Below, piece by piece: positions 1 to 64,000 of a DNA stretch of 64,000 bases. Origin of the DNA: Vicinamibacteria bacterium (lineage in GTDB: Bacteria > Acidobacteriota > Vicinamibacteria > Marinacidobacterales > Marinacidobacteraceae); contig OY729431.1 of the NCBI GenBank assembly GCA_963422395.1, positions 1,344,001-1,408,000 on the forward strand. The letters are read 5' to 3'. Position 1 is the first letter of the stretch. Each line of letters opens with the position of its first letter. The translations under genes and the position numbers were made by a program. The notes beneath the pieces were generated by a model that worked only from the letters and a program-made list of their open reading frames with translations, ran no database searches and was not told the DNA's origin.

Positions 1-9
1 TTCCGGGGG

Positions 10-876
10 GTGCGGCTCGGTCGGGGTTCGCCGACTGCAGCGGCGCGGCGGCTCCGAAGACACCGGCGGCTCCTGCTCGAGATATTCCTCGCCGGGAACC
101 TTCTCTTGCTGGCGGTGGACATCTTCTTCGCGCATTCGGTGAACGGCTTTCGGGAGCCTTCGGAGTGGGTGCCGCTCGGCTTCTCGCTCCTCGGCGGCGG
201 CTTCGTCGCCGGATTGCTCCTCTCCGGGCTTCGCCCTGATGTTCCGGCGTCCCGCATCGCCGGCGGGACCGTCGGCCTGCTCTCGATCGGGTTGGGAATC
301 TGGGGGGCGCTCGCCCATCTCGAAGGGCAGTTCTTCCGTACCCGCACTCTCGAGAGTCTGGTGTACGCCGCTCCGTTCGCAGCCCCGCTCGCCTACTCCG
401 GAATCGGATTCCTGCTGCTGGTCAACCGGGTTTTCGGCAGCGGCTTCGCCTGGGGCCGGTGGGTGATCGGATTCGCCGCCGGCGGATTCGCCGGCTGCTT
501 CCTGCTCGCGCTCCTCGATCACGAGCAGAACGGCTTCTTCTTCTGGACCGAGTGGATCCCGGTCGCGGCAGCGGCGCTCGGCCTTTCGACTCTGGGCGTC
601 GTCGCCTACCGCGACCATCCCGACCCGGCGCTCGTTCGGCTCGCCCTGGCGGTGCTCGGGGTCGAGGCCCTGGTGGGAATCCTCGGATTCGCGATGCATC
701 TCGAAGCGGGCATCCGCACTATCGGCGATCGGACTCTCGAAGCCTTCATCCACGGTGCCCCGCCGTTCGCCCCGCTGCTGTTCATGGACCTCGCGCTGCT
801 CGCCGGGATCGGTTTGCTGGCTCTTCCGGAGGAGGCGCCCGCGGGCGCTGACCGTCTCTGGACCGCCGTTTCGTAA
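10..876 (+). CDS. Integral membrane protein with internal two-fold repeat (HxxNGF-EWxP motif); true start may lie upstream
   Basis: About 8 hydrophobic segments; repeats HSVNGFREPSEWVP / HEQNGFFFWTEWIP and APFAAPLAY / APPFAPLLF. Confidence 0.7.
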   Translation: MRLGRGSPTAAARRLRRHRRLLLEIFLAGNLLLLAVDIFFAHSVNGFREPSEWVPLGFSLLGGGFVAGLLLSGLRPDVPASRIAGGTVGLLSIGLGIWGALAHLEGQFFRTRTLESLVYAAPFAAPLAYSGIGFLLLVNRVFGSGFAWGRWVIGFAAGGFAGCFLLALLDHEQNGFFFWTEWIPVAAAALGLSTLGVVAYRDHPDPALVRLALAVLGVEALVGILGFAMHLEAGIRTIGDRTLEAFIHGAPPFAPLLFMDLALLAGIGLLALPEEAPAGADRLWTAVS

Positions 877-929
877 ACTCGCCGGAGCCGCCGAAGGTTG
901 CGGCGGCCTGTCCGATGGAGGTTTCCAGG

Positions 930-2966
930 ATGCATGAGCGAACGATCAGGATTTGGGGTGGAGCGGCGCTCCTCGCGCTCGTTACGGCGGCGGCGGCGTC
1001 CGCTGCGGACGGAAAGCGCCCGCTGCAGCTCGCCGACTATCTCTCGTGGGAGGCGGTGCGGAGTCCGCAGATCGCTCCCGACGGCGGGAGCGTGGTGTAC
1101 GAGCGGCGCTTCGTGGACTCCATGAAGGACCGCTGGAAGACCGAACTCTGGGTCATCGGCAGCGACGGATCGAGGAACCGTTTCCTCACCGAGGGCGGCG
1201 GCCCGCGCTGGTCTCCCGACGGGACCCGGATCGCCTTCCTGCGCGACGGCCAGATCTTCGTGCGCTGGATGGATGCCGAGGGCGCGGAAAGCCAGCTGAC
1301 CCGGCTTCTGAATCCTCCTTCGCAGATCCAGTGGGCGCCCGACAGCGGTTCGATCGCCTTCCGGGCGGTGGTACCTCCCGGACCCGAGGACACCTGGGCC
1401 ATCGAGATGCCGAAACCGCCCGAGGGCGCCGCCTGGACGAAACCGCCGCGGATCGTCACCCGGCTGAACTACCGGCGTGACGGGTCGGGGTATGCCCCCG
1501 CCGGATTCCGGCACCTCTTCCTGGTGAGTGCCGACGGCGGCACGCCGCGTCAGCTGACGAGCGGCGGCTTCCACCACGACGGACCGCGTTTCGCCGGTGA
1601 CGGGGCGGCGATCGTGTTCACCTCGCTCCGGACTCCGGACGCGGAACACGCCTGGCGCGAGTCCGAGATCTACCGGGTCGAGGTGGCGACCGGGGAGATC
1701 ACTGCGCTGACCGATCGACGCGGCCCCGATTCCGGACCGGTCCCTTCCCCCGACGGGAGCATGATCGCCTACACCGGGATGGACTACACCAGGGACACCT
1801 ATCGGGAGGAATCTCTCACGGTGATGCGCGCCGACGGCGGCGATCCGCGCGTGGTGGCCAACGAGATGGGCCGGCGGCCGGGAATCGTGGGTTGGGCCAG
1901 CGACGGGAGCGGGGTCTATTTCAACGCTCAGGTGCGGGGCACCAGCAATCTCTATTTCGCGCCGCTCGACGGTGAAGTCCGGCCCGTTACTTCCGGGAAT
2001 CACATCCTTTCGGTGGCGACGGTGAGCGGCGATGGAACCGCGGTGGGAGTGGTGAGCGCCTACCACACTCCGGGAAATCTGGTCGCCTTCGAGGTGGATT
2101 CCCCGGAGCGGCTCACAACGCTGCATGTGACGAACGCATCGGTGCTCGCCGGAGTGCGTTTCGGTGAGGTCGAGGAGATCTGGTACGAATCCTCGGACGG
2201 CCTCGACATCCAGGGCTGGATCGTGAAACCGCCGGACTTCGACCCCTCCTCGAAGTATCCGCTGATCCTCCGCATCCACGGCGGCCCCCATGCGATGTAC
2301 AACAGCGGTTTCGACTTCAAGAACCAGGACCACGCGGCCAACGGGTATGTCCTTCTCTACACGAATCCGCGCGGCAGCAGCGGCTACGGGAGCGCCTTCG
2401 GCAACGAGATCGCGAACGCTTATCCCGGCAAGGACCTCGACGACCTGATGGCAGGTGTGGACGAGGTCTTGTCGCGCGGCTACATAGACGAGCGAAACCT
2501 GTTCGTGTACGGCGGCAGCGGCGGTGGAGTGCTGACCTCCTGGATCGTCGGAAACACCGACCGGTTCACTGCGGCAGTGGCGAAAGCGCCGGTGACGAAC
2601 TGGTTGAGCTTCGTGGGAACCACCGACGGCGCGAGCTGGTACCGGAACTTCGAGAAGCTGCCCTGGGAGGATCCCGAGGAGCACCTCCGCCGATCGACGC
2701 TGATGTATGTGGGGAATGTCACCACGCCGACGATGCTGATGACCGGCGAGCGCGATCTGCGCACTCCGATGGAGCAGACCGAGCAGTACTACCGGGCGCT
2801 CAAGATGCGGAAGATTCCGACGGCGATGGTCCGGCTCACCGACGGTTGGCACAGCCGCAGCCTGCCCCCGACGAACTTCTTGCGGGTGCAGCTGCTGCTG
2901 CGAAAGTGGTTCGACCGCTTCCGGGTCACCGAAGAGACGACCACCGACGAGTCGGGCGGCCGGTGA
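930..2966 (+). CDS. S9 family peptidase (dipeptidyl aminopeptidase/acylaminoacyl peptidase) with beta-propeller
   Basis: GGAGG at 917-921 before ATG 930; signal peptide; PD40-like repeats (WSPDG); HGGP, GGSGGG nucleophile, D and H of the triad (ERDLR, GWH). Confidence 0.93.
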   Translation: MHERTIRIWGGAALLALVTAAAASAADGKRPLQLADYLSWEAVRSPQIAPDGGSVVYERRFVDSMKDRWKTELWVIGSDGSRNRFLTEGGGPRWSPDGTRIAFLRDGQIFVRWMDAEGAESQLTRLLNPPSQIQWAPDSGSIAFRAVVPPGPEDTWAIEMPKPPEGAAWTKPPRIVTRLNYRRDGSGYAPAGFRHLFLVSADGGTPRQLTSGGFHHDGPRFAGDGAAIVFTSLRTPDAEHAWRESEIYRVEVATGEITALTDRRGPDSGPVPSPDGSMIAYTGMDYTRDTYREESLTVMRADGGDPRVVANEMGRRPGIVGWASDGSGVYFNAQVRGTSNLYFAPLDGEVRPVTSGNHILSVATVSGDGTAVGVVSAYHTPGNLVAFEVDSPERLTTLHVTNASVLAGVRFGEVEEIWYESSDGLDIQGWIVKPPDFDPSSKYPLILRIHGGPHAMYNSGFDFKNQDHAANGYVLLYTNPRGSSGYGSAFGNEIANAYPGKDLDDLMAGVDEVLSRGYIDERNLFVYGGSGGGVLTSWIVGNTDRFTAAVAKAPVTNWLSFVGTTDGASWYRNFEKLPWEDPEEHLRRSTLMYVGNVTTPTMLMTGERDLRTPMEQTEQYYRALKMRKIPTAMVRLTDGWHSRSLPPTNFLRVQLLLRKWFDRFRVTEETTTDESGGR

Positions 2967-3123
2967 TTCGGCGCGGGCTGTCCCCTCGAAACGACTTCGC
3001 CGACGGGCTTCGTCCCCCGGGGGCTCGGCCGAATCAGGGAAAAATGGTATAGCGGCCTCTACCCTCCGGCAGGGGCCTTCTTCGGAGCGGCGCTTGCGCA
3101 GTCCGCGGCATTTCGGCGGTGTA

Positions 3124-6100
3124 TCAACGGATATGCCGGTTTCGGTTTTTCTTCCAGGCCCGAAGCCGCGGCAGCTCGTGGCGATCCACCAGGAGTACAT
3201 CTCGTCGACGAGCCAAACGCCTGGCACTCGCAGTGAAGCCAGCAGCGTTCGTCACGACCATCGGTATCGGTTCTCCTCGAATCTCGTAATGGGGAATCGC
3301 GCGCAGAACTTCCTCGACCGCGGCGCGGCCGCAGCTGGCGTCGGGTTGTGTGTGCTTGCACTGAAGGATGATCGTGTGCTGGTCGTCGCCGATGCGCGAT
3401 ATCGCGATACCGTCTGCGCCTCGATCTCGGCTCCGAGGAGTCCGCCGGGTGTCGTAGCCGGCCTCGGCGAGCTGCTGCAGTGCCCAGATTTCGAAAGCTT
3501 CCGGTTCCTGCAGATCGATGTCGGCTCGGGCTTCCCGCGTTTCCGAATCTTCGCCGCCGAGCGCCATCGTCATGGTGCTGTGGTAGAGATCGTTCATGTC
3601 TCCTTCGGTCGCAGTGGTGGGCGCGAGTACGCGGCGGTTCCTCTCTCGCTTCCGCTCCATCAGGCTGTCGAGCTTCAGATCGAAGCTGTAATCGCCGAAG
3701 CGCGGATGCCGGGCCAGCGGCAGATAGACATGCACGAGTCGGCGCTGTCCGATCCGGAACACTCGGTCGGTGCATTGATCCTCCACGGCCGGATTCCACC
3801 ACCGGGTAAGATGGATCACATGGTTCGCGGCCGTCAGGGTCAAGCCGACACCGCCGGCGCGGGGTGAGAGGACCATCACATCGAATCCCTGGCGATTCTG
3901 GAAGGCATCGACGCGCGCCTTGCGCGTCCGCCCGGAGACGGCGCCGTTGACGACCAGAACATCGTTGGGAAGTCGAAAGCGCTGCCGGAGTGCCACGATC
4001 AAGAAGTCTTGCATCTCGCGCAATTCGACGAAGAGCAGCACCTTCTCGTGAAGATTCGCGATCTTGTCCAGGATCGAAAAGGTTTCGGAGAGCCTCGCCG
4101 ATTCCTGGATGTATCGGTCCGGATCGGAGTCGGCCGGCGCGGCGGGATGCAGCGAAATGCTTCTCAGATCTTGGAGGGATTGGAGCATTCTCCCGCCTTG
4201 CCGGCTTTGCAGCACGATCTGCTCGTATCGCTCGGCTTGGAGCGGGGGCATCTCAACGACGTGTCGGTGTATGTGCTTGTCCGGCAAGCCGGAGAGATGG
4301 TCTTCCTTGAGGCGCCGCAGCATCAGTACCGGGGGAGACTCCACCGTCAATTCGCGATGCAGTTCCGCAAGCGCCGACTGGCCGTCCTCGTCGTCTGCTT
4401 CATAGCGCCGGCTGAAGTCTTTCAGGGTCGCGAATTTGCCGGGCTCGATCCGGTCGAGCATCGACCATATGTCGGCCGGTCGGTTCTCTACCGGGGTGCC
4501 GGTCATCAATAGGGCGAAATCCACATTCATCGCGAGTGCCGCGTCGGTGATGCGGGCGCTCGGATTCTTGATCTTCTGTGCTTCGTCGAAGACCGCAGCA
4601 CGCCAGTGGACGCGGCCGAAGCTGTGTTGGTAGTCGCGCAGCGTCTCATAGGTGGTCAGCACCCAATCCGCTTCCGACAGCGCCTCGACTTTCAGTTTCG
4701 GTAGCGGCGGATCGGCTCTGAGTTCGTTGCCCGCCTCATTCGCTCCGGTTCTGAGTTGCCGGAGGCCTGCACCATGCGCCTCGACGGCTCGGCCGAGTCC
4801 GGCTTCGGACAAGTGCTGGTCGTGCTCGTCCCGCCAGTTGCGAAGCAATCCGGTCGGGGCGACTACGAGTAGCGGCCGGGGCGCGAGGCCCACGGTGAGG
4901 GCGTATGACTTCAGGCAGGAGAGGAACGCCAGCGCCTCCAAAGTCTTGCCCAGGCCCATGTCGTCGGCCAGCAGGACGCCCCAGCTTCCAGCGTCCCAGT
5001 GGGATCGCAGCCACGCGAGGCAGTCCTGCTGGTGCGGGAAGAGGGTGGTGCGGAGATTCGGGGCTGCGGCCGTTATGCCGGGCGTGCGCTTCCTGCGCTC
5101 GCGATGGAACTGAAGGGCTTCCAGGTTGTCGGCGACGAGCAGCACTCGATCGCTACCGTCCGGTCCGGCTCCTTTGCCGGGGCGAGGTCGTTCCCTGTCG
5201 GGCTTCGGTCGCGCCACCGGGGCCCTTCGGCGAACCAGTTCCTCGATGGCTTCGATGGCGGCCGGATCCGCGGGGATTTCGCTGTCGTCACCGACTCGGA
5301 CGGTCGGATCGCATCGCTCGACCGCCGTGCGGACTCTTTCGAGCAGATCCGGGAGGTCGTCGGATTCCAGGTGCACGATCTGTGAACCGATACGGAGTCC
5401 CAGTTTCTCGGGAGGGAGCCAGGGCTCCGCCGCCTGTTGGATCCACGGAAGCGGCTTTTCGATCCAGATGCCGATACCGCGCACCCGTTCGCTCAATCCG
5501 AGGTCGCTGAAGATACTGTCGACATCGATCTGCTCATCGCCGGCGCCGTCGAGCGCTCCGCGGAGGTATCCGGGGACATCCCGAAGGAAGTCGCGCCGCT
5601 CGCCGGCGGTGCCTGTCTGGGCGCGCCGGACGGAGCCGAGGAGCCGTTCGACTTCCGGCGTCAGCACGACATAGGCCCCACCTCCGGCCGCGTACCGGTG
5701 CTTCACCTGCGACAACCCCCGGAAACGCCGTGCGAACTCTTGCTGACGGGCGGAAGGCAGGGAGCGGGTGAAAACCTGTTCCTCGTCCTCCGCATCGGTG
5801 ATGCGCGTCTCCCGGCGGCCGACTATCGGATCGAAGTTCGGCTCGCCATCATCGTCCAGGAACGGGGCGAGTTCGAAACTCGACGCCACGACGATGTGCA
5901 ACGCCCGCAGCTTTCCATCGACGACAGCGTCCTCGGGAAGGATCTCCGCGATCCGTCCCCATTGGAGCATTCGGGTTTCGAGATCCGCGTTCTCCGCTCG
6001 TTGGAATCGGTCGATGGCATCGGTGATGGTGTACAGGGGGTCCAGCAGCAAGAAGTCGTCATCACCGACCCGCAGCCAGGCGCCCTGGCGGCGTGTGCCC

Positions 6101-6444
6101 AATACGCGCCGACCCTTGTTGCGGAATCCATAGTGGATATCGAAATTCGGGTCGTGGATCGCGCCGCTTGCGACGATCTCGAGTGCGTAGGGAACGGCGT
6201 CGGGAAGCTCGATGCGGCGCAGCTCGTCCTGCGTCAAACCGGCAACGCTCGGCCATGGGATCGACAGCGTGCGTCCCTCTTCGTGTTCGACGGCACTCCC
6301 GTCGTCACGGAGTCGAATCAGCGTGCCGGCACCCGAAGAATCGCTGGCGTGCGCAGTCCACTCGCTCACCGGTAGCGGCGGGTCGCTGCCCATTCGGACG
6401 GTCAAACCGCCCGGGGTCGGCTCGAACGCGAAGGATTTGGCCAT
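3124..6444 (-). other. zorD: ZorD moiety (probable ancestral zorD gene, internal ATG at 6444, 1106 aa)
   Basis: In-frame ATG (MAKSFAFEP) 5 nt after an out-of-frame TAG at 6450-6452; SNF2 + helicase C + Mrr-like domains. Confidence 0.75.
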
Positions 6445-8040
6445 CGGATCTACCAGTTGTGCGAGGGTTTTCGCCCGATCGGCCTGCGGCTTCTTGCCGA
6501 GGCTTTTCTCCGTCTCCGCCGCCTGAATTCGGGATATATGGTCAGATCGGGGTTTCCGTTGACTTCTCTCAGCTGGTCGGGGAAATACTCGGCACGATCG
6601 ACCTCGATGTCCATCTCGATTGTCCCGTAACCAATCCATGATCTGGTCCTGCCACCGGCCGGTGAGATTGCCGTCATGCCGTTGCGAAAAATCCTCGCCG
6701 GAGACCAGATCGAATCGAGAATACTCCTGTTCGTACAACTTGGGCGCAGCAGAATTTCCGTCGAGCCAGAATCGGCAGGTACCGTTGTGGCTCCATTCCG
6801 CGACGGTCATCACTCCGGGAAGCTGCAGCAAGAGCACCGATTGATTCCCCTGAGCACCCTTTAGCATGGCGGTCGTTTCGAACTCGTCGGAGACCGCATT
6901 CTTCCGCTGTAGGATGGATTTAGCGTGCCGGCCGAGCGCGAAGCAGATGTCCGGGTCCAAGGGCAGGAATGCCCGCCAGAAGGCTTCCCGATAGCGCCAA
7001 TGTCGGTCGAGCGCGGTCTCCTGGACGAGCAGGAAGAACTGTTCGAGCGCGCGTTCGTTGAGCCACCGGATCACCACCCGCCGAACTGGATCCGGAACCC
7101 TTGGCCACCTGCTCTTCCCGGATGGCAGGCGCGGGTCACCGAAGTGCCGCAGGAAGAAGGGTTGCAGTCGTTCCCTGATCTCAGGGTTCGGAGCCCTTTC
7201 GACGAAAGGACCGAGGAGCGCTTGCGCGATCTCCGATCGCACGGTCCGGTCGTCGAAACGCAACTGGCCGTCGCAGGTGAGGAGGATGAGCAGCCGATCG
7301 AGTGGACCGGACCCGAGGCAGTTGCCGCGGAGGAGCGACTCGGCGTCCGGAAGGTAGGCGCAGATGCCCGATTCCAGGAATCCGCAACGCGCGAATTCGG
7401 CGTCGAGTCCGGTCTGGCGAAGGGCTTTCTCCGGAGAGTCTGCCGCCGACACCAACTTCCGCACGAACTTCCGGGACCCGTCGGTATCCAGAATGCCCAA
7501 CTCCTGGAAGCGTTTGCGCCAGCGCTGCAGAGAGGGGGGAGGAGGCGATGAGCCGCCTTTCACGGCTTTTCGCAGCAGGCGGCACAGCCCGTCGAAGGTC
7601 GGCAGACCGACGGGATAGACGCGGAGGAATTCGTGGAACAGGGGCAACACCGATCGAGTGCGGCGACCGGCAGCCAGCCAGCGGCGGCGGTATTCCGTCA
7701 CGACGGCGGGCTCCGCACCCAGCCAGCCTGCGGCTCCTGCCGCGGTGTTGCTGCCGCCGATGCGGTTTCCTTCTCGCTCCGGGTAGAACAGGACCCACGG
7801 CAATCGCCGCAAGTCGCGGGGCGCGAGCTGGGAGAGCGAGCGGTCGCGATGCCAGGACTCCGCCACTCGGCGATGCAACGCTTGCAGGTCGTAGGCCGCG
7901 GGGGTTTTCGGCTGGACGGCCTCCAACAGCTTTTCGATCCTGGCAGCCGCTTTCTTCGTCTTTCGCGGCTCGTAATCGCGCTCGATCTTCTGGAAGCCGA
8001 TCCAGCGTGCCAGGGATTGCTTCAGGGACGGCACATTCAT
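3124..8040 (-). CDS. zorCD: Fused Zorya ZorC (EH-signature) + ZorD (SNF2 helicase, Mrr-like nuclease), 1638 aa
   Basis: N-half has FGDPR, RWRYREAFW, AEWSHNG; C-half has LADDMGLGKT, DEAQ, TGTPVEN, WWNPAVEDQCTDRVFRIGQ and DRGADGI..LQCKH; lies directly after zorAB. Confidence 0.88.
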   Translation of the reverse strand: MNVPSLKQSLARWIGFQKIERDYEPRKTKKAAARIEKLLEAVQPKTPAAYDLQALHRRVAESWHRDRSLSQLAPRDLRRLPWVLFYPEREGNRIGGSNTAAGAAGWLGAEPAVVTEYRRRWLAAGRRTRSVLPLFHEFLRVYPVGLPTFDGLCRLLRKAVKGGSSPPPPSLQRWRKRFQELGILDTDGSRKFVRKLVSAADSPEKALRQTGLDAEFARCGFLESGICAYLPDAESLLRGNCLGSGPLDRLLILLTCDGQLRFDDRTVRSEIAQALLGPFVERAPNPEIRERLQPFFLRHFGDPRLPSGKSRWPRVPDPVRRVVIRWLNERALEQFFLLVQETALDRHWRYREAFWRAFLPLDPDICFALGRHAKSILQRKNAVSDEFETTAMLKGAQGNQSVLLLQLPGVMTVAEWSHNGTCRFWLDGNSAAPKLYEQEYSRFDLVSGEDFSQRHDGNLTGRWQDQIMDWLRDNRDGHRGRSCRVFPRPAERSQRKPRSDHISRIQAAETEKSLGKKPQADRAKTLAQLVDPMAKSFAFEPTPGGLTVRMGSDPPLPVSEWTAHASDSSGAGTLIRLRDDGSAVEHEEGRTLSIPWPSVAGLTQDELRRIELPDAVPYALEIVASGAIHDPNFDIHYGFRNKGRRVLGTRRQGAWLRVGDDDFLLLDPLYTITDAIDRFQRAENADLETRMLQWGRIAEILPEDAVVDGKLRALHIVVASSFELAPFLDDDGEPNFDPIVGRRETRITDAEDEEQVFTRSLPSARQQEFARRFRGLSQVKHRYAAGGGAYVVLTPEVERLLGSVRRAQTGTAGERRDFLRDVPGYLRGALDGAGDEQIDVDSIFSDLGLSERVRGIGIWIEKPLPWIQQAAEPWLPPEKLGLRIGSQIVHLESDDLPDLLERVRTAVERCDPTVRVGDDSEIPADPAAIEAIEELVRRRAPVARPKPDRERPRPGKGAGPDGSDRVLLVADNLEALQFHRERRKRTPGITAAAPNLRTTLFPHQQDCLAWLRSHWDAGSWGVLLADDMGLGKTLEALAFLSCLKSYALTVGLAPRPLLVVAPTGLLRNWRDEHDQHLSEAGLGRAVEAHGAGLRQLRTGANEAGNELRADPPLPKLKVEALSEADWVLTTYETLRDYQHSFGRVHWRAAVFDEAQKIKNPSARITDAALAMNVDFALLMTGTPVENRPADIWSMLDRIEPGKFATLKDFSRRYEADDEDGQSALAELHRELTVESPPVLMLRRLKEDHLSGLPDKHIHRHVVEMPPLQAERYEQIVLQSRQGGRMLQSLQDLRSISLHPAAPADSDPDRYIQESARLSETFSILDKIANLHEKVLLFVELREMQDFLIVALRQRFRLPNDVLVVNGAVSGRTRKARVDAFQNRQGFDVMVLSPRAGGVGLTLTAANHVIHLTRWWNPAVEDQCTDRVFRIGQRRLVHVYLPLARHPRFGDYSFDLKLDSLMERKRERNRRVLAPTTATEGDMNDLYHSTMTMALGGEDSETREARADIDLQEPEAFEIWALQQLAEAGYDTRRTPRSRDRGADGIAISRIGDDQHTIILQCKHTQPDASCGRAAVEEVLRAIPHYEIRGEPIPMVVTNAAGFTASARRLARRRDVLLVDRHELPRLRAWKKNRNRHIR
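6450..8040 (-). other. zorC: ZorC moiety (probable ancestral zorC with frameshift near 6618)
   Basis: EH-signature motifs; after WQDQIMDWLRDN the shifted frame reads DIEVDRAEYFP... and stops at 6450. Confidence 0.7.
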
Positions 8041-8891
8041 GGCGACCCTTCACCGACTCGTTCGCGAATCTCGATTTGGACTTCGGAGTCCTGCTGCAGT
8101 AACCCCTTCGGGGGTTCGAGGAGGAATCGGAGATCGATACGCCGATTGTCGTCGGCTCGTTCGGAATAGCGAGTCGCCGGCCGGGTATAGCCGTGGCCGC
8201 TGGTGCTCAAAATGGGATAGCCGTGCGTGTTCCGCAGCTGTTCGACCCCGGGCTCGCACGCGACGATCATCCGATGTACGGTAGCGGCCCGCATCGACGA
8301 CAATTCGAGATTGTCCAGGAAACGGTTTCCCGCGGCGACCGGTACCTCGTCGGTGTGCCCTTCGATCAGCAAGGTCTCGAGGAGCCAGGGGAACCGTCGT
8401 TCCCTGCAGGAGTACGCGGTCGGATCGGCGGGCGGCTGGCAGTACGGCAGCGCCCCATCAGCTGCTTCCACCGGAGGCTCCCCAGCGCCGCTCGGGCGCG
8501 AGGAGACATAGCAGGGCAAGACCTCGGCGATGGCGTTCGCCAGCCGCCCCACATGGACCAGGTGGCCGGCCACCGGCAGTTCGCTGCCGGAAGGGAAATT
8601 GATGGAGTTCTCCGACAGCCGCAACACGCCCTGCTCGGGAAAGACCTCGACGCGGATGCCGGCGTCTTCGAGCCGGCTGGCGATCGCCGCCAGGATATGG
8701 CCGCGCGTTTCGTCGGCAGCGGTCAGTTCTTCGGTGACGGTGTCCTGTTCCTCGGTGACTTTGGCGAGCTGATACGCGAAGACGGCCAGCATGATGATGA
8801 AAACGAAGATCAGTGCCGAGACGAGATCGCTGACGCTGGCGAGGTAGCTCTGGCCGGTGTCCGGCGCGGGTCTCGTATTGCCGGTCGTCAC
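8037..8891 (-). CDS. zorB: Zorya ZorB (MotB/OmpA-like peptidoglycan-binding protein)
   Basis: GTG overlaps the zorA stop; TM helix with conserved Asp (SVSDLVSALIFVFIIML); IEGHTD, NLELSSMRA, NRRIDLRF. Confidence 0.92.
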   Translation of the reverse strand: MTTGNTRPAPDTGQSYLASVSDLVSALIFVFIIMLAVFAYQLAKVTEEQDTVTEELTAADETRGHILAAIASRLEDAGIRVEVFPEQGVLRLSENSINFPSGSELPVAGHLVHVGRLANAIAEVLPCYVSSRPSGAGEPPVEAADGALPYCQPPADPTAYSCRERRFPWLLETLLIEGHTDEVPVAAGNRFLDNLELSSMRAATVHRMIVACEPGVEQLRNTHGYPILSTSGHGYTRPATRYSERADDNRRIDLRFLLEPPKGLLQQDSEVQIEIRERVGEGSP

Positions 8892-10645
8892 CTCGATCTC
8901 CCGAGATGCTCGGTCAGGTCCTCGATCGACTGGTTGAGTTCTCCGGTGGCTCCGGCCAGAGACTGGATGGTCTTCGAGGTCGTATGGTCCAGCTCGTTGG
9001 CGAACCGTTTCACCTGTTCGCAATACCTCGCCAAGCCTTCATCGAATTGCCGAAAGACCTCGGCGAGCGAGGCATCCATGTTCTCGAACCGTTCCTGGTA
9101 GCGACCCCAGGTTTCGGCGACCGACTGCTGATGCTTTTCGAGCCTATCGACCAAGGTACCGACCTGGCCGGCGAGATCGCTCGTCCGTTCGAGCGTGCCG
9201 GCGGTCCGGTTGCTCGCGGTGCGGATGTCGTTCGCGGCCCGCCCGATGGGTTCCGCGGCTGCTGCGATCTGCCGGTGGGCCGATTCCATGGCGTCGCGCA
9301 ATCCGTCGAGCCTATCCACGAACTTCGTCATTCCGCCCAGCACCTGTTCGCTCTGCCGGGTGGACCGATCGAGGCTCTCAGCGGAAGCCTTCAGACCTTG
9401 CATCGATCCCGAGATCTGCTTGGCAGCCTCGACGCCGGTTCGGGCCAGATCCTGCGCCGCCGCCCCGACGGCTTCGCGCAACTCGACTGAAGCGGCCGTG
9501 CTGGAGGCGGCCATCTGTTCCGCCAGCTGTTCGGAAGCTCCCGTGATCTTGCGGGTGACTTCCCCGAGCGCCTGTTGGAGCGTCTCGGTCACGGTGTTCG
9601 CACCAGCATCCATCGATGTTCTGACCGCCGTGAGAACCGAATCGAGCGTCGTGCGAATGTCCTGCTGCGCCTGTGTCAGTCCGGCGGCGGAGTCCTTCAG
9701 CGTTCGGTTCAGGTCGGTGACGATCGCAGCCATCTCCTCGAACTGCGATCCGGTCCGCTCCTGCATGGTTTCGGTGAGCCGGCCGAGTGCCTGTTCGATC
9801 ATATGGCTGGTTTCGTTCGACCGGTCCGCGCGGAGTCCTTCGACCGCTTCCACCAGGCGCTCCAATTGGGGTGACAGGCGGCCGGCGATCTTCTCGTCGA
9901 GCGCCTTTTCCAGGGAGAAGATCAACTCGGTGTTGAAGCGTTCGAGTTGCGTTACCGCGCGCTTCGCCTGTTCGAGCTGGTCTAGCGCGACTCCCTCCGA
10001 AGTGACCCGTACCAGCCGGGATTCGATGGCGCTGACCCAATCGTCCAAGCTGCGATGGAGCTTTCGCGAGAAGCGGCGAAGGATCAACACGAAGACGATC
10101 GAGCAGCCGATTCCGACGATGGATGTCACAAATGCCAGGGAGGCACCGTCGAGGAGCTGCTGCAGGGAGGAGATCATCTCCTCCGGATCGTCGGACGACA
10201 GACCGGAACTCGCCGCGCCGACCCCGAAGGCGAGCCCGAGGAAGGTGCCGAGGATGCCGCCACCGGTCAGCAGGTTCGGCATCGATTCGTACCAACGAAA
10301 GTCGATTTTGGGAACGATGATCGTGGCGTCGTTCAGATACCACGACACCTCGCCGGTATTGCGGATCGGGTCGTTGGATCCGGGCGCCGGACGCACCAGG
10401 GTCTCCACGAATGCCTTCCACGGCAGACCGAAAACCTCCTCGGTGTGATCGCTGTACCGTTCGAACTCGCTGACGAATTGTTTTTCCCCATGGATGTCGA
10501 CTAATACGGCTTTCAGCCCCTGGAGTGATTTGAGCAACCTATGAGATTTGTGGATTAGCGTCCAAGCGGACCAGAAAGTGAATACGACGATGCCTCCGCA
10601 CCACCAGTAGACGAAAGAATCGCCGAGGACGAAGTCGGAGATCAT
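8888..10645 (-). CDS. zorA: Zorya ZorA (MotA/TolQ/ExbB-like channel with long helical cytoplasmic tail)
   Basis: PNLLTGGGILGTFLGL and LAFVTSIVGI helices followed by ~400 aa of Ala/Gln-rich helical tail; upstream of zorB. Confidence 0.92.
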   Translation of the reverse strand: MISDFVLGDSFVYWWCGGIVVFTFWSAWTLIHKSHRLLKSLQGLKAVLVDIHGEKQFVSEFERYSDHTEEVFGLPWKAFVETLVRPAPGSNDPIRNTGEVSWYLNDATIIVPKIDFRWYESMPNLLTGGGILGTFLGLAFGVGAASSGLSSDDPEEMISSLQQLLDGASLAFVTSIVGIGCSIVFVLILRRFSRKLHRSLDDWVSAIESRLVRVTSEGVALDQLEQAKRAVTQLERFNTELIFSLEKALDEKIAGRLSPQLERLVEAVEGLRADRSNETSHMIEQALGRLTETMQERTGSQFEEMAAIVTDLNRTLKDSAAGLTQAQQDIRTTLDSVLTAVRTSMDAGANTVTETLQQALGEVTRKITGASEQLAEQMAASSTAASVELREAVGAAAQDLARTGVEAAKQISGSMQGLKASAESLDRSTRQSEQVLGGMTKFVDRLDGLRDAMESAHRQIAAAAEPIGRAANDIRTASNRTAGTLERTSDLAGQVGTLVDRLEKHQQSVAETWGRYQERFENMDASLAEVFRQFDEGLARYCEQVKRFANELDHTTSKTIQSLAGATGELNQSIEDLTEHLGRSR

Positions 10646-10997
10646 CGCCGCACCCGGGGAATTCGACCGGAACTCGGGCCCGTGATGGCCGCCGAAATGC
10701 GAGGGTGCCGCCTGCCGCCGGTAAGAGAGGACCTCGGCCGGTCGGTCGAGAGCGGGAAGTGGTGAACCGCCGTCATCGTGATCGATGGTACCGGTATCCC
10801 TCGAAAACAGGATCCCCTGGAACCCTGCGGACCCGCCCCGAGTTCGGCCTGGGGCAGCGGCTTGGGAAGCGGCCTCCCGCAGCGGTCATCGAGACAGCAG
10901 GAGAGCACTTCGACGAAGTGCGGCCGACGACTCGAATCCCGCCACGAGTTCTACCTTTCGCAAGTGGCCGTTGCCACGGGAAAGCGCGGGCCGCACA

Positions 10998-12968
10998 ATG
11001 CGCACCATGAAACGCCTGCCTTTTCCGCCCTTCCGGGTTCTGCCTGGCTTCCTGCCGGTCTTTCTGGTTCTGCTCGCCGCCTTCGCGGTCGCCGCCTCCG
11101 CCTTCGCCCGGCCCCAGAAACCGGTGCTCCACGGGAAGCACTGGATGGCGATCACCGGCAAGCCCCTCGGGGCCACCGCCGGGGCGATGATCTTCGGCCA
11201 GGGAGGGAACGCGGTGGACGCCGCCTGCGCCATGCTGGGCGCGACGGCGACGATGTTCGACGCCCTGAGCTGGGGTGGAGAGACCCAGGCGCTGCTCTGG
11301 CACCCCGAAGAGAAGAGAGTGATCGGGATCAACGCCCTCGGAGCGGCGCCCAGCGGGGCCACCCCGGAGTTCTTCCGAGGGCAGGGGATGGACTACCCGC
11401 CCGCCCTCGGCCCGCTGGCGGCGGTGACCCCGGGGACGCCCGGCGGGCTCATGACGATGCTCGCCGAATACGGCACGATGTCGCTCGCCCAGGTGCTCGC
11501 TCCGGCGATCCAGATGGCCGACGGCTACCCCATCGAAGCCTCCGCCGCCCGGGCCATCCAGCGGGGAGCGGAGCGGATCGCCGAATGGCCCTACTCGCGC
11601 CGCACCCTGCTCCCGCACCGGGAGGACGGCGAAGACCGCGGCAGGACGGGGGACCTCGCCTCCGAGCGCGGGAACTACTGGGACCGCGACGATCCTGCCT
11701 ACCGGGATTTCTCGGCGGGCGGGCCTGCTCCCGGCGAGATCTTCCGCCAGCCCGAACTCGCCGAGACGCTTCGCAAGCTGGTGGATGCCGAAGCCGAAGC
11801 GCTCGCCGCGGGCAAGGACCGCAAGCAGGCGATCCAGGCCGCCTACGACCGCTTCTACGAGGGAGACATCGCCGAGGAGTTCGTCCGCGGCGTTCAGGAA
11901 CAGGGCGGCCTCATCACCACCGAGGACCTCGCCAACTGGGAGGTTCACATCGAGGAGCCGGTTTCCACGGCCTACAAGGGGATCGAGGTGTACAAGCTCA
12001 CCCACTGGGTGCAGGGGCCGGTGCTGCTCCAGGCCCTGAACATCCTCGAGCCCTTCGATCTGAAGGGAATGGGCTACAACAGCTCCCGCTATATCCACAC
12101 CCTGTATCAGGCGATCAGTCTCGCCTTCGCCGACCGTGACTTCTACTACGGTGATCCTTACTTCCCTCCCGAGGAACCGATCGTCGGGCTGCTGTCGAAG
12201 GACTACGCGAGAAAGCGCGCCGAAAGCATCCTCTCGGACCGTAACGACCCGGCCATCGGCCCGGGGGATCCCTACCCGTTCCAGGGCGGGGAAAACCCCT
12301 TTTCCGATTATCTCGACCGCTTCTCCGGCACCGCCGGGCGGCCCACGACCGAGGAAGAGCGGCAGGAGTTCCTCGATGGATTCCTCGCCGGCACCACCTC
12401 GATCCAGGCTGCCGATGCCGAGGGCTGGGTGGTTTCGATCACGCCGAGCGGCGGTTGGCTGCCGGCGGTGCTCGCCGGGGAGACGGGGATCGGCCTCAGC
12501 CAGCGGATGCAGAGTTTCGTGCTCGATCCGGCGATGAATCCCTTCAATGTGCTGGAACCGGGGAAGCGTCCCCGCGCCACCCTCACTCCGAGCCTGGCGG
12601 TCAAGGACGGTGAGCCGTTCCTGTCCTTCGCGGTCCAGGGGGGAGACAGCCAGGATCAGAATCTCCTGCAGTTCTTCCTGAATGTGGTGGAGTTCGGCAT
12701 GGATGTGCAAGAAGCCGCCGAGGCCGCCAACTTCAACAGCTATCAGCTGCGCAGCTCCTTCGGCGCCCACGAATCGGAGCCCGGCTCCCTGCTGCTGAAC
12801 GCCGAGGTTCCCGCGTGGGTCCGCGACGAGCTGATCGGGATGGGTTATTCCCTGCGCTTCGCGCCGCGGACCTCCGGACCGATCAACGCCATCTGGTTCG
12901 ACCGCGAGCACGGAACCTTCTGGGGTGGTTCGAGCCACCACGGCGACGACTACGGAGTGGCCTGGTGA
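10998..12968 (+). CDS. ggt: Gamma-glutamyltransferase family protein (secreted)
   Basis: Signal peptide; GGNAVDAA; catalytic Thr in TTSIQAAD; PGKRPRATLTP; GGDSQDQ. Confidence 0.92.
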   Translation: MRTMKRLPFPPFRVLPGFLPVFLVLLAAFAVAASAFARPQKPVLHGKHWMAITGKPLGATAGAMIFGQGGNAVDAACAMLGATATMFDALSWGGETQALLWHPEEKRVIGINALGAAPSGATPEFFRGQGMDYPPALGPLAAVTPGTPGGLMTMLAEYGTMSLAQVLAPAIQMADGYPIEASAARAIQRGAERIAEWPYSRRTLLPHREDGEDRGRTGDLASERGNYWDRDDPAYRDFSAGGPAPGEIFRQPELAETLRKLVDAEAEALAAGKDRKQAIQAAYDRFYEGDIAEEFVRGVQEQGGLITTEDLANWEVHIEEPVSTAYKGIEVYKLTHWVQGPVLLQALNILEPFDLKGMGYNSSRYIHTLYQAISLAFADRDFYYGDPYFPPEEPIVGLLSKDYARKRAESILSDRNDPAIGPGDPYPFQGGENPFSDYLDRFSGTAGRPTTEEERQEFLDGFLAGTTSIQAADAEGWVVSITPSGGWLPAVLAGETGIGLSQRMQSFVLDPAMNPFNVLEPGKRPRATLTPSLAVKDGEPFLSFAVQGGDSQDQNLLQFFLNVVEFGMDVQEAAEAANFNSYQLRSSFGAHESEPGSLLLNAEVPAWVRDELIGMGYSLRFAPRTSGPINAIWFDREHGTFWGGSSHHGDDYGVAW

Positions 12969-15172
12969 TGCGCTCGTTCCACTCGCTCCGCCGCGGCGCG
13001 CTTCCGGCGAGAGCGTCTGTCCCGTTTCTTCGGGGCCGTTTCTTCTTGGGTATCTCGCTTGCCGGTGTACTCCTGTCGGGTCCACTCTTCGCGCAGGAGG
13101 AAGAGAGGAGTCCCGCGTCGCTGCGCGTGACTCCCGAGGAGATCACCCTCGCTGCCGGGGAGACCGCCCAGATCGTTGCGACGGTGTTCGACGAGGCCGG
13201 AGTGGAGATCGAGGACGCCGAGGTGCTCTATCTGCCGCTCTACGGCCCGTTCTGGAACCCCGAGAAGCGCACCTGGGGCTTCAACATCTTCAAGGTCTCG
13301 CGCGAAGGGGAAGTCTCGACCCGGCGCCCGGGGGATTTCGCCGTCATGGTCCGGGTCGTCGGCTCGGGTATCGACCCCTCGGCGCGTGATGCCGAGTCCG
13401 AGGGGTATCTGGAGCAGCGCATCCCGCTCACGATCCAGCCGCGTCCGGTGGCCGCTCTCGACCTCAGCGTCGAGGGCCCGCTCTACGCCGGATCCGAAGT
13501 GACCGTCCACGCCGATGCGCGTGATGCCGCCGGTGCGCCCGTGGAAGGGATCGAGGTCCGCTGGAGTTCGTCCGACGCGGCGGTGGCGCTTCCGGTGGGG
13601 CGGCCCGTGACCATCGAGCGCGCCGCGGCTCGGGGGCTCGTCGCGCTGCTGCGGCCGGGGCGCGCCGCACTCACTGCGGCGGCAGGCACGCAGACCGCCG
13701 AGCTGGAGCTCGAAGTGATGCCGAATCCGGTCGTGGAAATGACGCTCACGCCGGACCGCAGCGCGGTTCGCACCGGCGAGGTGGCCCGCTTCGCGGCGGC
13801 GATGACGGATGAGGCGGGAGGCCGGGTGGACGAGGTGCCGGTCGGGTTCAGCGTCTTCTCCATCACCGACGCGATGGGGAGCGGCGGGCCCTCTTCGGGC
13901 CTGATCACCCGTGAAGGCCGATTCGTCGCCGATCTGCCGGGGATCTATACGGTCGTCGCCCGCACCGGTACGGTTTCGGCATCGGCGGTGATCCGGGTGT
14001 CCGAGCGCGGCGTCCGGCGGCCCATCGAACTCGTCGGACACGGCCGGGTGAAGGACCGGGCGACTTCGGACCTCTGGGTCTGGGAGGCGCCGAATGGGCG
14101 GGATTACGCGATCACCGGCACCCATAGCGCGGCCGGCCACGCTTATGTCTGGGATGTGACGAACCCGGAGAATCTGGAATTGGTGGATGTGGTGCGGGTG
14201 GACGCCCGCACCGTGAACGATGTGAAGATCGCCGAGGACGGCGCGGTGGCGGTGATTTCGCGGGAAGGGGCTTCCAACCGGCGGAACGGGCTCGTGATCC
14301 TCGATGTGTCCGATCCGTCCGTCGGGGTGCGAAAGCTCGCGGAGTACGACGATCAGCTCACCGGAGGAGTGCACAACACCTTCATCCATGCGGGTCATGT
14401 CTATGCGCTGTCCGGAGGCCGGCGGTTCGACATCATCGACATCGAGGACCCTTCGGTTCCACACCGCGTCGGGAGCTTCGCCCTCGAAAACCCCGCGCGC
14501 TCGATCCACGATGTCTGGGTGATGGACGGGATCGCCTACTCGGCCAACTGGAGTGACGGGGTGGCGGTCATCGATGTCGGCGGCGCGGGCAAGGGCGGCA
14601 CTCCCCAGGATCCGAAACTCGTCGGGCAGTTCCCGTTCCCCACCGGCTGGAACCACGCGGTCTATCCCTACCGGAGCGTCTCGACCGGGAAGTTCTACAT
14701 ATTCGCCGGCGATGAAGCGGCGCGAAGCGGCCGCTACAGCCCGCTCGCCGAGATCGGCACCGGAACTCCCGGCTACGACGAGGAACCCACCCGCTGGCGC
14801 GGCTGGATCCATATCCTGGAGTGGGACGAGAACTTCGAGAAACCGCCCCGGCTCGTCGGCCGCTACGAAGTGCCCGAAGCGGGCAGCCACAACATCTGGA
14901 TCGAGGACGATGTGATGTATGTGGCGTTCTACAACGGCGGTCTGCGGGTGGTGGATGTCTCCGGCGAGCTGCTCGGCAATCTCTACCGCCAGGGGCGGGA
15001 GATCGCGCGGTTCCTCCCGCTCGATCCCGAGGGCTTCCTGCCGAATGCACCCCAGGTCTGGGGCGCACAGCCGCACAAGGGCACGATCTTCTTCTCGGAC
15101 CGCAACTCCGGTCTGTGGGCGGTACGGCTCGGCGAGCGCCCGGGAGAAGAAGCGACCGACGAACAGCAGTAA
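12968..15172 (+). CDS. Secreted protein with Ig-like domains and LVIVD-repeat beta-propeller
   Basis: TGATG coupling to ggt; signal peptide; Ig-like WSSSD segment; repeats GLVILDVSDP, VAVIDV, GLRVVDVS with His motifs (VHN, IHD, NHA, SHN). Confidence 0.85.
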   Translation: MRSFHSLRRGALPARASVPFLRGRFFLGISLAGVLLSGPLFAQEEERSPASLRVTPEEITLAAGETAQIVATVFDEAGVEIEDAEVLYLPLYGPFWNPEKRTWGFNIFKVSREGEVSTRRPGDFAVMVRVVGSGIDPSARDAESEGYLEQRIPLTIQPRPVAALDLSVEGPLYAGSEVTVHADARDAAGAPVEGIEVRWSSSDAAVALPVGRPVTIERAAARGLVALLRPGRAALTAAAGTQTAELELEVMPNPVVEMTLTPDRSAVRTGEVARFAAAMTDEAGGRVDEVPVGFSVFSITDAMGSGGPSSGLITREGRFVADLPGIYTVVARTGTVSASAVIRVSERGVRRPIELVGHGRVKDRATSDLWVWEAPNGRDYAITGTHSAAGHAYVWDVTNPENLELVDVVRVDARTVNDVKIAEDGAVAVISREGASNRRNGLVILDVSDPSVGVRKLAEYDDQLTGGVHNTFIHAGHVYALSGGRRFDIIDIEDPSVPHRVGSFALENPARSIHDVWVMDGIAYSANWSDGVAVIDVGGAGKGGTPQDPKLVGQFPFPTGWNHAVYPYRSVSTGKFYIFAGDEAARSGRYSPLAEIGTGTPGYDEEPTRWRGWIHILEWDENFEKPPRLVGRYEVPEAGSHNIWIEDDVMYVAFYNGGLRVVDVSGELLGNLYRQGREIARFLPLDPEGFLPNAPQVWGAQPHKGTIFFSDRNSGLWAVRLGERPGEEATDEQQ

Positions 15173-15173
15173 A

Positions 15174-15204
15174 CCCGAAGACGGCTCGGCGGGCCGTCTT
15201 CGGG
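15174..15204. terminator. Stem-loop after the LVIVD gene, putative terminator
   Basis: cccgaagacggctc / gggccgtcttcggg, 14-bp stem with one G-U, immediately after the stop; no clear U tract. Confidence 0.55.
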
Positions 15205-15447
15205 CCGCGATTCGAGCCCGCTCCGCCGTCCCGAAATCGGCGGGTCTCGATGGGATCGATGGGTGGCAGGATTCGTCACGATTCACGAGTAGGGTTCTTG
15301 CGGCGCCATAGGAGGCGGCCCTTCCTGCGGGGATGAGAGAGTCCCCCCTGTTCCCCGGTGCGAGTTCCTCGCCGGCCGCTCGCCGAGGTCGGCTGCGTTC
15401 GCCGAAGCGCCCGGCGCCCGCGTACGATCGCGTGCGTCCCGTCCGGG

Positions 15448-15500
15448 ATGCGCCTCAAGCGGGAGAACGGCCAGTTCTTCACCGAGGGCGACCCTTTCGG
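15448..15500 (+). pseudogene. Possible remnant of an N6-adenine DNA methyltransferase N-terminus
   Basis: Encodes MRLKRENGQFFTEGDPF (GQFFT motif), then loses protein-like character. Confidence 0.35.
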
Positions 15501-15647
15501 CTTTTTCAGCTATCCGGCAGGCATTCCGCAAGCTGTGGGCGCCGAGTCGGTCACCCCGATCGATGAGAAGAAAGAGCACCGGCGGCGCCCCCCTCAGCAG
15601 ACGCCCGGACCGACTGTCTCGCCGCCGGCGAAAGCCAGTACAGCTCT

Positions 15648-15687
15648 GGAGGGCCGACGCGAAACGGGAGGGCCGCGACGCGAAACG
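15648..15687. repeat. Two-unit imperfect tandem repeat
   Basis: ggagggccgacgcgaaacg followed by ggagggccgcgacgcgaaacg. Confidence 0.6.
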
Positions 15688-15697
15688 AACCCTCGGT

Positions 15698-15733
15698 CCG
15701 AAGGAGGCCGCTGGGGGAAGGGGCCTCCTTCGG
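15698..15733. terminator. Stem-loop downstream of the minus-strand TPR gene
   Basis: ccgaaggaggcc / ggcctccttcgg perfect 12-bp stem, 12 nt from the stop at 15746. Confidence 0.55.
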
Positions 15734-15745
15734 GCTTCTGCTGCT

Positions 15746-17377
15746 CTACTGCTGGTCGGTCGTCGCGACGGCCCGGCTCCGCACCTCGCCGACGAAAGGA
15801 ACATCGTCGTCGGCTTCGCCGAGGAAGGTCTGGAGGGTGGCGTAGGCGCGGTTCGCCGCTGCCTGATCGCCGAGCGCCTCGGCTGCGCGGGCGAGCCCGA
15901 GGAGCGAAGCGGTGCGGTTCGGAGTCCGAGCGAGGCTGGCCTCGAACTGTTCTCGGGCCGCTTCCGCCTTTCCGGCGGCGAGCAGGAGCTCTCCCCGCAG
16001 CTCATGGGACGGCTTCAACGGATAGGTCGGGCCGGACGGCGGGTCCTGAGTTTCTTCGATGGCGGTCGCAGCGGCGGCGTGCTGCAGCGCACTCTCGGTA
16101 TCCCCAGCGAGTCCGGCGAGCAACGCCTCGACTTCATGCTGCATGATGCGGACGGAATCGGCCTGGTACGCCTCTCCGGCCTCGGCGCGGGCATCGGCGA
16201 GCGCCCGGAGCTGCTTCACGGCTTCGCGGGCGCTGCCCTCGTCCCCTTCGGCATGCGCTTTCATTCCCGCGGCGAGCAGGAGGTTGGCGGTCGAGTTGTA
16301 GCGGCTTTCGTCCACCTCTCCCTCGGGGAGGGCGATGGCGTCATACCGGCCGGACTCGATGGCATGCCGCGCCGCCATGGAAGCGGAGATCCGGCGGAGC
16401 CGCATCGAGTCGGTCTCGTCGGCGGCGGCGTCCACGATGGTGATCGCGTCGAGCACCTCGCGGTACTGCCCCCGCTGCAGGTCGGCGTACGCCTTCCATT
16501 CGAGGCTGTGATAGTCGCGCTTGGTGATCGAGAGGTTCTTCGACTCCACCCACTTGGCCGAAGCGTCGTAGGCCACTTCGTTGGAGGCCGCGGCCCGGTT
16601 CCACATCCCGTGCTGCACGAAGATGTGGGACGGCATGTGCTGCGCGTGGTGCGCTTCCGGGGCGATCTCCGCGTAGCGGTTCGCGGCTTCGAGGGCGAGC
16701 GGAGCGTGCTCGGGATCGTCGAAGGAGTGGATCACATAGTGCGCGGCGCCCGGATGGTCGGGCTCTTTCTGGAACAGCTCGGTGACGATGGCCCCGGCCT
16801 TCATCTGGCGGTGGAACCCCGGCTCGCCCCGCCGCACCAGGCCGAGGTAGGAGAGTGCGTAGAACGCCTGCGCCTCGTTGTCCTCGGGGTGCGCCTCGGC
16901 GAGCCGCCGCATCGCCTGGTGGTAGAGCTCGTCGCGCTCGTACTTGCCGCCGGGGCCGTAGAGGATCTCGACGGTGTCCAGATAGAGCCGTTCGCGCTCG
17001 GTGGGGGTCTTCGCCCGACGTTCGGCGCGGGTCGCTCCGAAACGCTCGAGGACTTCACGCGCGGCGCTGATGTCCTGCTCGGACCAGAGCGGGTGGTTGT
17101 GGCTGAGCGCCTCGCCCCAGTAGGCGAGCGCGAATTCGGAATCGATCTCCTGCGCGTTGCGGAACGCTTCCGCGGCTTCTTCGTACCAGAAGCTGTGGAG
17201 GGCTGCGACCCCGCGCTGGAAGGCGTCCTGCGCTGCCTCGGCGCCCGAGTTCGGGAAGTCCACGGTCCCGAGGTCCGATCCTTCGCCGAATTCCTCGCCG
17301 AATGCTGGGGAAACCAGCAGGGCGAGGACGGCGAAGGCGGAAGCGGCGCGGCGAAGGGAGTTTTTCGACGAAAGCAT
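15746..17377 (-). CDS. Secreted TPR-repeat protein
   Basis: GGAGG RBS; signal peptide; AALHSFWYEEA, PDHPGAAHYVIHSFD, HAQHMPSHIF; TPR-like helices. Confidence 0.85.
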   Translation of the reverse strand: MLSSKNSLRRAASAFAVLALLVSPAFGEEFGEGSDLGTVDFPNSGAEAAQDAFQRGVAALHSFWYEEAAEAFRNAQEIDSEFALAYWGEALSHNHPLWSEQDISAAREVLERFGATRAERRAKTPTERERLYLDTVEILYGPGGKYERDELYHQAMRRLAEAHPEDNEAQAFYALSYLGLVRRGEPGFHRQMKAGAIVTELFQKEPDHPGAAHYVIHSFDDPEHAPLALEAANRYAEIAPEAHHAQHMPSHIFVQHGMWNRAAASNEVAYDASAKWVESKNLSITKRDYHSLEWKAYADLQRGQYREVLDAITIVDAAADETDSMRLRRISASMAARHAIESGRYDAIALPEGEVDESRYNSTANLLLAAGMKAHAEGDEGSAREAVKQLRALADARAEAGEAYQADSVRIMQHEVEALLAGLAGDTESALQHAAAATAIEETQDPPSGPTYPLKPSHELRGELLLAAGKAEAAREQFEASLARTPNRTASLLGLARAAEALGDQAAANRAYATLQTFLGEADDDVPFVGEVRSRAVATTDQQ

Positions 17378-17503
17378 GGAAACCTCCAGCGGGTGCTCCG
17401 CACCCGGAAAACCGAATATTAGCCGAGCAGCCGTTCTCGCCGCCATCGTCTCCCGCGCCTAGAATTCCGGGAACGCGAAGGCGTGTTTGGAGTTTCCGCC
17501 CCT

Positions 17504-18487
17504 ATGACCACCGCCCCGAGTCCTGCGCGCCGCATCGAAATCCGCGAGGCCTTCGCCGGCCGGCTGACCGCCGAGCTCGGCCGGGTGGTGGTGGGGCAGC
17601 AGGCGGTGGTGGAGCGGGTCCTGATCGGCCTGCTGACCCGCGGCCACCTCCTGATCGAAGGGGTCCCCGGAATCGCCAAGACCCTGCTCGCGAAGAGTGC
17701 GGCAGAAAGCGTCCGGGCCCGCTTTTCGCGGGTGCAGTTCACTCCCGACCTCCTCCCGGCGGACCTCATCGGAACCCTGATCTTCGACCAGCGGGAACGG
17801 ACTTTCGTTCCTCGGAAAGGCCCGGTGTTCACGAACTTCCTGCTCGCCGACGAGATCAACCGCGCGCCTGCGAAGGTGCAGAGCGCGCTGCTCGAAGCGA
17901 TGGAGGAGCGGCAGGTCACGATCGGGGACGAGACCTGGAAGCTCGAGGAGCCGTTCGTGGTCCTCGCCACCCAGAACCCCATCGAGCAGGAGGGCACCTA
18001 CCCGCTGCCCGAGGCTCAGGTGGACCGCTTCATGATGAAATTGAAGATGGGATTCCCGGAGCTCGCCGAAGAGCGGCGGATCCTCGAGCGGATGGCGAAT
18101 TCCGCGGTTCCGCGGGTCGAGCCGGTATTGGGGCCGGAGGAGATCGCCGCCGCGCGCGAGCTCGTGGAGGCGGTCTATGTGGACGAACGCATCCGGGACT
18201 ACCTCCTCGGGTTGATCCGGGCCACCCGCGATCCGGCGGCGTTCGGCATGGACATCGCTCCGCTCGTCGAGCACGGTGCTTCGCCGCGAGCGAGCCTCGA
18301 CCTCTACCGCGCGGCCCGCGCCCGTGCCTTCCTCGAAGGCCGGGACTTCACTGCGCCCGAAGATGTGAAACACCTCGCGCCCGATGTCCTCCGCCACCGG
18401 CTGATCCTCTCCTACGAAGCGGAAGCCGAAGAGGTGGACGGCGACGAAATCGTCCGCCGCGTTCTGGATGCGGTCGAGGTCCCCTGA
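17504..18487 (+). CDS. moxR: MoxR family AAA+ ATPase
   Basis: EGVPGIAKT, RVQFTPDLLPADLIG, LADEINRAPAKVQSALLEAMEE, ATQNPIEQEGTYPLPEAQVDRF. Confidence 0.96.
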   Translation: MTTAPSPARRIEIREAFAGRLTAELGRVVVGQQAVVERVLIGLLTRGHLLIEGVPGIAKTLLAKSAAESVRARFSRVQFTPDLLPADLIGTLIFDQRERTFVPRKGPVFTNFLLADEINRAPAKVQSALLEAMEERQVTIGDETWKLEEPFVVLATQNPIEQEGTYPLPEAQVDRFMMKLKMGFPELAEERRILERMANSAVPRVEPVLGPEEIAAARELVEAVYVDERIRDYLLGLIRATRDPAAFGMDIAPLVEHGASPRASLDLYRAARARAFLEGRDFTAPEDVKHLAPDVLRHRLILSYEAEAEEVDGDEIVRRVLDAVEVP

Positions 18488-18523
18488 ACCCTCAGTCTCC
18501 GAATTCCCGTCTCGAATCCTGCC

Positions 18524-19486
18524 GTGCCCAACGCCGGACCCCTCTCCGGACTGTTCGGCGGGGGTGGCCGTTCTCGGGCGCTGCCGCCCGAGCCGACGCT
18601 CTCCACCGCAGAGCTGTTGGCGCGAGTGCGAAGGATCGAGATCCGCACGCGCAAACTGGTCTCCGAGGCGCTCGCCGGCGCTTATCTCAGCACCTTCAAG
18701 GGCCAGGGGATGGAATTCTCCGAGGTCCGGGAGTACGCCCCCGGCGACGACATCCGCTCGGTGGATTGGAATGTGACTTCCCGCACCGGGACGCTCCAGG
18801 TCAAGAAATTCGTCGAAGAGCGTGAACTCACCGTGCTGTTCCTGCTCGATGTGTCCCGATCGTTCGCGTTCGGCAGCCGGGAGCAGTTCAAACGCGCGGC
18901 CGCCGCCGAAGTCGCCGCCGCGCTCGCCTTTTCTGCGATCCGCTCCGGCGACCGAGTGGGGGCTCTGCTGTTCAGCGACCGCGCCGAAACCAGACTTCCG
19001 GCGCGAAAGGGCCGGCGCCACGGGCTCCGGGTGCTGCGGGATCTGCTTTCGTACGAGCCCGTCGGGAAAGGGACCGACATCGCTGGGGCTCTCCATCTGC
19101 TGAACCGAGTGGTGCGCCGGCGAGCGACGGTGTTCCTGCTGAGCGATTTCCTGGGTGATCCTGCAGAGCGCTGGCTGCGGCCGCTCCGGGTGGCGGCGCG
19201 GCGGCACGACCTGATCGCGATCCGGGTCAGCGACGGGTGCGAGCGCGCCCTGCCCGACCTCGGTCTGGTCACTTTCGAGGACGCCGAGACCGGCGCCGCG
19301 GTCTGTCTGGATACCGCGGACCGGAGGGTTCGGGCAGCGTTTTCGGAGCGCGCCCGCCGCATCGGCGAAGCGGCCGCCCGTTCGCTCCGCGAGGTCGGGG
19401 TGGATCTGGTGGAAGTGGTTGCCGGCGAGTCCTACGACACCCCGCTTCGCCGATTCTTCCGGATGCGGGAGAGGCGGCGCCGATGA
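18524..19486 (+). CDS. DUF58 domain protein
   Basis: GMEFSEVREYAPGDDIRSVDWNV, EERE, LLDVSRS, LSDF; follows moxR. Confidence 0.93.
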   Translation: MPNAGPLSGLFGGGGRSRALPPEPTLSTAELLARVRRIEIRTRKLVSEALAGAYLSTFKGQGMEFSEVREYAPGDDIRSVDWNVTSRTGTLQVKKFVEERELTVLFLLDVSRSFAFGSREQFKRAAAAEVAAALAFSAIRSGDRVGALLFSDRAETRLPARKGRRHGLRVLRDLLSYEPVGKGTDIAGALHLLNRVVRRRATVFLLSDFLGDPAERWLRPLRVAARRHDLIAIRVSDGCERALPDLGLVTFEDAETGAAVCLDTADRRVRAAFSERARRIGEAAARSLREVGVDLVEVVAGESYDTPLRRFFRMRERRRR

Positions 19487-20475
19487 ACCGCGCCGGGTTC
19501 TTCGCGCTCCTGCTGGCGGCGTCCCCGGTTCTTCCTGCCGAAGACGATGCGGCGGCCGAAGCTCGCGCCGCCGCCGAAGTCGCCGCCGAACCGGTGGAGG
19601 TGGGCGGAGTTTTCGATCTCGAGGTCACCGTGGAGGTGCCCGAAGGCGCCGAGGCGGCGCCGCTCTTCGACGCCGCCCTCGGGGACTTCCGAGTGCTCGG
19701 GGCCTCGTCGGGAGAGCGCGGCCCGGAGCAGCTTCCGGGAACCCTCCGTTTTCGCCTCCGCCTCGGGGCGTTCGTGCTCCCCGGCGACCACGAGATCCCC
19801 CCGGTCCCGATCGGTATCCGAACTGCGGACGGTTCCCTCGCCGAGATCCAAACCCCGGCAGTTCCGGTCCGGGTGGTCTCCGCCTTGCCGCCCGGGGAAC
19901 GGGACGCCGCTTCCGATATCCACGATATTCGCGGGCCATTCCCCCTGGAAGTCTCTCCTCGATGGAGATGGATCGGCTTCGCTGCCCTCGTGCTCGCAGC
20001 ACTCGCGGCGGCGGCCTGGTTCCTCGTTCGGCGCCGGATGCGCCGCGACGCCCCCGCCGTCCCGCCGGCTCCGCCGACGGCGGAGGCCGAGGCGGCGCTC
20101 GCCCGCCTCTCGGCCTCGGGACTTCTCGAAGCCGGGGATGTGGTGGGGTTCTACGCGCGCCTCGCCGGGATCATGAAGCGCTACGCCGGCCGTCGTTTCG
20201 AGACTGCCTGGAGCGAGCGCACCACCGGGGAGATGCTGGCCGAACTCGGCGCCCGGGTGCCCTTCGACCAATCGCCCGCGCTGCCCCTGCTCGCCGGGCT
20301 GCTCACCGAAGCCGATCTCGCCAAGTTCAGCGATCGGCCCTTCCGCGAAGACGCTGCCCGCTCCCGCTTCGTCGAGGCGGGGGTCTTCCTCGACCGGACC
20401 CGGCCGGCGGTGCTTGCGGATCTGGCCGCGGACCGGACGGCGCCCCCCTCGGAGAAAGGATCGAGGTCGGCCTGA
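19483..20475 (+). CDS. Bat-operon membrane protein (BatD-like / DUF4381-like)
   Basis: ATGA overlap; signal peptide, DIHDIRGP then TM helix, ERTTGEM, ADLAKF. Confidence 0.8.
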   Translation: MNRAGFFALLLAASPVLPAEDDAAAEARAAAEVAAEPVEVGGVFDLEVTVEVPEGAEAAPLFDAALGDFRVLGASSGERGPEQLPGTLRFRLRLGAFVLPGDHEIPPVPIGIRTADGSLAEIQTPAVPVRVVSALPPGERDAASDIHDIRGPFPLEVSPRWRWIGFAALVLAALAAAAWFLVRRRMRRDAPAVPPAPPTAEAEAALARLSASGLLEAGDVVGFYARLAGIMKRYAGRRFETAWSERTTGEMLAELGARVPFDQSPALPLLAGLLTEADLAKFSDRPFREDAARSRFVEAGVFLDRTRPAVLADLAADRTAPPSEKGSRSA

Positions 20476-21455
20476 TGCGTCTGCTCTGGCCCTGGGCGCT
20501 TTCCGGCCTCCTTCTCGTGCCGCTGCTCGTCTTCGCCGCCCGGCGCCACGAATCTCCCGCGCTCCGCTTCCCCGAGGCCGCCCGGATGATGGAACTGCCC
20601 CGCTCGCTGCGGTCGCGCTTCGCCTTCCTGCCCGGGGCTCTGATCCTCACCGCGCTCGTCCTCGCCACGATCGCGCTCGCCCGGCCGCAGACCGGGATCA
20701 CCCGCGAATCGGCTACCAGCCTGGGGGTGGACATCGTGCTCGCCCTCGATATCTCTTCGAGCATGCGAGCGGAGGATTTCGCCCCGGCGAACCGGCTGAC
20801 GGCGGCGAAGGAAGTGCTCGAAGACTTCATCGAGCGCCGGGCGAGCGACCGACTCGGCGCCGTCGCCTTCGCACGGAACGCAGTGACGATCACCCCGCTC
20901 ACCCTCGACCACGACATCCTCACCGCGCAGCTCCGCGAGGTGGACATCGGCGACATCGCCGACGGTACCGCGATCGGAAACGCCATCGCGTCCTCGGTGA
21001 ACCGGCTTGCCGGTTCGGAGGCCGAGAGCCGGGTCATCGTGCTGCTCACCGACGGCGTTTCGAACGCCGGTGAAATCCATCCGCTCACCGCTGCGGGGCT
21101 GGCGAAAACGCGGGGCATCCGGGTCTATACCGTGGGAGCGGGCAGCGAAGACGGGGGGCGGCTGGTGATGCCCGGCCCCGACGGATCGCTTCGGGTGCGA
21201 AGGGCGCCCGGGATCGACGAGGCGATGCTGCGAAAGGTCGCAGACGCTACCGGAGGGCGCTATTTCCGGGCGCGGGACACCGAAGGCCTCCACGCGGTGT
21301 ACGACGAGATCGATGCCCTCGAAAGGACCGAGATCCGCACTCCGACCTGGACCAGCTGGTCCGACGACGGCCCGCGCCTCGCCGGCTTCGCCGCCGTGCT
21401 CCTGTTCTGCGCCATCGCGCTCCGCGCTACCGCCTTCCGAACCGCGCCCGTCTGA
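20475..21455 (+). CDS. batA: BatA VWA domain protein
   Basis: ALARPQ, MIDAS DISSSM, DGTAIG, VLLTDG, TGGRYFRA. Confidence 0.92.
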   Translation: MRLLWPWALSGLLLVPLLVFAARRHESPALRFPEAARMMELPRSLRSRFAFLPGALILTALVLATIALARPQTGITRESATSLGVDIVLALDISSSMRAEDFAPANRLTAAKEVLEDFIERRASDRLGAVAFARNAVTITPLTLDHDILTAQLREVDIGDIADGTAIGNAIASSVNRLAGSEAESRVIVLLTDGVSNAGEIHPLTAAGLAKTRGIRVYTVGAGSEDGGRLVMPGPDGSLRVRRAPGIDEAMLRKVADATGGRYFRARDTEGLHAVYDEIDALERTEIRTPTWTSWSDDGPRLAGFAAVLLFCAIALRATAFRTAPV

Positions 21456-21456
21456 C

Positions 21457-22485
21457 ATGCGCTTCGGAGAGCCCTCAGCGCTCGCGCTGCTCGCCCTCGC
21501 ACCGCTCGCGGCGGCTCTTTCGATCTTCGCCGCGCGCCGGAGCCGGACGCTGGTCGGCCGTTTCGGCCGGCACGCTGCACTACTGGTCGAACGGGAGAGC
21601 CGCCCTCGGCGGCGACTCAAGGAGCTGCTGCTCGTGTTTGCCGGGTTCTGCCTCGCGGCGGCGGCCGCCCGTCCGCAATGGGGCCGCGAGGAGCGTGTTC
21701 TGACGCTGAACGGAGTGGATGTGGTGTTCGCGGTGGACACCTCCTTCAGCATGGACGCCCGGGATGTGGCTCCCTCGCGGATGGAGCGAGCGCGCTACAT
21801 CGCCGGGGCGCTCCTGCCTCGGCTCGTGGGAAACCGGGTGGGAATCGTGGCGTTCTCCGGAGCGGCGTTCACCCAGTGTCCGCTCACTCATGACCTCGGC
21901 GCGGTGCGCACTCTGCTCGCTGGGATCGACACCGGAGTGGTCGAAAATCCCGGCACGAGCCTCGCGGCGATGATCGGGGAGGCAGCGCGCGCCTTCGAGC
22001 AGCAGGAAAGCCGCTATCGGGTGGTGGTGCTGCTCACCGATGGGCAACAGGACGACCTCCGGAGTTCACCGGTCGCCGAGGTGGCGGAACAGGCGAACGC
22101 TCACGGCATCGTCGTCCTCGCAGTGGGGGTGGCGACTTCGGGAGGCGCCACGATTCCGGTTCCGACGGAATCGGGGCCTGCCTCGATGCGGGACGGCGCG
22201 GGCGCACCCATCGTGAGCCGCCTCGACGCCGAGACGCTCGTCGAACTCGCGGAGCGTACTGGCGGCGCCTTCTTCGAGATTTCCTCCGACGACCGGGAGA
22301 TCGCCGCCGTCGCGAGCCGTATCGGCGCGATGGAGGGCGGAGAACTCGGCGGCCAGGCGGCTCCCCGTTACCGCGAGCGCTTCTGGATTCCGTTGGGGTT
22401 CGGAATCATCGCCCTGGCGGCCCACGGGCTGATCGCTCCGGGGGCGCGGCGAAGGGCCGACGAAGCATGGGAGGGGCGCGGATGA
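21457..22485 (+). CDS. batB: BatB VWA domain protein
   Basis: AARPQWG, DTSFSMDARDVAPSRM, CPLTHD, LLTDG. Confidence 0.9.
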   Translation: MRFGEPSALALLALAPLAAALSIFAARRSRTLVGRFGRHAALLVERESRPRRRLKELLLVFAGFCLAAAAARPQWGREERVLTLNGVDVVFAVDTSFSMDARDVAPSRMERARYIAGALLPRLVGNRVGIVAFSGAAFTQCPLTHDLGAVRTLLAGIDTGVVENPGTSLAAMIGEAARAFEQQESRYRVVVLLTDGQQDDLRSSPVAEVAEQANAHGIVVLAVGVATSGGATIPVPTESGPASMRDGAGAPIVSRLDAETLVELAERTGGAFFEISSDDREIAAVASRIGAMEGGELGGQAAPRYRERFWIPLGFGIIALAAHGLIAPGARRRADEAWEGRG

Positions 22486-23378
22486 TTCGGGTCTTCTTCG
22501 TCGCGCTGGCAGTGGTCCAGTGGTTCGGCGGCGCCGAGAAGAACACCCGCGAGGGGGCGGAGCATCTCGACGAAGGCCGGCTCGAGGCGGCTCTGCGGGC
22601 GTTTTCCCGTGCCGAGGGCGAGTATCCCGACGCGCCGGAGAACGACTTGAACATCGCCGGGGTCCACTACCGGATGGGAGAGGAGGAGGCCGCGGCGGCC
22701 GGGCCGGCCGCAGATTCCGGGGGCGAGGGTGGGGGATCGCTCGCCGAGGCGGCCCGCGGGTATCAGGCGGCCCTCGCCGGGGGCGTCGAGGGCCGCCTCC
22801 GGCGCGACGGTTTCTTCAACCTGGCGAACACGCTCTTCCGGGCCGGGGCCTACCGCGAGGCTGCCGCCGCCTACGGCGAGGCGATCTCTCTGGACCCCGA
22901 GGATCTGGAGGCGCGGCAGAACCTCGAGCGGGCGCTCTTGCAGGCCGAAGAGCAGGAGCAGGAGCAGCAGCAACAACAGCAGGGGAACGGCGGGTCGCCC
23001 GAGCCCCAGAGCGGAGAGTCGGGAGACGAGGGGCAGGAGGACGGGCAGGGCGGGGAACCGGGCGAGCCGCCGCCGAGTGGAGCGGGGGAGCAGCAGCGCC
23101 GCCCCGAGCAGGGCCGGCAGGACGGAGAACAGCCCCGAAACCCGGCAGGAGAAGGTCTCCCAGAAGGTCCCCCCCCGCCGAGCGAAGGAGCTTCCGACCC
23201 GGACCCACAGACGCCGCGCGGCGCCGACCCGGAGGCCGCCGATCCCGGGCCGGTGCCCGAGATCAGCCCCGAACAGGCGGAGCGAATCCTCGCCGCCCTC
23301 GCCGAAGTCGAACGAGCCCATCAGGAAGCGCGCCTCGCGAAGCGGCGCGTCCGGGCGCTCCGCCGCGGGCGGCACTAG
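22482..23378 (+). CDS. batC: BatC TPR protein with Q/E/G/P-rich linker
   Basis: FNLANTLF..YREA..YGEAISLDPED.EARQNLE; poly-Q; ISPEQAERIL. Confidence 0.85.
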   Translation: MIRVFFVALAVVQWFGGAEKNTREGAEHLDEGRLEAALRAFSRAEGEYPDAPENDLNIAGVHYRMGEEEAAAAGPAADSGGEGGGSLAEAARGYQAALAGGVEGRLRRDGFFNLANTLFRAGAYREAAAAYGEAISLDPEDLEARQNLERALLQAEEQEQEQQQQQQGNGGSPEPQSGESGDEGQEDGQGGEPGEPPPSGAGEQQRRPEQGRQDGEQPRNPAGEGLPEGPPPPSEGASDPDPQTPRGADPEAADPGPVPEISPEQAERILAALAEVERAHQEARLAKRRVRALRRGRH

Positions 23379-23397
23379 CAGCTAGCAGGCACTGGCC

Positions 23398-25428
23398 GTG
23401 GAACGAGAAGCCCGCGTCGTCGAGAGCCGTGGGTTCGGCATGCCTTCGGGGGCCGGCGTCCTGCGGAGGGTTCGTTCCCCGAAGGGGCGGCGCGCCTCGC
23501 TCGTTCGCTGCGCCCCGTTCCTCGCCGCGGTTTTCTCCGCGCTCTCGGCGGCAGCCGCCGCCCCCCAGGAGAGGGCCGAGGCCCGAGTGGACGCCTCGCG
23601 GATCGGGGTCGAAGACCAGCTCGTGCTGACCGTCTCCATTCCCGAAGCGCGCGGCGCCGCGCCCGAACTGCCCCCGCTGGACGGATTCGAGGTGCTCGGC
23701 AGCCAGCGGGTCTCGAAGACCTCCATCGTGAACGGGCGGCTGACCCGCGCCCGGGAATGGGTCTATCGACTGCGCCCGCTCGCTACCGGCGACTTGGTGA
23801 TTCCGGAGATTCCGGTTCCCGGATACCTGCCGACGCCCGAGATCCGGGTGAGCGTGGAGAGCGGCAGCCTGCGGCCGGCGCGCCGCCCGCGGACCCCCTT
23901 CGCCTCCCCGTTCGGGTCCCTCTTCGACCCCTTCGACCCGCAGCCGGCGCCGGATCCGGTAGTCGGGATCGCCGAGGACGACCTGTTCGTCCGAACCGAA
24001 GTCGAAGATTCCGAGGTCCTGGTCGGCGAACAGGCGCTCGTGCTCTATCGCCTCTGGTCCCGGGTTCCGATTGCGATCGCCGCTCCGGTCGAGTCGGCGC
24101 AGCCCGAGGGCTTCTGGATCGAAGAAGTGACGCTTCCCGATGTCCCCTGGGCCGAACGCGGCCTCAGCCGGCAGCAGATCCAGCGGCGCCGGGCGCTGCC
24201 GGGTCCGCGCCGCGAGCGCCGCACCTGGAACGGAATCGCCTACGACACCTGGCCGCTGCTGATGCGGGCGGTGTTCCCCACCGGCGCCGGGGAACGCGAA
24301 CTGCCCGGCCCCCACTTCGAGATCGCGGTCGAAGGGCCGCGCGCCTCGTTCTTCGGTCCTCGCCAGGTCGTGGTGGCCCGAAAGGCTCCGCCGGTGACGA
24401 TCCGCGCTGCGCCGCTTCCCCAGGCGGGCCGCCCCTCGGGATTCGCAGGCTCGGTCGGCGACTACCAGTTGCGCGCCGCGGTGCTCCAGGGCGGTGCGCC
24501 GCTCGGGGAACGGGCTGCAGCCGCGGGAGAGCCGATCGTCCTGCGCCTCGAGCTCGAAGGCGCCGGCAACCTCCGCGCCGCCGGAACCCCGGCGCTCCCC
24601 GACAGTCCGTCGTTCCAGCGGGCGTTCCGCTTCTTCGACCCGGACACTTCCATCGAAACCGGCCTGGTCGATGAAGGCGCGGCGGTGTCCTTCGGCGGCC
24701 GCCGTATCTGGGAGTTTCCAATGGTCCCCGAGTCCGGCGGAGTGCGCAACATCGGCCCGCTCACCCTGGATGTGTTCAACCCCCGGACCGGCGCCTACGA
24801 GAGCCTCGCTTCGGATCCTCTTTCGGTGCGGGTCGAGGGTGCGGCGGGTGCGGGTCGGAGCGCCTCCTCCGGGTTCGGGCCTTCGGCGTTCGAGCGGCTG
24901 GACGACGATATTCGCTACCTGAAACCGATGGGTCCGGCGGTGCCGGCGCCCGGCCCCTGGCGGCCCGGCGGCTTCTTCCTGCTCTCGCTCACGCTGCCGC
25001 TCCTGTGGAACCTGGGGGTGTTCGCCGCGCTCCGACGCCGGGACTACCGCACCGCCCATGAAGCGGCCTTTCGGCGAAAAGGCGCAGCTCGCGCCGTCCG
25101 AAAAAAGCTCTCCCGCGTTCGCGGGGAAGGGTCGGAAGCGGCGGCCGCGGTGGGAGAGGCACTTTCGGAATACGCTGCCGCCCGCCTCGGCGGTTCCTCC
25201 CGCGGACTGACCCCGGAGGGCGCGGCGGCGAGATGGGAGCACGCTGGCGCCGCACCCGAAACCGCCCGCCGCTTTCGGAATCTCCTGTCCCGCACCGAGG
25301 GGGCGCGCTTCGCTGCCGGGCTGGGCGGGGACGGCGGGTCGGGAACCCTCGGACGACCTGCCGCCGAGGCGCTAGAACTCGTGCTGGTGCTCGAAGAGCA
25401 GCTCTCGAGCAGGGGGGGGCCGGGATGA
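23398..25428 (+). CDS. batD: BatD family protein (start uncertain)
   Basis: BatD-type beta repeats, FAGSVGDYQL, LEGAGN, DIRYLK then TM helix. Confidence 0.85.
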   Translation: MEREARVVESRGFGMPSGAGVLRRVRSPKGRRASLVRCAPFLAAVFSALSAAAAAPQERAEARVDASRIGVEDQLVLTVSIPEARGAAPELPPLDGFEVLGSQRVSKTSIVNGRLTRAREWVYRLRPLATGDLVIPEIPVPGYLPTPEIRVSVESGSLRPARRPRTPFASPFGSLFDPFDPQPAPDPVVGIAEDDLFVRTEVEDSEVLVGEQALVLYRLWSRVPIAIAAPVESAQPEGFWIEEVTLPDVPWAERGLSRQQIQRRRALPGPRRERRTWNGIAYDTWPLLMRAVFPTGAGERELPGPHFEIAVEGPRASFFGPRQVVVARKAPPVTIRAAPLPQAGRPSGFAGSVGDYQLRAAVLQGGAPLGERAAAAGEPIVLRLELEGAGNLRAAGTPALPDSPSFQRAFRFFDPDTSIETGLVDEGAAVSFGGRRIWEFPMVPESGGVRNIGPLTLDVFNPRTGAYESLASDPLSVRVEGAAGAGRSASSGFGPSAFERLDDDIRYLKPMGPAVPAPGPWRPGGFFLLSLTLPLLWNLGVFAALRRRDYRTAHEAAFRRKGAARAVRKKLSRVRGEGSEAAAAVGEALSEYAAARLGGSSRGLTPEGAAARWEHAGAAPETARRFRNLLSRTEGARFAAGLGGDGGSGTLGRPAAEALELVLVLEEQLSSRGGPG

Positions 25429-26240
25429 GAGCGCACGCTTTCGGTCTCTCGCATCTCCTTTCGCTGGCCTTCTCGTTCCTTGCCGCGCCGCTCTTCGCGC
25501 AGGCGGCTTCGCCGCTAGAGCTTCGGGAGGCTGTCCGGCTCTACGACGACGGCGACTATGAAGCGGCGGCCGCCGTCTGGCGGACGCTGCTGGAGGAAGA
25601 GGCCGCCGGCCTCGACCGGGCCGTGCTCCATTACAACCTGGGGAACGCTGAATTCCGGAACGGGAGGCTCGGGCGCGCGATGCTCCACTGGGAACGAACC
25701 CTGCTGTTGCGGCCGGGCGACGACGACGCGCTGGCGAACCTCGCGCTGGCGAGGGAGCTGCTCGGCCGCCGCCTCACGGAGACCGCTTCCTCAGATGTTC
25801 CGGACGACTTCGCGCGGGAACTCCTTCGCTCGATGGGGGGCTTCGCCGCCCGCTTCCGACGGATTCCTCCGGGGCGGTTCGCCGCTGTCCTGAGCGCCGC
25901 GGCGCTCGCCGCGGGGAGCCTCGGGACCCTGCTCCTGCTCGGTCGGCGCCGCCGGCTCTTCGGCTTCGCGCTGCTCGGCTGCCTCTTGGCGGCCGCCGGC
26001 TCGGGCAGTCTCCTCTGGCTCCGCCTCGGCGCTTCCCCGGTCGCGGTGGTGGTCGAACCGGGCGCTGCGCTTCGGAGCGGTCCCGGCGCTTCGTTTCCTC
26101 GACTCGCTTCGCTCCCGGAGGGTTTCTATCTGGAGCTCGGAGGAAGCGGGGGCGCTGCGGAGGATCGCTTCTTCCGAGTGCTCGCCGCCGGAATCGTGGG
26201 CTATGCCGACCGCGAAAGCGTGGCCCCAGTGGAGGAGTGA
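25425..26240 (+). CDS. batE: BatE TPR + SH3-like protein
   Basis: LHYNLGNAEFRNGRLGRAMLHWER, two TM helices, LRSGPG. Confidence 0.85.
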   Translation: MRAHAFGLSHLLSLAFSFLAAPLFAQAASPLELREAVRLYDDGDYEAAAAVWRTLLEEEAAGLDRAVLHYNLGNAEFRNGRLGRAMLHWERTLLLRPGDDDALANLALARELLGRRLTETASSDVPDDFARELLRSMGGFAARFRRIPPGRFAAVLSAAALAAGSLGTLLLLGRRRRLFGFALLGCLLAAAGSGSLLWLRLGASPVAVVVEPGAALRSGPGASFPRLASLPEGFYLELGGSGGAAEDRFFRVLAAGIVGYADRESVAPVEE

Positions 26241-26354
26241 GGGCTTCACCGCTGGCTCGCCCCTTCTCCTCCGTCCGACTCATCCCGCCGCGGCCAACCC
26301 CCGTCGTCGGTGCCGCTGCGGGAGGGAGCGAGAAAACGGGAGAATAGAGGGCCG

Positions 26355-27788
26355 ATGGCGTTCGACCCGACCCGCCGGCAGTTCCTCTACCGGACTGCGC
26401 CCGCTGCCGGGGCGCTTTGGCCGGGAGCGCGCTTCCTCGAAGCCTCGATTCCCGAAGGCGGTGTTTCGTCGGTCCGCGGCACCGGGCAGCGCCGAGAGGA
26501 ACCGGCGCGGAGCCCAGCCGGGAAGGGGGTTTCCCCCTCTCTCCGGGAAGGAGCGGGGGATGCGGTTCGCAGCGAGCGGATCGCGGCCCGGATGGAAGCG
26601 CTCTCCCGGCTGGGCGCGACCCCGGAAGGTGGGATCTCGCGGACCGCGGGGAGCGACGCCGACCTGGCGGCGCGGAAGCTCTTCGCGGGCTGGCTCGAGG
26701 AGGCCGGACTTGGGGTTCGCTCCGACTTCGCCGGCAACCTGATCGGCCGTCTGGAGGGCGCCGACCCCGCTTTCCCGCCGCTGATGACCGGTTCCCACCT
26801 CGATTCCGTCCCCGACGGCGGCAACTTCGACGGGGTGGTGGGTTCGGTCGGGGCGCTCGAAGCGGCCCAGGCATTCGCCGAATCCGGGCAGCGGCTTCGG
26901 CACCCGCTCGAAGTCGCGGTGTTCTTCAACGAAGAGAACGGGAAGACCGGCAGTCGGGCGCTCGCCGGCGAGGTGACCGCCGAAGAGATGGGTCTTCCCG
27001 CATACGGCGGGCTCACCATCGGCGAGGCGCTCCGCCGGGTCGGAGGCGTTCCGGAGCGCATCGGCGAGGCCGCGCTTTCCCCGGGTGCGGTCTCCGGCTA
27101 TCTCGAACTGCACATCGAGCAGGGGCCGGTCCTCGATGCGGGCGGGATCGAGATCGGCGCCGTCGAGGGAATCGTCGGCATTCGCCGCTTCCGGGTCACG
27201 GTCTCCGGTTTCGCGAACCACGGTGGAACCACGGCCATGTCGATCCGGCGAGACGCCCTGGTCAGCGCGGGCCGTTTCATCGCCGCGGTGAGCGACGAAA
27301 CGCTGGCCCGCCCCGGCCGCCAGGTCGCCACGGTGGGGCGCATCGAGGCTCGCCCCGGCGCTCCGAATGTGATTCCCGGCGAAGTGGAACTGAGCCTCGA
27401 GATCCGGGACTTGCGGATGGAGACCATCGAATCGCACTACGGCCGTCTCCGTGAAGTGGGAGAGGAGATCGCCGCCCGCAACGGGACTTCCATCCGGTTC
27501 GAGCCCTACTACCTGAGCCGCGCCGCTCCCTGCGACCCCGGCTTTCTGGACCTGGTGGCCGACTCCGCCGGAGCCATCGGGCTCTCGGTCCTGCGGATGC
27601 CTTCGGGCGCCGGGCACGACGCTCAGTCGCTGGCAGCGTTGACGCCGATCGGCATGCTCTTCGTCCCGAGCCGCGACGGAATCAGTCACTCTCCGCGCGA
27701 GTTCACGAGCGTTGCCGACATCACGAACGGGACCCGGGTCCTCGCCGAGGCCCTCCGCCGGCTGGACGGATCCCGAAACGGGGCGTGA
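26355..27788 (+). CDS. M20 Zn-dependent hydrolase (allantoate / N-carbamoyl-L-amino acid amidohydrolase family) with Tat signal
   Basis: TRRQFL; GSHLDSVPDGGNFDG, NEE, ELHIEQGP, NHGGTT, SGAGHDA. Confidence 0.92.
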   Translation: MAFDPTRRQFLYRTAPAAGALWPGARFLEASIPEGGVSSVRGTGQRREEPARSPAGKGVSPSLREGAGDAVRSERIAARMEALSRLGATPEGGISRTAGSDADLAARKLFAGWLEEAGLGVRSDFAGNLIGRLEGADPAFPPLMTGSHLDSVPDGGNFDGVVGSVGALEAAQAFAESGQRLRHPLEVAVFFNEENGKTGSRALAGEVTAEEMGLPAYGGLTIGEALRRVGGVPERIGEAALSPGAVSGYLELHIEQGPVLDAGGIEIGAVEGIVGIRRFRVTVSGFANHGGTTAMSIRRDALVSAGRFIAAVSDETLARPGRQVATVGRIEARPGAPNVIPGEVELSLEIRDLRMETIESHYGRLREVGEEIAARNGTSIRFEPYYLSRAAPCDPGFLDLVADSAGAIGLSVLRMPSGAGHDAQSLAALTPIGMLFVPSRDGISHSPREFTSVADITNGTRVLAEALRRLDGSRNGA

Positions 27789-27791
27789 CGG

Positions 27792-28982
27792 GTGAGTCGC
27801 CCCCGCCAAACCTTTCGAAATGCGGGATCCCCGGTCGGGCATCCAGGCGTCAGCCGCCGAACACGAACTCTGCCGGCGACTCCGGCCCGCCGGAGGACCC
27901 GCCGCGGTTTCCTCACCGCGCAAGCCTCCGGAACCGCTGGGCACGAGGCCCCGAGCCCCGCGGAGTACGAGGCGTGGATCGCGCAATACCGGTCGGGGCG
28001 CTTCGTCGAGACCGCCCGGCGGCTCTCGAACCACCAGGCTTCGGATCTCCGGGAGGTGCAATCGGCGTTCGTCGACTCGCTTCCCCCGGCAGAGGTGGCG
28101 TCTGGTTTCTGGGGGCGGATCGCCGCGGCGCTGCTCCATGCCGAGGATCTGGCCCAGACGGGCTGGGGCGCCAGCACCCACCCCCGCCTGATCCGCGATC
28201 CGCTCCGCTCGCTCCCCGGACATTGGCCAGGTGCGGTATCCGCTCTCCATCGGGACGCGGCGCGGACGGCCTGGGGTGACGAGGCGGCCTCGAATCCACG
28301 CGAACTGTTCTTCCGGGAAACGATCCTGGCCGTCGCGCGCCTCCGGCTGGCTCGCCTCGACCTGGCCGCGGCGTCTCGGATTCTCGAACTGGCCGAGCCG
28401 CGGCGTGACGCGGCACTCAGGTGGCAACTCGCCGCCGTGTGGACGGTGCGGGCCCGATTCACCCGCGAGGAAGATCTTTGGCCGAAGGTGCGCGACCTGC
28501 TCGCCGATGCCGCTTCTCGCCGCTTCCTGGACTCCGCCGAAGGGCGGAGTTCTTCCCGGCTGGCGGCGAGAGCGCTCGCCGACCCCGACGACCGGAACTT
28601 GCGCCTCGCGGTAGCGCTGATCGGAATGGGCCGGAGGCAGGAGGCGGCCGACCGGCTGGCGCGGGTCAGCGAACGACCCGCGCCGCGGCTGCAGGTGCCG
28701 CGTTTGCTCCTCGAAGCGGAGGCGCACCGATTCCGCGGGCAGCTCCCCCGCGCCACCGTGCTGCTTCGGGAGGCCTCCCTCCTCGCTCCGGATTCGCAGG
28801 TGGTCATCGCAGCGCTGGTGGCGGCGCTCCAAGCCGCCGGCCTCTGGGACGAGGCGGCGGCGCTCGCCAACGACCGGCTCCGAGCCGGCGAGAGGACCCT
28901 TCCGTGGGCCGATTTCCTGCTGACCTGGGCATCGACCGACGAACCGGCACTCGACTGGCTGCGCAGCCTGGTGCGGGGGTGA
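27792..28982 (+). CDS. Helical/TPR-like hypothetical protein
   Basis: Ala/Leu/Arg helical repeats; AALLHAE motif shared with 31850-32914; coupled to a VWA gene. Confidence 0.65.
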   Translation: MSRPRQTFRNAGSPVGHPGVSRRTRTLPATPARRRTRRGFLTAQASGTAGHEAPSPAEYEAWIAQYRSGRFVETARRLSNHQASDLREVQSAFVDSLPPAEVASGFWGRIAAALLHAEDLAQTGWGASTHPRLIRDPLRSLPGHWPGAVSALHRDAARTAWGDEAASNPRELFFRETILAVARLRLARLDLAAASRILELAEPRRDAALRWQLAAVWTVRARFTREEDLWPKVRDLLADAASRRFLDSAEGRSSSRLAARALADPDDRNLRLAVALIGMGRRQEAADRLARVSERPAPRLQVPRLLLEAEAHRFRGQLPRATVLLREASLLAPDSQVVIAALVAALQAAGLWDEAAALANDRLRAGERTLPWADFLLTWASTDEPALDWLRSLVRG

Positions 28983-29869
28983 TGCGGCGCGCTCTGCCCC
29001 GTCGGATATCCGGCGTCGTTCTCCTTTTGGGGTTTTCGCTTCCGACCGACGCGGCGGAACAATTCCGGGTGGAGGCCCGCGCCGTGCTGGTGGATGTCGC
29101 GGTCACCGCCCGAGGCCCGGTGCGAGGGCTTCGCGAGGAGGATTTCGAATTGCTCGTCGCGGGGCGACCGAAACCGTTCCGGATGCTGGACCGGGAGAGT
29201 CTGGCTCTCGCGGTTCTCTTCGCGATGGACGGGAGTGCGAGCACTGCCGGAGACCGCCGTCTGCGGCTCGCCGATGGGGCACGCCGTTTCGCGGGAGCGT
29301 TGACCAGCCGCGATACCTGCGGGGTCGTATCGTTCTCCACGACCGCCCGCTGGGTACGCGAGTTCACCCCCTGCGGGCCGGATATCGGGGAGCGGCTGCT
29401 CCAGACCGCTCCGGGCGGCGCCACCGCGCTCTGGGATGGTGTCGTCCTCTCGCTGGCCGCGCTCCACGACGGTGCCGGGCGACCCGTCCTCCTGCTCTTC
29501 ACCGATGCCCAGGACAATTTGAGCTGGACGCGGCGGGAGCATCTCCGGCAGGCGGTCCAGGCTTCCGAAACGCTCCTCTACGCCATCGTGGCGCCGGCGC
29601 CGCGTGCCTCGCGCAACCTCCGTCCCGACGACTACGGCCCCCGGCTGCTCGATGAGCTGGCCGGGATCACCGGAGGCCGGGTGGTCACGATCCGTTCCGA
29701 CGCGGACCTCGAGGACGCCTTCGAGCAGGTGCTACTGGACCTCCGAGTCCGCTATGTGCTGGCCTTCACCCCCGATCCGGACCTAAAGGGTTTCGTCCCC
29801 ATCGAGGTGAGGGTCCGTTCGCGGCAGGTTCGGGTGCGCGCCCGCGCCGGCTACACCGCTCGTCCTTAG
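28982..29869 (+). CDS. VWA domain protein (Acidobacteria-type VWFA)
   Basis: VLVDVAV..GPVRGLREEDF, DGSAS, TALWD, FTD, TGG, YVLAF, VRARAGY. Confidence 0.85.
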   Translation: MRRALPRRISGVVLLLGFSLPTDAAEQFRVEARAVLVDVAVTARGPVRGLREEDFELLVAGRPKPFRMLDRESLALAVLFAMDGSASTAGDRRLRLADGARRFAGALTSRDTCGVVSFSTTARWVREFTPCGPDIGERLLQTAPGGATALWDGVVLSLAALHDGAGRPVLLLFTDAQDNLSWTRREHLRQAVQASETLLYAIVAPAPRASRNLRPDDYGPRLLDELAGITGGRVVTIRSDADLEDAFEQVLLDLRVRYVLAFTPDPDLKGFVPIEVRVRSRQVRVRARAGYTARP

Positions 29870-29968
29870 CAGCCTGTCTCCCGGCGGGGGGGCGCGGCGG
29901 ACGAGGCGCCTTCGCGAAGGGGGTCGAGGGGTCTTTCTCCCCGCGGTCGGTCAGCCAGCCAGTTGCGA

Positions 29969-30394
29969 TCAGCCGGCCGCGATCCGGGCGCTCGGCTCGT
30001 AGCGGATGTCCGGCGCGAGGCTGTGGAGCACACTGCAGTACTTCTCGAAGGAGAGCGCTACCGCTCGGTCGAGCCGGTCTTGGGCGAGACCGCCTCCGGA
30101 AGCGGTGAATTCCAGACGGATCCTCGTGAACCGGCGCGGGTGACCGTCGGTGCGGTCACCCGACACTCGAGCCGAGAGCCGCTTTGGCGCTGTGCGCATC
30201 CGCTTCAGGATCGACACCACATCGATCGCCATGCAGCCGGCCAGGGCGGCGAGCAGCGACTCCATGGGCGAGGCACCGGTCTTCGCCTCGCTGTCGAGCG
30301 CGATTCCGGCGCCGGACGGAGTGGTGACCGCGTACCCGGTCCCACCGTCCCATTCGAGATTCACATGCATCGGGAAGGGTCCCCCGTTCCTCAT
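29969..30394 (-). CDS. OsmC family protein
   Basis: SPMESLLAALAGCMAIDV and EKYCSV (two conserved Cys); ATGA overlap with fabF. Confidence 0.88.
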   Translation of the reverse strand: MRNGGPFPMHVNLEWDGGTGYAVTTPSGAGIALDSEAKTGASPMESLLAALAGCMAIDVVSILKRMRTAPKRLSARVSGDRTDGHPRRFTRIRLEFTASGGGLAQDRLDRAVALSFEKYCSVLHSLAPDIRYEPSARIAAG

Positions 30395-31629
30395 TCGCGG
30401 TGAAGGACGAGCGACACATTCGTGCCGCCGAATCCGAAAGAGTTCGAGAGCGCCCACTCCGCCCCGGTCGGGGTCGGCCGCAGCACCGGAGGGTAGTCGG
30501 CGAGCTCGGGGTCGAGCGGCTCGGCGTTCACCGAGGGCGCGATCCAGCCTTCGCGGAGCATCAGCAGGGTGAACCCCGCCTCGAGAGCTCCGGCGGCGGA
30601 CACCGTGTGGCCGGTATAGCCCTTCGTCGAACCGTAGGGCACGAGGCGCTCGCCGAAGACCCGGCGGATCGCGCGGACTTCGGAGATATCTCCGAGCGGA
30701 GTGGAGGTCCCGTGGGTATTGATGTACCCGATGAGGCCCGCCGGGAGGCGGGCGTTGTGGAGCGCTCGGCGAATCGCCAGCTCTGCCCCATCGCTGTCCG
30801 GCGCCACCATCTCCCCGGTGCCGTCGGACGACATGCCGAAGCCGCGGATCGAGCCGAGGATCTCCGCGCCCCGGTTCTCTGCCGATTCCCGGGTTTCGAT
30901 GGCCAACAGTCCGGCGCCCTCGCCGAACACGAAACCGGCCCGGTCGGCGGCGTAGGGTCGGGACGCCTGGCCTGGCCGCTCGTTGTCCAGCCGTGTGTAA
31001 GCGCGCATGGAATCGAAGCCGAGATGGAAGTGGACATCCTCGGCCTCGACTCCCCCGGCGAGCGCCTGATCCACGATGCCTTCCCGGACCCAGGAGGCCG
31101 CGATGAGCAGGTTGTAGGCCCCGCCGGCACAGGCCGCAGTGGCCGACACCGATGGGCCGCGCGTCTTCAGGACGGTGGCGAGATTCGCCGACACCGTGGA
31201 AGCCATGATGCGGGGAATCGTGGTCGGGAGTACCCGCACCCGGCCGCCCCGCGCCATCCGGCGCACGACATCGCGGTGGGTCTCGATCTCCCCCGTGCCG
31301 CTTCCCACCACCACCGCGAGCTCGCGGGTGGGGAGGCCCGACTGCTCGATGGCGAGCCGCGCGGCGCGCACCGCGAGGAGCGACATCCGTCCCATGAATC
31401 GTGTTTCGGAACGACCGAGGCCCAGCGCCTCGGGATCGATCTTCTCTCGGTAGGCGCCGATCAGCCGGCACCCGGTTTCGCACTGTACCCCCGGCTCGTA
31501 CACCGCGAAGGGGACTTCGGCCCCCGACCGCAGCGTCTCCCGGTGCGGCCCGATCCCGGTTCCTACCTGCGAGAGGAGGCCCATGCCGGTCACCACCGGG
31601 TCGCGGCGCGAGAGGGCGGTTTCGGACAA
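30391..31629 (-). CDS. fabF: Beta-ketoacyl-ACP synthase (FabF/FabB family)
   Basis: TAACAGG (Cys), NTHGTST and TGHTVSAAG (His/His), SNSFGFGGTN. Confidence 0.9.
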   Translation of the reverse strand: MSETALSRRDPVVTGMGLLSQVGTGIGPHRETLRSGAEVPFAVYEPGVQCETGCRLIGAYREKIDPEALGLGRSETRFMGRMSLLAVRAARLAIEQSGLPTRELAVVVGSGTGEIETHRDVVRRMARGGRVRVLPTTIPRIMASTVSANLATVLKTRGPSVSATAACAGGAYNLLIAASWVREGIVDQALAGGVEAEDVHFHLGFDSMRAYTRLDNERPGQASRPYAADRAGFVFGEGAGLLAIETRESAENRGAEILGSIRGFGMSSDGTGEMVAPDSDGAELAIRRALHNARLPAGLIGYINTHGTSTPLGDISEVRAIRRVFGERLVPYGSTKGYTGHTVSAAGALEAGFTLLMLREGWIAPSVNAEPLDPELADYPPVLRPTPTGAEWALSNSFGFGGTNVSLVLHRE

Positions 31630-31849
31630 GGGCGGAGAGTCGGGGGCGACGCGGTTCCCTCCTACGATACTGCGGAAGCAGGGCCGCGGGAAGCCCCGTT
31701 CGACGGCGAGGGCGCACCGCCTGGGAGCCGTTGGGCTTCGCCGTTCCCGGTGCTCGCGCCACGCTGCCCCTTCTTTCCCCAGTCTGCTAGATTGTTGGAC
31801 CGGATCTTCGGGCTTGGGGTGTTTCGAGGAGTGCGGGGAAACGATAACG

Positions 31850-32914
31850 ATGACGCATAGACTGCGTGCGCTCTTACGAACCCGGACAGCGACCCGGCAG
31901 GCGCTGATTCTGGCGGCAGGAATCCTCTTGGCAGGAGTCGCGGGGGCCTTCGCCGCTTCCCCGGCGGCTCTCGTCCAGGACCGCCTCGACGGCCCCCGCT
32001 ACCGCTCCCTGCTCGCCGAGACCCTCGACGGCCTCTTCATCGCTTCGGGGCGGGAGCTCGCTTCGTTCCCCGGCGCGTCGGCGGCTTCGGTGGTCCGCGA
32101 GTTCATCGCCTCCAGGCCGGAACCGGTGCAGCTCCAAGCCGCCGCCCTCCTCCACACCGAAGCGGCGGTGCTGGCGAGCCAGGACGCCGACCGGCACCTG
32201 GAATACGCTCGCGCGCTGCTGGCGGCGCTTCCCGACGCCGCCCGGCGGGAAGTCTGGCTCCGCCGCTGGTGGCTCGCCGTGGGCTACTCCTATCAGGTGG
32301 CGCTGAATTCGGTGGCCGGGGTGGCCGCCTACGAAGCGGCGCTCGACGATCTGCCGGGGGATCGGGAGATTCGGGAGGCCCTCGCCGCCATGCTCCAAAT
32401 GGTCGGTCGGCAGCGGGAAGAACAGCCGTACCTGCTCCGGGCCGAGGAACTGCTGCGCGAGCTTCTCGGGGAGATGCCGAAGGACGCCGAACTGCGCGTC
32501 CGGCTCGCCGGAGTGCTCCTCGACCTGGGACGGGTCCAGGAAGCGGAGCGCGAACTCGATGCTGTCGAGGGGGCGCGGCTCCCGCCGTTGCCCCGCCTCG
32601 CGGCGTTGTTGATCCGGGGAGAAGCCGCGCTCGGGGCCGAACATTTCCGAGACGCCGAAACCGCTTTCGCCGAGGCCGCCCGCCGCGCCCGCCGTTCGCC
32701 GGCGGCGGTTTCCGGCTTGGTAGCCGCCCGGCTCGCCCTCGGCGACCGTACCGGAGCCGCCGAAGCGGCGAGCACCCTCCTGTCGCGGCCCGCCGCCGGT
32801 TGGGAGCCGGAATGGCGTTACTGGCTCGGGCCGGCGCTCGACTTCCAGGAGCTGTTCCAGGCGATGAAGGACGAGGTCCGCGATGCAGCGGGTCGTCAGG
32901 AGACGCCGCGGTGA
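31850..32914 (+). CDS. Secreted TPR-like protein
   Basis: Signal peptide; AALLHTE motif; TPR-like helices. Confidence 0.72.
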   Translation: MTHRLRALLRTRTATRQALILAAGILLAGVAGAFAASPAALVQDRLDGPRYRSLLAETLDGLFIASGRELASFPGASAASVVREFIASRPEPVQLQAAALLHTEAAVLASQDADRHLEYARALLAALPDAARREVWLRRWWLAVGYSYQVALNSVAGVAAYEAALDDLPGDREIREALAAMLQMVGRQREEQPYLLRAEELLRELLGEMPKDAELRVRLAGVLLDLGRVQEAERELDAVEGARLPPLPRLAALLIRGEAALGAEHFRDAETAFAEAARRARRSPAAVSGLVAARLALGDRTGAAEAASTLLSRPAAGWEPEWRYWLGPALDFQELFQAMKDEVRDAAGRQETPR

Positions 32915-33927
32915 AGGCCGAAGATATCGAGAAGCGTCTTGCGAACGCGTTCATCGCTGCGGTTCTCATGCTGGCGGGGACGGTCGCTGTCCTGGCGGGG
33001 CCGGTCGCTGCGGCTTCGGCTCAGGAGCCGTCTCCCGCTCCGGAGGAAGTGCGGGTCGAGGTGGTCGTCCACCGAGACGGCGAGCCGATTCCGACCCCGG
33101 ATGCCGCCGGTTTGCGACTCTTCGTGGATGACCGGCAGACGGCGTTCGACTGGATCCCGGAGGAGCCGATCGCGCTCGCGGTCATCATGGACTTGAGTTC
33201 GAGCATGACCGGAGAAAAGCTCCGGGCTGCCGTCCGGGGGATCTCCGGGCTCTTCTCGTCGCTCGGCGAAGACGACCGCTGCGCGCTTCTCTCCTTCACC
33301 CGGCGGATCGAGCTCCATTCGGGGTGGGAGGGGACCTGCGCCGATGCTGCGGAAGCGGCCGGTGCGCTGCGGAGCGGCGGCCCCGCGGCGCTCAACAACG
33401 CCCTGACCCTAGCTCTGGGGCTCCTCGCCGCCGCGCCGGGACGGCCGGTTCTGGCGCTCTTCACCGACGGCGTGGACGGGGCGAGTTGGACCCGCGACAC
33501 CTGGCCACTGGTGGCTGCCGCCGGGCAGGCGCCGCTCGTGTTCGCGGTCACCGCGCCGGCGGCGCAGGGCGCCGGTCGTGTCGGCGGACTCTACGGAAGC
33601 GTCAGCGCAGACGACCTCGCCAACCAGATCACCTTCGAGGGCCGGCACCTGCAGGACTCCGGGCGAGACCTCCGGGGTCTTCGCAATACGGATCCGTTCT
33701 GGGCGCTCGCCGAACTGGCGCAGCTCTCCGGGGGAGCGCTCGTTCGAACCGAAGGCAGCCCCGAGGAGATCGAGGCTGAACTCGCCAGCCTCGGAGCCGC
33801 GGTGCGTGCGCGCACCTCGCTCCGTTTTCGCCCGCCCGCCGGCCTCGCACCGGGCTGGTATTCGCTTCGGGTCGAGAGCTCGGCGGGCGAGGTGCAGCAC
33901 CGGATCGGTTTCGCCTGGCCGGAGTGA
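32911..33927 (+). CDS. VWA domain protein
   Basis: GTGA overlap; signal peptide; DLSSSM, FTDGVD.ASW, SGG. Confidence 0.8.
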   Translation: MKAEDIEKRLANAFIAAVLMLAGTVAVLAGPVAAASAQEPSPAPEEVRVEVVVHRDGEPIPTPDAAGLRLFVDDRQTAFDWIPEEPIALAVIMDLSSSMTGEKLRAAVRGISGLFSSLGEDDRCALLSFTRRIELHSGWEGTCADAAEAAGALRSGGPAALNNALTLALGLLAAAPGRPVLALFTDGVDGASWTRDTWPLVAAAGQAPLVFAVTAPAAQGAGRVGGLYGSVSADDLANQITFEGRHLQDSGRDLRGLRNTDPFWALAELAQLSGGALVRTEGSPEEIEAELASLGAAVRARTSLRFRPPAGLAPGWYSLRVESSAGEVQHRIGFAWPE

Positions 33928-35006
33928 ACGGCCGGACTCCGGCCCGGGGCCGGGGTGCGGGCTCTAACCCGACGGGGCGGTTCGAGCCGGTGCGCGAGGA
34001 GGCGTTCGACGATGGCTGGGGTTCGACCGAGCCGCCGCCCCACCAGGTCCCCACCACGCTCCTTCTCGACCGGACGAAGACGATCATCGCCCGGAACGAT
34101 TCTCCGGATGTTCCGTTCGACCGCTCCATCAATCCCTACCGGGGATGCGAGCACGGCTGCATCTACTGCTTCGCCCGCCCGAGCCATGCCTGGCTGGGTC
34201 TCTCTCCGGGCCTCGACTTCGAGACCCGGATCGTGGCGAAGCCGGAAGCAGCCGACCTGTTGCGCGGCGAACTCCGAAAGCGCGGCTACGCGCCCGGCCC
34301 GCTCGCGCTCGGCTCGAACACCGATCCGTACCAGCCGTTCGAACGCGAGCTGAAGATCACCCGTCAGATTCTCGAGGTGCTTTCCGAGGCCCGTCATCCC
34401 GCCGGCATCGTCACGAAGTCGGCGCTCGTCCTCCGCGATCTCGACCTCATCGCCCCGATGGCCCGGGACGGGCTGATGCAAGTGATGGTGTCGGTGACGA
34501 CCCTCGATCGCCGGCTCGCCCGGATCATGGAGCCGCGTGCTGCGACTCCCGAGAGAAGGCTGTCCACCGTCCGCGCCCTTCGCGAAGCCGGAGTACCGGT
34601 GGGAGTGCTGGCCTCTCCCATGATTCCGGCGCTCAACGACGCCGAACTCGAGGCGATCCTCGAGGCGGCAGCAGCAGCGGGCGCCGTCTTCGGCGGGTTC
34701 ATCCTCGTCCGACTGCCCCACGAGCTGAAGGGCCTGTTCGGCAACTGGCTCGAAACGCACTTCCCGACCCGAGCCGCCCACATCCAGAACCTGATCCGAG
34801 AGGCCCGCGGCGGCAAGCTGTACGAGGCGAAGTTCGGGGAGCGGATGCGAGGCCGGGGCCCCTACGCGGAACTTCTGGCGCAGCGCTTCCGGGTGGCTTC
34901 CCGCCGACTCGGGCTCGACCGCCCCCATCCGGGCTTCCGCACGGACCTCTTCCGTCCGCCGCGGGCAGCGGGTGCTTCTCGTTCCCTGTTCGCTGCGCGC
35001 CCCTGA
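33924..35006 (+). CDS. PA0069/Rv2578c family radical SAM protein
   Basis: SINPYRGCEHGCIYCFARPSH (CxxxCxxC), NTDPYQPFE. Confidence 0.93.
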   Translation: MNGRTPARGRGAGSNPTGRFEPVREEAFDDGWGSTEPPPHQVPTTLLLDRTKTIIARNDSPDVPFDRSINPYRGCEHGCIYCFARPSHAWLGLSPGLDFETRIVAKPEAADLLRGELRKRGYAPGPLALGSNTDPYQPFERELKITRQILEVLSEARHPAGIVTKSALVLRDLDLIAPMARDGLMQVMVSVTTLDRRLARIMEPRAATPERRLSTVRALREAGVPVGVLASPMIPALNDAELEAILEAAAAAGAVFGGFILVRLPHELKGLFGNWLETHFPTRAAHIQNLIREARGGKLYEAKFGERMRGRGPYAELLAQRFRVASRRLGLDRPHPGFRTDLFRPPRAAGASRSLFAARP

Positions 35007-35043
35007 CGGGTGCCCTCGACCGGCCTCGGCCCCTTCCGAACCT

Positions 35044-36174
35044 TCAGTTCAGGTTCTTGCGATTGGGGACGAGGGGCGATCCGGCGGCCCGCTTCGCCGC
35101 GATCTCTTCGTGGGTTGCGTCGAGCCGGACGAATCGCTCCGGAGTCGAGGGGTGTGTCGAGCGGTGGCTGTTTTCGATGCTGTCTCGGTTCTCCGCCGCC
35201 AGCCGCCTCCAGAACACGCCGGTATCTTCGGTCTCCACTCCGGCGCGGGCGAGCAGGTACATCCCCAGATAGTCGGCCTCGCGCTCGAAATCCTGACTGA
35301 ATGCCCTGCTTCCGCTTGCCATTCCTGCGAGAGTCGGGATGCTGCCGGTGTTCACTCCCGTCGTCGCCCGGATCAACGCCCCCGCCGCCAGACCGATGAG
35401 GCCTCCGAACAGCGTGTTCGTTTTCTTGGCGGTGATGTGCCCTGCCAGGTTGTGAGCGAGTTCGTGAGCGATGACGACCTGCAGCTCCTCGTCGTCCTCG
35501 GCGAACCGCATCATCCCGGTGGTGATATAGACCGCCTCCCCGTCGGCGAAAGCGTTGATGGTCTGGTCTTCCCAGAGCATGACCGGGTAGTCGCAGAGGA
35601 GTTCCGGGACCAGCTCCTGGATGTAGGGCTCGCCCTCCCGCTCGAGCCGTACCGGAACTGCCGGGAACGGCGCGCTTCCTGGTGAGAACTCACGGAGCCG
35701 TCGGTATCCATGCTCTACTCCGCGCTTCCCCTCCGGCAGCCGGTAACGCCCGACATGGGTGAGGACATCCCCCGGCTGGATAGCGGCGTAGTCGGCGGGC
35801 CCTCCCTTGGGGACGATCGTCACCGTGGGCGCCCGACGGAGGCCGAGCGCTCGGATGGCCGCGTCTCGCTCCTCGTCGTCGTACTCGTCGGACGACTCGA
35901 ACGAGAATCCGAACGCGGCAACCGTGTTGCTCGCGCACAGTTCGGCGCCATCGCGCTGCAGTGGCCACGCCAGGTCGGCGAGGCGCTGCTGCCGCTTCTG
36001 GCCGACGGAGAAGGCGATCTCTTGCTGCAGCAGGCGTTCTCTCGCAACGGCGCCGGCGTCTGCAGCGGGAAGCGCACTCTTGGGAGCCACGCACCCGACG
36101 GACGACGCGATGCCGATTCCGACTGCCGCGAGGGCGACGGACGCAATGGGGCGGAGGTTGCGAAGGCTGTCCAT
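35044..36174 (-). CDS. M48 family metallopeptidase lipoprotein with PDZ domain
   Basis: Lipobox SVGC; NAFA, HELAH, EREAD, THP. Confidence 0.9.
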   Translation of the reverse strand: MDSLRNLRPIASVALAAVGIGIASSVGCVAPKSALPAADAGAVARERLLQQEIAFSVGQKRQQRLADLAWPLQRDGAELCASNTVAAFGFSFESSDEYDDEERDAAIRALGLRRAPTVTIVPKGGPADYAAIQPGDVLTHVGRYRLPEGKRGVEHGYRRLREFSPGSAPFPAVPVRLEREGEPYIQELVPELLCDYPVMLWEDQTINAFADGEAVYITTGMMRFAEDDEELQVVIAHELAHNLAGHITAKKTNTLFGGLIGLAAGALIRATTGVNTGSIPTLAGMASGSRAFSQDFEREADYLGMYLLARAGVETEDTGVFWRRLAAENRDSIENSHRSTHPSTPERFVRLDATHEEIAAKRAAGSPLVPNRKNLN

Positions 36175-36248
36175 GGATCCATTCTCTCGCACTCCACGAG
36201 AAAGGCCAGCCTCAGCCTCGTACTCTTTCCCGTGAGAGGTTCCGCGTC

Positions 36249-37493
36249 GTGAAAGTTCGTTTCCCGTTTTCAACCCCCCTTCTGCTTGCTGGTGTTGTTG
36301 GTGTTGCCGATATTGCCGCGGCCGCATTTCCGCAGGAGACACCCCGAGCCCGGGATCTCGGAGTGCCCTTCGAGGGCGAGCCCGGTCCGCTGAACGCGAT
36401 CACCGATGTCGCCGGCCTGGAAGTGGGCCACCACACGATCATCCGGGGAGAGGGAGCGCTTCGGGTCGGCGAGGGTCCGGTGCGGACCGGGGTCACCGCG
36501 GTGCTCCCCCGCGGCCGCAGAAGCCGGGGCCGGGTTTTCGCCGCTTGGTTCACGCTCAACGGCAACGGCGAGATGACCGGGACGACCTGGCTCCGCGACC
36601 GCGGCATTCTCGAAGGTGCAGTGATGATCACGAACACCCACAGCGTGGGCGCGGTGCATGAGGCCACGATCGCCTGGGCCCAGCAGAATCTCGAAGCCCC
36701 GGATTGGAGCCTACCGCTGGTAGCCGAGACCTGGGACGGATTCCTGAACGACATCAACGGTTTCCATGTGCGCCGGGAGCATGTTTTCGCCGCTCTGGAC
36801 TCCGCCCGCGGCGGGCCGGTCACCGAGGGTTCGGTCGGCGGCGGCACGGGGATGCGCACCTTCGGGTTCAAGGCCGGAATCGGCACTTCTTCGCGTCGGG
36901 TCGAAGCCGGCGGAGGCGGCTATGTGGTGGGCGTGCTGGTGCAATCCAACTTCGGCAGCCGCCGGTTGATGACGATCTCCGGCGTGCCGGTGGGCCGCGA
37001 GATTCCGGAGCTGGTCCCCGAGCGCGGCGCCTTCGATCTCCCGCGCGAGGGGTCAGGCGGCGGAAACGGTGCTCTCTCCGACGGCGGTGCTGCGGGGCTC
37101 GGGCGCGACGGCTCGATCATCATCGTGGCGGCCACCGACGCCCCGCTTCTCCCGCACCAGCTCGACCGTTTCATCCGCCGCGCCTCGCTCGCGCTGGGCC
37201 GGGTGGGCAGCATCGCCTCGAACGGCTCCGGCGACATCTTCGTGGCCTTTTCGACCGCGAACCAGGCCGCCGCCCACAACGAAAGCGGAGTGGCTCCGCT
37301 CGAAATCCTCGCCAATCCGGATCTGAACCCATTTTTCGAGGCGGTGGTGCAGGCGACCGAGGAGGCGATCGTGAACGCGTTGGTCGCCGGCCGCGACATG
37401 ACGGGAGTCAACGGCCGCAAGGTCTATGGCCTTCCGCACGACCGCCTGCGGGAGATCCTCCGCCGCTACGGCCGCCTCGCCGAGCCGGGCTGA
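36249..37493 (+). CDS. P1/S58 family peptidase (DmpA-like aminopeptidase)
   Basis: NAITDVAGLEVGH, NGNGEMTG, EGSVGGGTGM, DGSII autocleavage site, SGDIF. Confidence 0.93.
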   Translation: MKVRFPFSTPLLLAGVVGVADIAAAAFPQETPRARDLGVPFEGEPGPLNAITDVAGLEVGHHTIIRGEGALRVGEGPVRTGVTAVLPRGRRSRGRVFAAWFTLNGNGEMTGTTWLRDRGILEGAVMITNTHSVGAVHEATIAWAQQNLEAPDWSLPLVAETWDGFLNDINGFHVRREHVFAALDSARGGPVTEGSVGGGTGMRTFGFKAGIGTSSRRVEAGGGGYVVGVLVQSNFGSRRLMTISGVPVGREIPELVPERGAFDLPREGSGGGNGALSDGGAAGLGRDGSIIIVAATDAPLLPHQLDRFIRRASLALGRVGSIASNGSGDIFVAFSTANQAAAHNESGVAPLEILANPDLNPFFEAVVQATEEAIVNALVAGRDMTGVNGRKVYGLPHDRLREILRRYGRLAEPG

Positions 37494-37589
37494 CACACGG
37501 CCGCAGGGCGGACCGGTACGCGCTCGGCCGATCTCGGAGGCTGGCATCCTGAACCGCGCGAGGGGCACGAGGCCGCAAACGAACCCCGG

Positions 37590-37618
37590 TTGGCGTGGCG
37601 CATCGATCTTGCTAGACT
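37590..37618 (+). promoter_or_regulatory. Sigma70-type promoter for the NYN locus
   Basis: TTGGCG (37590-37595), 17-bp spacer, TGcTAGACT extended -10 (TAGACT 37613-37618). Confidence 0.6.
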
Positions 37619-37624
37619 AAGGAC

Positions 37625-37724
37625 ACGCGAGAAAAACGGCGCCTGGCTGGAGTCATCCATCCCAAGAAGGGCCTCTTGGCCTTCACCTGGTCAGGCGCCA
37701 ACCCGTGAGTGAGCTCTTGAAGGG
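37625..37724 (+). ncRNA. Putative structured leader / small RNA upstream of the NYN ribonuclease
   Basis: 13-bp stem 37638-37650/37687-37699 with three G-U pairs, inner hairpin ccaaga/tcttgg, and a segment complementary to the RBS/ATG. Confidence 0.5.
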
Positions 37725-38395
37725 ATGGGTCGTGTAGCGCTCATCATGGATGGCGGGTATGTCATCAAGCGTTTCGAGGGGGAGAACCGCCCTTTCCCGA
37801 GTGTGGCCAACATCCAGCAGTTGGCGGGATTCCTGATGGAAGGAATCCGGGATGGAACCCTGTATCGGGTCCTTTTCTACAACGCGGACCCATACCGCGG
37901 TTCGGAGCCCCGGCCCCTCGGAGGCGCGAAGATCCAATTTGCGGACACGAAGACGGCTCGTAACAACGAGCGACTCATGCATGGATTGGAGGAATCGGAC
38001 GACTTTGCTGTCCGGCGCGGGGAACTGGTTTTTCGAGGTTGGCGTCTTTCATCGAATGCCTTGGAAGCCCTGCGAAATCAGCCGGGGAAAACCGTGTCGG
38101 GCACGGACTTCATTTACGGCAAAAGGGTGTGGACATGCGGATGGGGCTGGACATCGCCGCGCTGGCGCTGAAGCGCCTCGTGGAAACGGTGATCCTGGTC
38201 ACCGGAGACGCCGACATGGTTCCGGCGATGCGTTTCGCTCGGCGCGAGGGGTTGCGGGTCGGCCTGTGCACCTTGGACCATCCGAGGATTCGCCGCGAAC
38301 TCCGGGCCCAGGCCGACTTCATCCTGAAGTGGAGTCCGCCTGCTCTGGCCGATCCCGCTGCGCCCGTTGCCGCTTCTTCAGCATCAGGTCGCTGA
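37725..38395 (+). pseudogene. NYN domain (PIN/LabA-DUF88) ribonuclease, frameshifted at ~38112-38115
   Basis: Frame 1 has ALIMDGGY, LYRVLFYNADPY, VRRGEL; frame 2 has QKGVDMRMGLDIA, LVTGDADMVPAMRFARREG, AQADF. Confidence 0.88.
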
Positions 38396-39323
38396 GCTTT
38401 TCCCCCCGGCCGGGTTCCGACCAGGGGCAGACTTCGATGCAGATGCCGCAGCCGTAGGTCTTGGTGAAGTAGGGGGCGCACTTGTCGAAATCCACATACC
38501 AGCGCTTCTCGCCGCGCACCCACTGCTTTTCCTCGTGGATGGCGTCGGGCGGGCAGTCGAGGACGCAGCGGCGGCAGTGGACGCAGACATCGTCCACCCC
38601 GATGTCGCGCGGCCCGTCCTCGGCCAGCGGCATGTCGGTGAGGACGGCGGCGAGCCGGAAGTTGGATCCGTGCTCGCGGCTGATCATGGAGCCGTGCTTG
38701 CCGAGCTGGCCGAGCCCGGCCCGGATGGCGAGCGGAATGTGCAGGATGTGGGTGGCGTTCGGATCCCCGTATGCCTTGGCCGGAAATCCGCGGCGGCGGA
38801 CGGCTCGGGCGACCCGCATCGAAATCACCGCGATCTCGCGGTAGGCGCGCATCACTTCGGCGGCGGCGCGGGGCTCGGGCGCGTGGAGCATCTCGCGGCG
38901 CCGCATGGGGAGACCGAGGCATACCGCCTGGCGATACGGGGCACGTTTTCCCTCGAACACATCGCTGTCCTGGACGCTGGTGATCCCCACCAGGCTCGCC
39001 CCGGCTGCCTTCGCGACCTCCTTCATCCAGGCCGCGTTTTCTTCCGCACTCCGGGCAAGCTGCCGCCGAGCCACCGGCCCCCGCTCGGCTCGCAGCTGGA
39101 ACTTGTTGATGAGCCGATGCCGCACCACCTGCCAGGGGTTGAGGCACATGAAGAAGTCGTCGAGGCCCTGCCAGGCGATTTTTCGGTCAGGATCGGCGTT
39201 GTGGAAAACTTGGGAAGCGCGCCGCGGCTTCTCTTCTCCGAGGCCGTTGATCGCGTTTCCCGATGGCGGCGGTTTCCGGTAGCCGAAGGCGTACACCGGC
39301 GGCGGGGTGGTTCCGAGTTTCAT
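38319..39323 (-). CDS. Reductive dehalogenase-like / QueG-related cobalamin and 2x[4Fe-4S] protein
   Basis: KEVAKAAGASLVGI, AIRAGLGQLGKHG, FRLAAVLTDMPL, CVHCRRCVLDCP and C-x9-CGICIEVCPW. Confidence 0.82.
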   Translation of the reverse strand: MKLGTTPPPVYAFGYRKPPPSGNAINGLGEEKPRRASQVFHNADPDRKIAWQGLDDFFMCLNPWQVVRHRLINKFQLRAERGPVARRQLARSAEENAAWMKEVAKAAGASLVGITSVQDSDVFEGKRAPYRQAVCLGLPMRRREMLHAPEPRAAAEVMRAYREIAVISMRVARAVRRRGFPAKAYGDPNATHILHIPLAIRAGLGQLGKHGSMISREHGSNFRLAAVLTDMPLAEDGPRDIGVDDVCVHCRRCVLDCPPDAIHEEKQWVRGEKRWYVDFDKCAPYFTKTYGCGICIEVCPWSEPGRGEKLSDLMLKKRQRAQRDRPEQADSTSG

Positions 39324-39517
39324 CGGGGCGGCTCCTCGAATGGCCCGTCGTCGAGCCAGATCGTTCCCCCGCGGCGCTCGGCTTCCCGATACCGGCGCCG
39401 GACCCGCCGCGCCTTCGTGAAGTAGAGCCTCAGAAAACGGATCGCGATCGCCAGGTGGGTGAAGTCCCGGATCCTGCGGGCGAGAAAGCCCGTCAGGCCG
39501 CGCGAGGTCTCATCCAT
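39320..39517 (-). CDS. Small hypothetical protein coupled to the dehalogenase-like gene
   Basis: 65 aa; ATGA overlap with the downstream gene. Confidence 0.55.
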   Translation of the reverse strand: MDETSRGLTGFLARRIRDFTHLAIAIRFLRLYFTKARRVRRRYREAERRGGTIWLDDGPFEEPPR

Positions 39518-39621
39518 GCTGCGATTCTAGGCGGGAGCACTTGCGGTGAAGAATCCGGGCCGCTCTAGCGTAAGAGAAAGTACGAAAGGGCGGCTGCCGC
39601 CCGCTGGCCGCACAAACCGTT

Positions 39622-40197
39622 TTGACCATCGATTCCCGCCCCCGCCGCGACGAGGAGGAACAGGGGTGGATCCGGCGCTGCCGGAACGGAAGCCGCCGCG
39701 CTTACGAGCCTCTCGTCCGCCGTTACGGGGAGTGGGCCGAGGCCCACGCCCGACGCCGGGTCGGAGACCGTGAGGAGGCCAGGGATCTGGCCCAGGAGGC
39801 GTTCGTTCGCGCTTTCCACGCGCTGCCGCGCTTCCAGACCGGGCGCCCCTTCCTGCCCTGGTTCCTCGTCATCCTCGACCGCCTCTGCCTCGACTATCTC
39901 CGGCGGCGGCGGCCCACGGTGTGGATCGGCGACATCGCCGAACGCGCCAGCGACGGCGGGATGGGATCGCTCGACGACCGACTGGCCCTGGAGCAGGGCC
40001 TCCTGGAGCTTCCGGAGGGGCAGCGGTGGGTAGTGGTGCTCAAGGACATCGAAGGGTTCGCTCACCATGAGGTGGCCGAGCGGCTCGGAATTCCTGCGGG
40101 CACCGTGATGTCTCGGCTCCACTTGGCCCGCAGGCGGCTGCGGCGAGCCCTCACCGGATTGCGAAGTCGTCGAAAACGGAGGTTGACCGCGCCATGA
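39622..40197 (+). CDS. ECF RNA polymerase sigma factor
   Basis: Region 2 DLAQEAFVRAF..F..W; region 4 EVAERLGIPAGTVMSRLHLARRRL. Confidence 0.92.
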   Translation: MTIDSRPRRDEEEQGWIRRCRNGSRRAYEPLVRRYGEWAEAHARRRVGDREEARDLAQEAFVRAFHALPRFQTGRPFLPWFLVILDRLCLDYLRRRRPTVWIGDIAERASDGGMGSLDDRLALEQGLLELPEGQRWVVVLKDIEGFAHHEVAERLGIPAGTVMSRLHLARRRLRRALTGLRSRRKRRLTAP

Positions 40198-40565
40198 GCG
40201 AATCCCGAAACCACTTTCCCGCCGGCGCCTCGGGCCGGATCCCGGTGGATGCGCCCCAGGTGCGGAGCTCCGAGGCCCGTGCCGGCGACTGGGACGATGC
40301 GGCGCTCGACCGCTTCTGGCTCGGGGTGTATTCCCGCCTGGAACGCGGGCTCGCCTGGACCCTCGTCTCGGTCTCCGCTGCGGTTCTGTGCGGGTATTGG
40401 GCGTATGCGTTCGCCACCGAGTTCATGGTGGACTCCGGCGTGCATCTTCTGGTGCGCCTCGGGACCGCCGGGCTGCTTCTCGGCACCCTGCTTCTTCTGC
40501 TCGGCGTGGTCCGCAGGCGGATTCGCGCTCATGCCAACGATCCCTTCAGGAGGATTCGCCGATGA
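40194..40565 (+). CDS. Small two-TM protein, putative anti-sigma factor
   Basis: ATGA overlap with the ECF gene; RFWLGVYSRLERG, 2 TM helices, DPF end. Confidence 0.65.
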   Translation: MSESRNHFPAGASGRIPVDAPQVRSSEARAGDWDDAALDRFWLGVYSRLERGLAWTLVSVSAAVLCGYWAYAFATEFMVDSGVHLLVRLGTAGLLLGTLLLLLGVVRRRIRAHANDPFRRIRR

Positions 40566-40879
40566 TTCTGAGCACCACCAACGAAGCTCCCGGGAGCCAG
40601 ATCGTCGAGATCCTCGGCATCGCCCGCGGCAACACGATCCGCGCTCGGCATCTCGGGCGCGACATCCTCGCCGGCCTCAAGGGAGTGGTCGGCGGCGAGA
40701 TCGAGTCCTACACCAAACTGATGGCGGAGAGCCGCGAACAGGCCATCGCCCGAATGATCGAACACGCTGAATCGCTGGGGGCCGATGCGATCGTCGGAAT
40801 GAGGATCACGACTTCCATGGTCATGACCACCGCCGCCGAAATCCTCGCCTACGGCACCGCCGTCCGGCTGCGCCGCTAG
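40562..40879 (+). CDS. YbjQ/UPF0145 family protein
   Basis: GRDILAGLKGVVGGEIESYT, GADAIVGMR, YGTAV. Confidence 0.93.
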   Translation: MILSTTNEAPGSQIVEILGIARGNTIRARHLGRDILAGLKGVVGGEIESYTKLMAESREQAIARMIEHAESLGADAIVGMRITTSMVMTTAAEILAYGTAVRLRR

Positions 40880-41079
40880 CAGTCTGTGGACAAAGTCACA
40901 CGGCCAAAGGCCGGCGATGCCCGGTTCTCCCGGTGGGGGCCCCGGCTGAACCGCCCCGTTTCACGGCGCTCATCGTTGCGTTTCACTCGAAATACACCCG
41001 GTATTCCTCCCTCACGCGCCTTGCCAGCCGGGCGCCGCCCCGGTCTCGGTGCTCGCGCCACTTCATCCACGGGCTGCTA
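40877..41079. mobile_element. MITE-like element with 20-bp imperfect terminal inverted repeats
   Basis: tagcagtctgtggacaaagt ... acttcatccacgggctgcta (16/20 match); no ORF; related ends at 29867, 31771-31790, 44687 and 59852. Confidence 0.72.
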
Positions 41080-41082
41080 AGC

Positions 41083-41571
41083 GTGGCGGAAGACGCCGAG
41101 CCCGAGCGCGACTCCGGTCGGTTCTACGAGGACTTTCGGGTTGGCCAGCGGATCATCCACCCGCTGGGCCGCACGGTGTCCACCGCGGACAACGCCTGGT
41201 TCTCGCTCCTCACCCAGAATCAGAACCCTATCCACATAGACGCCCATTTCAGCGAACGGACTCTCTTCGGCAAGCCGCTCGTCAACTCCTGCCTGACCCT
41301 GGCGCTCGCTACCGGACAGTCGGTGCACGATCTCACCCGGAACGCAGTGGCCAACCTCGGATGGGAGGAAGTGCGGCTGCCAGCCCCGCTCTTCGAGGAG
41401 GACACCCTGTATTCGGAGAGTGAAGTGCTCGTAGCCCGCGAATCCCGCTCCCGTCCCGAAGCCGGGATCGTCACGGTCCGCACCACGGGTCGAAACCAGG
41501 AGGGCACCGTGGTGATCGAGTTTCGCCGCACCTTCCTCGTCTGGAAGCGCACCTGCGCTCCCAGGCCGTAG
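41083..41571 (+). CDS. MaoC family dehydratase
   Basis: GRFYEDF, LTQNQNPIHID, ANLGWEEV, TTGRNQEG. Confidence 0.92.
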   Translation: MAEDAEPERDSGRFYEDFRVGQRIIHPLGRTVSTADNAWFSLLTQNQNPIHIDAHFSERTLFGKPLVNSCLTLALATGQSVHDLTRNAVANLGWEEVRLPAPLFEEDTLYSESEVLVARESRSRPEAGIVTVRTTGRNQEGTVVIEFRRTFLVWKRTCAPRP

Positions 41572-41647
41572 CGGGCGCCTCCGCCTTCGGCGGGTTCTCC
41601 CTCGGCTTGGCGGGCGCCTGAACCATCGAAATCTTGAGCACGCGACC

Positions 41648-42868
41648 GTGCCTTTTCCTGCTGACGACAGCGCGCGGGTGACGCTCGACGGCTTCCTCGA
41701 CGAAATCGCCCGCTGGCGGCGATACGGCAAACCGACTCGAGTCGAAGAGCAAGCCGGCATTCCCGAGTTCGCGAACGAGTTCTGGACTTCGAGGCAACGC
41801 GCCGCGCACTCCCTGCACGAGATCTCCTACCGGGCCTGTTTCAAGCCGCAGCTGCCCCGTTTCTTCATCAGCAGGCTCACGGACCCGGGAGAAGTGGTCT
41901 TCGACCCTTTCATGGGTCGGGGGACGACGGTGCTCGAGGCGGCACTTCTCGGGAGGGGGGTGCTCGGGAACGACATCAATCCCTTGTCCAGAATGCTTCT
42001 CGAACCGAGGCTGCATCCTCCGTCGCTGCCCGAAGTGGAAGCGAGGCTCGATGCGCTTCCGCTCGATGGGCCGGCGGCGTCCCCGGACGGCTTCGAGGTG
42101 TTCTTCGAAGAACGGACTCTTCGCCAGATCTGCCGGCTGCGCGATTACCTGCTCGACCGGGAAGCCGCCGGAGCGTCCGATATCGTGGATCGCTGGATTC
42201 GGATGACGGCGGTCAACCGCCTGACCGGGCATTCCCCGGGGTTCTTTTCCGTCTATACGCTCCCGCCGAACCAGGCAGTCTCCATCGAGAGCCAGCGCAG
42301 AAACAACGAGCGCCGGCAGCAGCAACCGGAATACCGCGATGTGAAGCGGCTGATCCTGAGAAAGACGTATTCCCTGCTGAAGGACCTCGGGGATCGCGCT
42401 CCCGCCGCGGCGTATCGATGTTTCTTCCAGCAGTCGGTCGAAGAGCCATTCGCCTACGACGGGCCGCCGGTCGCGCTCGCGGTCACCTCGCCGCCGTTTC
42501 TCGACACGGTGGATTACCAAGCGGACAACTGGATGCGCTGCTGGTTCGCGGGCATCGACCCCGAGGGCCTCGGAATCACGCAGACCGGCCGCCTCGCAAG
42601 TTGGACGGAACTCGTGCGCGCCGCGCTCGAGCACGGGGCCGCGATCTCCCGGCCCGGGGGGGCGTTCGCATTCGAAGTCGGCGAGATCCGCAAGGGGTCG
42701 CTGCTCCTGGATCGGGTCGTCGCCGAGGTGGCGGGGCAGACGCCGTGGGAGCCGGTCGCGGTGATCGTGAACGAGCAGACTTTCACGAAGACTTCGAATA
42801 CTTGGGGTATCTCCAACAATCGGAAAGGCACGAACTCGAATCGGATCGTCCTGATGCGCCGCCGCTGA
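41648..42868 (+). CDS. Orphan DNA methyltransferase (amino-MTase, probably N4-cytosine)
   Basis: FDPFMGRGTT (motif I) precedes VTSPPF (motif IV); no adjacent endonuclease. Confidence 0.88.
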   Translation: MPFPADDSARVTLDGFLDEIARWRRYGKPTRVEEQAGIPEFANEFWTSRQRAAHSLHEISYRACFKPQLPRFFISRLTDPGEVVFDPFMGRGTTVLEAALLGRGVLGNDINPLSRMLLEPRLHPPSLPEVEARLDALPLDGPAASPDGFEVFFEERTLRQICRLRDYLLDREAAGASDIVDRWIRMTAVNRLTGHSPGFFSVYTLPPNQAVSIESQRRNNERRQQQPEYRDVKRLILRKTYSLLKDLGDRAPAAAYRCFFQQSVEEPFAYDGPPVALAVTSPPFLDTVDYQADNWMRCWFAGIDPEGLGITQTGRLASWTELVRAALEHGAAISRPGGAFAFEVGEIRKGSLLLDRVVAEVAGQTPWEPVAVIVNEQTFTKTSNTWGISNNRKGTNSNRIVLMRRR

Positions 42869-42892
42869 CGGCGGGGCCGGCCGCGGCGATGG

Positions 42893-44590
42893 TCAGCGGT
42901 AGGAGCTGCGCGGCGCGAGCCCGCGGAGCGACTCCACGATGCGCCGGCTCTCCGCTGGAGGAGGGCCGGTAAGGCGGCTGACCAGCCAAGTGGTAGCGAA
43001 GTTGAGCACCATCCCCAGCGTGCCGATTCCTTCGGGACTGATCCCGAACCACCAGGATTCCGGGCCGCTCCACTCGAACACCTTGAACCAGCCGATATAG
43101 AGAGCGGTGCAAGTGGTTCCGGCGATCATTCCCGCCACCGCGCCTTGCGGAGTGACCCAGGTCGAAAAGACCCCCAGCACCAGCACCGGGAAGAAGCTGG
43201 CGGCCGCGAGGCCGAAGGCGAAGGCGACGACGGCGGCCACATAGTCGGGTGGATAGATCCCCACCACGATCGCCACCACCACCGCGAAGGCGGCGGAGAG
43301 CCGGGCCGCTCGGAGTTCCGCCCGTTCGGACATCCCTGGCCTCCAGAAGCCCTTCAGCAGGTCATGGGAGATGGACGCCGAGATCACCAGCAACAGCCCC
43401 GCTGCGGTGGAGAGCGCCGCCGCGAGGCCCCCGGCAGCGACGAGCCCGACCACCCACGCCGGCAACTCCGCGATCTCCGGGTTGGCGAGCACCATGATGT
43501 CGCGATCGATCATCAGTTCGGCCCCTGCGCCTTCGCCGTACTGGATGAGGCCATCGCCGTTTCGGTCGGTGAACCGGATGAGCCCGGTCGCCTCCCAGTT
43601 GCGGAACCAGTCCGGGGCCTCCGCTGCCGGGATGCCATGCAGCGTCTGGATCATGTTGACCCGTGCGAACGCGGCCACCGCCGGCGCCGTCGTGTAGAGG
43701 ATGGCGATGAAGAAGAGCGCCCACAGCACGCTCCAGCGGGCGAGCCGGGCGCTCTTCACCGTGTAGAAGCGGATCAGAACATGGGGAAGTCCGGCGGTTC
43801 CCGCCATCAGGGCGAGCGTGATGGCGAACACATCGGGCAGCGTCTTCTTCCCGGCGAGGAAGGCGCCGGTGTATTCCGGCAGGCCCAGATCGGTGTGGAT
43901 CTGGTCGATGGCGCGCAGCAGCGCCACCCCGGCGCGTTCTCCCTCGATCAGTGGGGAGCCGAAGCCGATCTGCGGGATCGGAGTTCCGGTCATCATCCAG
44001 GAGATCGCCCCGGCGGGAATCAGGAAGGCGGCGATCAGGACACAGTATTGGGCGACCTGGGTATAGGTGATCCCCCGCATCCCGCCGAGGGTCGCGTAGA
44101 GCAGGACGATTCCTCCCCCGATCACCACCCCGTATTCGACCGGAATCGTGAGAAAGCGTGAAAAGACGACCCCCACGCCGCGCATCTGTCCGGCGATATA
44201 GGTGAACGAGAGGAACACCGCGCAGACCACCGCGGTGAGCCGGGCGGCCTGCGAGGCGTAGCGGTCTCCGACGAATTCGGGGATCGTGTAGCGCCCGTAA
44301 CGACGGAGATAGGGCGCCACCAGCAGTGCGAGCAGGACATAGCCGCCGGTCCAACCCATGAGGTAGATCGCACCGTCGTACCCCATGAAAGAGATGAGCC
44401 CCGCCATCGAGATGAAGGAGGCGGCGCTCATCCAATCCGCTCCGGTCGCCATCCCGTTGGCCACCGCCGAGACGCCCCGCCCCGCTACATAGAAGCCCGC
44501 GGTCGTCCCGACCCGGCTCGCCACCGCGATGCCGCTGTAGAGCGCGAAGCTGCCGAGGACGAAAACGAGGGTCCAGCCGGCGATGTCCAC
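42893..44590 (-). CDS. Sodium:solute symporter (ActP-like cation/acetate symporter)
   Basis: NGMATGADWMSAASFISMAG, GTAGLPHVLIRFYTV, AAALSTAAGLL; about 13 TM helices. Confidence 0.93.
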   Translation of the reverse strand: MDIAGWTLVFVLGSFALYSGIAVASRVGTTAGFYVAGRGVSAVANGMATGADWMSAASFISMAGLISFMGYDGAIYLMGWTGGYVLLALLVAPYLRRYGRYTIPEFVGDRYASQAARLTAVVCAVFLSFTYIAGQMRGVGVVFSRFLTIPVEYGVVIGGGIVLLYATLGGMRGITYTQVAQYCVLIAAFLIPAGAISWMMTGTPIPQIGFGSPLIEGERAGVALLRAIDQIHTDLGLPEYTGAFLAGKKTLPDVFAITLALMAGTAGLPHVLIRFYTVKSARLARWSVLWALFFIAILYTTAPAVAAFARVNMIQTLHGIPAAEAPDWFRNWEATGLIRFTDRNGDGLIQYGEGAGAELMIDRDIMVLANPEIAELPAWVVGLVAAGGLAAALSTAAGLLLVISASISHDLLKGFWRPGMSERAELRAARLSAAFAVVVAIVVGIYPPDYVAAVVAFAFGLAAASFFPVLVLGVFSTWVTPQGAVAGMIAGTTCTALYIGWFKVFEWSGPESWWFGISPEGIGTLGMVLNFATTWLVSRLTGPPPAESRRIVESLRGLAPRSSYR

Positions 44591-44685
44591 GGTGACTCGG
44601 CGACGGCTTCGCTATCGGTGACCTTCGACAGGTCGTTCCTGCGAGCCCGATGCCCGCAGCTCATGCGTATCCACGATTCCCCAGC

Positions 44686-44737
44686 CTAGCAGTCTGTGGG
44701 CAAGGTGCCGGAGAACTTGGTGGGTTTGCACAGCTAG
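44686..44737. repeat. Internally deleted copy of the MITE
   Basis: tagcagtctgtgggcaaggt is 18/20 identical to the left TIR at 40877; bounded by ctag on both sides. Confidence 0.6.
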
Positions 44738-45846
44738 ATCATGAGGCGCAGCCCGTCGTGGGCGCGCTCGAAGGCGAGATCACCGGCCTGCAGCACCTCT
44801 TCCCCGGTGTGGACCAGCAGCACTCGCCGGGCGGTGATCTCCCCGGCGGCGCCCGCCAGCTCGGCGTACGAGGTGTGGCCCGGACGGGAAGCTTCGAGCG
44901 AGGAGCACTCGTGGATCAACAGGTCCGCGGCGGCGGATGCGGCGACCACGCGGGCGGTGAACCCGGTGTCTCCGGAATACACGATGGTCCTGCCGCCCAT
45001 CCGCAGGGTCCAGCCGAATGCCCACGCTGCCGGTTGGTGGTCGGCCGGGAAGGGGACGGCGGCACCGGCTCCTGTGGTCCCGGGCAGCAGGACCTGTTCT
45101 CCCGGAAGGACTTCGCGAATCTCTTCGGGGAAGCGGACCGGGAGCTCGCGGTAGAGGCAATTCCGGAGTTCCCGAATTCGCTCCGGCGCTCCCGGTGGTG
45201 CGAACACCGCGAGCGGTTCCCGGCGTCCGCTGCGCAGTGCGTCGAGTTCGAGAAACGGGAATCCGCCGAAGTGGTCGCCGTGGAAATGGGAAAGCACCAC
45301 TGCGGCGAGATCGTCGCTCGCAAGGCCCTCCTGCCGGAGGGCCGCATGGCAGCCCGGGCCGGCGTCGAGCAGCACCCCCCGGGGCCGCCCGCAGGCGCGG
45401 AGGAAGATCGCCGCTTGGCGTTTTCCTCCGGAGCCGAACGCATCGCCGGTCCCCAGAAAGAGGACTTCGACCCCGCTGGCACCGTGCGTTTCCGCGGGAT
45501 CCGGCGCTTTGCCGCCCTCCGCCGAAGCTCCGCCCGTGGCGGCTGCCTTTCGCTGGCATCGCCGACAGACGAAGGGCCGTCGGGAGTCGCCTTCGGCTTC
45601 GGGATCCCCGATCCGTTCGCACCGCCGGCAACTCGTCAGCTGCGCTCGCGGCAGCGAACCGCGATACCGCTCCAGTAGGCCCGCGACGAAGAAGGCGATC
45701 TCCGCGCGGTCGCCGGCGGCGAAGAACCGCGAGTCCTCGATCGGGTCTTCCTCGGCGCGGGGCCGGACGGTCAGTCGAACCTCGACCGTGCGTTCTTCTC
45801 CATCGGCCTCGTCGGCGTCGGCGACGATCCGGATTTCGAGGGACAA
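44734..45846 (-). CDS. MBL-fold metallo-hydrolase (RNase Z/BN-like) with N-terminal CxxC-CxxC domain
   Basis: GTGDAFGSGG, SHFHGDHFGG, YSGDT, HE; N-terminal CRRC...CRRC. Confidence 0.85.
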   Translation of the reverse strand: MSLEIRIVADADEADGEERTVEVRLTVRPRAEEDPIEDSRFFAAGDRAEIAFFVAGLLERYRGSLPRAQLTSCRRCERIGDPEAEGDSRRPFVCRRCQRKAAATGGASAEGGKAPDPAETHGASGVEVLFLGTGDAFGSGGKRQAAIFLRACGRPRGVLLDAGPGCHAALRQEGLASDDLAAVVLSHFHGDHFGGFPFLELDALRSGRREPLAVFAPPGAPERIRELRNCLYRELPVRFPEEIREVLPGEQVLLPGTTGAGAAVPFPADHQPAAWAFGWTLRMGGRTIVYSGDTGFTARVVAASAAADLLIHECSSLEASRPGHTSYAELAGAAGEITARRVLLVHTGEEVLQAGDLAFERAHDGLRLMI

Positions 45847-45869
45847 AGTTCCGGGGTGGTCTGCTCGGG

Positions 45870-46736
45870 TCAGCCGGCGCCCGGCAGCCAGACGAGGTCT
45901 CGTTCCGGGTCGAAGGGCCGGGCGAGCCCCGCCGGACGGTATCCCCGAAGGTCCACTGCCACCCGACGGTAGCCCACCGCCTCGAGGCCCCTGGCGAGCC
46001 GGGTGCCGACCGGCGGGTCGAGCGCGCGGGAGATCTCTTCCGGGGCGAGCTCGATACGGGCCATCGCGCCGTGGTGGCGGACCCGAAAACCCGAGAACCC
46101 GAGCCCCCGCAGGATTTCTTCCCCGGCCTCTACCTGACGCAGGACGCTGGTGCTGATCCGGACCGGCGCAGGCACCCGCGAGGCGAGGCAGGCGGAAGCG
46201 GGCTCCTCGGCAACCGGAAGATCGAGGCTGCGGGCCAGCCCCCGGATTTCCTGTTTGCCGAGCCCGGCTTCGAGCAGCGGCGAGCGGACTCCGAAGAGCG
46301 CCGCCGCCCGTCGTCCGGGGCGGACATCACCGGTATCTTCGGCGTTCGTGCCGTCGAGAACCGCGGCGTAGCCGCGTTCGTCGGCCAGCCGGCGGAGTCG
46401 GGCGTAGAGCTCCTGCTTGCAGAAGAAGCAGCGGTCCGGGCCGTTCTGCTGGTAGCCGTCCTCGGCCATCTCGTCGGTGGAGACCCATTCGTGGGGCATC
46501 GGGTGACGGGCGAGCACCCGGCGGACGAGCGTCTGCTGGTGTTCCGAGAGGCTCGGGCTGACTCCGGTCACCGCAAGGCTCCGCTGCCCGAGCAGCCGGT
46601 GGGACAGGACCGAAAGAGTGGCGCTGTCCACTCCTCCGCTGAGCGACACGACCGCCGAACCGCATCTGGAAAGCACCTGTTCGAGCACTGCGCGCTTTTC
46701 GGCGAGCGACGGGCTCGTTGCCCGGTCAGGCGGCAT
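45870..46736 (-). CDS. larE: ATP-dependent sulfur transferase LarE
   Basis: PP-loop SGGVDS, DRCFFCK, DGTN, RPG, ACLASR, RVRHHG. Confidence 0.92.
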   Translation of the reverse strand: MPPDRATSPSLAEKRAVLEQVLSRCGSAVVSLSGGVDSATLSVLSHRLLGQRSLAVTGVSPSLSEHQQTLVRRVLARHPMPHEWVSTDEMAEDGYQQNGPDRCFFCKQELYARLRRLADERGYAAVLDGTNAEDTGDVRPGRRAAALFGVRSPLLEAGLGKQEIRGLARSLDLPVAEEPASACLASRVPAPVRISTSVLRQVEAGEEILRGLGFSGFRVRHHGAMARIELAPEEISRALDPPVGTRLARGLEAVGYRRVAVDLRGYRPAGLARPFDPERDLVWLPGAG

Positions 46737-47256
46737 CGTCTGCCTTCCAGGTCCCGCTCACGCCGCCGCGTTTTTCGAGGAGCCGGATCGAGGTGACCAC
46801 CATCGTGCGGTCGAGAGCTTTCAGCATGTCGTACACGGTGAGGGCGGCGATCGAGGCCGCGGTGAGCGCTTCCATCTCGGCGCCGGTCGAAGCCCGGCAC
46901 CGTATCCGGGCAACGATCCGTACGCCGCGCTCCTCGAATTCGGCCCGCACTCCGATGTGATCGAGCGGCAGCGGATGGCAGAGCGGGATGAGCGACGGGC
47001 ACGCTTTCGCGGCCTGGATTCCGGCGATGCGGGCGGTCTCGATCACGCTTCCCTTGGGGGCGTTCCCGCGCCGGGCGATCTCGAGCGCCGCCTCGGAAAC
47101 GGAAACGAAGGCTTCGGCGGCCGCCTCCCGGACGGTGACCGGCTTCGCACTCACATCCACCATCCGGGCCGCTCCGCCCGGGTCCAGGTGGCTCAGGGTC
47201 TTCGGTTTCCGGAGTTCGTGGCGCCGGGCTTCGCCGCTTGGCGGAGGATCGATCAT
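46726..47256 (-). CDS. moaC: Cyclic pyranopterin monophosphate synthase MoaC
   Basis: LSHLD..MVDVSAK, LIPLCHPL, TGAEMEALT, YDMLKA, EKRGG. Confidence 0.95.
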   Translation of the reverse strand: MIDPPPSGEARRHELRKPKTLSHLDPGGAARMVDVSAKPVTVREAAAEAFVSVSEAALEIARRGNAPKGSVIETARIAGIQAAKACPSLIPLCHPLPLDHIGVRAEFEERGVRIVARIRCRASTGAEMEALTAASIAALTVYDMLKALDRTMVVTSIRLLEKRGGVSGTWKADDAA

Positions 47257-48521
47257 CGACGAGGATCATGCCACCCGGTTACCGGGTCCGGGCAGCCGGC
47301 GAGCGGCTGCGCCAGCACGGTTTTCCCAGCGGCGACAGCGCCGATGTCCTCGGGAATCACGATCAGCCCGTTCGCGAGGGCGAGCGCAGCGATGTCTCCC
47401 GAGCCCTGCGAGCGTACGGGATGGGCGAGGAGCTCTCCGGCTGCCGAGGTGGTGATCCGGGCGGGAAGGAAACCGCGGCGGGGTCCGCGCTTCGACACCG
47501 GAGCGAGCAGCCGCACCCGCAAGTGGGGGCGCGACGGATCGGCCAGTCCTTCGAGCCGTTCGAGGGCCGGGCGAGCGAAGACCTCGAAGGTCGTGAGCGC
47601 CGAAACCGGATTTCCGGGCAGTCCGAACACGAGGGTCCCCCCCGTTTCTCCGGCGACTCCGAAAACGAGGGGTTTCCCCGGCCGGATGGCGACCGAGGTC
47701 ACCAGCAGGCGGATTCCGCTAGTCTCGAGAACCTGCTCAACGAAGTCGAAGCGGCCCATGGACACGCCGCCGGAGAGGAAGAGCGCGTCGCCGGCAAGCC
47801 CGCGCGCCACCGCCTCGGCGAGCTGCGGCGGGTCGTCGGGAACGAACCCGAGGCGGCGAACCGGCAGCCCCATGGCGCGGCAGCGTGACGCGATCATATG
47901 GCTGTTCGCGTCCCGGATGCGGGCGGGACCGGGACGGCGAGTTCGGGGATGGATGAGTTCGTCGCCAGTAGAAAGCACGGTCACTCGCGGGCGGCGGCCG
48001 ACCCGGACCCGCACCTTTCCCACGGTAGCGAGCAGGCCGATGGCTGCGGCGGAGATCCGCTCCCCCGCCTCGAGCAGGACGGCGCCGGAGCGGACCTCGG
48101 CGCCTCGGCGGGTGACCCGCTGTCCCGGGGTGACCGGTGCGGGTGTGCTTCCGGGCGCCGGCCACTCCACGAAACCGTCGCTCTCGACGGTTTCCTCCAC
48201 CATGAGGGCTGCGTCAGCGCCATCCGGCATCGGAGCCCCGGTCATGATGCCCGCGGCCTCGCCGGCCCCTATCGCGGCCCGCGGGGTTTGACCGGCGGCG
48301 ATCCGGTCCACGATCCGGAGTCGGCCCCGGCCTCCAGCCAGCGAAGCGGCCGATACTGCGTAGCCGTCCACCTGGGCACGATCGAAGGGAGGCAGGTCGC
48401 GGTCCGCCGTGATCGGTTCCCGGAGCACCCGCTCCGAGGCAGCGGCGAATCCGACCGACTCGGCCCCGAGCGGCCGGGCGTGGGCCAGCACGGTGCGGAG
48501 AGCGTCTTCGACCGGGATCAC
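47253..48521 (-). CDS. moeA: Molybdopterin molybdotransferase MoeA
   Basis: PPFDRAQVDGYA, IMTGAPMP, STGDEL, SGGVSMGRFD, RPGKP, GLPGNPVS. Confidence 0.95.
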   Translation of the reverse strand: MIPVEDALRTVLAHARPLGAESVGFAAASERVLREPITADRDLPPFDRAQVDGYAVSAASLAGGRGRLRIVDRIAAGQTPRAAIGAGEAAGIMTGAPMPDGADAALMVEETVESDGFVEWPAPGSTPAPVTPGQRVTRRGAEVRSGAVLLEAGERISAAAIGLLATVGKVRVRVGRRPRVTVLSTGDELIHPRTRRPGPARIRDANSHMIASRCRAMGLPVRRLGFVPDDPPQLAEAVARGLAGDALFLSGGVSMGRFDFVEQVLETSGIRLLVTSVAIRPGKPLVFGVAGETGGTLVFGLPGNPVSALTTFEVFARPALERLEGLADPSRPHLRVRLLAPVSKRGPRRGFLPARITTSAAGELLAHPVRSQGSGDIAALALANGLIVIPEDIGAVAAGKTVLAQPLAGCPDPVTGWHDPRR

Positions 48522-48684
48522 CGAATCCCTCGCATCCTGCGTCCGCCGAGCCGGCGCTGCGGGAAACGACGCCTCAGCTTCTATTCGATCCGCAGCAAGT
48601 CTGCATCTGCGGGCTTTGGGTACGTGCTGGTTTCAGACTTCGGCAAGCCGATGCGTCCGACATCGAGGATCTGTCCACAAGCTG

Positions 48685-49077
48685 TTATCCCCGGCCGTTG
48701 GGACCTCTCGCCTCGGAAACCGGCCGTGCCCGCTCGTCGAGACCGAAACTGGACACTGCCTGCGCCTCGGTCTCGAACACTTCGAAAAGCGGCAGCACCT
48801 TGGTGATGTCGAGGACCCGCGCCACGCGTTCTCTCGGGTGCAGTGCCTTGAGCGCGCCGCCCGCTTCGGCCACCCGCCGGGAGCAAGCGACCAGTTCTCC
48901 CAGGCCGCCGCTATCGATCGCGTTCACTTCGGTGAGATCCAGAACGATCCGGACTCGGCCAGACTGGACGAGCAGATCCACTGCATCCCGCAGTTCCCGG
49001 TCGCCGTGCCCGTCCACGAGCCGACCGCTGAGCACGAGGACACAAACTCCGTCGCGCTCCCGGAGATCGAGATGCAC
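48685..49077 (-). CDS. STAS domain anti-sigma factor antagonist
   Basis: IVLDLTEVNAIDSGGLGELV with conserved phospho-Ser; GTG start. Confidence 0.88.
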   Translation of the reverse strand: MHLDLRERDGVCVLVLSGRLVDGHGDRELRDAVDLLVQSGRVRIVLDLTEVNAIDSGGLGELVACSRRVAEAGGALKALHPRERVARVLDITKVLPLFEVFETEAQAVSSFGLDERARPVSEARGPNGRG

Positions 49078-49254
49078 GGGGAACTATCTTCGCAGAGTTG
49101 GCGAAGGCGGCAAGAGCGAGGGGCTGTCCAGTGGAGAGCGGACGGGGCAGAGCGCCCGGAGAGTGGGCGTCCTTTCGGCAGTTCCCGGTCGGGAGTCCTC
49201 GACGGAGAGCCCCTCGCTACTCGGCACTTCGACCACGGACTGCTATGAATCGGG

Positions 49255-51174
49255 TCAGCCGATGAGGGCGCCGATCGCCTCCCGGTCGATGCGAATACGG
49301 TAGCGCTCCACGGCGGCGCCGACGAAGGCCGCCCAGATGCGCTGTTTCTTCTCTTCGGCCAGCTGCGCCCGAAACGACTCTTGCTGATCGGCGAACGCAT
49401 CGGGGTCGTAACCGTCTCGTCCGTTCACCCGCAAGACCGCGAACCCGCGGTCCGATTCGAGGGGGCCGACGACCGCGCCGACCTCGGCTTCGAAGATCGC
49501 CTCCTCCTCTGCCGCGAGGACTCCGGCGGCTCCCAGCGCGCTGCCGCGGAACCAGTTCTCCAGTGGAATCGGGTCCGTATCCGAAGATTCTTCTGCTGCG
49601 ATCCGTTCTGCGAGGGATAGCGCCGCCTCGTTCGCCAAAGCCCGCGCCCGCTCGCTCCGGAGCTCGGCGAGCACATCTTCCCGAATCTCTTCGAAATCCG
49701 GGATGTGCGGCGGCCGCTCCTCGATGACTTCGATGAAGGCGAACCCCGTCGAGAGGCGTACCGGTCCCCCTACGGCCCCGATCTCGAGTTCGAAGGCGAG
49801 GCGCGCCGCTTCCGCCGAACCGATTTCGGCGATTTCTTCCCCTTCGCCGAAAAAACCGGACTCCTGCGGGATCAGAAGCGGATAGCCGTCGGTGATCTCG
49901 ATGGTCTCGGTGATTTCCTCGAGGGCATCTGCGCTCTCCACTCGGGAGCCCAGCGCGAGCACCCGTTCGTCGAGCAGCTCGGCCGCTTTCTCCCGCCGCA
50001 GCCGGGTCTCGATTTCGCCTTCCACCTCGGAGATCTCCCGGGTTTCGGCCGGCCGGCGGCTTTCGAGACGCACCACATGGAAGCCGTAGTCGGTGCGAAT
50101 CGGGTCGCTCGTCTCCCCGGGCATCATGGAGAAGACGACTTCGGAGAACTCCGGAAGCATCTCTTCCGGTCCGAAGACTCCCAGGCTGCCGCCCGCCTCG
50201 GCGGTCGCCTCGTCCACCGAATAGGTCCGCGCGAGCTCGGCGAAGTCCTCCCCGGCCCGAGCGCGGTCGGCGAGCCGGGACGCGAGGGTGCGCGTCGCCG
50301 CTTCTTCGGCGTCCGATTCCGGCTGGAGCAGGATGTGGCTGGCCGCTGCCTGCTCCCCGAGCTGGTACTGGAACAGGTTGCGGTCGTAGTAACGCTGGAT
50401 CTCGCGCTGCCGCACCGAGATCTCTTCGGCGATGGTCTGCTCGGACAGGGTGAGATACCGGACGCGGCGCGCAGTAGGCGTTTCGAAGGCCCGAGCATCC
50501 TCGAGATAGCGCTCCCGCGCCTCCGCCTCGCTCACTTCGACATCGCCGCGCCAGCTGTCTTCGCTGAGGAACCAGAGATCGAGGGAAGCCCGTTCGTTGC
50601 GCCTGCGGTACTCCTCCAGCAGCTCGAGATCGGAGATGTGCGGCGACTGGGTGATCAGCAGCTGCAGCTTCTCGGCGAGCAGGTCGGAGCGCAGCGAAGC
50701 CTCGAAGTCGCGGGGATTCAGGCGCGCTGCCCGCAGCATGTCGAGGTAGGCATCCCGGCCCACGAAAACGCCGTTCTGCTGGAAGGCCGGAGCGTTCGTG
50801 ATGCTGTTCCCGATTTCGGCGTCAGTGACCAGGATGCCGTGCTTTTGCGCCTCGAGAACGAGGATTCGATGGCGTACGAGTTCCCCAACCACCTGGTCGG
50901 GGATGCCGAGCTGGCGGGCGAGGGCGGTGCTGAATTCCCCCCCGCTCTGCACCTGGTAACGCCGCACCGCTTCACGGTAATCCTCGAGGAAGGCAGAGGC
51001 CGAGATCGGCTCGCCGTCCACCCAAGCAACCCCGCGGCGCATGGCTGCGGTCGCGGGGTCTCCCATGAAATCCGGGAAATAGAGGGCGACGAACGCCACG
51101 ATCACGAGTGCGAGCAGAACGGCGCCCACGAACCACCCGACGGACTTGCGGTTGCGGAAATATTCGAAGATCAC
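49255..51174 (-). CDS. ppiD: PpiD/SurA-type peptidyl-prolyl isomerase chaperone
   Basis: N-terminal TM, SurA_N region, parvulin motifs ASHILL, FAELARTYS, GGSLG, TDYGFHVV. Confidence 0.88.
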   Translation of the reverse strand: MIFEYFRNRKSVGWFVGAVLLALVIVAFVALYFPDFMGDPATAAMRRGVAWVDGEPISASAFLEDYREAVRRYQVQSGGEFSTALARQLGIPDQVVGELVRHRILVLEAQKHGILVTDAEIGNSITNAPAFQQNGVFVGRDAYLDMLRAARLNPRDFEASLRSDLLAEKLQLLITQSPHISDLELLEEYRRRNERASLDLWFLSEDSWRGDVEVSEAEARERYLEDARAFETPTARRVRYLTLSEQTIAEEISVRQREIQRYYDRNLFQYQLGEQAAASHILLQPESDAEEAATRTLASRLADRARAGEDFAELARTYSVDEATAEAGGSLGVFGPEEMLPEFSEVVFSMMPGETSDPIRTDYGFHVVRLESRRPAETREISEVEGEIETRLRREKAAELLDERVLALGSRVESADALEEITETIEITDGYPLLIPQESGFFGEGEEIAEIGSAEAARLAFELEIGAVGGPVRLSTGFAFIEVIEERPPHIPDFEEIREDVLAELRSERARALANEAALSLAERIAAEESSDTDPIPLENWFRGSALGAAGVLAAEEEAIFEAEVGAVVGPLESDRGFAVLRVNGRDGYDPDAFADQQESFRAQLAEEKKQRIWAAFVGAAVERYRIRIDREAIGALIG

Positions 51175-51340
51175 GACAACCCATCATGGTACCGCCAGAG
51201 TTCCGCGACAGGCAACCGCCAGCGATCGGAAAAGCCGATTTGCGGGAGATTTCCCGGCAGCGTGGCTGCTACGCTTCCGCTCCGCCCGCTCGCGCTCGCC
51301 GGTCCGTTTTCTGAGCGCTGCGCGCCCCGGCTTCTGGTAG

Positions 51341-52366
51341 ATGCTTCGATACCTCTTCAGCCTGTTCTCTCTGGACCTCGCGGTGGACCTCGGGACCGCG
51401 AACACCCTGATCTATACCCAGGATCGGGGAATCATCCTCCGCGAGCCGTCGGTCGTCGCTCTCAGCAGCTCATCGAAGAGCGTGGTGGCGGTCGGCGCCG
51501 AGGCGAACGAGATGGTCGGCAAGGCGCCGGGGCACCTCGAAGTCATCCGGCCGCTGCGGGACGGCGTGATCGCCGACTTCGAAGCGGCCGAGCGGATGAT
51601 CAGCTACTTCGTCCTCAAGGCGCTCGGCCGCCAGCGCTGGGCGGCTCCCCGTATGGTCGTGGGGGTACCGCTCGGAATCACCCCGGTGGAGCGGCGGGCG
51701 GTGCGCGACAGCATCCTGCGAGCCCGCGCGAGCGAGGTGTATCTCGTGAGCCAGCCCATCGCCGCGGCGATCGGCGCCGGCCTCGAGGTGACGAGTCCGG
51801 TCGGGTGCTGCGTCGTGGACATCGGCGGAGGGACGACCGATATCGCGGTGATCTCCCTGTCGGGCATCGCTGCCGGGATCTCGGTCCGCGCTGCCGGCGA
51901 CAGCTTCACTCGCGGGATCATGAGCGAGCTGCGCCGCAGCCGCGGCCTGTTGGTCGGCGAACGAACGGCGGAATGGATCAAGATGAAGATCGGCTGCGCG
52001 AAACCGATGGACGAGCCCCGGGATCTGGCCATTCGAGGGCGCGACCTCTCGCGGATGGTGCCGGCGACGATCACCGTGACCGACGAGGAAGTGCGCGCCG
52101 GCATGAATGTGCCCCTCCAGCAGCTGCTGCGTGCGGTGCGGGAAGTGCTGGAACAGACAGAGCCGGAGCTATCCGCCGACCTCATGGAGCACGGTATCAA
52201 ATTGACCGGAGGCGGCGCTCTCCTGCGCGGGCTTCCTGATCTGTTGGCGGAGGAGACCGGCCTGTCCATCGAGGTCGCCGAAGATCCACTGGACTGCGTG
52301 GTGAACGGGGCAGGGGTGATGCTCGAAGAAGTGGACCTGCTGCAGCAGGTCACGAAGACGACCTGA
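51341..52366 (+). CDS. mreB: Rod shape-determining protein MreB
   Basis: VDLGTANT, RPLRDGVIADF, VDIGGGTT, LTGGGALL. Confidence 0.96.
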   Translation: MLRYLFSLFSLDLAVDLGTANTLIYTQDRGIILREPSVVALSSSSKSVVAVGAEANEMVGKAPGHLEVIRPLRDGVIADFEAAERMISYFVLKALGRQRWAAPRMVVGVPLGITPVERRAVRDSILRARASEVYLVSQPIAAAIGAGLEVTSPVGCCVVDIGGGTTDIAVISLSGIAAGISVRAAGDSFTRGIMSELRRSRGLLVGERTAEWIKMKIGCAKPMDEPRDLAIRGRDLSRMVPATITVTDEEVRAGMNVPLQQLLRAVREVLEQTEPELSADLMEHGIKLTGGGALLRGLPDLLAEETGLSIEVAEDPLDCVVNGAGVMLEEVDLLQQVTKTT

Positions 52367-52431
52367 CAAGAGGCCCCGGACAGGCGGCAAGGGGCCGAGC
52401 ACCCCCCCAGCAAGATATCTGAGCAAGACAG

Positions 52432-53412
52432 TTGACCCGGCGCAGGATCGAAAACGCATTGCTGGCGGCGCTGCTCACCGCGAACTTCCTCGGGCTGACT
52501 TTCCAGGTCCGCACCGGAATCGACCTGCCGGTGCGAGACGCACTCCTCACTGCGTTCTCCAGAGTCCAGAGTCTGAAGAACCGAACGACCCGTAGCGCTC
52601 GCACCTGGGCGGGAGTCGTCTGGGACGGGTGGCGGATGCGCGCGGAACGCGAGGCGCTAGCCGCGCGGGTGGCCCGGCTCGAATGGGAGCTCACGGTGCA
52701 GCGGGGCTTGCTGGTGCGGGCTCGCGGCTTCGGCGTGCTCGACGAGGCAGCATTCACCATCGGTGAACCGGTCCCGGCCGAGGTCGTCGGTGTCAGTGCG
52801 TCGCCTTTCGACAGTACTGTCACCGTGAACCGCGGCTCGTTTCACGGTATCCGCCGTGATTCTCCGGTCATGTCGCCAGCAGGGCTCGTCGGCCGGGTGG
52901 TCGCGGCAGGCGCTGCGGCCAGCCAGGTGCAACTGATCACCGGGCCTGCCGCCGCAGTGGCCTCGCTCACCGCAGAGGGGCGGGTGCGCGGCATCGTTCG
53001 CGGCGGGTCGATGGGGCTGCGTCTCGACTTCGTTTCCGCCGGCCAGCGGGTCGCGGTGGGCGAGTCGGTGATTTCGAGTGGCCTCGACGGCATATATCCG
53101 AAGGGCCTCGTCGTGGGCAAGGTGGTTCGGGTGCAGCGAGGAACAGGGATGCTGCTCGACATCGGAGTGGAATCGATGGTGGATTTCGGCTCCCTCGAGC
53201 GGGTGTTCCTCCTCCCTCCCTTCTCCGGGGTCGAGGTCCCCGAAGAATCCGAACTCGACCCGAGGCGTGAGCCGTCCGTGACCGAAACATCGAGCTGGCC
53301 CGGAGCAGCGGGGGAGCCGCTGGACTGCGGTGTCTTGCGCCCACCCCCACCCCACTCCGAAGGCCGAGCCGCACCGGCCTCGCGCCGCTCTCTCTACCGG
53401 TTGTCATGTTGA
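52432..53412 (+). CDS. mreC: Rod shape-determining protein MreC
   Basis: TM + coiled coil, NRGS..GI, GLVGRV, SSGLDGIYPKGLVVG. Confidence 0.9.
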   Translation: MTRRRIENALLAALLTANFLGLTFQVRTGIDLPVRDALLTAFSRVQSLKNRTTRSARTWAGVVWDGWRMRAEREALAARVARLEWELTVQRGLLVRARGFGVLDEAAFTIGEPVPAEVVGVSASPFDSTVTVNRGSFHGIRRDSPVMSPAGLVGRVVAAGAAASQVQLITGPAAAVASLTAEGRVRGIVRGGSMGLRLDFVSAGQRVAVGESVISSGLDGIYPKGLVVGKVVRVQRGTGMLLDIGVESMVDFGSLERVFLLPPFSGVEVPEESELDPRREPSVTETSSWPGAAGEPLDCGVLRPPPPHSEGRAAPASRRSLYRLSC

Positions 53413-54020
53413 GCTCCGGACTGCGCCGGGACCACGCGCAGGTCCGGGCGAGACGGTACTCATCACTCCCGCGCCGGAGGACCTCCGGATGGCGTGCCGC
53501 CGGCACCGTCTTCATCCTCGTCGCCGCTTTCTTCGTCCAGACGATCCTGTTTCCGATGCTCGGAATCGAGGCGGTCGCCCCGGATTTCGTGATGGCGGCG
53601 GTGGCCGCTATCGCGCTCGTCCGCGGAATCGTTCCTGCGACCCTCCATGGCGCTGCCGGGGGCATCCTCCAGGATTCGTTTTCGGGTGGTTTGCTGGGGT
53701 TGAACGGTTTTTCCAAAACGCTCGTGGCCTTCGGCATCAGCCGGATTCGAGAAGATCCGCTGGTGGGGCCTTCCCTCGGAGTGACTGCCTCGTCCCTGCT
53801 CATCCTGGCCGGTGCGTTGGCCGACGCCGTGTTCCTGTGGGGGCTCCGCCTGCTCACCGGATCGCCGCCGGTCCCTGCCGGCCGTTGGGTCGCCTTCGGG
53901 CTCGGTTTGCCGTTCACCGTAGCTGCGGGGGTCGTGATTTTCCGGGCATCGACTCGCACCGAACGCTCCGGCCGGGGGAGTCCCGGAAGCGGCGCGCGGA
54001 ACACCCATGAGCAGCGCTGA
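53406..54020 (+). CDS. mreD: Rod shape-determining protein MreD
   Basis: Hydrophobic; APDF, GILQDSFSGGLLGLNG; position in the operon. Confidence 0.85.
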   Translation: MLSSGLRRDHAQVRARRYSSLPRRRTSGWRAAGTVFILVAAFFVQTILFPMLGIEAVAPDFVMAAVAAIALVRGIVPATLHGAAGGILQDSFSGGLLGLNGFSKTLVAFGISRIREDPLVGPSLGVTASSLLILAGALADAVFLWGLRLLTGSPPVPAGRWVAFGLGLPFTVAAGVVIFRASTRTERSGRGSPGSGARNTHEQR

Positions 54021-55767
54021 TCAACGCTCTCGGATCCGCAGGCGGCTCCTGCTGTTCCGGTACCCCCTCGGAGCGGTGATTCTGCTGTTGGCGTTTCGTT
54101 TCTGGCACTTGCAGATCGTGCGCGGGGCGGAGTTCTCCGAGATCGCCCAGGATAACTATCTGCAGACCGAGCGCCGGCGGGCGCCCCGCGGCCTCGTGCT
54201 CGACCGGCAGGGGCGAATTCTCGCGGAGAGCGAGCCCTCCTTCGCCCTCCTCGCTGACAGCGACGGTCTCCGGCAACTGGAAGCGATCGGCCAACTGTCC
54301 GCCGACCCGGAGGAAATGTCCGAGCTCCGCACCCGTGCCGCCCGGGGACCGACCGTGGTTCGATCGAGGATCGGTTTCGCGGACGCCGCCTTCTTCGAAG
54401 CACGAGCACGAGAACTCTCCGGAGTGCAGGTGGATTTCGTTCCGATGCGGCGCTACCCGCTCGGGAAGGCCGCGGCCCACCTCGTCGGCTACACCGGGGA
54501 AGTCACCGGCGCCCAACTGCTGCTCGAGGAGTTCGCTGCCTACGCGCCCCGCGACATCGTCGGCCAGAGCGGCATCGAGCGCGCCTACAACGCGCAGCTC
54601 GTCGGTTCCGACGGTTACTTCGACCGCGTCGTGGACAGCCGACAGCGGATGCTGGAGGCGAGCGGGTGGCGCATCGAACCGATGCGAGGGCAGACGCTGC
54701 GGCTCGGGGTCAGCGCGGCGATCCAGGAGGCGGCGCTCGCTGCCTTCGGAGATCGGGCCGGCGCTTTCGTGGCGATCGAGGTCGGGACCGGAGAAATCGT
54801 GGGCCTCGCCAGTTACCCGGCCCATGCTCCCCGCGAGTTCCAGACCGACGAGAATGCCTTCCGCGCGCTGCGCCGCGACCCGCGAAGCCCGCTGCTCAAC
54901 CGGGCCGTCGGAGGGCGCTATCCGCCCGGTTCTGCTTTCAAACTGGTGACTGCCGCGGCAGCGCTCGCCGAGGGGGTCGCGGGCCCGGACACCCGATTTC
55001 TCTGCCGGGGGCAAGCCCGGGTGGCGGGGCGCACTTTCCGCTGTCATCGCGCATCGGGGCACGGGCTCTTGACGCTCCGGGAGGCGATCTCCGCATCTTG
55101 CAATGTGTTTTTCTACCGGCTGTCCGAGTTGCTCGATGTGGATGTGATCGCCGCCTACGCGCGGGAGTTCGGCTTGGGTGAACCGACCGGGGTCGACCTG
55201 CCGCACGAGACTGCCGGACTCGTCCCCACCCGCGAGTGGAAGCGCCGGGCTACCGGGGAACGCTGGTATGCCAGCGAAACGGCATCGGTAGCGGTGGGAC
55301 AGGGCGCGCTTCAGGTCACCCCGATCCAGATGGCGCGTCTGACCGCTGCGTTCGCTTCTTCGGGTGACCTTCCCGCGCCGCGGCTGGTGTCGCCGGCCCG
55401 ATCCGGACGGATCGAACGGGTGTCCGCCCAGCACTTCGAGATGATCCGCGCCGGAATGCGGGATGCCGTTCTGACCGGGACCGCCTGGCGGGCCCGGGTT
55501 CCCGGGCTCACGATCGCCGGGAAGACCGGGACGGCGCAGGTCGCGAGCTTGGATCGGGTCGCTGCCAGGGATGAGGACCGGGCCCCGATGTTCCGGAACC
55601 ACGCCTGGTTCGTGGGGTTCGCTCCGTTCGAAGCGCCGGAGGTCGTAGTCGCGGTCGTGGTCGAACACGGCGGCTCCGGCGGGGCGGCGGCCGCCCCAAT
55701 CGGGCGTGCGATCCTGGCCGCCTGGTCCACGGCCCTTCCGGTCGGGGACGGGGAGCTCACCCCGTGA
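54007..55767 (+). CDS. mrdA: Penicillin-binding protein 2
   Basis: APRGLVLDR, SxxK (GSAFK), SCN, KTGT, HAWF. Confidence 0.95.
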   Translation: MSSADQRSRIRRRLLLFRYPLGAVILLLAFRFWHLQIVRGAEFSEIAQDNYLQTERRRAPRGLVLDRQGRILAESEPSFALLADSDGLRQLEAIGQLSADPEEMSELRTRAARGPTVVRSRIGFADAAFFEARARELSGVQVDFVPMRRYPLGKAAAHLVGYTGEVTGAQLLLEEFAAYAPRDIVGQSGIERAYNAQLVGSDGYFDRVVDSRQRMLEASGWRIEPMRGQTLRLGVSAAIQEAALAAFGDRAGAFVAIEVGTGEIVGLASYPAHAPREFQTDENAFRALRRDPRSPLLNRAVGGRYPPGSAFKLVTAAAALAEGVAGPDTRFLCRGQARVAGRTFRCHRASGHGLLTLREAISASCNVFFYRLSELLDVDVIAAYAREFGLGEPTGVDLPHETAGLVPTREWKRRATGERWYASETASVAVGQGALQVTPIQMARLTAAFASSGDLPAPRLVSPARSGRIERVSAQHFEMIRAGMRDAVLTGTAWRARVPGLTIAGKTGTAQVASLDRVAARDEDRAPMFRNHAWFVGFAPFEAPEVVVAVVVEHGGSGGAAAAPIGRAILAAWSTALPVGDGELTP

Positions 55768-56882
55768 GGCGGTCCTCTCCGCCGACGCCGTGGCGTCTGG
55801 GCATCGATCGGCCGCTGCTGGTTTCGGCTGCGGCCCTGGTGCTGATCGCCGTTGCGGCACAGGTGAGTGCGCTTCGCGCGATCGAATCCTCGGTCGGCGT
55901 TTGGGATCACTTGGCGCGGTTGGGCACGGCGGTGGTGGTGGGCCTCGTCGCCTACCGCACCGACCACCGGCGGCTGGCCCGATTTTCACCGGTGTTCTTC
56001 CTCGCGGCGCTCGCCCTCAGTGTCTATGCGAACCTCGCTGCGGCCCTGCGCGCGGGAACGCGCCGCTGGCTCGACTTCGGGGTGGCGAGTCTCCAACCCG
56101 GTGAGATGGCCAAGATATGCCTCGTACTGCTGTTCGCCTACCTGATCGTCCGGATGAGCCGCGAATCGCTGAGCCGGCGTACGGCTGTCAGCTGGCTGGT
56201 CGCGGCGGCCGCACTGGTTCTGGCAGTGGCGGCTCAGCCGGATCTCGGAAGCGCGGCGATTCTCGTCGGCATCGGCGCCGGGATGGTCTTCCTCGCTGGC
56301 CTGCCGCTGTCCTGGAACCGGATCTGGCCTGCAGCCGTCGTCACCGTGACGGGGATGCCCCTCCTCTGGTTCTTCGGACTCCGCGACTACCAGCGGCTTC
56401 GCGTCCTCGCGTTCCTGAATCCCGAAAGCGACCCGCTCGGCTCCGGCTATCAGATGCTCCAGGCTTCCATCGCGGTGGGTTCGGGGGGATTTTGGGGCAC
56501 GGGATGGCTTCAGGGGTCGCAGACCGCGTATCGCTTCCTGCCCGCGCCGCATACCGACTTCGTGTTCGCGGTGATCGCGGAGGAGTTCGGCTTCGTCGGG
56601 GTCAGCGTGGTGCTGGCGCTGTTTTGGTTCTTCGGACTCCGGCTGCTACGGATCGCGGTGCAATCTGCCGACAACAAGGATCCGCTCGGCGCGCTGATCG
56701 TCGGCGGACTCTTCTGCATGCTCTTCCTGCAAGCGCTCTACAACATCGCCATGGTCGCAGGGCTCGTCCCGATCAAGGGATTCCCGCTCCCCTTCATGAG
56801 CTATGGAGGCAACTCGCTGCTCATCACCGCGGCCGCGGTCGGGCTTGCGGCCTCGGTGCGGCGGCGCGCCTTCCTGACCTGA
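55764..56882 (+). CDS. rodA: Rod shape-determining protein RodA (SEDS)
   Basis: RRWL, QPGEMAK, QPDLG, PAPHTDFVFAVIAEEFG, PFMSYGG. Confidence 0.95.
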   Translation: MRRSSPPTPWRLGIDRPLLVSAAALVLIAVAAQVSALRAIESSVGVWDHLARLGTAVVVGLVAYRTDHRRLARFSPVFFLAALALSVYANLAAALRAGTRRWLDFGVASLQPGEMAKICLVLLFAYLIVRMSRESLSRRTAVSWLVAAAALVLAVAAQPDLGSAAILVGIGAGMVFLAGLPLSWNRIWPAAVVTVTGMPLLWFFGLRDYQRLRVLAFLNPESDPLGSGYQMLQASIAVGSGGFWGTGWLQGSQTAYRFLPAPHTDFVFAVIAEEFGFVGVSVVLALFWFFGLRLLRIAVQSADNKDPLGALIVGGLFCMLFLQALYNIAMVAGLVPIKGFPLPFMSYGGNSLLITAAAVGLAASVRRRAFLT

Positions 56883-56967
56883 TCCTCTCCGGGCTCATGC
56901 CTCCGGCTGGCGTGTTACGGTTTCCGGGCAATCGCGGGCGTGGGTCCCCGCAAGGCTTGCGCGCTTC

Positions 56968-58593
56968 GTGAATCGGGAACTCATCGTCAGTACTCTGCCC
57001 GGACAGACCCGGATGGCGCTCGTCGAAGACGGCGAGATCGTGGAACTCGGGGTGGAGCAACGCGCCGAACAGAGCGTTCTGCACGGCATCTACCGCGCCC
57101 GGGTGCAGCGCCTGGTCCCGGGCACCCAGGCCGCCTTCCTGGATCTCGGCATGCCTCGGAACGCGTTCTTGCAGATCGATCAGATCCCTGCGGGCGCCCT
57201 CGAGCTGGCTTCCGGACTCGCTGGTGACGGTGATCCGCGGAAGCCCCAGGGTCCGGAAGCGGCCGGAACAGCGGAGGGTCGAGAGAAAACGAGCCTGCGC
57301 GGACATCGGATCGAAGACTTGCTGCGCCCCGGACAGACGGTCCTGGTGCAGGTCATTCGGGAACCACTGGGCCTGAAAGGGTGGAAGGTCAGTTGTGATC
57401 TGAAACTCCAGGGGCGCTTTTTCGACTTTCGTCCTCTGATACCGACCGAGATCATCGTTTCGCGGGCGACCTCGGGGCTCCGCGAGCAGCTGCGTCTCGC
57501 CGCGCTCGTCGAGCGAAAAACCACGCTCAAGGGGGAATGGTCGGCTCGACCGACCGCGGAGCAGCGAGACGAGGAAACGCTCACCGCCGACATCACCCGT
57601 CTGGAAGCCGACTGGACGGAGGTCGCCCGGGAGGGGAACTCCGGCCCCCCGACCTGCCTGCGTGCCGAGATCCCCATGGTTTTCCGCGTTGTCCGCGATG
57701 TGCTGTCCTCGGGCTTCAGCGCGATCCGGGTGGATTCCGAGGAGCTCTACGGGCGGCTCGTGAATTTCATCCGTCAGTTCCTTCCCGGGATGGAGCACCG
57801 GATCCGGCACTACTCGAAGAACTATCCGATCTTCGACGAGTACGGAGCCGGGGCGGCGTTCGATCAGGCCACCCGCCGCCGCGTCAAACTCCCTTCGGGG
57901 GGAAGCATCGTCATCGACCAGACCGAAGCGTTGGTCGCCGTGGATGTGAATAGCGGCAGCTTCGGTGGAGATGGCGGCGAGCGCGACGAAAACAGCACTC
58001 TCACGAACCTCGAAGCGGCCGCGGAAGTCGTTCGCCAGCTGCGGCTGCGCGGTCTCGGCGGAATCATCGTGGTCGATTTCATCGACATGAAGGAAGGGCG
58101 GAACCGCGACCGGGTTTTCCGCGCGCTTCGGGAGCAGCTGCGGAAGGATCCCGCCTTCACCCGGGTATCCCCGCCGGAACCGCGCGCCGGACTCGTCGTG
58201 ATCACGAGGCAGCGGGAGCGCCCGGCGCTCGACACCGGACTTCTCGCCTCGTGCCCCGCCTGCCGCGGATTCGGCAAGGTTCCTTCGCTCGGCGCGGTCT
58301 GTCAGGAAATCCTGACCCGGGCACAGAAGAAGGCCGGAGAATTTTCTTCGGGACTCCTGGTCCGCGCGGCGCCGGAAGTGGCAGCTGCCCTTCGTCGCTC
58401 GGCGGTGCTCCCCGAGGTGCGGCAGGTCATCGGCGGAGAGGTTCGGATCGAGGACGCTCCGACACTCCCAGAGCCGCAGTTCCGCTTGTTGCCCGGCGAT
58501 ACGGAAGCAGCGGCCCCGGGTCTCCACCCGACGCCAGATCCGTCCGTCGGGCTCTCGCCCCAGCCTTCGCCAGCCGTCCCGCCTTCCGCCTGA
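56968..58593 (+). CDS. rng: Rne/Rng family ribonuclease
   Basis: S1 region QAAFLDLG, DVNSG, TNLEAA, GIIVVDFIDM, CPAC. Confidence 0.9.
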   Translation: MNRELIVSTLPGQTRMALVEDGEIVELGVEQRAEQSVLHGIYRARVQRLVPGTQAAFLDLGMPRNAFLQIDQIPAGALELASGLAGDGDPRKPQGPEAAGTAEGREKTSLRGHRIEDLLRPGQTVLVQVIREPLGLKGWKVSCDLKLQGRFFDFRPLIPTEIIVSRATSGLREQLRLAALVERKTTLKGEWSARPTAEQRDEETLTADITRLEADWTEVAREGNSGPPTCLRAEIPMVFRVVRDVLSSGFSAIRVDSEELYGRLVNFIRQFLPGMEHRIRHYSKNYPIFDEYGAGAAFDQATRRRVKLPSGGSIVIDQTEALVAVDVNSGSFGGDGGERDENSTLTNLEAAAEVVRQLRLRGLGGIIVVDFIDMKEGRNRDRVFRALREQLRKDPAFTRVSPPEPRAGLVVITRQRERPALDTGLLASCPACRGFGKVPSLGAVCQEILTRAQKKAGEFSSGLLVRAAPEVAAALRRSAVLPEVRQVIGGEVRIEDAPTLPEPQFRLLPGDTEAAAPGLHPTPDPSVGLSPQPSPAVPPSA

Positions 58594-58612
58594 GACCGCT
58601 GCGGGATTCCCC

Positions 58613-59047
58613 TTGACCGTCCGCCTCGATGTCGAAACGCGGATCGAGTGGGTCGAGGTCCTGCTCGGCGTGTTCGAGCGCCGCTGCCTGCAGTGCGGCC
58701 ACGACCCCGACGCCGTCCACTGGATGGGGGCCGCGGTGCGCGAGGCGGTGACCAACGGAATGCGGCACGGCAACCGGATGGACCCGGCCCGACGGCTCCG
58801 CGTCGCGATCGAAACCCGGCATCCCGGGAACGGCGAACCCGCGGTGGAAGTAGCGGTCGAAGACGAAGGCGAGGGCTTCGACGATGCTTCGGTGCCCGAC
58901 CCGCTGCTCGAGGACAACCTCCTGAAAGACAGCGGCCGCGGCATCTTCTTCATGCGTCGATTCATGGACCGGGTCACCTGGACCCGGGCGCCCGGAGGCG
59001 GAACCCGAGTGCTGCTCGAACAGCGGCGAGTATCGCCGGCTTCGTGA
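58613..59047 (+). CDS. RsbW-like anti-sigma factor / serine kinase (HATPase)
   Basis: EAVTNGMRHGN, DEGEGFD, SGRGIFFMRRFMD. Confidence 0.9.
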   Translation: MTVRLDVETRIEWVEVLLGVFERRCLQCGHDPDAVHWMGAAVREAVTNGMRHGNRMDPARRLRVAIETRHPGNGEPAVEVAVEDEGEGFDDASVPDPLLEDNLLKDSGRGIFFMRRFMDRVTWTRAPGGGTRVLLEQRRVSPAS

Positions 59048-59868
59048 AGACTCCCGCCGGTCGGGCGTGCGTCGGGGCCGCCGAGGCGGGGGCGGAGGTC
59101 GTTCGCGAGGCCCACACCGCCCGGCAGTCGAGGACTTTCGCGGTGGATCTCAAGGGGCCCATCGACCTGGTGACCGAGGTGGACCGTGCCGCCGAGGATG
59201 CCGTCGTGGAGCAGTTGCGGAAATTCTTTCCCGAAGTGCCCATCCTGGCCGAAGAGCGCGGCCTCCTGGGCGGTTCTCGCACCGACTGCCGCTTCCTCGT
59301 GGACCCCCTCGACGGCACGACGAATTTCGCCCACGGGTTCCCGGTCTTCGCCGTGTCGGTGGCTTACGAAGAAGAGGGAGAAGTCATCGCCGGCGCAGTG
59401 CTCGATCCGGTGCGGAACGAACTCTTCGCTGCCGAGCGCGGGGAGGGCGCGATGCTCGACGGTGCTCCGATCCGGGTTTCCCCGACTGCCGATTTCCAAA
59501 GCGCGCTCCTCGCTACCGGGTTTCCGTACTCGAGGGAAGCGATGGACCGCGCACTCGCGCTGTTCTGCCGGATCATGCGCAACGCGCGGTCGGTCCGACG
59601 CGCTGGATCGGCGGCGCTCGATCTCTGCGCGGTGGCGGCCGGCCGGCTCGACGGATTCTGGGAAGAAACGCTCCGGGCGTGGGATACCGCCGCCGGCGAA
59701 CTCATCGTGCGCGAAGCGGGAGGCCGGGTGACCGACTTCGTCGGCGACCCTTTCGTGAACGGCGGGCCGAACATCGCGGTGTCGAACGGCCGCCTCCACA
59801 GCGCGCTTCTCGACATGCTGTCTAGTGCGCGCGTCCCTTCTCCGATTTCTCAGCAGCCTGTGGGATGA
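59044..59868 (+). CDS. suhB: Inositol monophosphatase family protein
   Basis: DLVTEVD, VDPLDGTTNFAHG, RRAGSAALDL, WDTAAG. Confidence 0.94.
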   Translation: MKTPAGRACVGAAEAGAEVVREAHTARQSRTFAVDLKGPIDLVTEVDRAAEDAVVEQLRKFFPEVPILAEERGLLGGSRTDCRFLVDPLDGTTNFAHGFPVFAVSVAYEEEGEVIAGAVLDPVRNELFAAERGEGAMLDGAPIRVSPTADFQSALLATGFPYSREAMDRALALFCRIMRNARSVRRAGSAALDLCAVAAGRLDGFWEETLRAWDTAAGELIVREAGGRVTDFVGDPFVNGGPNIAVSNGRLHSALLDMLSSARVPSPISQQPVG

Positions 59869-60011
59869 AGCGGCGCGCGCCGCCGCCGGGCGAGGATCTC
59901 TCTTCTCCCTCCACGAGACGACAACGAGCCTGAAGAAAGCTCGGGGGATTGCGAAGGGATTCGGTCTTCGGCCCGGGGCTGCTGCCTGTGAAGTCTGTGT
60001 CTTCCCGAGGC

Positions 60012-60785
60012 TCAGAAGCGGAAGCGAACGCCGAAGAGGGCGCCCGACCGCCCCAGGGTCAGGTCGCCGAATCCCTTGAAGCCGTCCTGATGTTCTCCGG
60101 CTGACCGGGCATAGCGGAACTCGCCGAAGAGTTCCAGCCTTTGCCCGTCGGGCCGGCGAACGATCGCGAAATCGGCGCCCCCTCCGGCGAAGAACCCGGG
60201 CAGGAACGATCTTTCCTGGAACTCGTCGTAGAAGATGTCGCTGGTTTCGAAATCCACGAACTCGCCGACTTCCGAATACTCATAGAGCGCTCCCGAAAAC
60301 CCCGCCAGCAGATACGGGCGAAAGAGCGCCGAAGCCGGCGCGAGCCCGATCCGGACGCCGAGAGTCAGATCTTGGAGCGTGAGGCTCGCGTCGTGTTCGA
60401 TTTCGGAACCGTCCTCGTACGTGAGGTCGAGGTACGAAGCGGTCGTGTCTGCGTTCCCCGACTCGTAACCGAGCAGGATGTCCACTTGGGGAACGACTGC
60501 GTAGTGGAATTCGATTCCGTAGCGGGCAGCGAGGAAATCGCGGGCGGTGGTCCCGAAATCGTATTCGTTGTCATCGAACAGCGGGCTCTGGATGTGGAGT
60601 GCCCGATAGCCGGTGTGGAACGAGATGCCCCATCGGGGAGTGGAGGCGCGGCTCGATGAGCGGTCGGGATATCCGCCGCGGCGGGGGGGCTGTCCCGCGG
60701 CCTCGGAGGCCTGGACTGCGGCTGCCGGCAGGAGCGCCAGCAGGACGAGGAAGAGGCGGAGAGTGCGCGGCAGGTCGAAGAGCAT
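60012..60785 (-). CDS. Outer membrane beta-barrel protein
   Basis: Signal peptide, alternating amphipathic beta strands, C-terminal GVRFRF. Confidence 0.8.
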   Translation of the reverse strand: MLFDLPRTLRLFLVLLALLPAAAVQASEAAGQPPRRGGYPDRSSSRASTPRWGISFHTGYRALHIQSPLFDDNEYDFGTTARDFLAARYGIEFHYAVVPQVDILLGYESGNADTTASYLDLTYEDGSEIEHDASLTLQDLTLGVRIGLAPASALFRPYLLAGFSGALYEYSEVGEFVDFETSDIFYDEFQERSFLPGFFAGGGADFAIVRRPDGQRLELFGEFRYARSAGEHQDGFKGFGDLTLGRSGALFGVRFRF

Positions 60786-60988
60786 GAGTCGTTGTCCTTT
60801 GGAGTCGGTTTGCGTTGGGATCGGAGTTGCTTCTTGAGAGCGCGTTTCGCGATGCCTGTCGTGATTCCGGTGTGATGCCGCAATGAGCGTGCCACGCAAT
60901 GCGCCGAGGGAGGGAACGATACCGCTGGGACCCGCGTTATATTCGTGTCGTTCCCACCGGGCGGTGTCTTGTCCAGGAGGCGTTTTCC

Positions 60989-62542
60989 ATGTTTCGATTC
61001 GTGCTCGCCGGGGCTTTTCTTCTGGCGATGATTCCGGTCTCGAGCTGTCTTTTCGAGGATGGGGATGGAAGGTACTCGCTGGCCGCCCTGGCGGCGGCGG
61101 CAGACGGTCAGGAAGAAGCGCCGGAAAGTGCCGAAGGGGCAGGGGAACGGGGCTCGCGTTTCCAGCACCTCGGCGACATCCGGAGTTCTCGGCAGACCCC
61201 TGCGGCCGATCGCACCGCGCCCGCCTGGACGCTTTCCGACGCCTTCGCCGAAGTGGCCCGGGTGGCGACTCCGGCGGTGGTCAGCTTGCTGGTGGACCAT
61301 GAGGGCAGCGGTCAGGACGGAAGCCCCTTCGATCCGTTTTTCGGTGTGCCGCAGCCGGGGCCGCGGCAGGGGCGCGGTTCCGGGGCCATCGTGGACCCGA
61401 GCGGTCTCGTCATCACCAACTACCATGTGGTCGAGAACGCCTCCAGAATTCAGGTGCGGCTGGCGGACGACCGAGAATTCGAAGCATCGGCGATCGGAAC
61501 CGACCCTCCCACCGATCTCGCAGTGCTTCGTCTGGATGCCGCTGGGGAGGCGTTTCCGCACCTCGGCGTTGGAGATTCCAACGAGGTGCGGGTTGGGGAT
61601 TGGGTTCTCGCGATCGGAAATCCGCTCGGGAACAGCCACAGCGTGACCGCGGGCATCGTGAGCGCCAAGGGCCGCGTGCTCGGGGGCGATTACCAGGACT
61701 ACATCCAGACGGACGCCGCCATCAATCCCGGGAATTCGGGCGGGCCACTCCTGAGCCTCGACGGACATCTGGTCGGCGTGAACACCGTGATCCAGGTCGC
61801 CGGAACGCCGGGAAACATCGGCCTCGGCTTCGCGATCCCCTCGAATCTGGTCCGGCGGGTCTACGACCAGTTGGCCTCCGAGGGGGAAGTGACCCGAGGG
61901 TGGCTGGGGGTAGCCGTCCAGGCGGTGGATCCGGAGGTCGCCGCGGCGTTCGATCTGAGTGAGGATCAGCGGGGCGCGATGATCACCGATTATTCGGGAG
62001 CCGACTCGCCGGCGCGGCAGGCGGGTCTCCGGTCCGGCGATGTGATCGTCCGTTTCAACGGCCGCGTCATCGAAGACAGCACCGATCTACAGTTCGCAGT
62101 CGCCGACGCCCGGCCCGGTGAACGATCCGAGATCGAATTCCTGCGCGACGGGGAACGGAGGACCGCAGAAGTGGTCCTCGCTCAGCGTGATTTCGAAGAA
62201 GCGGCGCCGCTCGCCGAGGCGAACCCACCGGAATCGGGGGCACCGGGCCGCTTGGGCATCGTGGGCGAAACGCTGACTCCGGAACTTGCCGAACGCCTGG
62301 GCTCCGACTTCGAGGGCGTATTGATCCGGGGCGTGACCACTGGCGGCGCGGCGCATCGGGCCGGACTCCAGCGCGGCCAGATCATCCTCGAAGTGGACGG
62401 TCGTCCGGTCCGGAGCACCGCAGACCTCGGTCGCGCCCTCTCCGAGGTCGAGGCCGGCGAGCCCTTTCCGATCTGGGTGGCGCAGCCGTCCGCACCCGGC
62501 GCTTGGCAACGGACCTTCGTCATCGTCGAAGCGCCCGAATAG
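60989..62542 (+). CDS. degP: DegP/HtrA (Do family) serine protease with two PDZ domains
   Basis: GGAGG RBS; TNYHVV, DLAVL, QTDAAINPGNSGGP; 2 PDZ domains. Confidence 0.94.
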   Translation: MFRFVLAGAFLLAMIPVSSCLFEDGDGRYSLAALAAAADGQEEAPESAEGAGERGSRFQHLGDIRSSRQTPAADRTAPAWTLSDAFAEVARVATPAVVSLLVDHEGSGQDGSPFDPFFGVPQPGPRQGRGSGAIVDPSGLVITNYHVVENASRIQVRLADDREFEASAIGTDPPTDLAVLRLDAAGEAFPHLGVGDSNEVRVGDWVLAIGNPLGNSHSVTAGIVSAKGRVLGGDYQDYIQTDAAINPGNSGGPLLSLDGHLVGVNTVIQVAGTPGNIGLGFAIPSNLVRRVYDQLASEGEVTRGWLGVAVQAVDPEVAAAFDLSEDQRGAMITDYSGADSPARQAGLRSGDVIVRFNGRVIEDSTDLQFAVADARPGERSEIEFLRDGERRTAEVVLAQRDFEEAAPLAEANPPESGAPGRLGIVGETLTPELAERLGSDFEGVLIRGVTTGGAAHRAGLQRGQIILEVDGRPVRSTADLGRALSEVEAGEPFPIWVAQPSAPGAWQRTFVIVEAPE

Positions 62543-62754
62543 CGGACGGAGCCTCCGGAGCAGCGGCGATCGGCACCGGGCGGCGATTGGGGGTGCCGCC
62601 GGTGTTCCGGGTGCGATCGCCGTACTTCCAGTAGTCTCCCTGTAGCCCTGCGCCCGACGCGAGCTTCCAGGGTGTCTGATCACTCGTCCCATTCGAAACG
62701 GAAGCCTGGGTTGCCGTTTCCAGCGTCGCAGCGGACGCTTTCCTCGAATCTCTG

Positions 62755-63924
62755 ATGATCGGGCCGGGCGTTCGCAGCCGCAGACGATCCTTCCGCGACG
62801 CTCCGCGCATCTTTACGCTGTTCGCCCTCTTCATCCTCTTTCTCGGAGCGATCGACGGGCTCAGCGAGGGGTTCCAGGGGCTCGGGTCCGGCCTTCTCCA
62901 CCGGTTCTTCGATGCCTCGAAAAATCCCCTCGTGGGGTTGCTGATCGGGATGCTCGCCACCACTCTGGTCCAGAGCTCTTCGGTCACCAGCGCCCTGATC
63001 GTGGGGCTCGTCGCCGCCCCGGAATCGCCGCTCCCCTTCGCGAGCGCGATCCCGATGGTGATGGGAGCGAATGTGGGCACCACGGTGACGAACACGCTCG
63101 CCGCCCTCGGCCACCTCCGAGACCGCGAGGAGCTGCGGCGCGCCTTCTCGGTTGCGACCTGCCACGACATGTTCAACCTGTTGGTGGTCGTGATTCTCCT
63201 GCCGGTCGAGATGCTCACCGGGGCGTTGGCGCGCGTCTCGACCCTCGTCGCCGGGCTCTTCGGAGGGTTGGCTGGTTTCGGATTCGACTACGACAGTCCG
63301 CTGAAGGCCATCATCCAGATCGTCCCGACCCCGATCGAATGGGTCGCGGGAAAGATCACTGGGTCCGACGAAGCCGCCGCCGCCATCCTCGCAGCGGCCT
63401 CGGCCGCACTCCTCGTGACCGCTCTCGGGCTGCTGGTGCGCACTCTCCGGAATCTCGCCAGCGGACGCGCCGAGGCAGCTGTCCACCGGGTGCTCGGGCG
63501 CAGCGCCGTCGTCGCGATGGGAGTGGGCGCCGTCGCCACCATTCTCGTCCAATCCAGTTCGGTCACCACTTCGATGCTCGTCCCGCTCGCCGGCGCCGGA
63601 TTGCTGCTTCTCGACGATGCTTTCCCGGTGACTCTCGGAGCCAATGTCGGGACCACGGTGACCGCCTTCCTCGCTGCCCTCGCCGTGTCGGGCCCGAACG
63701 CCCATTGGGGCTTTCAGCTGGCGGTGGTCCACCTCCTCTTCAACCTCATCGGGATCGGCCTCATCTACCCGGTGCGGTGGATCCGGGAGATTCCGCTCGC
63801 GGCAGCGCGGCGTCTCTCCGGGGTCGCCGTTCGGAGCCGGGCGGCGGCTCTCGGATATGTCCTGGGGGGCTTTTACGGGGTACCGGCGCTCCTCCTGTTG
63901 ATCGGCCGCGCGCTCGGCTACTGA
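62755..63924 (+). CDS. Na+/Pi cotransporter (NptA/SLC34-like)
   Basis: Duplicated LVQSSSVT and GANVGTTVT motifs. Confidence 0.92.
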   Translation: MIGPGVRSRRRSFRDAPRIFTLFALFILFLGAIDGLSEGFQGLGSGLLHRFFDASKNPLVGLLIGMLATTLVQSSSVTSALIVGLVAAPESPLPFASAIPMVMGANVGTTVTNTLAALGHLRDREELRRAFSVATCHDMFNLLVVVILLPVEMLTGALARVSTLVAGLFGGLAGFGFDYDSPLKAIIQIVPTPIEWVAGKITGSDEAAAAILAAASAALLVTALGLLVRTLRNLASGRAEAAVHRVLGRSAVVAMGVGAVATILVQSSSVTTSMLVPLAGAGLLLLDDAFPVTLGANVGTTVTAFLAALAVSGPNAHWGFQLAVVHLLFNLIGIGLIYPVRWIREIPLAAARRLSGVAVRSRAAALGYVLGGFYGVPALLLLIGRALGY

Positions 63925-64000
63925 GCCCGGCAGCGAGGTGAGGTCAGCCGGTGCAGGAGCCGCGGACGGCACCTCGCCCCCCTCGCCGGGGTCGAGGCCG

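Follow-up and report, generated by a model that had tools for sequence, protein, structure and literature searches.

The stretch of DNA analysed, 64,000 nucleotides long and referred to below as the window, contains, on the minus strand, an ordinary anti-phage operon of the type I Zorya class with four genes, zorA-zorB-zorC-zorD. The four genes lie on the same strand in this order, the operon shows the sequence-level features of a type I Zorya system (ZorA, ZorB, EH-signature ZorC, SNF2 + Mrr ZorD), and it has housekeeping neighbours on both sides. In the assembly, zorC and zorD are joined in one open reading frame (ORF). The features of the locus were as follows:

Positions 915..2966, plus strand: S9 peptidase gene, flanking housekeeping neighbour of the Zorya operon.
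Positions 3124..8040, minus strand: fused ORF as assembled, 1638 aa.
Positions 3124..6444, minus strand: zorD, 1106 aa from the ATG at 6444-6442, stop codon included in the coordinates.
Positions 6619..8040, minus strand: zorC core, residues 1-474, ending ...WQDQIMDWLRDN, with matches to PADLOC ZorC (PDLC00622) and Pfam EH_Signature.
Positions 8037..9023, minus strand: zorB, with a match to PADLOC ZorB1 (PDLC00610).
Positions 8888..10645, minus strand: zorA, with a longest ORF of 585 aa and a match to PADLOC ZorA1 (PDLC00605).
Positions 10785..12968, plus strand: gamma-glutamyltranspeptidase gene, flanking housekeeping neighbour of the Zorya operon.

The identification of the locus as type I Zorya in the initial annotation was right, and ZorA1, ZorB1, ZorC and ZorD were all matched in PADLOC. 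ZorA, in type I systems a MotA/ExbB-like membrane protein whose cytoplasmic tail is long, matched ZorA1 with an E-value of 1.3e-50 and 20 further ZorA models, and its tail gave in Pfam weak coiled-coil-type matches only, each of them below its cut-off. ZorB, the MotB-like component with a peptidoglycan-binding domain of OmpA type, matched ZorB1 over residues 50-315 (E 3.8e-63) and fell just below the Pfam cut-off for OmpA (27.0 bits; cut-off 27.2). The true start of zorB probably lies downstream of 9023, given that residues 1-49 fall outside the family match. The stop codon of zorB and the ATG of zorC overlap by 4 nt. Within the 1638-aa ORF, the ZorC profile was matched by residues 6-474 (profile positions 4-454 of 462; E 8e-98) and EH_Signature (PF15611), of which the genome has one gene copy, by residues 30-467 (136.3 bits, cut-off 27.5; E 2.4e-39). 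Two PADLOC ZorD models followed, PDLC00634 at residues 542-1515 (E 5.8e-287) and PDLC00631 at residues 556-1626 (profile positions 23-1059 of 1071), and in Pfam the ZorD part contained SNF2-rel_dom (1003-1279; E 9.7e-49), Helicase_C (1323-1431; E 3e-12) and Mrr_cat (1512-1625; E 2.1e-17); these three domains and EH_Signature all scored over their Pfam cut-offs. ORF, PADLOC and Pfam thus agreed with the original description of an EH-signature ZorC running in frame into an SNF2-Mrr ZorD.

The ZorC core ends in ...WLRDN, where N474 is encoded by bases 6621-6619. After this residue the fused frame reads RDGHRGRSCRVFP..., and the neighbouring frame reads ...DIEVDRAEYFPDQLRE... and runs to a TAG at 6452-6450. 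A search with the ZorC part retrieved 261 proteins of 267-851 aa (E ≤ 0.001); among the best 120 of these 261 homologues the closest was 63% identical, and the identity of the zorC core to the best homologues was 63-66%. The 57 homologues whose ends were compared share the ending WLR.NTG.EI.RAEYFP, and a 38-sequence alignment (A1) shows hardly any variation in the T, G, R and Y positions that follow N474. As this conserved segment is read out of frame, the fused frame destroys the conserved end of ZorC. From the Asn codon to the conserved D/x-R-A-E-Y codons there are 15 nt in homologues vs. 19 nt in the assembly, which indicates that the assembly has a surplus of four bases (net +1). The following features were distinguished at the junction:

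Positions 6614..6617, minus strand: four surplus bases, TCTC on the plus strand and GAGA on the gene strand, which create the fusion and occur in the assembly only.
Positions 6535..6613, minus strand: segment A, the conserved ZorC end (..DIEVDRAEYFPDQLRE..), in frame with the core only without the four bases and gapless to 20 homologues.
Positions 6445..6534, minus strand: segment B, which the read-supported zorC reads out of frame as an Arg-rich tail; its zorD frame resembles the linker of long-tailed ZorC.
Positions 6450..6452, minus strand: TAG stop of the read-supported zorC, its bases unchanged in contigs of the public runs X2, X4 and X6.
Positions 6427..6619, minus strand: polymorphic block, with a second allele of about 507 nt instead of about 189 (+318 nt, 106 codons).

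When the four bases were removed by script, zorC became a gene of 528 codons for amino acids (528 aa) that aligned without gaps to 20 homologues through WLRDN, 10 further residues and EYFP, and stopped at the TAG at 6452-6450. A plausible ZorC ending in the shifted frame, with a stop at 6450-6452 located 5 nt before the ATG at 6444, had been pointed out in the initial annotation and was recovered here; the single net +1 indel that it placed near 6618 was also correctly sited, and consists of the four-base surplus at 6614-6617, seen relative both to read-derived contigs and to homologues. With the inserted bases, the hexamer ATCGAG occurs twice, the new copy lying 12 nt upstream of the one already there. 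The tail of the read-supported ZorC is 54 aa long and basic, rich in arginine, with six Arg codons in a row (AGG CGG CGG AGA CGG AGA).

The start of zorD was placed at the ATG at 6444-6442, which corresponds to M533 of the fused ORF and lies 5 nt past the TAG. With the ZorC profile, 55 related loci were fetched, and zorD was found downstream in 54 of them (none in L021). The tblastn alignment to the ZorD of the window started at M533 in 27 of these 54 loci, 26 of which have a start codon there. The register of the PADLOC ZorD profile fits this start as well, residue 556 of the ORF being ZorD position 24, aligned to profile position 23.

Six public sequencing runs contain the stretch, and four of them (X1, X2, X4 and X6, from three studies) were examined over positions 5600-7600. 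All run data are Logan contigs, in which rare variants are dropped, and X2-X5 are possibly the source of the assembly and possibly other material. In X2 (record 9; 249 nt, 6397-6649; depth 27.8), X4 (record 14; 249 nt; depth 16.9) and X6 (record 22; 169 nt; depth 5.2) the four bases 6614-6617 were missing and the contigs showed no other difference from the window. The X1 contig (record 3; depth 8.26) was more distant: over 1303 nt it showed 27 further differences, and it reached the same net change of -4 by losing one base each at 6609, 6613, 6617 and 6619, with substitutions in addition. A net -4 over 6614-6617 was therefore found in 4/4 runs from the three studies, the depth with the change being equal to the total depth in each, and no Logan contig retaining the four bases was found in any of the four runs examined. 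Over 2001 nt, the window did not differ from the main X2 allele apart from the four bases. Thus zorC and zorD, which form one ORF in the assembly, are separate genes in the contigs of the four runs and in 54/54 related loci.

The contigs also revealed that the junction is polymorphic. Two 567-nt contigs (X2 record 10 and X4 record 15; depths 13.4 and 12.1) join 6434 to 6620 and match the window at 6620-6649 and 6397-6434, and a 95-letter loose end was present at 6620 in X6. In X2 the flanks have a depth of 41, which the two alleles (27.8 + 13.4) use up, so that none is left for a third allele. The additional length of the long allele (+318 nt) was calculated from the lengths of the contigs and their overlaps of 30 nt. 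Long-tailed loci have tails of about 120-130 aa and spacers of about 110-120 nt; the 318 additional nucleotides fit this architecture, which indicates that the sequenced populations hold short-tail and long-tail forms of zorC that diverge at 6620. The four surplus bases lie 3 nt from this point of divergence. An exact metagenome scan for the 30 bases 6620-6649 gave no matches. ZorC with and without the long tail coexist in the same samples, and the short tail is the majority form in this clade. Tails could be measured in 115 of the best 120 homologues (five without a locatable motif were left out) and, sorted by tail length alone, 76 were under 60 aa and 39 were of 100 aa or more. An HMM test for a conserved C-terminal domain was discarded as too strict, as it flagged 24/120 proteins and missed 15/39 of the long-tailed ones. 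In X1, an extra A is present behind 6413, which would end zorD, read from the conserved ATG, after about 14 codons.

To our knowledge, no family of natural ZorC-ZorD fusion proteins has been described. Other ZorC-ZorD fusions, which the initial annotation proposed to look for, were not found: zorC and zorD were in one ORF in 0/54 related loci, and two protein searches returned only the window's own protein. These searches compared residues 1-540 with proteins of 900-2867 aa and the 38-sequence ZorC profile with proteins of 1431-4085 aa; in each, the 8000 candidates sharing most words were scored, which makes both weak blanks. An 801-nt junction query against 41 genomes (the genome itself and 40 relatives) matched its own genome only, plus one 55-nt stretch at chance level (E 5.7e-4). 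No natural ZorC-ZorD fusion was found in the available passages of the Zorya literature, supplements aside (PMC11946911, PMC11890865); in these passages the words "fused" and "fusion" refer to tags and cloning (PMC11946911), and "fused" to a tag, plus one reference title (PMC11890865).

The linker between N474 and M533 proved to be composite. It had been described as about 57 aa read out of frame; this held for its first 28 residues (475-502, bases 6618-6535) but not for the last 30 (503-532, bases 6534-6445), which are coding-like in the fused frame. The GC content by codon position of segment A (bases 6612-6535) in the fused frame was 0.69/0.65/0.27, not coding-like when compared with the zorC core (0.66/0.47/0.77) and zorD (0.71/0.46/0.76), which indicates that segment A codes in the other frame, in agreement with homology. 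Segment B in the zorD frame was coding-like (0.70/0.47/0.70). When scored with an HMM built from 38 long tails of ZorC, segment B gave 7.2 bits in the zorD frame, a value reached by 0/1000 shuffles, vs. 3.5 bits in the read-supported frame, reached by 14/1000 shuffles; in pairwise comparison, ..SLGKKPQADRAKTLAQLV of segment B resembles ..SLGAQPQSPRTETVALLV of the homologue P0014. These weak but consistent signals suggest that segment B may be what remains of the linker of an ancestor with a long tail, in which case a deletion of the ZorC C-terminal domain, the stop and the spacer would have put the relic linker beside the ATG of zorD. That the linker is free of stops over 58 codons is unremarkable in DNA of 68% G+C, since in the two off-frames of the ORF the mean open runs were 39 and 90 codons, and runs of 59 codons or more occurred 7 and 11 times.

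The single ORF of 1638 aa is due to the four extra bases just behind the ZorC core: with them, reading leaves the conserved ZorC end for the frame of zorD, in which by chance no stop occurs over the 58 codons before the zorD start. In DNA from the same organism, which lacks the four bases, zorC encodes 528 aa and ends at the TAG at 6452-6450, followed 5 nt on by zorD from its conserved ATG. The fusion is not supported as a biological feature, as it depends on four bases that are absent from all the contigs covering the site. Whatever the origin of these bases, the fused protein would scramble a conserved segment of ZorC, and it bears no apparent sign of selection.

As regards the origin of the four bases, their absence from every run, three of which have contigs otherwise identical to the window, argues for a consensus or polishing error in the assembly, and so does the position of the site next to the allele boundary, where consensus building from mixed samples tends to fail. 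We infer such an error, rather than a private mutation, with a probability of about 0.6. An insertion of four bases outside a homopolymer or tandem repeat is, however, atypical of sequencing errors; the assembly is otherwise clean, as the 2-kb comparison with X2 attests, and real indels do occur in the junction, such as the extra base of X1 behind 6413. A genome-wide indel problem in the assembly was ruled out, since the reading frames of rpoB, rpoC and dnaE are all uninterrupted (1430, 1468 and 1236 aa). The same points speak for a real mutation private to the sequenced clone, namely a frameshift lesion in zorC that reads into zorD. Its product would be the ZorC core without its conserved end joined to ZorD, that is, a damaged or neutral allele and no adaptation. 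Besides the atypical insertion type and the accuracy of the assembly elsewhere (both against X2 and in rpoB, rpoC and dnaE), this explanation can draw on the variation of the junction among strains, in tail length and in the X1 extra base, and on the second ATCGAG copy, which a templated insertion might produce. We nevertheless regard a private mutation as possible but doubtful: the four bases appear in 0/4 runs from three studies, in spite of three of these having contigs otherwise identical to the window, two other alleles already fill the flank depth of X2 (27.8 + 13.4 vs. 41), and a site 3 nt from an allele boundary is just where a mixed-sample consensus error is to be expected. The variation of the junction, together with the base that cuts zorD in X1, is a hint that selection on the operon has been relaxed.

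The initial annotation had offered two explanations for the fusion, a sequencing error and a recently born single-chain effector. The absence of the four bases in 4/4 runs favours an error or a private lesion, and the idea of a new effector is not supported, as contigs from all four runs lack the extra base and none of the 54 related loci is fused. A functional, selected ZorC-ZorD chain is accordingly very unlikely. The ORF is open, the final 30 residues of the linker seem to keep the ancestral frame of the ZorC linker, so that only 28 are scrambled, and the ratio of about 1:1:1 for ZorAB:ZorC:ZorD suggested for E. coli in PMC11946911 means that a fusion is not absurd in principle; yet such a chain is absent from all read-derived contigs, from 54/54 related loci and from the results of two protein searches, it scrambles a conserved segment of ZorC, and nothing suggests that it has spread or that its sequence has changed since the event. 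A more elaborate form of the same idea has as slim a chance: the four bases would be real, an earlier deletion of the C-terminal domain would have put the old linker (6534-6445) in frame, and the chain of ZorC core, relic linker and ZorD would work with ZorAB. If true, a working single chain would show a fused Zorya effector as it comes into being and offer a natural test of ZorC and ZorD as one unit. Programmed ribosomal frameshifting or transcriptional slippage, giving both separate and fused products, can be given almost no weight. The closeness of the two frames and the run of six Arg codons in the zorC tail are all that could be adduced for it, against which assembly and contigs already differ at the DNA level, no canonical slippery heptamer was seen by eye in the junction sequence, and no relative has a comparable arrangement.

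The annotation of this genome should be corrected so that zorC (528 aa) and zorD (1106 aa) are separate genes, or else zorC should be marked as frameshifted. The 1638-aa protein stands alone in the protein databases and is not to be read as a new domain architecture. The coexisting tail alleles of ZorC may interest Zorya specialists, given that ZorC of E. coli needs its C-terminal domain.

In E. coli, as described in PMC11946911, phage entry is sensed by the proton-driven motor ZorAB, which recruits the DNA-binding ZorC and the autoinhibited nuclease ZorD; protection against phages needs all four components (PMC11946911). By analogy, we assume that ZorAB of the present locus would likewise sense phage entry and recruit ZorC and ZorD (PMC11946911). 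The operon resembles EcZorI in its four components, their order and their location on a single strand, in the EH-signature ZorC and in the SNF2-type helicase of ZorD, here accompanied by an Mrr-type nuclease. Differences are found in individual proteins. The tail of EcZorA reaches residue 729 (PMC11946911), whereas ZorA has 585 aa here. The ZorC of this locus is very divergent from EcZorC: the clade profile matches the solved chain 8r68_A (E 2.8e-5) over core positions 262-416 only, and phmmer with the homologue P0009 gave no matches among solved structures. The EH signature is recognised here by profile match; in EcZorC the Glu/His pair is E400/H443. EcZorC has a C-terminal globular domain that, from what the same text reports, is needed for DNA binding and defence (PMC11946911), whereas the read-supported ZorC has only the 54-aa basic tail; the long tails of this ZorC clade may correspond to that domain.

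The closest parallels were the loci of soil and sediment metagenome-assembled genomes (Vicinamibacterales L003, Latescibacterota L004-L007, Bryobacterales L019 and others), in which ZorC is 54-63% identical over residues 1-474. In contrast to the assembled window, all these loci have a stop between zorC and zorD, and many of them carry a ZorC tail of at least 100 aa and a spacer of about 110-120 nt. As in the window, ZorD lies directly downstream and has the conserved N-terminus M..(F/L).F.PT..GL.V.

Two alleles of the zorC tail, the part of the gene that follows the conserved core of the protein (residues 1-474), were found side by side over window positions 6427-6620 in the contigs of three public sequencing runs (X2, X4, and X6). 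The short allele was the one carried by the window itself, whereas the second was longer by approximately 318 nt (106 codons), the two diverging exactly at position 6620. Depths of the tail alleles in run X2 were 27.8 and 13.4. Another patch with two alleles, located in the interior of zorD (6117-6239), displayed depths of 27.6 and 12.9.

Tail length also varied among ZorC homologues. In the best 120 of 261 homologues, five lacked the W..W..N motif and were left out of the counts; a tail shorter than 60 aa after this motif was present in the majority of the remaining sequences (76 of 115), and a tail of at least 100 aa was present in 39 of the 115. PMC11946911 describes a C-terminal globular domain as being required by ZorC of the Escherichia coli type I Zorya system.

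The stretch at 6445-6534, immediately upstream of the conserved zorD ATG, presented a coding-like GC content by codon position when read in the zorD frame (0.70, 0.47, and 0.70 for the first, second, and third positions, respectively). In this same frame it was similar to the linker of long-tailed ZorC proteins (7.2 bits; none of 1000 shuffles scored as high). Judged from its sequence, this stretch looks like a relic left when the C-terminal domain was deleted.

The divergent strain of run X1, represented by one contig at depth 8.26, carried an additional A behind 6413, which would cut off zorD translated from the conserved ATG after about 14 codons, as well as an in-frame 6-nt insertion in zorC behind 7543. 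Among the related loci, L046 and L047, on two contigs of one Vicinamibacterales MAG, were identical fragments encoding just the C-terminal 76 residues of the ZorC core and, downstream of these, the N-terminal 160 residues of ZorD, and a third locus of this MAG (L021) encoded a ZorC core (residues 1-400) without zorD. These three loci resemble copies of Zorya that have undergone rearrangement or decay.

Upstream in the operon lies the following gene:

8888-10645, minus strand: zorA, 585 aa at most

Because the longest zorB ORF overlaps zorA by 136 nt, the start of zorB is probably located further downstream than in that ORF. The match of ZorA profiles to the window zorA began at about profile position 56, and the product, with its maximum of 585 aa, does not reach the length of E. 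coli ZorA, in which the tail extends to residue 729 (PMC11946911).
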